In this document: positions 1 through 33,681 of the stretch, piece after piece
How the letters are laid out: each line of letters starts with the position of its first letter
Numbering within the stretch: the stretch's first letter is position 1
Assembly (NCBI GenBank): GCA_964549075.1
Contig: CAZJUB010000017.1
Span: 1 to 33,681 of the forward strand
DNA: 33,681 bases
From: an uncultured archaeon
GTDB lineage: Archaea; Asgardarchaeota; Heimdallarchaeia; Heimdallarchaeales; Heimdallarchaeaceae
Direction: 5' to 3'
Made by a program: the position numbers and the translations under genes
Notes under the pieces: model-generated
Seen by the model: only the letters and a program-made list of their open reading frames with translations
What the model was told of the DNA's origin: nothing
The model's database searches: none

Positions 1-2504
1 CCTCTTGGACTAGTAAGATCTTGAATAGCCCACCCACTAAAAGCCCGTGGATCATGAAATGGTGCTTCCAAACCAGCAACTTGAGGTGCTAATGATGTAT
101 AAAGGTATTTTTCTGCTAAAACTTTACTACCTTCAGCTAGTAAACTTCCTATCCCTTTTCTTTCAACTATCATATCTAATAAAGGTATTAAGATGTTTTC
201 ATTACCAAATTGTAAATCCAAATCATTAGGTAAAGCTTCAGAAGAGATAGCATTTTTCGATACTAGATCAAGAAGAACTCCAATAGTTGTTCCTGCAGAT
301 ATTGTATCGATACCATAATCGTTAGCTTTGAAATTTGCATATGAGATAGCTTTTAGATTACCTATTTTCAAATTAGTTCCGAAAGCTCCGAGTGTCTCAT
401 ATTCAGGACCTTTTGTACGAGGAAGTTTATATTTACCTTCAGGAATCTCAATAATTCTCCCACATCCAATTGGGCAACGATAACATGCATATCTTCCTAC
501 TAAAATAGTCTCCTTCATTGTTGCCCCTGAAAGATTATAAGCTTCATCAAAAGCTGATTCTGACCAATTGCGTATTGGTAAATCACCATACATATCAACT
601 GCTACATCTAGATATCCTGAAGTACCTAAATCGCTTGCTAATTCTACAAAGAAATCTTCTTTGATACTTTCATAAGCTTCTCTTGATTTCTTTTTAAATT
701 CAGATGGTAAAAGAAATTCTTTATTCGATCCTTTCACTGCAATTGCTTTGAGTTTTTTAGATCCCATAACAGCTCCTAAACCTGTTCTTCCTGCAGCTCT
801 ACCTTCGTCATTTATAATAGCTGCATATTTTACTAAATTCTCTCCCGCTTGTCCAATGCATGCAATTTTGAATTTATTATCATTCAATTCTTTGATTATC
901 TTTTTGTGAGTTTCATATGTTCCTTTCCCCCATAGCTTAGAAGCATCTCTAAATTCAATCTTATCATCTTCAATTAAGAGATAGACAGGAATTTCAGAAA
1001 TTCCTTCAATAATTATACTGTCATAACCTGCAAATTTCATTTCTGGACCAAATTTTCCTCCCGAATTTGCTTCCCCCCAGAATCCTGTTAATGGAGATCT
1101 GGAACATACAGTGAACCTGCCTGTACAAGAAGTAGGTAAACCTGTAAGTGGTCCTGTCATAAAAATAAGGATATTCTCGGGAGATAGAGCATCAACCTTT
1201 TTTGTATTAAGGAATTTAAAGTAGTAATATGCACCTAAACCGCTTCCACCAACGAATTTCTTTGCAGCCTCTAAATCTAAAGATTCAGTGGAGAAAGTGT
1301 GATTAGAAAGATTGACTTTTAAAACATTATTTCGATACCCACCTCTAACAAAACCTGTTATAGCATAAAATAAATTTTCAATTGATTCATTGTTGAGCTC
1401 CCTTGGATTAATAAGTGAACCAGTATCGTTTAAAGCAAAATCTCGAAGAAGTTCCATGTTTTCTTCTAGTTGTTCAGAAGTTACACCAAATTCCTTGAGA
1501 GTAGTTTTAAGACCTATCTCAGCTATCAAATTCTCGACTTTTTCGATTAGTTCCTCTGCTCCTTCTCTTGAATTACTGAACTCAATACCTATTGCATGTG
1601 CAATCTCTGAGTAATGTTGGACTGTTCTCTCTTCTTCTAGATTGTATTTCATCATATGTGGCAATACTACTGCTATGATTTCCCCATGTGGTATTTTGAA
1701 AATAGCACCAGCTGAATGAGCTAAAGCATGCGTTCCACCAATTTGACTATTTCCAATTGCTATTCCTGACATTGTTGCTGCATTGTGCATTTTTTCTCTA
1801 TTTTCTAATACATTTCCTTGCTTTACAGCTTTGGGAAGATATTCAAAAACTAGTTTTATAGCTTGTAATGCCATAGCATCTGCAAAATCATTTTTCCAAT
1901 CAACAGTATAAGCTTCTATGGCATGAGCTAAAACATCCATTCCAGTTGAAGCAGTAAGTTTAGGAGGAAGTTTGAGTGTTAAAGAAGGATCAACTATATC
2001 TATATCAGGAATCAAATCTCGATGTCCTACACTTAGTTTTTGTTTAGTTTCTGGATCGGTTATAACTATAGCCCAATTTGCATCTGAACCTGTTCCACTT
2101 GTAGTAGGAATTGTTATCAATCGAGCTTTCTTTCTTAAAGGTAAAGGATCTTCAGGAAAAACGCTATCGATACTCATATCTGGATTTTCATAAAAAACCC
2201 ATATTGATTTTGCACAATCAATTGTTGAACCTCCTCCTATCGCTACAATCCAATCCACTTGCTCTCTTTCTGCAATCTTCGCACCTTCTTTTGCCATTGG
2301 AATTGAAGGTTCATAATCAACTTGATCAAAAATTGTGATTTTGAAACCATTATCTTCTAAAAGACTAATTGCTTTCTGAGGGATACCTAAATCTAGAAGA
2401 ACCTTGTCAGTAACAATAAGTGCACTCTTCCCTTTTATTTCCTTTAATTCTTCAAGAGAGTCTTCCCCAAAGACAATCTTACGTGGAGCGTAGTAGAACC
2501 ACAT
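1..2504 (-). CDS. Fusion of iron-containing alcohol dehydrogenase (N-terminal, ~385 aa) and aldehyde:ferredoxin oxidoreductase (AOR family, C-terminal); partial, runs off the window start
   Basis: Absent from the ORF track because no stop lies in the window. Manual translation from ATG 2504 gives MWFYYAPRKIVFGEDS...AIGGGSTIDCAK...IPTTSGTGSD...GMDVLAHAIE...GTHALAH...PHG (Fe-ADH). It continues in frame via ENLFYAITGFVRGGYRNNVLKVNL to GGSGLGA, SPLTG, NSGG, AAGRTGLGAVMGSKKLKAI, CYRCPIGC, GPEYET, DYGIDTIS, HDPR (AOR). Confidence 0.92.
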   Translation of the reverse strand, partial: MWFYYAPRKIVFGEDSLEELKEIKGKSALIVTDKVLLDLGIPQKAISLLEDNGFKITIFDQVDYEPSIPMAKEGAKIAEREQVDWIVAIGGGSTIDCAKSIWVFYENPDMSIDSVFPEDPLPLRKKARLITIPTTSGTGSDANWAIVITDPETKQKLSVGHRDLIPDIDIVDPSLTLKLPPKLTASTGMDVLAHAIEAYTVDWKNDFADAMALQAIKLVFEYLPKAVKQGNVLENREKMHNAATMSGIAIGNSQIGGTHALAHSAGAIFKIPHGEIIAVVLPHMMKYNLEEERTVQHYSEIAHAIGIEFSNSREGAEELIEKVENLIAEIGLKTTLKEFGVTSEQLEENMELLRDFALNDTGSLINPRELNNESIENLFYAITGFVRGGYRNNVLKVNLSNHTFSTESLDLEAAKKFVGGSGLGAYYYFKFLNTKKVDALSPENILIFMTGPLTGLPTSCTGRFTVCSRSPLTGFWGEANSGGKFGPEMKFAGYDSIIIEGISEIPVYLLIEDDKIEFRDASKLWGKGTYETHKKIIKELNDNKFKIACIGQAGENLVKYAAIINDEGRAAGRTGLGAVMGSKKLKAIAVKGSNKEFLLPSEFKKKSREAYESIKEDFFVELASDLGTSGYLDVAVDMYGDLPIRNWSESAFDEAYNLSGATMKETILVGRYACYRCPIGCGRIIEIPEGKYKLPRTKGPEYETLGAFGTNLKIGNLKAISYANFKANDYGIDTISAGTTIGVLLDLVSKNAISSEALPNDLDLQFGNENILIPLLDMIVERKGIGSLLAEGSKVLAEKYLYTSLAPQVAGLEAPFHDPRAFSGWAIQDLTSPR

Positions 2505-2537
2505 AATAATCTTATAAAAAACAGTTAAATAAAAAGA

Positions 2538-2948
2538 TTATAGGAACTCTGTAGGAACTTTTTGAGCTGAATTAACTAGTTCTTTTGCAGCTTTAGTCGC
2601 TCTCATAACTTTAGCCTTATCCCCAACAAGCTTAAACTTTTTGGTAAGAATGCCTTTAATAGGATCTAATTCACCGTTGATAACTTTTAACCAATTGGAG
2701 TATGTTCCTCTATATTCAAACTCTGTTTTTGGACGATGTTGTCCTTCCTCATAATAATCTACAGCTCGACAATCGCCATGCCACAAATCGAGATAGAATG
2801 TGTGTTCTTTCTCAAGTTTTTCATCTGGTTCTATAATAAACAAAAAGTCCCCTTCCCACCATTTCGCAGCTTCTTTATAATCTGGGGAATCGTTAATTAC
2901 ATCTTTATATTTCTCTATCCATTCTTTACTTGGGAATTGTGCATTCAT
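2538..2948 (-). CDS. SCP2 sterol/lipid-carrier domain protein
   Basis: FPSKEW N-terminus and WLKVINGELDPIKGILTKKFKLVGD C-terminal SCP2 signature. ATG 2948 follows a GGTG RBS. Co-oriented 33 bp upstream of the ADH-AOR fusion. Confidence 0.85.
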   Translation of the reverse strand: MNAQFPSKEWIEKYKDVINDSPDYKEAAKWWEGDFLFIIEPDEKLEKEHTFYLDLWHGDCRAVDYYEEGQHRPKTEFEYRGTYSNWLKVINGELDPIKGILTKKFKLVGDKAKVMRATKAAKELVNSAQKVPTEFL

Positions 2949-3089
2949 GATAAACACCGTTCATTTAGATTCGGTTTTCATTTTAGGTTCTTTTTAAATG
3001 TTTATTTCATGATGATGAAATAATCTTCTTTCCTAATGAAATTAGATATCTTGATAAGTGATGAATGCTATAATATTATAGGTGGTTCT

Positions 3090-3869
3090 TTGACACAACT
3101 TTTGGGTATTTGTAGCGAAGATGAATTGGAAATAGATTTCGCATTTAAAGGTTCAGCATGTTTAGGAGAGAAAAATCCAGATGGTTGGGGGTATGCATAT
3201 GCTAAGCAAGATTATTGGATGATTGATAAAGAACCGTTTAAAGAAGGTCAATTTGATAAAAAAGAGTTTTCTTTACGTTTCCCTGCTAATTTCTTTAGTA
3301 ATTTACTAATTTCTCATATTAGATTCGAATCACAAGGTAAAAGAACCTTAGAGAATACACATCCTTTCACACATGACCTATTTGATAAAAAGTGGGTTTT
3401 TGCTCATTCAGGCTATGTACAAATTTATAGACATGTTTTAGAGAGTTCAGATTACCCTATTCCAATAGGTGAAACTGATTCAGAAGAAGTTTTCTGTTCA
3501 ATGTTGGGAGAAATAAAATCTTTAGGACGAATGGCTGCAGAAAAGGAAATTGCTAAACGAATTGAAAAGACAGCTAAAGAATTATCAAAACAAGGTGGTC
3601 TAAATTTTGTACTTTGTGACCAGGAAATACTTTATGCTTATTATTCAGGATATAGAACTCTATATTATACAGAAATTCGCCCCCCTCATGAAACTAACAT
3701 AATAGGGGAAGATAACCAACTTTGGTTTACTCTTTTTGCTAAAGATCTTGATGTTCAAATTAGTATTGTTGCTTCCGAACCTTTAATTAAAGATGCTCGA
3801 TGGAAAGAACTAGATCTCAATACTCTTTATACTTTTAAGAATGGAAAAAGAATTAAATTTGTGCTTTGA
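3090..3869 (+). CDS. Class II glutamine amidotransferase-like Ntn hydrolase (YafJ/EgtC-like) with atypical N-terminus
   Basis: NPDGWG, SHIR, NTHPF, FAHSG, GETDSE, LNF, ASEPL motifs. Probable start TTG 3090 after AGGTGG gives M-T-Q-L-L-G (family pattern M-C-x-L-L-G). Track start is 3036. Confidence 0.82.
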   Translation: MTQLLGICSEDELEIDFAFKGSACLGEKNPDGWGYAYAKQDYWMIDKEPFKEGQFDKKEFSLRFPANFFSNLLISHIRFESQGKRTLENTHPFTHDLFDKKWVFAHSGYVQIYRHVLESSDYPIPIGETDSEEVFCSMLGEIKSLGRMAAEKEIAKRIEKTAKELSKQGGLNFVLCDQEILYAYYSGYRTLYYTEIRPPHETNIIGEDNQLWFTLFAKDLDVQISIVASEPLIKDARWKELDLNTLYTFKNGKRIKFVL

Positions 3870-4044
3870 AATTTGTCAAATCTCTAAAACAATTATCTTC
3901 TTAGATTGTTTTAGATTTTTGTGCTTATATTTACATAAAACTCGAAATATTTCTATAAACTCTTCAAATTAATTAAAGGGAACTTTTTTAATAAAGTAGC
4001 CCTCCTACTCATGAAAACTAAAATAACTTTAGAAGTGAATCACA

Positions 4045-4605
4045 TTGAATAAAGGAACAGCTTTACGAGATCGAGATAAAACAAGAAAGGTTATCGACAT
4101 AATTTTAATTGTATTTTTTATTTTCAACTTTATATTTATTACCTACATGTTTGATATTGAACAAGTTGTAGTTTTAGATCATAGTACTTATGGTACACCT
4201 GCTTTTACTTACCCAATTTGGCCACCAAAATTTATTGTAGACCTTAATCACTGGGTAGGTGCGAATTTCGACCCCGCTCTTTTAGCAAGACCTACTTGGT
4301 GGCGTGCAACAATTTGGATTGATATAATACTATTCGGTCCTTTTTACGCTGCAGCTGCATATGCTTTTATTCGAGGAAAAAATTGGATAAGAATTCCATC
4401 TATTATTTGGTCATCTATAATGCTAACAAATGTTACAATAATTTTGTTTGTAGAATTCACAGACTATTTAACTGATCAATGGTACGTGGTTGTTCTTTCA
4501 AATCTCTTGTGGATACTTATACCTGTTCTCACACTTGTTAGAATGATATTATATCCAGAGACGTTTTTAGGGGAACGTTTAAAGCGGAATAAGACAAAAT
4601 CGTAA
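4045..4605 (+). CDS. EXPERA-domain (TMEM97/sigma-2 receptor, EBP-like) 4-TM membrane protein
   Basis: Four hydrophobic helices. DPALLARPTWWRATIWIDIILFGPFYAAAAYAFIRGKNWIRIPSIIWS parallels the TMEM97 core (DPLL..PP.WF....E...Q.PFF..A.YAF.KG...WIR.P.IIYS). Acidic residue after TM1 (FDIEQ). Confidence 0.8.
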   Translation: MNKGTALRDRDKTRKVIDIILIVFFIFNFIFITYMFDIEQVVVLDHSTYGTPAFTYPIWPPKFIVDLNHWVGANFDPALLARPTWWRATIWIDIILFGPFYAAAAYAFIRGKNWIRIPSIIWSSIMLTNVTIILFVEFTDYLTDQWYVVVLSNLLWILIPVLTLVRMILYPETFLGERLKRNKTKS

Positions 4606-4722
4606 ACTCTGATTAATTAAACCTCATGATACTGAAATTTCCTTTCTTTCTCTTCTTGACCTCGTTTTTAGGTGATGCTTATCTTGGAATTCTTTATATA
4701 AAAGTTATATCTGGAATTGGTC

Positions 4723-5589
4723 ATGAAATTAAAATTGGTAACAGATGCCTCTGCTCTTTTACCTCTAGACTTCATGACAAAAGAGGAGATAGGTTTCCTC
4801 GAGTCTTTGTTGATTATTGACGGTAAGGATTATCGTGAATTAACTGATCTGAAATTTGATGATTTTGTGAAAGGTTTACATAATTTCGATCCTTATCCAA
4901 CATCCAGTCAAGTAAAACCCGAAGATGCTGTAAAAGTCTTTCAACAAGCTATAGATGATGGTTATGATGAGCTTTTATACCTCGGATTAACTCCTAAAGT
5001 TTCTAGTCAAATGAATGTAGCAAGGTTAGCAGCAAAGACTTTCAAGGATAAAATCAAGATTCATATTTATCCAACAGAAACAACCTGTGGATCTCAAGGA
5101 GCTCTGACTTATAGCGCTTGGAAATTATTGAAACAAGGCAAAACAACAGATGAAATTATTGCTTATCTTGATAGTATCAAACAAAAAATCTATACCATTG
5201 GTGTTACTGTGGACATTAAAACTCTATTTAGAACAGGAAAAGTGAAACGAGGATCTATAAAAGGTATTTTAGTGTCACTCCTCAAAATGAAACCAATAGC
5301 ACATATTACACTAGAAGATGCTTTTGTTGGGTATGGTGCTGCTTTGAGTTATAAAAGTGCATTGAAGAAAATGGTCGCTGAAATTGAGCGCAGAACAGAT
5401 CCTGAACAAGAATATGATCTCTTCATGACTGATGCGTTAAATAGAGAATTTGCTAAGAAGTATGCAGAAGCAATTAAAAAAGTTATGAAGATAAAGGAAG
5501 TACACTATTGGAATATGTCTCCAGTCATGGCTCTATCTGCTGGTAAAAATGCTGTGACAGCAACAATTGCACCTGTAGTAAAAAAATAA
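4723..5589 (+). CDS. DegV/FakB family fatty-acid-binding protein
   Basis: LVTDASALLP start, PTSSQ, TTCGSQG, LFRTGKV, LLKMKPI, SPVMALSAG; ~288 aa. Confidence 0.88.
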   Translation: MKLKLVTDASALLPLDFMTKEEIGFLESLLIIDGKDYRELTDLKFDDFVKGLHNFDPYPTSSQVKPEDAVKVFQQAIDDGYDELLYLGLTPKVSSQMNVARLAAKTFKDKIKIHIYPTETTCGSQGALTYSAWKLLKQGKTTDEIIAYLDSIKQKIYTIGVTVDIKTLFRTGKVKRGSIKGILVSLLKMKPIAHITLEDAFVGYGAALSYKSALKKMVAEIERRTDPEQEYDLFMTDALNREFAKKYAEAIKKVMKIKEVHYWNMSPVMALSAGKNAVTATIAPVVKK

Positions 5590-5627
5590 AAAGAAAAACT
5601 ATTGTGTAAATAAAAAAGAAAAGATAA

Positions 5628-6686
5628 TTAATGATTATTCATTAATTTCTCAAATTTTGTTTCCTTAGGTTCAAAACCTTTGAGTTCTAGTTGTGCGATT
5701 TTACGTATCTCACCTAACATTCCAACTACACTTAGAATAGAGAACACTATAACTAGTGCATAGATGATTGTATATACATCCGCTGTTGGGAATAAATAGA
5801 TGAATCCTTTTCTAATAATATATTCATTAAAGTGTAATTGCAACAAAAGCGCTAGATTAAAGCACATGGGTATTATTCCTAAACTTAAGAATAATTGTTG
5901 TAACCTTACATGCTTACCTATTAGAGCTTGTGAGAATCTAATAACTCCTGAAACAATCATTACTAATCCTACATACTTTAACCAACCAGGTAGAGCAGGC
6001 ATGTGTTCTGCAAGGAAGTTAATGTCTCCGAAAGGATATAATCCTAAAACTCCTCCCATTACGAATCCCATTATTCCTTCAAATAAATAACTTCCAGTAG
6101 ATGGAATAACTGATCTAGTTCTAGGGGTTCTTTTTCTCTTTTCTCTAGTCTTTTCCTTCTTCTTATCTTGAACCTCAGTAAGTTTCTTGAAATCTTCTGG
6201 TAGAAAACCATGATATGATAATTGTACGAAAACTAGTGTTATGCCTACAATTGCGTATGCAAAACCAGCAAAGGTCCCTTCAAATGCTTGTCCTACTATA
6301 GAACCTACGACAGCACCTGGCTGAGCTAACTTAATTCCCATTGTAAGCATATTGACAAATAATATGAATACGCAAGCAAAAATTAAACTTTTGTAGTATG
6401 GAGGCCACAATTCTTCAGTAATGTAGAACTTTGGAGTACCTCTTGTTCTAAATTCTTTAGCTATTTGTCTAGGAGTACCCATTGATTTGATAGCTTCTCT
6501 CACATGGACAATGTCTGGTTCTTTGCCTTCAGCAAGTTCTGTTGCTTTGTCCCATATATGGTCTTCCAACTCATCTAGAAAATCTTTCAGTTCTGTTACT
6601 TGAGTTTTTAACCATATAGGTAATTTCTTCTTTACTTCTTCCTTGAATGCTTCTATTAATTCTTTTGATTCATTTTGATTACTCAT
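5628..6686 (-). CDS. Membrane protein with N-terminal HAAS (permease-prefix) domain, partner of PadR
   Basis: LDELEDHI...EAIKSMGTPRQIAKEF pattern followed by ~6 TM helices. Lies immediately downstream of padR. ATG 6686 follows AAGGTGA. Confidence 0.8.
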   Translation of the reverse strand: MSNQNESKELIEAFKEEVKKKLPIWLKTQVTELKDFLDELEDHIWDKATELAEGKEPDIVHVREAIKSMGTPRQIAKEFRTRGTPKFYITEELWPPYYKSLIFACVFILFVNMLTMGIKLAQPGAVVGSIVGQAFEGTFAGFAYAIVGITLVFVQLSYHGFLPEDFKKLTEVQDKKKEKTREKRKRTPRTRSVIPSTGSYLFEGIMGFVMGGVLGLYPFGDINFLAEHMPALPGWLKYVGLVMIVSGVIRFSQALIGKHVRLQQLFLSLGIIPMCFNLALLLQLHFNEYIIRKGFIYLFPTADVYTIIYALVIVFSILSVVGMLGEIRKIAQLELKGFEPKETKFEKLMNNH

Positions 6687-6696
6687 TTCTTTCACC

Positions 6697-7218
6697 TTAT
6701 TTTGCTAATCCTTCAATATTCAATCCACAAATATTGCAAAAACGAATATCTTCGCTCTGAGGAATTTTATTTGCACAGTTTGGACAATAAACATATTTTT
6801 TCTCGGGAAGTTTTATTTCAATCTCCATAAGAGGTGCAATTGCTTCTAAAAGTTTAGAGAAGAATCCCATCATGTGATGGTATAATTTATTCCCTTCTTC
6901 TGTAAGTTTATAGTATTTTCGAGGACGACCACTTGATTCTTTCTTCTCAGATATAAGAAGACCATCTCTCTCAAGTTTACGGAGAATAGGATATAATGTA
7001 CCTTCTTCTATTACAAGAGTCCTCTGAGTCTCTTGTTCAAGTTCTTTGAGTAATTGATAACCGTAAACTCCTTCCTGTGGATGTCGTTGAATTATTGCTA
7101 AAGCAGATATTGTAGAAATTCCCCTTAGTAATTCTGATTCAAAGCTCTCCACATAAGATCGAAATCTTTCTGATTCTATCAGAGCTTCAGGTCGATATGT
7201 TTTGATGTTTCTGAACAT
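6697..7218 (-). CDS. PadR family transcriptional regulator with C-terminal zinc ribbon
   Basis: YGYQL, EEGTLYPILRKLERDGLL, GRPRKYYKLTEEG; tail CPNC..CNIC. Confidence 0.93.
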   Translation of the reverse strand: MFRNIKTYRPEALIESERFRSYVESFESELLRGISTISALAIIQRHPQEGVYGYQLLKELEQETQRTLVIEEGTLYPILRKLERDGLLISEKKESSGRPRKYYKLTEEGNKLYHHMMGFFSKLLEAIAPLMEIEIKLPEKKYVYCPNCANKIPQSEDIRFCNICGLNIEGLAK

Positions 7219-7268
7219 TTTTACACCTTTTTGTTTTGTTGTAGTATTCGTGGCTTACTAATCCGACT

Positions 7269-7289
7269 ATACTATACCACATATAGTAT
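7269..7289. promoter_or_regulatory. Perfect palindrome ATACTATA-N5-TATAGTAT, probable PadR operator
   Basis: 8-5-8 inverted repeat between padR and a minus-strand TATA-like TTTTTAAAT (7295-7303). A second TAGTA-N9-TACTA lies at 7242-7260. Confidence 0.7.
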
Positions 7290-7396
7290 TGGGCATTTAA
7301 AAATCTTTCTAAATGAACCTAGATTGAAAATAATCTGAAGCAAAAAATTTCAGTTTGAAAGCAAAGTATAAATGGCTATTAGATAATCTTGGAAAA

Positions 7397-8293
7397 ATGA
7401 ATGACCCTGATATGTCTGATGAGTATAGCCAACTAATTGAGAAAGGTGATGCTCTTTATGAAAAAGAAAAGTATGCAGAAGCAATAGCAGTCTATCAGAA
7501 GGCTAAAAAACTTAATCGCCAAGAATCTGAAGCTTATCTCGCTCTTGCTGATGCTTATCTTGAATTAAAAAAGTTTGATGAAACAATAGACCAATGTAAG
7601 GATTTATTGAAAATCAGTCCTAATAACAGCGAGGCACTTCACATCATCGGTAATGTGTTCTTTGAGAGAGAAGAATATGAAGAAGCTTTAACCTATTTCC
7701 AGAAAGCTTTGGAATTTGCCCCAGAGAGTCTTGATACGATGTACAATATTGGAATGATTTACAAAAATCAGAAGAAAAACGAACAAGCTCTTGAATATTT
7801 TCAAAAAGGAGAGGAGATAGACGGTGAAGATGTAGAATTTTTAGTTATGATTTGTGATATTTTAGAGGAATTAGGAAGAATATCAGAAGCAATAGAATAT
7901 TACTATAAGATTGTAGAAATTCAACCTGATGCTTTCTCTATTTGGATAAGATTAGCAGAACTACATTATGACAAAGATGAATATAGAGAAGCTAAAATTT
8001 GTCTTGATGAGGTTCTAAGAATTGATCCTGCAGATTATTTGAGTTTGAATAACATGGGAGTAATCTTGTTAAAGCTTGATCAAATAGATGAAGCTATAAA
8101 ATACATCAGAAAATCAATTGAAATATTTCCTGAGTTGGGAAATACTTGGCATAGTTTAGCAGATGCTTATGCTCAAAAAGGAGAACTTCAAGAAGCTCTT
8201 GAATATTATGAAAAAGCTGTAGAATTAGATCCAAGTGATAAAGAATTAAAAGAAAGCCTTGAAGCAATAAGAGAAGAACTTGGAATAAACTAA
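7397..8293 (+). CDS. Tetratricopeptide repeat protein (~8 TPRs)
   Basis: Repeated 34-aa units (A...LG..Y......EA..YF.KALE..P). Start uncertain; track TTG is 7355. Confidence 0.92.
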   Translation: MNDPDMSDEYSQLIEKGDALYEKEKYAEAIAVYQKAKKLNRQESEAYLALADAYLELKKFDETIDQCKDLLKISPNNSEALHIIGNVFFEREEYEEALTYFQKALEFAPESLDTMYNIGMIYKNQKKNEQALEYFQKGEEIDGEDVEFLVMICDILEELGRISEAIEYYYKIVEIQPDAFSIWIRLAELHYDKDEYREAKICLDEVLRIDPADYLSLNNMGVILLKLDQIDEAIKYIRKSIEIFPELGNTWHSLADAYAQKGELQEALEYYEKAVELDPSDKELKESLEAIREELGIN

Positions 8294-8938
8294 TTAAGGA
8301 TAACACATATTCCAAGTTGGATTGAAGCTATGGATCATTTCCATCATTTCATTATAACCTTCAGTAGAGAAGAACTGTTGAGGACAAGTTTGCTGATTAT
8401 TTACACTCACATCGAAATGTATGTGAGCACCTTCTTCAATATATAGAAATCTAGCTATCTCTTGACCTATTTCAACCCACTCTCCTTCTTGAACATTAAT
8501 CATTGTTAATTGTTTATCTTTGTCTGAAGATAGTTCTGTCCATGGTTCAAAATTATAGCCTAAAGTTATATCTTTGTTAAATCTTATTTGAATACTAATA
8601 TGGAACCTATTCTCTACCCCTTCTCCGTTATCTCTCCACTGAATTCTCTCTACCAAGCCTGGTGATGCTGCAATTACTTTTGAATTATTTAATAAAAAGA
8701 AATCAAGCCCATTATGTTCAAATCCCCAAGGACAACTGTCAGATTCACTGTAACCTTCGTTGAAAGCATAGATATCAGAACGATTCTCATACAATACATT
8801 CATGTAATCCAAGGTATCTGAGGGGTATCTATCTCCAGGATTGAAGAAAAGATCATTCCAAAAGAAGTATAGTGCTGCTCCTCCAAAGCTAGCTAAGATA
8901 ATAAGTACAATAATTAATAAAATCCAGATTTTTTTCAT
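8294..8938 (-). CDS. Membrane-anchored M23 (LytM-like) metallopeptidase
   Basis: N-terminal hydrophobic anchor; HNGLD (HxxxD), VIAASPGLV, VQEGEWVEIGQEIA, HIHF (HxH). Confidence 0.75.
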   Translation of the reverse strand: MKKIWILLIIVLIILASFGGAALYFFWNDLFFNPGDRYPSDTLDYMNVLYENRSDIYAFNEGYSESDSCPWGFEHNGLDFFLLNNSKVIAASPGLVERIQWRDNGEGVENRFHISIQIRFNKDITLGYNFEPWTELSSDKDKQLTMINVQEGEWVEIGQEIARFLYIEEGAHIHFDVSVNNQQTCPQQFFSTEGYNEMMEMIHSFNPTWNMCYP

Positions 8939-9111
8939 AATTCATATTTCCTAAATTACTTTTAACTTTTATTACAACAAGTTAAGCTAGTTATAAAGCT
9001 TAATTTAGTTTGTCAATTTTTTAATTTTTATAAATCCAAATTAATTTTGTAAAAAGTGAAGTTTTATAACAAATCTCTCGGGGATGTACACTTAAATTTT
9101 TGGTGAATTAT

Positions 9112-9663
9112 ATGGCACTCGAATTTTTCAAAGAAACATGGAAAAATAAGGATTTGTCTATTTTTATCGTTCTTGTCAGATTTATAGTCGGAATAGAATG
9201 GTTTATGGCAGGTTTAGAAAAAATTATTTCAGGAGATTTTGTTACAAATATTTCTGGGACACTTTATTATTTTGCTAATGGTCCTAACCCACCAATCACC
9301 TTTAATCCTAACACCTGGTACGTGAATTTGATCAACAATGTATTTGTACCAAATTCAACAGCTTTTGGTTATCTTGTAATGATTGGTGAATTTGCTTTAG
9401 GAATAGTATTGATACTAGGAATATTAGTAAATCTTAGTTCAATTATTAGTATATTTATGAGCCTGAATTTCTTATTTGCAGCAGGATGGTTAAGTGAATC
9501 GACAATGTCAGTGAATTGGATTTTGGCTGTTATTGCATTTATAATACTTCTAAGTCCAGGAGCAAAGACATTAAGTGTTGACAAATTGATAGCGAATAGA
9601 TATCCTAAACTTCAGAGATTCCTTATCGACTGGTTTGGATTCCAGAAATTAATGGAAAAATAA
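9112..9663 (+). CDS. DoxX / TQO small subunit DoxD family membrane protein
   Basis: RFIVGIEWFMAGLEKI, GEFALGIVLILG, GAKTLSVD; 4 TM. Confidence 0.85.
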   Translation: MALEFFKETWKNKDLSIFIVLVRFIVGIEWFMAGLEKIISGDFVTNISGTLYYFANGPNPPITFNPNTWYVNLINNVFVPNSTAFGYLVMIGEFALGIVLILGILVNLSSIISIFMSLNFLFAAGWLSESTMSVNWILAVIAFIILLSPGAKTLSVDKLIANRYPKLQRFLIDWFGFQKLMEK

Positions 9664-9667
9664 TATT

Positions 9668-9690
9668 GTAGGTTTTTCCTACTTTTTTTT
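9668..9690 (+). terminator. Hairpin plus T-tract after doxX-like gene
   Basis: GTAGG-TTTTT-CCTAC followed by T8 at a convergent junction. Confidence 0.55.
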
Positions 9691-9705
9691 CTTATATTTC
9701 AAAAA

Positions 9706-10590
9706 TTACTGAATCTCTTTTTCATACATCGAAGAAGCATTTAATTTCTTGAAACCCATGTTCTTATATTCTTCAAGTTTCGATACCATTCCACCAAATA
9801 GTACTGCTCTTATGTCTTCAATACCTTTCTCTCTACATACTTCTACTGCTTTAGCAATTAACTGATGTCTATATTTTTCTTCTAAAGCATAAATATAACC
9901 TACATAAAGTTCAGTTAAATCAGAATTTTTCGCAATATAAGTTCGTGCAACTATTTTTTCTTCATCTCTGATGACATAGTGACCAATAATCTCTTCAGAA
10001 TTTTCAATAACCTCAAAATTGTTTTTTGCTTGTTCTTCAGTCATCCCTAATTCAGCTATAAAAATTTGAATAAGTTCGTCTAAGTCCCTTTCCTTGTTGT
10101 ATTCTAAAACATCAGTTGTTTTTTCTGTAATTGTTAATTCATCTGCTTTTACTCCTACCATGTATGCAGTGTCACGAATTAACTTGAAACCGAGTTTTTT
10201 GGCTATTTCTCTATGTTTACCCCAAGTGTCATTTGCAAATGTTCTGATTACATTAGCACCTTTAGATTTGAGTGTATTAAGTGCCTTTGTAACAAGTAAT
10301 TCTGTCACTTTTTCATGCCCTTTTAGTACTAAAGGTGGACTCAAATTGCCGATTGTTTTATCATCTACTTTTTCAGGAAGAATTGCAGATGTTATGAAAC
10401 CAATCATCTCGTCTCCTTTAAAACAATACAATCTCGTTTCGGGATCGAAATTGGCTTGTGAATATACTTCCTTCAACCTTTCAACATTTGTTTGACCAAA
10501 AAGCTGCCACTCTTTACTAGCTTCATTACCAATTCGTACTTGATTTTCAATATAACCTTCTTGATAATGTTTAATCTCGTAATTTGTCAT
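9706..10590 (-). CDS. Tandem GNAT-fold acetyltransferase
   Basis: Two GNAT-like halves (VLKGHEKVTELLVTKAL...KKLGF; EKYRHQLIAKAVE...YKNMGF). Confidence 0.72.
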   Translation of the reverse strand: MTNYEIKHYQEGYIENQVRIGNEASKEWQLFGQTNVERLKEVYSQANFDPETRLYCFKGDEMIGFITSAILPEKVDDKTIGNLSPPLVLKGHEKVTELLVTKALNTLKSKGANVIRTFANDTWGKHREIAKKLGFKLIRDTAYMVGVKADELTITEKTTDVLEYNKERDLDELIQIFIAELGMTEEQAKNNFEVIENSEEIIGHYVIRDEEKIVARTYIAKNSDLTELYVGYIYALEEKYRHQLIAKAVEVCREKGIEDIRAVLFGGMVSKLEEYKNMGFKKLNASSMYEKEIQ

Positions 10591-10706
10591 GGTATTCGTG
10601 AAGTAAAGACCATTATAAATATTGAGTGGTTAATCAATAATTTTAGTAAGAGCAAACAATTATATATCTATAATATTGCAGATAATTATCCTGTCTGGGT
10701 GGTATA

Positions 10707-11165
10707 ATGAGTAAGAAAGATGAATTCTTCAAAAAGCAGATTGAGTTGGAAAATGAAATTATTGCAACTGCAGAGAAATCCGTTTCTCAACTAAAGAATC
10801 TTTTAGTTAAAGAAATGATTTTATCAATAGCACTTGATTCAAAGAAACATGCCAATATGCTAAGTGCTCTACTAGCAATTCAATCTTCGACGCAACCTTT
10901 TATCCCTGAAAAAATAAGTAAAGAGTTAGAGGAGAATATACTCAAACATATTGCTTTAGAACAAAGAGCAATTCGTGAATATAAAGCACTTTTAGAAGAA
11001 GTAGAAAATGAACAAGAGAAATTAATTATTCAAGCTATCTATCACGACGAGTTAAGACATCATTCTCTCTTAAAGAAAATATATTCAACAATTATAGAAA
11101 GAGAAACTCTAGATGAAGGCGAAGTATGGGAATTCGTTAAAGATGATTTTATCCCTCAGTACTAA
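10707..11165 (+). CDS. Ferritin-like/rubrerythrin-like di-iron four-helix protein
   Basis: Duplicated E...(D/E)xxH pattern: IELENE...DSKKH and IALEQR...DELRHH. Confidence 0.75.
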   Translation: MSKKDEFFKKQIELENEIIATAEKSVSQLKNLLVKEMILSIALDSKKHANMLSALLAIQSSTQPFIPEKISKELEENILKHIALEQRAIREYKALLEEVENEQEKLIIQAIYHDELRHHSLLKKIYSTIIERETLDEGEVWEFVKDDFIPQY

Positions 11166-11217
11166 TTCTCAGTCACATCATCTTTTTTAATATGTTCAAT
11201 CTTTACAAAGTGATAAT

Positions 11218-12087
11218 ATGAAAGTTACTAAGGTAGGGTTGAGAGGATTGGTTTTTAGTTTTGAAGATCCATACCTCATCAATATTTATGCTATTATAGG
11301 AGATGAGCATCTCTTTATCTGTGACACAGGTTTTGGGTCAGATACTGTTGATGAAATTTTATCCTATCTTAAAGAACAAAGCCTTCTCTCAAAACCTATA
11401 ATTGTTTTCAATTCACATGCTGATTATGATCATGTGTGGGGGAATCATAAATTCAAAAACTCTACGATTATAGCTCATGAATTATCTCCAAGCATATTCG
11501 AAAAAGAAGGAAAAGATATGCTGGAACTCAACTCCTCTCATAAAAGAGGAGAAGTCATTTTAACTCCTCCTAATAAATTGTTCAAGGAGAAATTAGTCTT
11601 TCAAGAGGAAGATATAGAGTTTTATCATACTCCAGGTCATACTCTGGAATCTTCTTCTTGTTATGATCGAAGAGATAAAATCCTTTTCGTAGGTGATAAT
11701 ATAGAAAATCCTTTTCCATACATAAATTTCCCAAATTTAGAGGAATATAAAACCACATTAGAGGAGTATTTAACTCGAAATGTAACAGTGCTTCTTTCTG
11801 GTCATGATAAAATAATGTATGATACAAATTTAATTAAAGAAAATCTAGACTATCTGAAACAGTTAGAAAATGGTACAGTCGATCGGAGTGATTTTACCAA
11901 GAAACACAGAAGGATACATTTTCTTAATGTCACTAGTTTGGGAGAAATGATGAAAAAAACAAATGAGATTGAAAAAGCGAAGACATATTACAAAGAAGCA
12001 TTAAAAATTCTAAATGAATTAGAACCAACACAAGAAATAGAAGAAAAGATAGTGGAAATATCTAATATTCTTAACGAATTGAAGTAA
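11218..12087 (+). CDS. Metallo-beta-lactamase-fold hydrolase with C-terminal TPR-like helices
   Basis: DTG, SHADYDH, TPGHT, FVGD, SGH; tail LGEMM...EKAKTYYKEAL. Confidence 0.85.
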   Translation: MKVTKVGLRGLVFSFEDPYLINIYAIIGDEHLFICDTGFGSDTVDEILSYLKEQSLLSKPIIVFNSHADYDHVWGNHKFKNSTIIAHELSPSIFEKEGKDMLELNSSHKRGEVILTPPNKLFKEKLVFQEEDIEFYHTPGHTLESSSCYDRRDKILFVGDNIENPFPYINFPNLEEYKTTLEEYLTRNVTVLLSGHDKIMYDTNLIKENLDYLKQLENGTVDRSDFTKKHRRIHFLNVTSLGEMMKKTNEIEKAKTYYKEALKILNELEPTQEIEEKIVEISNILNELK

Positions 12088-12156
12088 TTAGAGTAAATGG
12101 GTCACACTTAAAAACAACTTAATTTATATAATATTAAAGGCTAATAAGTGGTTAAA

Positions 12157-12483
12157 ATGAAAATTGAAGAACTTAAACCAGATTCTAGTTTTGATGAATT
12201 AAAAGTAAGAATCTTATCAAAACAAGGTCCTAGAGAGGTGAATCTAAGAAATGGCAGAACAACTCACGTCTGGGATATTCTAGTAGTTGACGAAAGTGGT
12301 ACTACAACATTAACTCTTTGGGGAGCTACAGCAGCCGATAATTACAAAGTAGGGCAAGTTGTAACTATAAATGATGGTTGGTGTAAAATGTTCAGAGATA
12401 CAAAACAAATATCTTTAGGTCGTGGTGGAAAGATTTTTCCTGCAGATGATGATCCGAACATCCCAACTAAACCTCCAGAATAA
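12157..12483 (+). CDS. ssb: Single OB-fold single-stranded DNA-binding protein (SSB/RPA)
   Basis: MKIEELKP, VVDESG...LTLWG, VGQVVTI.DGW, ISLGRGGKI; typical archaeal single-OB SSB. Confidence 0.85.
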   Translation: MKIEELKPDSSFDELKVRILSKQGPREVNLRNGRTTHVWDILVVDESGTTTLTLWGATAADNYKVGQVVTINDGWCKMFRDTKQISLGRGGKIFPADDDPNIPTKPPE

Positions 12484-12558
12484 TTTTTAAATTGCTTATT
12501 CACAAACAATTATATTTCAAATTTCTTTTTGTTTTCAACTATTACACGATGTGAATAA

Positions 12559-13629
12559 ATGAGTCAGATAATCATTAAGAGTCCAAATCCAGATGTAATA
12601 TGGAGTTCCTGGAAGCAAATGGCTGCAAGAAATAGCAAATTAGATAAACATTATAAAACTAAAGGAGCGGTATTCTCGTTAGACAACATTGCTGCTGCTG
12701 AATATGTCAAAGCTGTAAATAAAGAAGCTATTATTTTCTACGAAGAAATTTATGAAGCAACATCTTCAACAGCTAAGAAGATGATCAAACAAGGTAATCT
12801 GAAATCTCTTCAGAAAGAGCAATTTTATGAGTTTAAGACTACTGCTCTAAAATCGGAATGGAAAGGTCCTGAAGATGTAGCTTATCTAAACTCAATTCAA
12901 CAATACAGTTGTCCAACTTGTCATGGTGCAGGGAAAACCACCTGTTCCAAATGTAATGGAAGAAAATTAATTACCTGCTCAAATTGTAAAGGTACAACTA
13001 TTGATTGCAAAGAATGCAATTCAACAGGTAAAAAGATAATTAAGATTTCTGTAATAGATCAACAGGGTAATAAAAAAACTGTTGAACAACAGATACCTTG
13101 TCCTGTTTGTTCAGGAACAAAAAGAGTAGAATGCTATAGGTGTGGTGGTACTGGAAAGATTCCATGTGATTCTTGTCAAGCAGAAGGAGCTAAAACTTGT
13201 AAAGAATGTAATGGACATGGAATTCTATTTAAATGGATAGTTCAACCAGTTCCCTTCAAAGCAGAAAAATTAGCAAAACCTGTTATTGTAGCTTCAACTA
13301 AGGTTGCAGGATTTGAAAAAGAAATGGGACTTGAAATTCAAAGTGCTATTGAAAGAGTTGAAGGTATAGCAATTAGAGACCCATATAATGAGTTAAATCA
13401 ACGATTTATTGAACCTAGTCTGGGGTATTTCACAAAAGAGATAGCTAAGATGGTTAATGATACTCAAAAAAGCTGGAAAAATACTGATAAGGATAAGGAT
13501 TATTCTATTAAAAGGCCAATTTATCTTTTCCCTCTAATCGTACTTGATTGCGAAACTGCGAAAGGAAAGAAGTTTCAAGTCTTTTCAATAGGTTCTGAAC
13601 GAGGATATTTGGTTTTTGGAAAAATTTAG
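12559..13629 (+). CDS. Cys-rich protein with eight CxxCxGxG-type zinc-finger repeats and no J-domain (SSUH2-like architecture)
   Basis: CPTCHGAG, CSKCNGRK, CSNCKGTT, CKECNSTG, CPVCSGTK, CYRCGGTG, CDSCQAEG, CKECNGHG; no HPD motif. Confidence 0.75.
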   Translation: MSQIIIKSPNPDVIWSSWKQMAARNSKLDKHYKTKGAVFSLDNIAAAEYVKAVNKEAIIFYEEIYEATSSTAKKMIKQGNLKSLQKEQFYEFKTTALKSEWKGPEDVAYLNSIQQYSCPTCHGAGKTTCSKCNGRKLITCSNCKGTTIDCKECNSTGKKIIKISVIDQQGNKKTVEQQIPCPVCSGTKRVECYRCGGTGKIPCDSCQAEGAKTCKECNGHGILFKWIVQPVPFKAEKLAKPVIVASTKVAGFEKEMGLEIQSAIERVEGIAIRDPYNELNQRFIEPSLGYFTKEIAKMVNDTQKSWKNTDKDKDYSIKRPIYLFPLIVLDCETAKGKKFQVFSIGSERGYLVFGKI

Positions 13630-13650
13630 ATTGAATCTTCTTTCAATTTC

Positions 13651-14007
13651 TTAGCAATTAAGGTGAAATGCTCCTGCAACTTTGAACTTTTTTTTCACAA
13701 GTTCATTGAATTTAGTGACTGCATCATCAGATTTTTCAATAATTAGTTCAATATCCCTTGATTTTAGTTCCTTGATTATTTCCTCTGGAACTTCAACTAA
13801 ACCATATTTGCCTGTTCCGATGATTAGTGTTTCTACCTCTTTTTCTAATACTGTGTTAAGGTCATCTAAGTGAATAGAATGTCCTTTTTTTCTTCTCCAG
13901 TTTGTTTCTATATAGTTTCTGAAGATTATTAGATCTGAAGTATAACCTTTACCATTAATTATCATTTTACCAAAACGATATTTCTCGATGATATTCAACA
14001 AGCACAC
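13651..14007 (-). CDS. Mth938-like / DUF498 (AAMDC) protein
   Basis: YRFGKMIINGKGYTSDLII, WRRKKGH, LIIGTG, GAFHLNC. True start is probably TTG 13998 or 14001. Confidence 0.9.
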   Translation of the reverse strand: MCLLNIIEKYRFGKMIINGKGYTSDLIIFRNYIETNWRRKKGHSIHLDDLNTVLEKEVETLIIGTGKYGLVEVPEEIIKELKSRDIELIIEKSDDAVTKFNELVKKKFKVAGAFHLNC

Positions 14008-14113
14008 CTAAATTTATGATAAATTTATTCCTCTTATTTTTTTCTTTATTGATGGCAAATGAATAAATACTCCTTATACATCTATTTACTGATTAACATC
14101 TGGAGTTTTAAAA

Positions 14114-14878
14114 ATGGTAGAATTTTGGGTATGGATAATAATAATTGTTGTTGTCGTATTCATAGGAATCTGGTTTCTTGCTGGATTAAGGGTTGTTCTT
14201 GAATACGAGAGAATAGTAGTTTTCCGGTTAGGGAAGTATAAACGGACAATGGGACCTGGCGTCGTATATGTTCTGCCTGTTATTGAAAAAGCGAGAAAAG
14301 TGGACCTAAGGATTATCACTCAAGATATCCCAAGACAAGAAGTGATGACACGTGATAATATCCCTGTATTAGCTAATACTGTTGTTTATTTCAAAGTAGA
14401 ACGCCCTGAAGATGCGGTGATAAAAATTGAAAATTATGTATATGCAGTTAGACAATATACTCAAGCAGCTCTCCGAGACACAATGGGAACAATGGAGCTT
14501 GATCAAGTGTTAATTGAGAGAGATAAAATCGCTCAGGATATTAGGAAGATAGTAGATACTGAAACTAATGATTGGGGTATTGATATTAAAGGTATTAAAA
14601 TACAAGAAATCGAGTTACCTGCTGAAATGAAACGAGCTTTTGCAAAACAAGCTGAAGCAGAACGAGAAAAAAGGGCAGTTATAATCCAATCTGAAGGAGA
14701 GTTACAAGCTGCTCAGAATCTAGCTGAAGCTGCAAAGAAACTATCTCAAGAATCTGGTGCACTCCAGCTTAGAACCTTGCAAACAATCAGAGATATAGCA
14801 CAAGATCCTAGTGAAAAAATAGTAATTTTCATGCCAAGTGATATTACAGAAGTAGCACAAAAACTTGCTAAGAAATAA
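14114..14878 (+). CDS. Stomatin (SPFH/band 7) family protein
   Basis: N-terminal TM, EYERIVVFRLGK, VDLR, QEVMTRDN, AKQAEAEREKRA, ALQLRTLQT. Confidence 0.95.
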   Translation: MVEFWVWIIIIVVVVFIGIWFLAGLRVVLEYERIVVFRLGKYKRTMGPGVVYVLPVIEKARKVDLRIITQDIPRQEVMTRDNIPVLANTVVYFKVERPEDAVIKIENYVYAVRQYTQAALRDTMGTMELDQVLIERDKIAQDIRKIVDTETNDWGIDIKGIKIQEIELPAEMKRAFAKQAEAEREKRAVIIQSEGELQAAQNLAEAAKKLSQESGALQLRTLQTIRDIAQDPSEKIVIFMPSDITEVAQKLAKK

Positions 14879-14893
14879 AAGAGGTGGAAGCAA

Positions 14894-15565
14894 TTGGGTT
14901 TAAGAGATTTAAAAAGATATGTCCAGATTGCTTTCAATGGTACAACACAACAAGTTAGAAGAATACTACCTCAGATACCATATGATCCTCGTATAATAAT
15001 TGAAGCAGGAACCCCTTATATCAAAAGAACAGGAATGAGTGGCGTCAATTTAATAAGAAGAATGTGGAGTGGGCTAGTCGTAGCAGATATCAAAGTAACT
15101 GATGGTGCTGCTCAAGAAGTGATGTTTTCTGCAACTGCAGGGGCTAATGCAGCTACTGTAATGGGATCTGCTCCTGTAGAAACTCTTGATTTCTTTGTAA
15201 AATTCTGTAAGAGTCACAATATCTATTCGATGATTGACATGCTAGGAGTAAATGATCCTCTTCGTAAAATGCATCCGATGAAAACAAAGCCTGATGTAAT
15301 TGTGATTCATAAGGGAAGAGATGAAGAAAGCAATAAACAACGTATAATCAGATATAAAGATATAGTAAAAATCAGATCAAAATATGATAGTTTAATATCT
15401 GTTGCTGGTGGTTTAACTGAAAATAACGTTAGAAAAGCGTATTTCAATGGTGCTGATATTGCTATTCTCAATATAGTTAGTCCTGATGATCCAAATAATG
15501 GATTATCAGACCAAGCGAATTATAGAAATCTAGTCTCTGATATCCTTAATGAAGTAGGTAATTAA
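14894..15565 (+). CDS. 3-hexulose-6-phosphate synthase-like (OMPDC/HUMPS family) protein
   Basis: IEAGTPYIK, ADIKVTD (DxKxxD), MIDMLGV, IHKGRD, VAGGL; TTG start after GAGGTGG. Confidence 0.8.
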   Translation: MGLRDLKRYVQIAFNGTTQQVRRILPQIPYDPRIIIEAGTPYIKRTGMSGVNLIRRMWSGLVVADIKVTDGAAQEVMFSATAGANAATVMGSAPVETLDFFVKFCKSHNIYSMIDMLGVNDPLRKMHPMKTKPDVIVIHKGRDEESNKQRIIRYKDIVKIRSKYDSLISVAGGLTENNVRKAYFNGADIAILNIVSPDDPNNGLSDQANYRNLVSDILNEVGN

Positions 15566-15582
15566 CCTACTATTCTTTTTTT
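15553..15582 (+). terminator. Hairpin plus T-tract overlapping the stop of the HPS-like gene
   Basis: AGTAGGT-AATTA-ACCTACT followed by ATTC-T7 at a convergent junction. Confidence 0.5.
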
Positions 15583-16450
15583 AACAATCAAAAATAAACT
15601 CCTTTCCAACTGGTGCATAGTTAACTTGTTTTTCTCCTAACTTTTTCCTTAAGATCTTATATGCTTTTTTTCCGATGCTGTGGTTGAAGAAGAAGTTTAT
15701 TTTAGAATAATTATTTTCTATGATTTTTCCTACTTCTAGAATTTTTTCGATTTTTGCTCCAACAAGATGAACACCACCAATCACAGTAATAACTTCATCA
15801 TCACATATCCTCTCAGCTTTGTTAATAGTATTATCCAATCCTGAATGACAACAACCGCAGATTAAAACCAACCCTTCTTTTGTTTTTAATATGAGTGACG
15901 TATCATCTACTAGATTATCATGTATCCAATTACCATTCACATAGTGAACAAAATGCCTAGATATATTTTGAAAATTAGTTCTTTCTTCTATAGCTATCTC
16001 TCCAGTTGTAACTAATCTCGATGTAATCTCAATTGGTTCTGTACTTAGAATGAATTTAATCTTCTTCTTCATATCTGTCTTTATTGGGTAGAATCCTGCA
16101 TTCCATAAGCGTAATTTACCAAGATGAGCTCGTTTTGGTTCTAATACATTAGTATGTGCGAAAACAGGAATAACCATCTCTTTTGTTCTCTCTTTCAGAA
16201 ATGCGTTCATACCTCTAACATGGTCAGAGTGCCCATGTGAAAGAACTATCTTATTAATTGAATCAGGATTAACATTTAATATTTTCATGTTTTTTATGAG
16301 AACTTTACCAATCAAACCAAGATCATATAAAATGTGATTTTTACCTTCTTGAATATAAAAGGATACACCATGACTAAAGCTGGATAAAATCCCTGGATTG
16401 GTTATTCTGTCATGAATAGTTATAATTGAAACTTTCATCTGATTACTCAA
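15581..16450 (-). CDS. MBL-fold metallohydrolase (MJ0301/DHPS-like subgroup)
   Basis: HGVSFYI, ILYDLG, SHGHSDH, DDTSL, GCCHSG, GGVHL. Confidence 0.85.
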   Translation of the reverse strand: MSNQMKVSIITIHDRITNPGILSSFSHGVSFYIQEGKNHILYDLGLIGKVLIKNMKILNVNPDSINKIVLSHGHSDHVRGMNAFLKERTKEMVIPVFAHTNVLEPKRAHLGKLRLWNAGFYPIKTDMKKKIKFILSTEPIEITSRLVTTGEIAIEERTNFQNISRHFVHYVNGNWIHDNLVDDTSLILKTKEGLVLICGCCHSGLDNTINKAERICDDEVITVIGGVHLVGAKIEKILEVGKIIENNYSKINFFFNHSIGKKAYKILRKKLGEKQVNYAPVGKEFIFDC

Positions 16451-16537
16451 ACTTTCTCTAAGCTCTTTATATATAATAAATTTGCTGAGAAAATGGGAAA
16501 ATGCTATATATTTATTTGCGAAACAGTATTTGATAAT

Positions 16538-17386
16538 ATGAAAGCTTTTATCTCTGTGGATTTAGAAGGAATGCCTTATGTGGTCATTCCTGGTCATTTA
16601 AATCTTAATGGATCTCTTTATGAAGAAGCAAGAAAGATAGCTACAAAAATTACACTTTTTGTTACTGAGGAACTTCATAAAAATAGTTTTGAAAAAATAA
16701 TTGTTGCTGATAGTCACGGACCAATGGTCAATCTTTTAGTAGAAGATTTACCGGAGTGTGTAGAGATAATTAGAGGAGGATTGCGGCCAACTAGCATGGT
16801 TGCAGGAGCACAAGGATGTGATGTGGGAATTTTTCTCGGATATCATGCCAAAGCAAGAACTCTGCAATCAACTTTTGATCATACTTATAGTGGAAGCAGT
16901 GTGAACAAACTTACTCTAAATAATATGGAGGTTTCTGAATATCTTTTGAATGCATACACAATAGGAGAATTTGGAATACCTCCCATTCTAGTAGCTGGTG
17001 AAAAACAATTAATTGAAGATGATGTCAAAACAAAGACTCCTTGGGTTGAAACTGTTGCTTTAAAAGAATCATTTAGCAGATTAGCAGCAAAAAGTCCAAG
17101 TATGAAATTTATTGAAAAGGAACTTCGAGAAGCAACTAATAAAGCAATAATTAATATGAATGAAGATAAAGTGGAACGGTTAATTATTCAACATCCAGTA
17201 CATGTTCAATTAACTCTTAGAGACACCCATCAAGCAGATGCTGTAGAATATTTGCCTTTTGTAGAACGAAAAGATGCAGTAACAATTGAGTATATAGCAA
17301 AAAATATGACAGAAGCTTACAAATCTTTTCAAGCAATTATGTTCATTTCCTCAGCAGCTTCTTCTATGCTTCAAAATCTCGGTTAA
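16538..17386 (+). CDS. dppA: D-aminopeptidase, peptidase family M55
   Basis: MKAFISVDLEG, ADSHG, GYHAKA, DHTY, VSEYLLNA. Confidence 0.93.
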   Translation: MKAFISVDLEGMPYVVIPGHLNLNGSLYEEARKIATKITLFVTEELHKNSFEKIIVADSHGPMVNLLVEDLPECVEIIRGGLRPTSMVAGAQGCDVGIFLGYHAKARTLQSTFDHTYSGSSVNKLTLNNMEVSEYLLNAYTIGEFGIPPILVAGEKQLIEDDVKTKTPWVETVALKESFSRLAAKSPSMKFIEKELREATNKAIINMNEDKVERLIIQHPVHVQLTLRDTHQADAVEYLPFVERKDAVTIEYIAKNMTEAYKSFQAIMFISSAASSMLQNLG

Positions 17387-17387
17387 T

Positions 17388-17403
17388 CTTTTTTTTTCTT
17401 TTT
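17388..17403 (+). terminator. Archaeal oligo-T terminator after dppA
   Basis: Long T-run directly after the stop codon. Confidence 0.55.
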
Positions 17404-17535
17404 CTTCTTAAAATTGTAGAGAAGTTATTATATACCCGAACTAAGTTTGATTAGAAATTCCTTGGCCATAATTTTTTTAATGAGCATTGGAATAGTAGCC
17501 CAGAGATTTACAAAATATTTGTATGAGGTTCCAAA

Positions 17536-18786
17536 TTGGGCAAGAGAAAAGTACCAACCTTGTTTTTTATTGCTATTCTCGTTGTCTCCATTATTACCTT
17601 AGATATTGTAAGACAAGCTCAATTTAGAGGAGATAAAAATGAAATTGTTCTAAATATTCTTTATACAAGTGAGAAGAAAGGATGGATTAACTCAATCTCA
17701 CCTGATTTTCCTGATTGGTTTGCTAATCGTAATCCTGGAATGGATGTAAGATTGGTATTTGAAGTTCAGGGTACTCGTACTTCTATGTTGTCTATATTGT
17801 CTGGAGAAAGTAAACCTGTAATTTGGAGTCCTGCAGCTTCTGTTTGGGTGCCTTTATTTGATTGGTCGTGGCAAAAGAAATTTGGTAACCACATTTTTGA
17901 TGAAAGCCAAGTAAAATCCTTAGTTGCATCACCAATTATTTTGGGAACGTGGCAGAGTTATAGAGATGAAAATAATCTAACAAAGTGGACTGACTTGTAT
18001 GATCTAGCTGAAACTGAATTAAAACTAGCACATACTTCAGCACAAGAGTCAAATTCTGGTTACATGGCTGTTCTTCTCGAAATTACTGCTGCAAGTGGGA
18101 AAACTCCTGATCAAATATCTATGACAGACTTACAAAATTCTACTATACAAAATTGGATGAAGAAGGTTGAATCAACAGCTGTTTTATATGGAACTTCTAC
18201 AGGTTTTCTCGCTAAACAAGCAGTTCAGCTTGGTCCTTCTGGGATTAATGTAATGATTTTATACGAGAATCTAATAATTGAAACTGCAAAAGATGGGGAA
18301 GCTTTTGCAAAGTGGGGAGATAATCTTGTAGCTGTGTATCCCGAAGAAGGAACACTTTGGAGTGATCATCCAATTGTTAGATTGAATGCTTCTTGGGTGA
18401 CTCCAGAACAACAGTATGCAGCTCAAGAATTTGAGACTTATTTATTAAGTAAGGAAATTCAAAAACTCTCTATTCCTTATGGATTTAGACCAGGAAATGA
18501 ATCAATTTTAAATGATACAGATATCGTCGCAGAGATGGAATCTGTATTCAAACCAGAAAACGGAGTTAGTCTTAACATAACGATCCCAAGATTTACTGTA
18601 CCAACTGATGGAGAAGTTTTAGATAGAATACCTGATGTCTGGCTTAAAACTCGAGCATTAGAACTTGAGAAAGATGAAGATGTTTCCTATTGGCAATTAG
18701 GTTATAAGCCATTTACTCTTATTCCAATAATGTTTGGGACTCTAGTTGTTATCATTGTTTTGCGGAGGAAAAGGAGGGAGAGATAA
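17536..18786 (+). CDS. ABC transporter substrate-binding protein of the type usually fused to a vWA domain; N- and C-terminal membrane anchors
   Basis: YTSEKKGW, WSPAASVW, SPIILG, HTSAQESNSG, YGTSTGFL, YENLII, YPEEGTLWSDHP, YGFRP; C-terminal TM plus RRKRRER. Confidence 0.82.
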   Translation: MGKRKVPTLFFIAILVVSIITLDIVRQAQFRGDKNEIVLNILYTSEKKGWINSISPDFPDWFANRNPGMDVRLVFEVQGTRTSMLSILSGESKPVIWSPAASVWVPLFDWSWQKKFGNHIFDESQVKSLVASPIILGTWQSYRDENNLTKWTDLYDLAETELKLAHTSAQESNSGYMAVLLEITAASGKTPDQISMTDLQNSTIQNWMKKVESTAVLYGTSTGFLAKQAVQLGPSGINVMILYENLIIETAKDGEAFAKWGDNLVAVYPEEGTLWSDHPIVRLNASWVTPEQQYAAQEFETYLLSKEIQKLSIPYGFRPGNESILNDTDIVAEMESVFKPENGVSLNITIPRFTVPTDGEVLDRIPDVWLKTRALELEKDEDVSYWQLGYKPFTLIPIMFGTLVVIIVLRRKRRER

Positions 18787-20522
18787 TGGTCTTAGGTGAA
18801 GAAAAACCCAAGTTTGATTTCGAACTAAAAATGAGAACATCTTTGTTGAGAACAGAAAAATGGCTCTCTAAAAAAAATGTTCTTTCAATTGGTAAAGTGC
18901 TTACAGTTAGTATATTCGTTCTCCTTGTCTTAGGACCTATCTTCTATCTTCTATTACAGATAATTCTAAGCTGGAAGGATATTAAAGCAACTGTATTTAA
19001 TGATCCAATACTTGGAAATGAAGCATTTTTGATGATGCTGAGATCAATAGGTTTGTCATTAAAAGTTGCTGCAATTGTTACAGTTTTTGATATAATTATA
19101 GGAATACCCATAGCTTGGATTTTAGCAAGATATCAGTTTAGAGGAAAAAATATTCTGGATACTCTAGTAGATATACCCATGTCAGTACCTACTAGCGCAT
19201 TAGGTTTTTCTATTTATCTGTTTTGGGGAACTAATAATGGGATTTCACGTTTATTTAATTCTGAAGTAGGGCTTGTATCACAAGGTACATTACTCATCAT
19301 ATTAGCTCATGTAGCTTTCACATTCCCTTATGTTACAAGATCAATTAGAGGTATTATAGAAGATTTAGATTTAAACTTAGAAAAAGCTGCCAGAACTTTA
19401 GGTGCACCTCCATTTACAGTCGCTAGAATGATCTCTTTACCTTTGGTTAAAGAGGGTCTACTAGCTGGTATCGTACTTGCATTTACTAGGTCACTCGGAG
19501 AAACAGGTGCAACATTAATTGTAAGTGGTGTCTATCAAACTGCACCTGTTGTTATTGTCAGTTGGATGAAAGGATTGAAAATTCCCACAACAGCATTTCT
19601 AGCCTTTATATTAATTATAATCAGTTTAGCTCTGTTAGCTTTTGTTCGTTTATTTGCTAGAAAAGTAGGTCTTCCTTGGAGAAAAGTCTTTCCAAAATTC
19701 GAGAGAAAATTGAGCTCAAAACCAGTTAAATACACTCGTGATGGCATTTCGTTATTTCTATTCTTTATTATAGTGTTTATCCCAGCATTATTTGTGATAA
19801 TATTTCTCTTTCAATGGTGGGGAGGATCACCATTCTCAGGAGATCCTCAGGCTGGAATGATTTATCAAGTATTTCAAGCACCAGACCAGAAGATTACTGA
19901 AATTACGCATGCTCTTATAACTTCAGTTGAGATAGCTCTTATTGTTACTATTGTTAACCTACTTATTGCTACTCCGATGGCGTTTTTTATTTCTAAAATG
20001 AGAAACAAGAAATTAAAAGGATTCATGGATATACTGATAGATATACCACTTGTTATACCTAGTTCTGCCTTAGGTTTTAGCATCTTTTTCTTGTGGGGCT
20101 CAAATGGTATGCATATCTTATCTCCAGGATTTATGATGATAATCGTAGCTCACATCTCATTTACGTACTCATATTGTGTACGTCCTCTAATAGGGTCTTT
20201 TGATGCTATTCCAACGATGTATGACGAGGCTGCTGTAGCTTTTGGAGCATCGAAAGTTACTGCGTTTAGAAAAGTAACTTTACCATTTTTGAAAAGTGGT
20301 ATATTGGCAGCAGCAATAATGACATTTACAAGATCTATGAGTGAAACAGGAGCAACAATAATTTGTATGGGTGTTGAACGAACAATACCTGTTCTTCTAG
20401 TTGATTTCTTTGAGTCATCAACCTTTCCAGCAGCAGCATTTGCATCGACAATTTTAATCTTAATCTCATTCCTGTTATTGCTTCTATTACGATTCGTCAC
20501 AAGGAGGCAAAAAAATGAGTGA
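18786..20522 (+). CDS. ABC permease with two fused TM domains (CysT/W, ModB/WtpB-like)
   Basis: Two repeats of DIP..VP(T/S)SALG, EAA loops (EKAARTLGA; DEAAVAFGA) and FTRS(L/M)(G/S)ETGAT. Start overlaps the SBP stop. Confidence 0.92.
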   Translation: MVLGEEKPKFDFELKMRTSLLRTEKWLSKKNVLSIGKVLTVSIFVLLVLGPIFYLLLQIILSWKDIKATVFNDPILGNEAFLMMLRSIGLSLKVAAIVTVFDIIIGIPIAWILARYQFRGKNILDTLVDIPMSVPTSALGFSIYLFWGTNNGISRLFNSEVGLVSQGTLLIILAHVAFTFPYVTRSIRGIIEDLDLNLEKAARTLGAPPFTVARMISLPLVKEGLLAGIVLAFTRSLGETGATLIVSGVYQTAPVVIVSWMKGLKIPTTAFLAFILIIISLALLAFVRLFARKVGLPWRKVFPKFERKLSSKPVKYTRDGISLFLFFIIVFIPALFVIIFLFQWWGGSPFSGDPQAGMIYQVFQAPDQKITEITHALITSVEIALIVTIVNLLIATPMAFFISKMRNKKLKGFMDILIDIPLVIPSSALGFSIFFLWGSNGMHILSPGFMMIIVAHISFTYSYCVRPLIGSFDAIPTMYDEAAVAFGASKVTAFRKVTLPFLKSGILAAAIMTFTRSMSETGATIICMGVERTIPVLLVDFFESSTFPAAAFASTILILISFLLLLLLRFVTRRQKNE

Positions 20523-21621
20523 TATTAGATTTCAACATGTAACCAAGGTTTTTGGAAAGAAAGTTGAAGCAGTTAAAGATCTAAGTTTTATTATTAAAGA
20601 TGGAGAATATGTGTCACTTATTGGTCCTTCAGGATGTGGAAAAACCACCACGTTACGATTGCTTGCAGGAACAATCTTACCTACAGAAGGACAAATCTTC
20701 TTTGATGATAAACCAATGGAAGACGTTCGAATACAAGATCGAAACATAGGTTTTGTCTTCCAACACTTTGCTATCTTTCCACATATGACAGTAAGGGAAA
20801 ACATAGGTTATAGTCCAACTGTAAGAGGAAAAAGTAAGAATGAGATTGAGCACCAAGTAGAGAGTGCACTTAAATCAGTTCAATTAAGTGATAAAGCTGA
20901 TCTTTATCCTCTTTCTCTCTCTGCTCCTGATTGGCAAAAAACTGCACTTGCACGCGTTTTAGCATCGGAAGCAAGAATACTTCTTCTAGATGAACCTTTA
21001 GGAGCATTAGACCAGAAAATACGCGAGGAATTTCAAGTTTTTCTGCGGAATCTGGTGAAAAAAGAAAAGCTCACAGCAGTTCATGTTACACATGATCAAG
21101 CTGAAGCATTAACGATAAGTGATAAAGTAGCTGTAATGAACAAAGGGAAACTCATACAACTGGGTTCCCCATCTGATTTAGTATACAATCCTAACCATAT
21201 TTTCACCTCTTTCTTTGTTGGTGAATCTGATTTCTTAATAGGCATAGTAGTGGATGATAAACAAAAAGAAGCAGAAGTAAAAATAGGACAATCTGTTATT
21301 CGAACACATAATACTGGAATATCGAAAGGGAAAAGAGTAGCTGTAGCAGTTAGAAGAGAGTTTTTCCAAATAGAGAAGATCATAAATGGTAAGCAATTAG
21401 ACAACTCTATAAAAGGTACAATTATAGAAGATCAATTTCTGGGTATTCTTCGTAGAGTTAGAATATTATTAGAAAATCAGCAAATTATAGAAGCAAAAAT
21501 TCATGCTAAACATCCAATATACTTTGAAGAAAAAGAACCAGTAAGAATAAGGATTGATCCAACAGCAAGTAGATGCTTTGAATATCCTAAAGATGGTATT
21601 GCTTCAGCATTGGAGATGTGA
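20515..21621 (+). CDS. ABC ATP-binding subunit 1 (PotA/CysA-like, TOBE tail) with degenerate signature motif
   Basis: GPSGCGKTT, FVFQ, LLLDEP, VTHD; signature reads LSAPDWQK. Confidence 0.92.
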   Translation: MSDIRFQHVTKVFGKKVEAVKDLSFIIKDGEYVSLIGPSGCGKTTTLRLLAGTILPTEGQIFFDDKPMEDVRIQDRNIGFVFQHFAIFPHMTVRENIGYSPTVRGKSKNEIEHQVESALKSVQLSDKADLYPLSLSAPDWQKTALARVLASEARILLLDEPLGALDQKIREEFQVFLRNLVKKEKLTAVHVTHDQAEALTISDKVAVMNKGKLIQLGSPSDLVYNPNHIFTSFFVGESDFLIGIVVDDKQKEAEVKIGQSVIRTHNTGISKGKRVAVAVRREFFQIEKIINGKQLDNSIKGTIIEDQFLGILRRVRILLENQQIIEAKIHAKHPIYFEEKEPVRIRIDPTASRCFEYPKDGIASALEM

Positions 21622-21625
21622 TAAA

Positions 21626-22714
21626 ATGGTCAAAGTCGAATTGAAAGATGTAACAAAGTACTATGGAAAGATACGAGGAGTTGAAAACATTAATCTTTCA
21701 ATTAAAGATGGCGAATACCTGGCTGTTTTAGGAGCAACGGGTGCAGGAAAAACCACCACGATGTATCTTTTGGCAGGCTTATTATCTCCATCATCAGGAT
21801 CAATACTGTTTGATGATAAAGATGTTACTGATATGCCAGCAGAAGACAGAGAAGTGGGTTTCGTTTTTGAAGAATACAACCTTTTCCCAAGAATGATAGT
21901 TGAAGATAATGTTCTTTTTGGTCCAATTGTAAAAGATCTTGACCTAACAGAATCTAAACAAGTTGCTAAAGAATTATTCGATCTTCTTAATATTATGGGA
22001 AAAGAAAAAAATTATCCAGATGAAATAAGTGGAGGGCAGAAGCAAAGAGTCGCACTAGCGCGTGCTATTCTCTCTAACGCCAAATTACTGGTTATGGATG
22101 ATCCATTAAGAGCATTAGACGCTAAGATTAGGGAGATATTACAAATAGAACTGCGCAAACTCGTAAAAGATCTTGGTTTAACTTGTATTCATGCAACACA
22201 TGATACTCACGAAGCGATGAGAGTAGCAGACAGAATAGCGGTATTTAGGAATGGAAAAATCATCCAAATTGGTTCTCCTGAAGAGGTATATAATCATCCT
22301 CAGTCTTTGTATGTAACAGATTTTCTAGGAGAAAGCACTTCAATCGAAGGTACAATTAAGAAAAAGAAAAATGAATCTTATCTACTCACTAATAGTGGTT
22401 TAGAGTTGAAAATAGAAACTAATTTGAAAGATAATCAAGCTGCTATAGCCCTTGTTCCATCAGAACTTTTGGACGTGTTTGATATGAAAGAAAGAGCTAG
22501 ACTAAATTATGATAATATAATAGAAGGAAAAATTCTCCATTCAAAATGTGTTGGAGAATTTAATGAAGTCGAAATAATAATAAAGGATATCAAATTCAAA
22601 GCCAAGGATTTGATTGGTAAGGACATCCCATTAAAAGTGGGAACAAAAGTTTTAGTTGCAACAGATAAGGATGATTACCGTGTGTTTCAAAAAGAGGAGG
22701 ATAATGAATTATGA
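21626..22714 (+). CDS. ABC ATP-binding subunit 2 with degenerate Walker B and Q-loop
   Basis: GATGAGKTT, FVFEEY, ISGGQKQR, LVMDDP, ATHD. ATG 21626 is 4 bp after the previous stop; track start 21554 overlaps the upstream gene. Confidence 0.92.
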   Translation: MVKVELKDVTKYYGKIRGVENINLSIKDGEYLAVLGATGAGKTTTMYLLAGLLSPSSGSILFDDKDVTDMPAEDREVGFVFEEYNLFPRMIVEDNVLFGPIVKDLDLTESKQVAKELFDLLNIMGKEKNYPDEISGGQKQRVALARAILSNAKLLVMDDPLRALDAKIREILQIELRKLVKDLGLTCIHATHDTHEAMRVADRIAVFRNGKIIQIGSPEEVYNHPQSLYVTDFLGESTSIEGTIKKKKNESYLLTNSGLELKIETNLKDNQAAIALVPSELLDVFDMKERARLNYDNIIEGKILHSKCVGEFNEVEIIIKDIKFKAKDLIGKDIPLKVGTKVLVATDKDDYRVFQKEEDNEL

Positions 22715-22795
22715 GAATTAGTAAAAAAACAAGGAAAATTAATAAACAAACTTCTGTAAATAAAGCTATAGATTCCTTTGAAGAGGTGATTTAGA

Positions 22796-23464
22796 ATGAG
22801 CACTAAAGAACTTAAACAATGGTTAAGCAAGAGGAGAGAATCAAAAATTCTCAAACGAATACGTGATCACCTGATTTATGTTGATAGTTGTATTGTCAAA
22901 GGAAAAGATTTCTATAAATTCTGGATAGCTAAAGATGAAGAAGCTTCGAATAACATGTATGAAATTATACACCAAGAAGAAAAAACTGCAGATAGTGTGG
23001 AAGCAGAAATCATAGATATGCTTTCAGAGGGTACAACTCCAGAATATGTACGTACTGATTTGATGAATTTTATTAGACTAGCTGATAGAGCTGCAGGAAA
23101 TGCAAAACGAGGAGTAAAGAATCTACTTCTGCTCATTAACCATAAGTTCCCTAAAGGAGTTAACGATATAATAGGTAAAATTTTTGACTTACTTGCTGAG
23201 CAAATTGATGCATTCATAAAAGTTTTTGATTCGATGTTCAAAGTTGAACATCCTAAACTATTGGAATTAATATCAAAAGTTGATAAGTATGAGTCAGAAA
23301 TAGATAAGTTATATGCTGACTTAAAATACGAAATAGCATACAATTCGGGAGATGTACCTGCAGGAGCATTGATCATTCTAGATCATGCAATAAAAGATTT
23401 AGAAGATGTTTCTGATCTGGTTGAAGATTGTGCAGATCTGGTGCGAAGTATTGTATTATTGTAA
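22796..23464 (+). CDS. DUF47 / PhoU-like phosphate-transport regulator family protein
   Basis: Duplicated helical halves EEKTADSV...R.DL...ADR and YESEIDKL...LEDVSDLVEDCAD; RBS GAGGTGA. Confidence 0.85.
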   Translation: MSTKELKQWLSKRRESKILKRIRDHLIYVDSCIVKGKDFYKFWIAKDEEASNNMYEIIHQEEKTADSVEAEIIDMLSEGTTPEYVRTDLMNFIRLADRAAGNAKRGVKNLLLLINHKFPKGVNDIIGKIFDLLAEQIDAFIKVFDSMFKVEHPKLLELISKVDKYESEIDKLYADLKYEIAYNSGDVPAGALIILDHAIKDLEDVSDLVEDCADLVRSIVLL

Positions 23465-23502
23465 AACAGTATAAATTAGGAAAAATGAGAAGTTAAATCT
23501 CA

Positions 23503-23931
23503 TTAGATATAACTGCTATTTATGGTTTTTACGGGACCACCACACTCAGGACATTCTCTTTCTGCATCAAGAACTTCATATCCGCAATACTCGCAGAATC
23601 GTGGTTTTTTAGCTCCTGAAGGTTTATATCCTGGTGCATATGGACCGATTTTTGATAGTTTAAAGCTCTGTAGCGAACTCATCATCTTACCTTTTCTCTT
23701 GAAAATCATTATTAATAAAGTTGGTAGTATAACTATCGGAACGTATCCTATAGAACCCCAGAGAATATACAAACCACGCCACATTATGTCAAGATCAGTT
23801 GGAATATCACCAAAAATACCAGAAAATATAAAATAAAACGCAGTAATAAATCCTGCAATCAGGATAAGTATCTCAATTATAAATATAATCTTAAATGGAC
23901 CTTTTTTCTCTTTTTTAGTTTCAGTACTCAT
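23503..23931 (-). CDS. 2-TM membrane protein with C-terminal zinc ribbon
   Basis: Basic N-terminus, two TM helices, CEYCGY-x8-CPECGG. ATG 23931 is preferred over track start 24057. Confidence 0.75.
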   Translation of the reverse strand: MSTETKKEKKGPFKIIFIIEILILIAGFITAFYFIFSGIFGDIPTDLDIMWRGLYILWGSIGYVPIVILPTLLIMIFKRKGKMMSSLQSFKLSKIGPYAPGYKPSGAKKPRFCEYCGYEVLDAERECPECGGPVKTINSSYI

Positions 23932-24066
23932 CTTGATATTTTCTTTTTCAAATAAGTTAATAAAGTTTGAGATGAAATCCGTTGAAAACCTAAATTTATC
24001 TTCTAAGGTTGATTTTGCATCATTTTTATAAGTGTATGAGTATAGTTCAACTCTCAAGGTGAGAAA

Positions 24067-25107
24067 ATGCTAGTTAAGAAGAAATTGCTTAGACTATTTC
24101 TATTAATTTTCTTTGTTTCTGTTCTTACTTTCAGAACAAATAACTATTTTAGAGTTAATTCTTATAATGATCCCATACAGATTCTTGTCATAGTTGATGA
24201 TGATTATGGTGCTAATGTCTTTCCTATTATTCAGCAGTTCGAGGATTTTGGATGGAATGTTACTGTTGCTGGACTTAAAAAAACATTAACTTCTTGTCTC
24301 TTTATTGATTATGACACAATGGAAACTGAAGTTATACTAACTGATATCTCGGATGTTACGGTTTTTGATGCTTTGAGTGTTTTACCCGGAAATTCCCATG
24401 TAAACTTACTCGCTAATCAGACGGCTCTAGATTTAATAAAAGCTGCAGATGAAGCTAATCTTGTTATTAGTGGTTGGTGTAAAGCTGTAAGAGTTCTTGC
24501 TTATGCAGATGTACTTGATGGGCATAATGTTACAGGACATGCTAATTTCATTAGCGACTATGAGGCAGCTGGTGCAACATATGTTGGTGATGATGTATTA
24601 CCAGTAATCGATGATAATATAGTTACAAGTGTACGAAGTACTTATTATAGAAATCAGATCTGTAATGCAATTGGTAAAGCGATAGGAGTCTTTGAATCTA
24701 ATGTTCCAATTTTAAACGATATTACTGTAACTTTTGATTCAACAAATCACAAATTAATCACATTGGCATTTGATGTCTCTGATGAGTCCATCCTTCTCTA
24801 TGTTAAGATAAAAGCATTTGAAGTGAATACAACAACTGGAGAACGATTGTCTCCTTTATACTCTTCTTATTACCAAGTTTTAAATAATCACGAACCAGGG
24901 ATCTGTAGCTGTACGTTTGATATGAAGATTGGTTCATATGAAGTGGATTTTGAGGTTTCTGACATCTATTATAATGTATTCTCCATACAAAATTGTACTT
25001 TTGTAGAGGTATTGGATGAAGTAACAGAAACAGAGTGGAATATGTTTTTGGCAATCAGTTTGCCAATGTTGTGTGTTATAGCATTGATTTATAAAAAAAG
25101 AAGATAA
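24067..25107 (+). CDS. Secreted/membrane-anchored DJ-1/PfpI family protein
   Basis: Signal-like N-terminus, FDALSVLPG, ISGWCKAVRVLA, VIDDNIVTS, beta-rich C-terminal domain, then TM plus KKRR. Confidence 0.8.
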   Translation: MLVKKKLLRLFLLIFFVSVLTFRTNNYFRVNSYNDPIQILVIVDDDYGANVFPIIQQFEDFGWNVTVAGLKKTLTSCLFIDYDTMETEVILTDISDVTVFDALSVLPGNSHVNLLANQTALDLIKAADEANLVISGWCKAVRVLAYADVLDGHNVTGHANFISDYEAAGATYVGDDVLPVIDDNIVTSVRSTYYRNQICNAIGKAIGVFESNVPILNDITVTFDSTNHKLITLAFDVSDESILLYVKIKAFEVNTTTGERLSPLYSSYYQVLNNHEPGICSCTFDMKIGSYEVDFEVSDIYYNVFSIQNCTFVEVLDEVTETEWNMFLAISLPMLCVIALIYKKRR

Positions 25108-25122
25108 GTAGTTCCTTGTGAA

Positions 25123-26334
25123 CTATATTATTTTCATTTTTTTTCCTACATGTTCAAAAATATGTATAGCGTCATCTACAATTTCAGGCGACATTGTAGC
25201 AATATAGGAAGTTCTTATTAGCGCTCTTCCTTTAGGAGTTGCTGGATATACCACTGGATTGGAGAATATACCTAAAGGTTTGTAGTTAAATAATTCTTTA
25301 AAGAATTTCATGGTTTTTCTCGCTTCACCTACAATCAGCGGAATTATGGCTGTACTAGAGTCACCAACATTATAACCGATATCATGAAGATTTTCTCTCA
25401 TATTGTGAGAAATGGATAAAACATGTTTTCTAAGGGATTCATCTTTCTCAATAATATCTAAAACTGCTAAAACTGTGGCGCAATTTGCAGGTGGGGGACT
25501 AGCTGAGAAAATAAAAGCTCTTGCTCTATGTCTTATCCAATTACATATCGCTTCATTTGCTGCCACATACCCTCCTATGGTTGCAAAACTCTTCGAAAAA
25601 GTTCCCATACTAATGCCTACTTTATCTACCAAATTAAAATGAGCTGCAGTTCCTCTACCATGAGGACCCATTACACCAACAGAATGGGCATCATCAAGAT
25701 AGATTCCAGCGTCATAATCTTCTGCTAAATCAACCATTTCTTTAAGTTTTACAATATCCCCCTCCATAGAGAAGACTCCATCTGAGACAATTAATCCTTT
25801 ACCTTTTGGAATCTCTTTCAGACATCTTTCTAAATCCGTCATGTCATTATGGTTATAGATCCTTTTATTGGTTTTATCCATTTTACCTAATCTTATGCCA
25901 TCAATTATAGAGGCATGATTTTGTTGATCAGAAAGAACCCATTCATCTTTTTCTGAAAGCATAGCAGAAATGGCACCTAAATTAGCTTGCATTCCAGTCG
26001 AAAAGACAACACAATCTTCTGTTCCAAAAAACTTGGCTAATCTTTCTTCCAGTTCAACATGAATTTCCATAGTACCATTAAGTAATCGAGAACCAGTTGA
26101 TCCTACTCCATATTCTTCTATAGCTTTTTGTGCTGCTTCCTTAACTTTAGGATGGGAAGTCATCCCCAAATAATTATTACTTCCCAGCATGATTACTTCG
26201 TTAGTATCCATTTGTACTACTGGATTTTGTTCTCCAGAAATTTTGTGAAAATACGGATAGATACCTGTTTTTTTTACTAGAGTGGGTTCACCAAAACGCA
26301 GATATTTATCACATTTTTTATAGAATTGTGCCAT
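25123..26334 (-). CDS. PLP-dependent alpha-oxoamine synthase, serine palmitoyltransferase-like
   Basis: GIYPYF, GSNNYLG, GSRLLNGT, NHASIIDG, FSMEGD, DDAHS, GTFSKS (PLP Lys), IFSAS, PATP, LIRTS. The family call is secure; the SPT specificity is inferred. Confidence 0.85.
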   Translation of the reverse strand: MAQFYKKCDKYLRFGEPTLVKKTGIYPYFHKISGEQNPVVQMDTNEVIMLGSNNYLGMTSHPKVKEAAQKAIEEYGVGSTGSRLLNGTMEIHVELEERLAKFFGTEDCVVFSTGMQANLGAISAMLSEKDEWVLSDQQNHASIIDGIRLGKMDKTNKRIYNHNDMTDLERCLKEIPKGKGLIVSDGVFSMEGDIVKLKEMVDLAEDYDAGIYLDDAHSVGVMGPHGRGTAAHFNLVDKVGISMGTFSKSFATIGGYVAANEAICNWIRHRARAFIFSASPPPANCATVLAVLDIIEKDESLRKHVLSISHNMRENLHDIGYNVGDSSTAIIPLIVGEARKTMKFFKELFNYKPLGIFSNPVVYPATPKGRALIRTSYIATMSPEIVDDAIHIFEHVGKKMKII

Positions 26335-26453
26335 TTTCCTTCTCCTACATTTTTTGAAGTGGTACTATATCTGTAATAGTTGTCATTTTTATAGGTATAA
26401 TATAAGTTTAATCCGGAAACGTTCATGATGAAATTGTCTAAAACTTCTGAAGT

Positions 26454-27275
26454 CTAAGTATCTCTCTTCTTAGGAACGCCATAGTATATTCTAGCAACAA
26501 AACTGTGAATAGTATATGGTAATAATCTCATCAAGATTCCAAAAAACTTGGTATCAGGTCCTCGTGTATATCGCGGTTTTGGTCTTTTAGCTTTAATTGC
26601 TCTTAGTACTGATTTTGCTACTTTCTTTGGTTTTGTTCCTTTTTGTTCCGCTTCATACATTATCTGAACAGCTCTTTGAGCATCTGAATCGTTTTCGTAA
26701 TTATCTGTATATTTTCTGCTAGCATTGAAATCTGTTCTAGTATCTCCTGGTTCTATGAGTGATACTTGAATATTGTCTCTTAACAACTCTATTTTTAGAG
26801 CATCAGAGTAAATTGCAAGTGCTGCTTTACTTGCACTATAAATCCCTTGAAAGGGTAATCCTAATCGTCCACCAAATGTTCCAATATTGATGATTCTGCC
26901 TTTTCCTTGTTTAATCATAGTAGGAACTACTTCTCTAATCATTCTGTGAGCACCAAAAAAATTGGTATCAAAGACATTTTTAACTTCTTCAATACTTGAA
27001 TCTTTAATTGCACCACAAAGTCCATAACCTGCATTATTCACTAAAATATCAATTTGACCTTCCTCTTTCAAAACTTCTTGAACACATTTTTTGATAGAAA
27101 CTTCATCTTGAACATCTAATTGAAGGTTAAGGTAACTTGTCTTTGGAGCACTATCTAGATTCCGAGTCGTACCATAGATTTTGTAACCTTTTTTCATTAA
27201 TAACTCAGCTATAGCAGTTCCTATACCACCTGAAGCACCGGTTAAAAGGACAATTTTAGGTTTCTGTATGCTCAT
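26454..27275 (-). CDS. Classical short-chain dehydrogenase/reductase (candidate 3-ketosphinganine reductase)
   Basis: TGASGGIG, NNAG, YSASK, EPGDTRTDF; co-oriented 119 bp upstream of the SPT-like gene. Confidence 0.88.
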   Translation of the reverse strand: MSIQKPKIVLLTGASGGIGTAIAELLMKKGYKIYGTTRNLDSAPKTSYLNLQLDVQDEVSIKKCVQEVLKEEGQIDILVNNAGYGLCGAIKDSSIEEVKNVFDTNFFGAHRMIREVVPTMIKQGKGRIINIGTFGGRLGLPFQGIYSASKAALAIYSDALKIELLRDNIQVSLIEPGDTRTDFNASRKYTDNYENDSDAQRAVQIMYEAEQKGTKPKKVAKSVLRAIKAKRPKPRYTRGPDTKFFGILMRLLPYTIHSFVARIYYGVPKKRDT

Positions 27276-27355
27276 AATAGAATTATTCTGGCACACTTGA
27301 TTTTAAACTTTACAGATTCTGAAAATATAATGGCTTAAGTGACAAGTTTTTTAAG

Positions 27356-27548
27356 TGAATAAAGGATAGATAGTTTGCCTTAGAGGTGACACAAAGTGTG
27401 GGATCGCGAAATTAACCACTAAAATTAATAGATTTTTGAATGATTTAGAGAAGAATCCTTGTGTTACCAATTTCAAAAAAATGTTTTCAAATGAATATCT
27501 CCTATCCTATTCAACATTGGAGGATTTAATGTGACACATAAGGATTCT
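27356..27548 (+). promoter_or_regulatory. Structured 5' leader of ileS with alternative pairings and an 8-codon uORF
   Basis: 27452-27468 is complementary both to 27385-27396 and to the ileS start region 27531-27548. The uORF at 27396-27422 (GTG, MWDREINH) follows GAGGTGA. Confidence 0.45.
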
Positions 27549-30500
27549 GCAAAAATGAAAAAAGATAATCAAGAGAAAAAGAAACTCTTGAGTCTTTTGA
27601 AAGATCCAGTTTTCATAAAAATTGAAAAACAAATTCTAGATTTATGGAAAAAACATGACGTTTTTGAGCGTCTTAGAGAACAAAATAAGAATGGAAAACA
27701 TTTTGTTTTCTATGATGGTCCAATTACAGCAAATAATCCAATGGGTGTTCACCATGCTTGGGGTAGAACCCTCAAAGATGTTTACCAGAGATTTAATGCT
27801 ATGAATGGAAAACATCAACGTTATCAGAATGGATTTGATTGTCAAGGTTTGTGGCTCGAGGTTGAAGTAGAGAAATCTCTAGGACTGAATTCAAAGAAGG
27901 AAATTGTGGAATATGGTCTGGAAAAATTTGCTAAAGATTGCAAAGCTAGAGTAAATTATTTTGCAGAAAAAATTACTAATCAATCTATACGTCTCGGGCA
28001 ATGGATGGATTGGTCCAATTCATATTTTACCTACGATGATTACAACATCGAACACATATGGTATTTCTTGAAGAAATGTCATGAAAAAGGATGGATTTAT
28101 AGAGGAGAAAAAGTTCTTCCTTGGTGTTATCGGTGTGGTACTTCTCTCTCAGTTCATGAACAAGCAGATAGTTATCAAGAATTAACACATAAAGCTGTAT
28201 TCATTAGATTACCTGTAGTAGGGCAAGAGAACACTTACTTTCTTGTATGGACAACAACTCCTTGGACTTTAACTGCGAATGTAGCTCTTGCAGTTAATCC
28301 TGACCTTGAATATTTGCTTGTTCAAGAAGAACAAGATAAATATGTCCTAGCTAAAGGTACAGAAGATGTACTAGAAGGAAGATGGGAACACCTAGATAGT
28401 TTCCCTGGAAGCTCGTTAATCAATAAACAGTTTGTCGGACCTTTTGAAGAATTATCCCCCCAAAAGAAAATAAAATCCCGTCTTGTTGTTAGTTGGGACG
28501 AAGTTACTGATACTGAAGGAACAGGAATAGTTCATATCGCTCCAGGGTGTGGTGCAGAAGATTATGAGTTATCAAAATTATCTGATTTGCCTGTAATTGC
28601 TCCTATTGATGAGGAAGCAAGATATACAGAAGAATACGACTATCTTGCTGGATTAAATGTTGAGGAAGCTTTTACAATTATTGTTAAGAAACTTGATTCT
28701 AAAGGCTTTCTTTACAAAATAGAAGATTACACTCATAGATATCCTGTTTGTTGGCGGTGTAAAACTGAATTGGTTTTCAAATTAGAGAAAGAATGGTTCA
28801 TCTCAAGTGAAGAGATACGACCAAAAATGTTAGAAGTAGCACAAGCTGTAACTTGGCAACCTGAACATGTTGGTAAAGCTATGGAAAATTGGTTAACAAA
28901 TATGGGTGATTGGTGTATAAGTAGAAAACGCTACTGGGGTTTACCTCTTCCCTTCTATTTTTGTGATTGTGGTCATCTGACTATAATTGAATCAAAAGCT
29001 GAATTGAAAGATCTTGCAGTTCAACCTTCTCTTGTTGAGCAATTACCTGAATTACATAAACCTTGGATAGATGAAGTACTTATTCATTGTCCTAAATGTC
29101 ATAATCCTGTTGAAAGAATTAAAGAAGTGGGGGATTGTTGGTTAGATGCAGGTATCATACCTTTCTCAACACTAGCTTATCTTAATGATGAGAATAGATC
29201 TTATTGGAAAGAATGGTTTCCAGCTGAATTGGTTTTGGAAATGAAAGAGCAAGTTAGATTATGGTTCTATTCATTATTGTTTATGTCTGTGACTCTAGAA
29301 AACCAAGCTCCTTACAAAACTGTTGTTTCATATGCAGAACTAAGAGATAGTATAGGTAACCGTTTTTCTAAATCATCGAAAACTAATGTCGTTTTTGACG
29401 AAATAGTAGAAGATTTAGGAGCAGATATATTGCGTTGGTTGTTTAGTTCAATAAATCTAAAATTTGATTTGAATTTTAATAGAGATGAAGGGAAAGAAAT
29501 CAAAAGAAAATTAATGACTTTCTTTAACATAATCTATTTCCTATTATCTTCTTCCCAAGCTGATAATCTGTCTTTAGGTGAAATAAAAGGACTAACAACT
29601 AAGCCAAAAGATAAGCTAATTGATAAATGGATTCTAGCAGAATTGAATAAAGCAGTTGATGAAATAAGAGTTTTCTATGAGAACTATAGTGTAAGAGAAG
29701 TCCTTCTAGTTATAGAAAATTTCTTAGAACTTCTTTCAAATTGGTATGTTAGATTAAATAGGAGACGATTCTGGAAGAATGAGTTTGATGGAGATAAACA
29801 AGATGCTTATGGAACATTGTATGAATGTGTTTTAGTAATGAGTAAGCTTCTTGCTCCTATTTTGCCTTTTACAACCGATTTCGTATATCAAGCAATAACT
29901 TCTGAAGAACAAAAAGAATCTGTTCCGAGCATACATTTGTGCTCATTTCCAGTATCGAAGTTAGACAAAACAGATGTTAAACTTATCAATGATTTCGAAC
30001 TTGTTAAAAAAGTAGTTTCTATGGCACACACATTGAGAAATAAATCTCAAATAAGAGTTAGGCAACCTTTGAGTACTATTAGCTTGTGGGCAATTAATCC
30101 TGAGAACTACACAGTATTTAAACGATTTAAACAGAATATCCTTTCAGAATTGAATGTAAAAGAAATGAAGCTATTATCAAAATTATCTCAAGGATTTCAA
30201 CTGAAAATAGTTCTTGATTATGAGAAATTAGGACCAAAATATAAGCAAGATCTGAGAAGAATAAATAAAGAAGCTGAAGTTTATAATCAAAAGGATCTAA
30301 AAGAACTCTTTGATGACAAGCAGAAACTATTCTTCAAACTAGATGATAAAACAATTGTATTGGAACCTGATGAATATAGCATCTCAATAGAAGACAGAGA
30401 AGGTTTTGCTAGTATCGTTGAAGAAAATATTGGTGTAATATTGGACCTAAATCTAACTGATGAACTGATAACTGAAGGTTATGCTAGAGATATAGTTAGA

Positions 30501-30740
30501 AATATACAAAAAATGAGACAAGACTTAGATTTAGATATTACTGAGAACATTCTTGTAGCTATTAATTTCGAAAAATCTGATGATGACAAACTTCAAAATT
30601 TAAAGAAATATAATAGATACATTTCTGAGGAAACTCTAGCTAAAGAACTGAAATTTAGTGCTACTCTCAATAATCCTTTAAAAGAACAAATTCTAGAATT
30701 AGAATCTCAAAATCTAAGAATCTCTATTTCTAGAATTTAG
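27531..30740 (+). CDS. ileS: Isoleucyl-tRNA synthetase, type 2, with non-canonical GVHH and RFSKS signatures
   Basis: FYDGPITAN, GFDCQGL, WTTTPWT, GTGIVHIAPG, HRYPVCWRC, DWCISRKRYWG, SNWYVRLNRRRFW, EGYARDIVRNIQKMR; GTG start after GGAGG. Confidence 0.97.
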   Translation: MTHKDSAKMKKDNQEKKKLLSLLKDPVFIKIEKQILDLWKKHDVFERLREQNKNGKHFVFYDGPITANNPMGVHHAWGRTLKDVYQRFNAMNGKHQRYQNGFDCQGLWLEVEVEKSLGLNSKKEIVEYGLEKFAKDCKARVNYFAEKITNQSIRLGQWMDWSNSYFTYDDYNIEHIWYFLKKCHEKGWIYRGEKVLPWCYRCGTSLSVHEQADSYQELTHKAVFIRLPVVGQENTYFLVWTTTPWTLTANVALAVNPDLEYLLVQEEQDKYVLAKGTEDVLEGRWEHLDSFPGSSLINKQFVGPFEELSPQKKIKSRLVVSWDEVTDTEGTGIVHIAPGCGAEDYELSKLSDLPVIAPIDEEARYTEEYDYLAGLNVEEAFTIIVKKLDSKGFLYKIEDYTHRYPVCWRCKTELVFKLEKEWFISSEEIRPKMLEVAQAVTWQPEHVGKAMENWLTNMGDWCISRKRYWGLPLPFYFCDCGHLTIIESKAELKDLAVQPSLVEQLPELHKPWIDEVLIHCPKCHNPVERIKEVGDCWLDAGIIPFSTLAYLNDENRSYWKEWFPAELVLEMKEQVRLWFYSLLFMSVTLENQAPYKTVVSYAELRDSIGNRFSKSSKTNVVFDEIVEDLGADILRWLFSSINLKFDLNFNRDEGKEIKRKLMTFFNIIYFLLSSSQADNLSLGEIKGLTTKPKDKLIDKWILAELNKAVDEIRVFYENYSVREVLLVIENFLELLSNWYVRLNRRRFWKNEFDGDKQDAYGTLYECVLVMSKLLAPILPFTTDFVYQAITSEEQKESVPSIHLCSFPVSKLDKTDVKLINDFELVKKVVSMAHTLRNKSQIRVRQPLSTISLWAINPENYTVFKRFKQNILSELNVKEMKLLSKLSQGFQLKIVLDYEKLGPKYKQDLRRINKEAEVYNQKDLKELFDDKQKLFFKLDDKTIVLEPDEYSISIEDREGFASIVEENIGVILDLNLTDELITEGYARDIVRNIQKMRQDLDLDITENILVAINFEKSDDDKLQNLKKYNRYISEETLAKELKFSATLNNPLKEQILELESQNLRISISRI

Positions 30741-30904
30741 TTTTCTATACTTTTTCTGAAAAATAAGATTCCTGCTGTGTGGAAAAGTGAATCTGTAAAT
30801 GATATCATAGAAATTGATGAAGTGTAGATTGTTTGTTCAGTAAAGGAAAGACAATAAATTATCTAATTAAACTTAAATATTTCAGAAGTAATATTTCTAT
30901 TATC

Positions 30905-31120
30905 ATGGTTTTATACAAATTAAATGGAATCAAAAAAGAAGGAGTTTATGAGCTTCTTGATGGGAGAAGTGATGAGTTTAATTATATTGTAACAAAGAGA
31001 GATGACAAGTATTTTATTCACGCATACAACGAATCAGAGAGGAAATGCTTTGGTCAAATAGAACCAATAGAGGTTGGAGATACATTACTGTGTGAATTAA
31101 CATTTGAAGAAGAACCTTAA
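30905..31120 (+). CDS. Small hypothetical protein (~71 aa, beta-rich)
   Basis: Open frame with normal composition; ATG 30905 lies downstream of TATA-like TTAAATA. Track start is 30833. Confidence 0.6.
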   Translation: MVLYKLNGIKKEGVYELLDGRSDEFNYIVTKRDDKYFIHAYNESERKCFGQIEPIEVGDTLLCELTFEEEP

Positions 31121-31378
31121 TTGAGACAAAAATTTGTAGCTAAATCAGTTTTTATATTGCTTAGCATAATTAGTTCCATTCTGACTGCTGTTTTCTATAT
31201 CGCTTTTAATAGTAGTTCTGCAAATGGATATGTGGTAGGTATTGTAATCACATCAGTTTTTTCGGGATTGGTATTGCTTTTATGTATATATTATAATGCT
31301 AGAACTCCGCATAAACTATCTGTCATAAAACGAAATATATTGATAGCATTTGAAGATTGGTTCAACGATTATCTTTGA
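31121..31378 (+). CDS. Small 2-TM hypothetical membrane protein
   Basis: Two hydrophobic helices; abuts the previous stop; overlaps the convergent gene by 10 bp. Confidence 0.5.
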   Translation: MRQKFVAKSVFILLSIISSILTAVFYIAFNSSSANGYVVGIVITSVFSGLVLLLCIYYNARTPHKLSVIKRNILIAFEDWFNDYL

Positions 31379-31803
31379 CCTTTATTAGTTCCTCCGCATT
31401 CAGGACATTTTCCAATTGCAGAGTCAGATCCAATAACCACAGTATGAACAATAATATGCCTTTTTCTTGGAAGAAGAAACATACTCTGGATAGTTTTCTG
31501 TTGTATATGGAGCATCTTTAGCACTAGAATCCGAAGCATAACTCGTTCGCATTCTTTTTCTACTTCTTGTGCTTGCAATAACAGATCCTATTATCATAAA
31601 TGTTATCGAAGAACCTAAAACGCCAAAGAATATAGATCCCCCGTAGATGTAAATTCATATCCTTCAAAACCTGAGATGATGGCTGCAATAAAAAATCCAA
31701 TAGCTGTTAAAAATGCAGATACTTCAATAACTATGACTATAATCAGCAAAATCCTCGAAGGTCTCATTCCTCTCTTTTCAGATGATTTCTGTCTCTTAAA
31801 CAA
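31369..31803 (-). pseudogene. Doubly frameshifted 2-TM/zinc-ribbon gene (pseudogene or sequencing errors)
   Basis: Frame 1 gives TM1 (RILLIIVIVIEVSAFLTAIGFFIAAIISG). A shift near 31651-31653 leads to IYGGSIFFGVLGSSITFMIIGSVIA...KKKAYYCSYCGY. A shift back near 31427-31436 gives SDSAIGKCPECGGTNKGQR*. Confidence 0.8.
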
Positions 31804-31891
31804 ACCAACCACTGTTAAATTTGTTAAACACCAATTTATAAGATTTAGCAAATCTAATCATTAAATTGTAAGATAGTCGAGATTAATGATT

Positions 31892-32323
31892 TTACGAAAC
31901 TTTAATCGGAGCCCCACATTTAGCACATTCAGTGCTTCTGGCACTATTAGTGTAACCACAGAATTCGCAAAGGGATGTCTTGATATCTGATTCTAGTGGA
32001 AAATCTGAAAATGTATAAGTAGTAACCATAGTCTTGTTCTGAAATGAATTACTTTGTTCCCCTTGTTTTCCTTTGATCATACTTATAGCAACTTGTATGA
32101 ATCCATAAACCATAAAAGAACCAACTAAACCTGCGAAAATTCCCCCACCAATTCTCATTGCTCTAAAACCAACATCGAAATCCTCAGCAACGAAAGAAAT
32201 AACGAACAGAATTATTACACTTAAGAAAGCAAGTGCTGCTAATATGATTACTCCAGACTTAATTAGTCTTTTTTTTTCAACTGTTTTCAGCTTTTCTTTA
32301 TAAGAAGTAAACTTAATCATCAT
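31892..32323 (-). CDS. 2-TM membrane protein with C-terminal zinc ribbon
   Basis: Two TM helices, CEFCGY-x8-CAKCGA; start uncertain. Confidence 0.75.
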   Translation of the reverse strand: MMIKFTSYKEKLKTVEKKRLIKSGVIILAALAFLSVIILFVISFVAEDFDVGFRAMRIGGGIFAGLVGSFMVYGFIQVAISMIKGKQGEQSNSFQNKTMVTTYTFSDFPLESDIKTSLCEFCGYTNSARSTECAKCGAPIKVS

Positions 32324-32450
32324 TATAGCTTGTTTAATTTTGTTTATAAAATTTAACAAATAACAAATTTATGTTCAGAAGAATTATGGTTAAATTTTAA
32401 AGTATAGATGTTTTAGATTTATTAGATTATATTTGTTGGATTGTGATAAA

Positions 32451-33017
32451 ATGTCTGATAAGAAAGTTCTCATTTTCTATGGTACAAGGTATGGTGCTAC
32501 TGAGGGAGTCGCTGGAAGAATGGCAGAAATTATAAGAGAAAACGGAAATCAAGCAGAAGTATTGAATCTCAAAGATTTGCCAGAAGACAAGATCCCCGAT
32601 TTTTCCGGATACGATGGAATAATGATAGGTTCAAGTATTAAAATTGGTCAATGGACAAAGGATGTTAAGAACTTTGTTGAAAATTATGCAGATAGATTGA
32701 ATGCATTCAAAGGAAAATTAGGTTTTTACGTTTGTTCAGGTTACGCTGCAAATCCTGAAACCTATGAGAAAGTGAAAATCGAGTATACAATAGATGCTTG
32801 TGAAAAACTAGGAATTAAGAAATTAGATATGTACGATGCTTTTGGTGGATTGATGGACTTTACTGAAACTTCTAGAATGGGCTGGCTAGAAAAACGAATC
32901 CTGAAAATGGCTGCTCAAGCAACAACTGGACAAAAAGCTGAAGATGGAACTTATACTGATCTAAGAGATTGGGATAAGATTGAAAAATTCACTTTGGAAT
33001 TTAACAAGAAACTGTAG
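32451..33017 (+). CDS. Long-chain flavodoxin, HemG-like (Flavodoxin_5)
   Basis: YGTRYGATEGVA, YDGIMIGSSI, AFGG, DLRDWDKIEKF. Confidence 0.88.
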   Translation: MSDKKVLIFYGTRYGATEGVAGRMAEIIRENGNQAEVLNLKDLPEDKIPDFSGYDGIMIGSSIKIGQWTKDVKNFVENYADRLNAFKGKLGFYVCSGYAANPETYEKVKIEYTIDACEKLGIKKLDMYDAFGGLMDFTETSRMGWLEKRILKMAAQATTGQKAEDGTYTDLRDWDKIEKFTLEFNKKL

Positions 33018-33036
33018 AAGAAAAATTGCAGGAAGT

Positions 33037-33159
33037 TTAGAAGATTATATATTGACCATTGAAGTAGGTAATATCTTTCTTTTCTACCTTCCTATCTTCA
33101 TGATTGTAATTCCATTCTTTTTGATTTCTTTTTCTTGAGTCTTTTGTTTTTTCGGCCAT
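33037..33159 (-). CDS. Unannotated small protein, 40 aa
   Basis: MAEKTKDSRKRNQKEWNYNHEDRKVEKKDITYFNGQYIIF*; AGGTG RBS 6 nt upstream of ATG; below the track length cutoff. Confidence 0.6.
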   Translation of the reverse strand: MAEKTKDSRKRNQKEWNYNHEDRKVEKKDITYFNGQYIIF

Positions 33160-33170
33160 TTTTTGCACCT

Positions 33171-33235
33171 AAGTATACAATAGCTGGTCACAAGTTAAGA
33201 GACTGGTGAGAGAAAGTGACCAATAGCTGGTCACA
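33171..33235. repeat. Tandem ~22-bp repeats containing palindrome GTGACCA-N5-TGGTCAC
   Basis: AAGTATACAATAGCTGGTCACA (33171-33192) and AAGTGACCAATAGCTGGTCACA (33214-33235) are 19/22 identical; a degenerate unit lies between them. Confidence 0.8.
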
Positions 33236-33258
33236 TACAAAACGAAAAAAGCACCAAC

Positions 33259-33672
33259 TCAATAAAGAAATTCTTTTTCCCACTCTTCAATAACTAAATC
33301 GGAGAGGTCTCTAATCATTGAAGCTTGAATTTCATCAAGAATATTGCAAGATTCATCATCACCAATTATGTTATAAATTTTTGTTGTCAAATCTGATAAA
33401 AGACTCTTTACAATATCAATCGGAATACCATCTTTCAATTCTTTGATTAATACCACACTAAAACAGCTGGTGTTTTTTAGGTAAATCTCTCTAGTAGAAG
33501 TAGATACTTGCTCAGGTTCTCCAACTTGAGTTTCTGTCATAAAATCCCTGATTGCAGTAATTAATCCAGTAAATAATATAGCATCGGATAATTTGTCCTC
33601 CTTACTTACTCTGTTATAATAATAAACTGGCAAACCACCAGGGGACATAATATAAAGAGCTGTTATCATCAC
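33259..33672 (-). CDS. Stand-alone longin-like domain protein (Asgard type)
   Basis: ITALYIMSPGGLPVY, DAILFTGLITAIRDFMTE, followed by beta strands and helices; ~135 aa. Confidence 0.75.
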   Translation of the reverse strand: MMITALYIMSPGGLPVYYYNRVSKEDKLSDAILFTGLITAIRDFMTETQVGEPEQVSTSTREIYLKNTSCFSVVLIKELKDGIPIDIVKSLLSDLTTKIYNIIGDDESCNILDEIQASMIRDLSDLVIEEWEKEFLY

Positions 33673-33681
33673 ATTTGTTTT

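Follow-up and report, generated by a model that had tools for sequence, protein, structure and literature searches.

Sphingolipids are regarded as a eukaryotic and bacterial trait, and we know of no sphingosine-like lipid bases from archaea. Do two neighbouring genes of an Asgard archaeon encode the beginning of such a pathway? The question is raised by a Heimdallarchaeaceae genome (assembly GCA_964549075.1, contig CAZJUB010000017.1), from which a window of 33,681 nucleotides was analysed. The locus pairs a PLP enzyme of the alpha-oxoamine synthase family (AOS) with a classical SDR. We give a probability of about 0.6 to the reading that the two proteins are a long-chain-base synthase and a 3-ketoreductase, which would catalyse steps one and two of a pathway of the sphingoid-base type. 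Judged from sequence comparison, the locus is a probable variant of a known bacterial pathway. A literature search found no paper linking serine palmitoyltransferase (SPT) to Asgard archaea, and the consulted portion of a Black Sea metagenomic survey reports an Spt-like protein in no archaeal MAG (PMC11334938).

Layout of the locus

Both genes lie on the reverse strand. The AOS gene (25123..26334) is an ORF of 403 aa and a candidate for a 3-ketosphinganine-type long-chain-base synthase. The SDR gene (26454..27275), a candidate for an NADPH-dependent, KdsR-like 3-keto-long-chain-base reductase, encodes 273 aa from the ATG at 27275, matching the length of its orthologues (273-277 aa); at its longest the ORF spans 26454..27296 and gives 280 aa from a GTG start at 27296. 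The AOS matches PF00155 with 191 bits (E=3e-56) and the SDR matches PF00106 with 157 bits (E=6e-46), so both ORFs are far beyond chance. Both ORFs, and every motif quoted in the original prediction for this locus, are borne out in the translations. Those of the AOS are GIYPYF (24-29), GSRLLNGT (81-88), GTFSKS (244-249, with Lys248) and, towards the C-terminus, PATP (364-367) and LIRTS (372-376, with Arg374). The SDR, in 280-aa numbering, has TGASGGIG, YSASK (Tyr153/Lys157) and PGDTRT (183-188); eukaryotic KDSR carries the string PPDTDT.

The spacer from the SDR stop to the AOS ATG (26335..26453, reverse strand) measures 119 bp and, as had been noted, contains TATA-like sequence: reading it finds TATA-like A/T-rich runs and GGAGAAGG immediately 5' of the AOS ATG. 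A divergent intergenic region (27276..27530) separates the SDR gene from an isoleucyl-tRNA synthetase-sized ORF and holds an A/T-rich TTTAAAAT about 30 nt 5' of the SDR ATG; it is likely to be the promoter region of the SDR-AOS pair. The window also contains a gene of cluster c1 (23503..24057, reverse strand), encoding a small membrane protein that has a zinc ribbon at its C-terminus. In this genus the c1 gene is found repeatedly close to the AOS gene: it adjoins it in four loci (L145, L146, L161 and L162) and lies nearby in L159 and in the window. The sole Pfam match of its product is a weak one to Zn_Ribbon_1, and its place as a candidate pathway member is uncertain.

Class assignment of the two enzymes

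The PF00155 match and the catalytic residues place the AOS in the alpha-oxoamine synthase family (fold-type I PLP). Its Lys248, His140, Asp214 and His217 align with Lys244, His138, Asp210 and His213 of the Sphingobacterium multivorum SPT (SmSPT), and Arg374 aligns with the Arg of SmSPT LIRFS. Within the family, the enzyme had been predicted to resemble bacterial SPT more than KBL (glycine C-acetyltransferase), BioF (8-amino-7-oxononanoate synthase) or ALAS. HMM and PDB rankings, trees and motif table agree on an SPT-type rather than a KBL or BioF enzyme, and HMM, PDB and profile rankings favour SPT over ALAS, which is absent from the trees. The top NCBIfam model is SPT-CFB (NF047600, 448.4 bits, below its curated equivalog cut-off of 640), followed by TIGR01825 (414), the KBL model NF005394 (404.6, cut-off 460) and the BioF model TIGR00858 (366.9, cut-off 426). 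SPT-CFB leads the next model by only 35 bits, whereas for bacterial members of the clade the lead is at least 100. The best-scoring PDB structure is that of Sphingobacterium SPT, with 327 bits, ahead of Thermus BioF/KBL with 280 and E. coli KBL with 258. A profile of 13 archaeal clade sequences gives these 448, 361 and 323 bits, with ALAS at 263 and BioF at 251. CFAT structures reach 215 bits with the AOS as query, against 327 for SPT, and 274 against 448 with the archaeal profile.

The main tree (LG+G4, 63 rows), which like the other AOS trees contains no ALAS, no CFAT and no SPT of alphaproteobacteria, betaproteobacteria or eukaryotes, unites the archaeal AOS enzymes in a clade of 18 rows (support 100/98). 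Together with proteins of Parabacteroides, Prevotella and Runella, which exceed the SPT cut-off of 640 (684, 655 and 733 bits, respectively), they form a clade of 45 rows, also supported at 100/98. The KBL references and this genome's C1 paralogue make up a separate clade (100/94), and BioF lies outside the SPT-like clade. The same picture was obtained from a quick C20 tree (SH-aLRT 99 for the SPT-like clade) and a 288-row FastTree. In the 63-row tree the archaeal branch is deep, within a polytomy and not inside the Bacteroidota SPT subclade; the AOS and a Parabacteroides SPT are about 45% identical. All biochemically characterised members of the SPT-like clade belong to Bacteroidota.

SmSPT (PDB 3A2B/8GUH, NF047600), with residue roles taken from the consulted part of PMC10196870, has the same fold as the AOS and is likewise a soluble, single-gene enzyme of about 400 aa. 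Its residues His138, Asp210, His213, Thr241, Ser243, Lys244 and Asn52 are kept in the AOS, as are Gly80-Ser81, Ser185, Tyr25, Tyr27 and Phe28. Within the serine-site and acyl-wall set that was tested (Asn52, Gly80-Ser81, Ser185, Thr241, Ser243, Tyr27 and Phe83), the sole change is Phe83 to Leu84 of the AOS. Across the focal subclade four SmSPT positions differ: Ala79 is Thr, Phe83 is Leu, Met271 is Ile and Phe114 is Met. In the alignment YPYF, GSRxLNGT, GTFSKS and IFSAS are common to the SPT-like clade and missing from KBL and BioF, and the strings that the original prediction had given for KBL, GTLGKA and SVRFICGT, are present in the row of E. coli KBL. At the CFAT-specific positions named in PMC13692747, as far as that source was consulted, the AOS has SPT-type Ser82, Ser142, Ser247 and Ala278, by inferred residue offsets. 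Bacteroidota SPT is the best PDB and HMM match of the AOS and has in common with it a clade and the PLP, serine-site and acyl-wall residues; the AOS differs in its score (448 against the cut-off of 640), its separate deep archaeal branch and the four changed positions.

For the SDR, the predicted role of 3-ketosphinganine reductase appears plausible from its KdsR-model match, a reciprocal best hit and recurrent linkage to SPT-like genes. The top NCBIfam model is the generic oxidoreductase PRK06179 (250.9 bits), with KdsR (NF049977) second at 244.9 bits and its cut-off of 400 not reached. The KdsR model is narrow: that cut-off was exceeded in none of the five genomes or records searched, and the best matches in Prevotella and in a Paludibacteraceae genome score only 222.9 and 239.5 bits, no more than the focal SDR. 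At E<=1e-15 the focal SDR matches a single locus in the Prevotella record, the one placed first by the KdsR model; the hit is reciprocal there, and likewise with the Thermoplasmatota cluster SDR. In two Clostridia-type genomes the best match is the SDR adjacent to an AOS gene. Orthology and linkage, as seen in the Prevotella and Clostridia-type best matches and in linkage in three lineages, thus favour the KdsR assignment. The SDR tree groups the AOS-linked SDRs together (SH-aLRT 89), and these have in common LPFQxxYSxxK and PGD motifs that are missing from the other SDRs of this genome. The KdsR candidate of Prevotella lies apart from them, in a clade with which another SDR of this genome, on C10, groups. 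Like the 3-ketosphinganine reductase of Bacteroides thetaiotaomicron, BT_0972 (KdsR; PMC9278070, consulted in part), the focal protein is a classical SDR with TGxxxGxG and YxxxK. Differences from the KdsR type lie in the score below 400, the separate tree position of the Prevotella candidate, PGD in the AOS-linked SDRs in place of the PGG of the Prevotella protein, and a Thr at the usual catalytic Ser position, which is Ser in most orthologues.

Gene neighbourhoods and the rest of the genome

Synteny of the pair across Asgard genomes, proposed at the outset as a check, proved to be limited to part of one Heimdall genus. Of the 10 AOS-positive genomes in that genus, 7 have the order SDR to AOS (one of the seven partial, at a contig edge); two of the others lack the pair and one could not be judged. 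Two genomes of the genus show a c4-c1-AOS arrangement without the SDR. The adjacency is missing at orthologous Asgard loci of 57-69% identity, and five f6 genomes have the AOS with no SDR orthologue at E<=1e-50. Among the 251 genomes searched, 21 are AOS-positive; the SDR occurs in 17 Asgard genomes, of which 12 also carry the AOS, against about 1.4 expected under independence, a comparison that overstates the case because related genomes are not independent.

Outside the genus, linkage of SPT-like and SDR genes recurs in Thermoplasmatota and in Clostridia-type bacteria. All seven orthologous Thermoplasmatota loci (59-61% identity) have the order FadD-like ligase, SPT-like AOS and KdsR-like SDR; membrane acyltransferases come next in six and a sulfotransferase lies nearby in five. 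The SDR of this cluster scores 304 bits with KdsR and 242 with the next model, and long-chain-fatty-acid-CoA ligases are the top nine matches of its ligase (488 bits). In two further Heimdall genera the gene for this same ligase immediately precedes the AOS gene. Eight bacterial loci of the Clostridia type, all in one clade, show the order AOS to SDR, with KdsR as top model for each of the eight SDRs. A reductase of the epimerase family stands beside an AOS-type gene in six bacterial loci, and also occurs in the Thermoplasmatota cluster.

The genome under study (89.7% complete) encodes elsewhere an orthologue of the FadD-like ligase (53-57% identity), in agreement with the acyl-CoA supply that had been proposed as a point to check. 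A ceramide synthase had been proposed likewise, and neither known type was found in this genome: there is no PF04339, which we take to be the bCerS family and for which a control search in Caulobacter was positive, and no PF03798 (TLC CerS). Homologues of the Thermoplasmatota hexapeptide acyltransferases and of the f6 GNAT are absent too, and no N-acyltransferase was found here. Two further AOS paralogues are present, one of them KBL-like. The search of this genome yielded no bioD, and for tdh nothing over the cut-off of 458 (best match, 183 bits).

A putative pathway, its rivals and its significance

For this pair we infer the substrates, chain length, cofactor, co-expression and product fate as follows. 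The AOS would join a long-chain acyl thioester, most likely acyl-CoA from the FadD-like ligase, to an amino acid, for which L-serine is the likeliest candidate. This condensation would be decarboxylative and yield a 3-keto long-chain base. The SDR would then reduce the keto group of this base, with NADPH as the probable cofactor, and give an amino alcohol resembling sphinganine. A classical KdsR-type SDR implies that reduction would precede acylation, like in Bacteroides and eukaryotes. The Caulobacter-type ceramide pathway, reportedly described by Stankeviciute in 2022, consists of Spt, bCerS and CerR; the resemblance to it lies in the SPT-like first enzyme and in the epimerase-family reductases near some bacterial and Thermoplasmatota relatives, and the differences in the missing PF04339 of this genome and the KdsR-type reductase. 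A wider and more tentative reading is that two archaeal phyla make fatty-acid-derived sphingoid lipids through a shared ligase/SPT-like/KdsR-like module. On the Asgard side these would be Heimdallarchaeaceae and related families, and on the other side the Thermoplasmatota of sediments. The cluster of the latter would add membrane-bound hexapeptide acyltransferases, a CerR-like reductase and sulfotransferases, and its product may be acylated, sulfated and ceramide-like, the acylation being due to a ceramide synthase type not described before.

Other readings of the pair differ widely in probability. An unlikely one, though the foremost, keeps the chemistry and changes the substrates: the AOS would use glycine, alanine, threonine, cysteate or an acyl-CoA of short or medium chain length, and reduction of the resulting ketone by the SDR would give a non-sphingoid amino alcohol, for instance a 1-deoxy base, a capnine-like sulfonolipid base, an aminopropanol-type metabolite or a signalling molecule. 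Substrate choice cannot be fixed by sequence, the margin over KBL-type models is modest and the focal subclade departs from SmSPT at the four positions given above. SPTs themselves also take Ala and Gly, if poorly, according to the part of PMC10196870 consulted. CFATs form one branch of this superfamily, and in the capnine pathway an AOS enzyme and an SDR, namely CFAT (CapB/SulA) and a 3-ketocapnine reductase, likewise produce a long-chain amino alcohol (PMC13692747; PMC11211663; each consulted in part). Against these points, the CFAT structures score far under SPT, the pocket is SPT-like at the CFAT-specific positions (with the same inferred offsets), the acyl-wall Tyr residues of YPYF are kept and the linked ligases have long-chain enzymes as their top nine matches. 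What points to sulfur in the Thermoplasmatota case is the sulfotransferases of the cluster rather than any use of cysteate. Still less probable is that the two genes are chance neighbours, with an AOS role unrelated to the SDR, itself a general oxidoreductase. The spacer with its own TATA-like sequence, the restriction of adjacency to a subclade of one genus, the c4-c1-AOS loci and the PRK06179 match agree with this, but same-subfamily linkage recurs in other gene orders (7/7 Thermoplasmatota loci and 8 of the Clostridia type), the AOS-linked SDRs group together with motifs of their own, and co-occurrence exceeds expectation, even if kinship overstates it.

A housekeeping KBL or BioF is a reading that we consider highly improbable. 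Many relatives are annotated '8-amino-7-oxononanoate synthase' by JGI, KBL and BioF belong to the same enzyme family and lend their names to public annotations of relatives, and the two models still give 405 and 367 bits. These scores are, however, under the cut-offs, the references fall in other clades (support 100/94 or better), a separate KBL-clade paralogue exists in the genome, bioD and tdh partners were not found there at the stated cut-off, and the KBL and BioF signature motifs are missing from the AOS. The least credible alternative, bacterial contamination of an archaeal bin, can practically be set aside. It could appeal to a bin contamination estimate of 3.4% and to the bacterial origin of the nearest labelled enzymes, but those relatives that bear a name are Heimdallarchaeota or Heimdallarchaeaceae, with the name Heimdallarchaeota at 70-90% identity, the surrounding gene order is shared with other genomes of the genus, orthologues occur in two single-contig genomes of the family, and GC is even across the window (31-35%). 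The contig is archaeal, as the original prediction had required. The long-chain-base synthase and 3-ketoreductase reading is thus the one we prefer.

The step from this locus to eukaryotic membrane origins, also suggested in that prediction, fared worse. The proposed chemistry is the same as that of eukaryotic SPT (SPTLC1/2, LCB1/2) and KDSR, but eukaryotic SPT is a membrane-bound heterodimer, unlike the focal AOS. On the archaeal clade profile the human, plant and yeast SPT subunits score 231, 230 and 218.5 bits, under KBL (323), ALAS and BioF; in these profile scores, which are not a phylogeny, eukaryotic SPT is the lowest AOS class except CqsA. Human SPTLC2 scores 182 bits with the focal AOS, 219 with Parabacteroides SPT and 192 with E. 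coli KBL, and pairwise and profile scores revealed no specific affinity of the archaeal AOS to SPTLC2/LCB2. An ancestral role of the archaeal enzyme for eukaryotic SPT, and with it a link to eukaryotic origins, is not supported by these comparisons.

A 2026 phylogenomic study, in the part consulted, reports that sphingolipid metabolism of eukaryotes is, overall, associated with Asgard archaea (PMC12872458), and the present locus would offer a concrete, clonable gene set for that claim. Geochemistry may be touched as well, as sedimentary sphingolipids are at present attributed to bacteria (PMC12619533, as far as consulted). If the two-phyla reading is true, this would be the first archaeal sphingolipid pathway, and relatives of the eukaryotic host lineage would possess a class of lipids that is not isoprenoid. 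If the module is what it appears to be, some archaea would build amino-alcohol lipids from fatty acids, which would bear on the 'lipid divide' and on the lipids available to the Asgard host of eukaryogenesis.

The PLP enzyme and its gene neighbourhood

The SPT-like (serine palmitoyltransferase-like) alpha-oxoamine synthase (AOS) is encoded by an ORF of 403 amino acids at 25123-26334 of the minus strand of the window, and together with the co-oriented KdsR-like SDR gene it forms an isolated unit of two genes. The SDR ORF covers 26454-27296 when read from a GTG, or 273 amino acids, the length seen in the SDR orthologues, when read from the ATG at 27275. All of the motifs quoted in the original prediction were found in the translated ORFs. 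The 119-bp spacer between the two genes, which may be co-transcribed, has TATA-like A/T runs, with GGAGAAGG ahead of the ATG. Upstream of the pair lies a divergent large ORF of the size of an isoleucyl-tRNA synthetase, and downstream a DJ-1/PfpI-domain membrane protein with hydrophobic N- and C-termini (24067-25107, plus strand) converges on it. On its other side is c1 (23503-24057, minus strand), which codes for a small membrane protein whose C-terminal end forms a zinc ribbon and which accompanies the AOS gene within the genus (also in L145, L146, L159, L161 and L162). In loci L161 and L162 the DJ-1/PfpI-domain protein is missing from its place between AOS and c1.

The focal AOS was assigned to PF00155. 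Among the NCBIfam models it ranks the Bacteroidota-type SPT first (448 bits), followed by TIGR01825 (414), KBL (405) and BioF (367), and none of these models scores it over its curated cut-off. The best match in the PDB is the Sphingobacterium multivorum SPT (SmSPT, 327 bits), with lower scores for Thermus BioF/KBL (280), E. coli KBL (258), the Sphingomonas SPTs (229-239) and cysteate fatty acyltransferase (CFAT, 215). A profile built from 13 archaeal relatives widens the lead of the SPT over the Thermus BioF/KBL and the E. coli KBL (448 versus 361 and 323 bits).

For the phylogeny, the best 150 representatives of a 50%-identity library and close relatives were combined with the 80 species-genome loci listed in a profile search, the Asgard loci and annotated references. 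The SPT references were proteins of Parabacteroides, Prevotella and Runella, each over the curated SPT cut-off; the KBL references came from E. coli and Bacillus (where the gene adjoins tdh), and the BioF references from bio operons. The 385 domain hits, minus 97 near-redundant close relatives among the library proteins P0001-P0120, gave 288 rows for FastTree, from which 101 were hand-picked for a quick LG+C20 tree, and a subset of 63 of these was used for a careful LG+G4 tree. The three trees concur in grouping the focal AOS with the Bacteroidota SPTs, apart from KBL and BioF, as the original prediction had proposed; ALAS, CFAT and the alphaproteobacterial, betaproteobacterial and eukaryotic SPTs were left out of the trees and judged by PDB scores alone. 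The archaeal clade that holds the focal AOS (support 100/98) nests in a clade of equal support (100/98) to which all bacterial sequences of the SPT-like type belong, the Bacteroidota SPTs among them. As the branching inside this SPT-like clade is not resolved, the archaeal branch is taken as a deep lineage of its own. Ten of the proteins that border on the SPT-like clade without belonging to it were scanned as possible alpha- or betaproteobacterial SPTs; none of the ten qualified, all being ambiguous.

The source genome (G000; 3.23 Mb in 217 contigs, 89.7% complete) has two further AOS paralogues, with 40-42% identity to the focal AOS. The paralogue on contig C1 is KBL-like and forms another clade with the KBL references (100/94), with BioF outside. 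The second (C9:57617-58756; L002:1498-2712) has near-equal scores for the SPT, KBL, BioF and TIGR01825 models and carries neither SPT nor KBL motifs; its clade, which has no labelled members, borders on the SPT-like one from outside (89/67). The motifs YPYF, GSRxLNGT, GTFSKS and IFSAS are common to the whole SPT-like clade and are replaced in KBL, BioF and both of these paralogues. Residue roles described in the passages available from PMC10196870 were mapped through the alignment of the focal AOS with SmSPT. The catalytic and PLP-site residues (His138, Asp210, His213, Thr241, Ser243 and Lys244), those of the serine/carboxylate network (Asn52, Gly80-Ser81 and Ser185) and those of the N-terminal acyl wall (Tyr25, Tyr27 and Phe28) are all kept.

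Fused relatives with 42-46% identity are present in the representative library: FemAB_like/GNAT with AOS (P0128), FemAB_like with AOS and PilZ (P0134, 1022 amino acids), PilZ with AOS (P0133 and P0145), and luciferase-like with AOS preceded by thioesterase and PP-binding (P0142) or by AMP-binding and PP-binding domains (P0151). The PilZ fusions hint that c-di-GMP may control an AOS enzyme.

The SDR and the distribution of the pair

The top NCBIfam matches of the focal SDR are PRK06179 (251 bits) and the Bacteroides 3-ketodihydrosphingosine reductase (KdsR) model, with 245 bits against a cut-off of 400. This cut-off is narrow: no match exceeds 223 bits in a Prevotella record or 240 in a Paludibacteraceae genome. 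In the Prevotella record, the best match of the focal SDR is the same locus that the KdsR model ranks best, and in two Clostridia-type genomes it is the SDR that adjoins the SPT-like gene. A quick tree of 59 rows joins the Asgard SDR clade with the Thermoplasmatota and bacterial AOS-adjacent SDRs (SH-aLRT 89). A different clade contains the Prevotella candidate together with a further SDR from the source genome (on C10). LPFQxxYSxxK and PGD are common to all AOS-linked SDRs. At residue 140 (280-aa numbering) the focal SDR has Thr in place of the classical catalytic Ser, as do two orthologues (L118 and L123; GTFGG or GTLGG), and the remaining Asgard orthologues covering the region have Ser. Thr/Ser-Arg after strand 2 suggests the use of NADPH.

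AOS orthologues (E<=1e-120) were found in 21 of 251 Asgard genomes: 10 of the 20 in the genus, four in other genera of the family, all five of family f6 and two of family f2. Five genomes of family f26 hold members of the clade at 45-49% identity. The SDR orthologue is present in 17 of the 251 genomes, 12 of them among the 21 with AOS; these are kin genomes, not independent samples. Among the Asgard genomes searched, the order SDR then AOS occurs only in a subclade of the genus, at no less than 71% identity (the window, G163, G184, G199, G193 and G169, and partially G045). The adjacency central to the original prediction stands for this subclade. Of the genus's AOS-positive genomes that allow a judgement (all but G080), G097 and G202 are without it; these two have the order TrkA_N-domain membrane protein, c1, AOS. 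In two single-contig genomes the SDR and AOS genes lie some 2 Mb apart, and the matches to the SDR gene (G026:C1:97228-98022 and G074:C1:297186-297980) contain one in-frame TAA each.

Other partners adjoin the AOS gene in further Asgard genomes. A co-oriented AMP-binding ligase of 600 amino acids lies directly upstream of it in G086 and G220, and in both genomes a larger TM and double-zinc-ribbon protein is convergent to it. The G220 ligase is in two ORFs, and its match (G220:C126:1703-3373) holds one TAG; this stop, like those in the SDR matches of G026 and G074, may be a real break or a sign of an over-extended alignment. In family f6, where no SDR orthologue was found at E<=1e-50, four of the five genomes (L150-L152 and L154) have a divergent GNAT acetyltransferase of 206-215 amino acids beside the AOS gene. 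Its NCBIfam matches are only weak (PaiA/RimI), and it could act as N-acyltransferase for the base.

The profile search of species-genome contigs with the archaeal alignment yielded 79 bacterial loci and one of Thermoplasmataceae among the 80 matches listed. A related SDR is present in nine of these 80, immediately downstream in eight; the eight are bacterial and make one clade, mostly of Clostridia plus a Paludibacteraceae, and KdsR is the top SDR model for all eight. An epimerase-family gene, like that of Thermoplasmatota, adjoins the SPT-like gene in six bacterial loci.

Gene clusters in Thermoplasmatota and other candidate pathway genes

The strongest evidence for linkage of ligase, SPT-like and SDR genes comes from Thermoplasmatota, where 10 of 301 genomes have an AOS orthologue. 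All seven loci with 59-61% identity (L178-L184, in G461, G395, G521, G476, G451, G491 and G518) have the order FadD-like ligase, AOS, KdsR-like SDR; in L182 (L182:2765-11307) these genes are 25-90 bp apart. In six of the seven they are followed by membrane-anchored hexapeptide-repeat acyltransferases, two or three in tandem, and five have a divergent Sulfotransfer_3 gene and an epimerase-family reductase beside the cluster; L178 has an additional arylsulfotransferase. The SDR scores 304 bits with KdsR versus 242 with the next model, and the top nine matches of the ligase are long-chain-fatty-acid-CoA ligases. The cluster looks like one that makes a long-chain base carrying acyl and sulfate groups.

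In the source genome, searched with tblastn, the best match of the Thermoplasmatota SDR is the focal SDR. A ligase orthologue (53-57% identity; tblastn and genome search) is located on C106. Ligase orthologues occur in 26 of the 251 Asgard genomes, of families f1 and f6 only (22 of the 25 other f1 genomes and three of the five f6 genomes), and are not specific to those with AOS, as AOS-lacking genomes are included; the ligase supports acyl-CoA supply and not a dedicated pathway in the genus. Five Sulfotransfer_3 paralogues are 34-38% identical to the Thermoplasmatota cluster protein over nearly its full length (C199:171-1229; two in tandem at C13:1936-4130; C33:1857-2924; C9:25055-26119), and no obvious lipid cluster was seen around them or the ligase. 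Near the copy on C33 is a 496-aa MFS-like ORF whose opening residues, compared by eye, resemble those of the Atg22-like MFS adjoining AOS in f6 genomes. No homologue of the hexapeptide acyltransferases or of the f6 GNAT was found at 45 bits or more (tblastn). Of the further steps that had been envisaged, acyl-CoA supply has a candidate in the C106 ligase, and no ceramide synthase of PF04339, which we take to be the bCerS family, or PF03798 (TLC-type CerS) was found in this 89.7% complete genome.

Probable function and relation to eukaryotes

The original prediction had seen a bearing on the origin of eukaryotic membranes. Human SPTLC2 scores 182 bits with the focal AOS, 192 with E. coli KBL and 219 with the Parabacteroides SPT. 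The archaeal clade profile gives 231 bits for SPTLC2, 230 for plant LCB2a and 218.5 for yeast LCB2, with higher scores for KBL (323), ALAS (263) and BioF (251). As the eukaryotic SPTs score under these three classes, the comparison, which is of scores and not a tree, gives no sign of the archaeal clade as the source of eukaryotic SPT. A literature search returned no paper joining serine palmitoyltransferase with Asgard, and nothing on archaeal SPT. According to the available part of Ding et al. 2024 (PMC11334938), Spt-like proteins were encoded by none of the archaeal MAGs from the Black Sea. A 2026 Nature paper (PMC12872458) describes eukaryotic sphingolipid metabolism as overall Asgard-associated, with SPT unnamed in the passages available, and a 2026 preprint gives GBA2, SGPL1 and SGPP1 as Asgard-sister genes.

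The pair most likely encodes, with a probability of about 60%, a long-chain-base synthase and a 3-ketoreductase acting after it. The clade, the conserved residues and the gene linkage are observed; the substrates, the cofactor, co-transcription and what becomes of the product are predictions. The main rival, that the chemistry is the same and the substrates are other, seems doubtful to us. The focal AOS differs from SmSPT at Ala79 (Thr), Phe83 (Leu), Phe114 (Met) and Met271 (Ile), and at the CFAT-specific positions described in the available part of PMC13692747, with residue offsets inferred, it carries the SPT-type residue. That the two genes are neighbours by chance is unlikely: their adjacency, though confined to one subclade within Asgard, recurs in Thermoplasmatota and in bacteria.

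All AOS enzymes have one common fold. A KBL or BioF role of the focal AOS is very improbable given its place in the trees; in the source genome (89.7% complete) bioD was not found, and the best match for tdh is far under the cut-off. Contamination can be practically dismissed, the G+C content being even along the window (31-35%) and the pair being shared with kin of the genus. On the favoured reading, a long-chain-base synthase with its ketoreductase, the AOS would condense serine with a fatty acyl-CoA to a 3-keto base, and the SDR would reduce this to a sphinganine-type amino alcohol.
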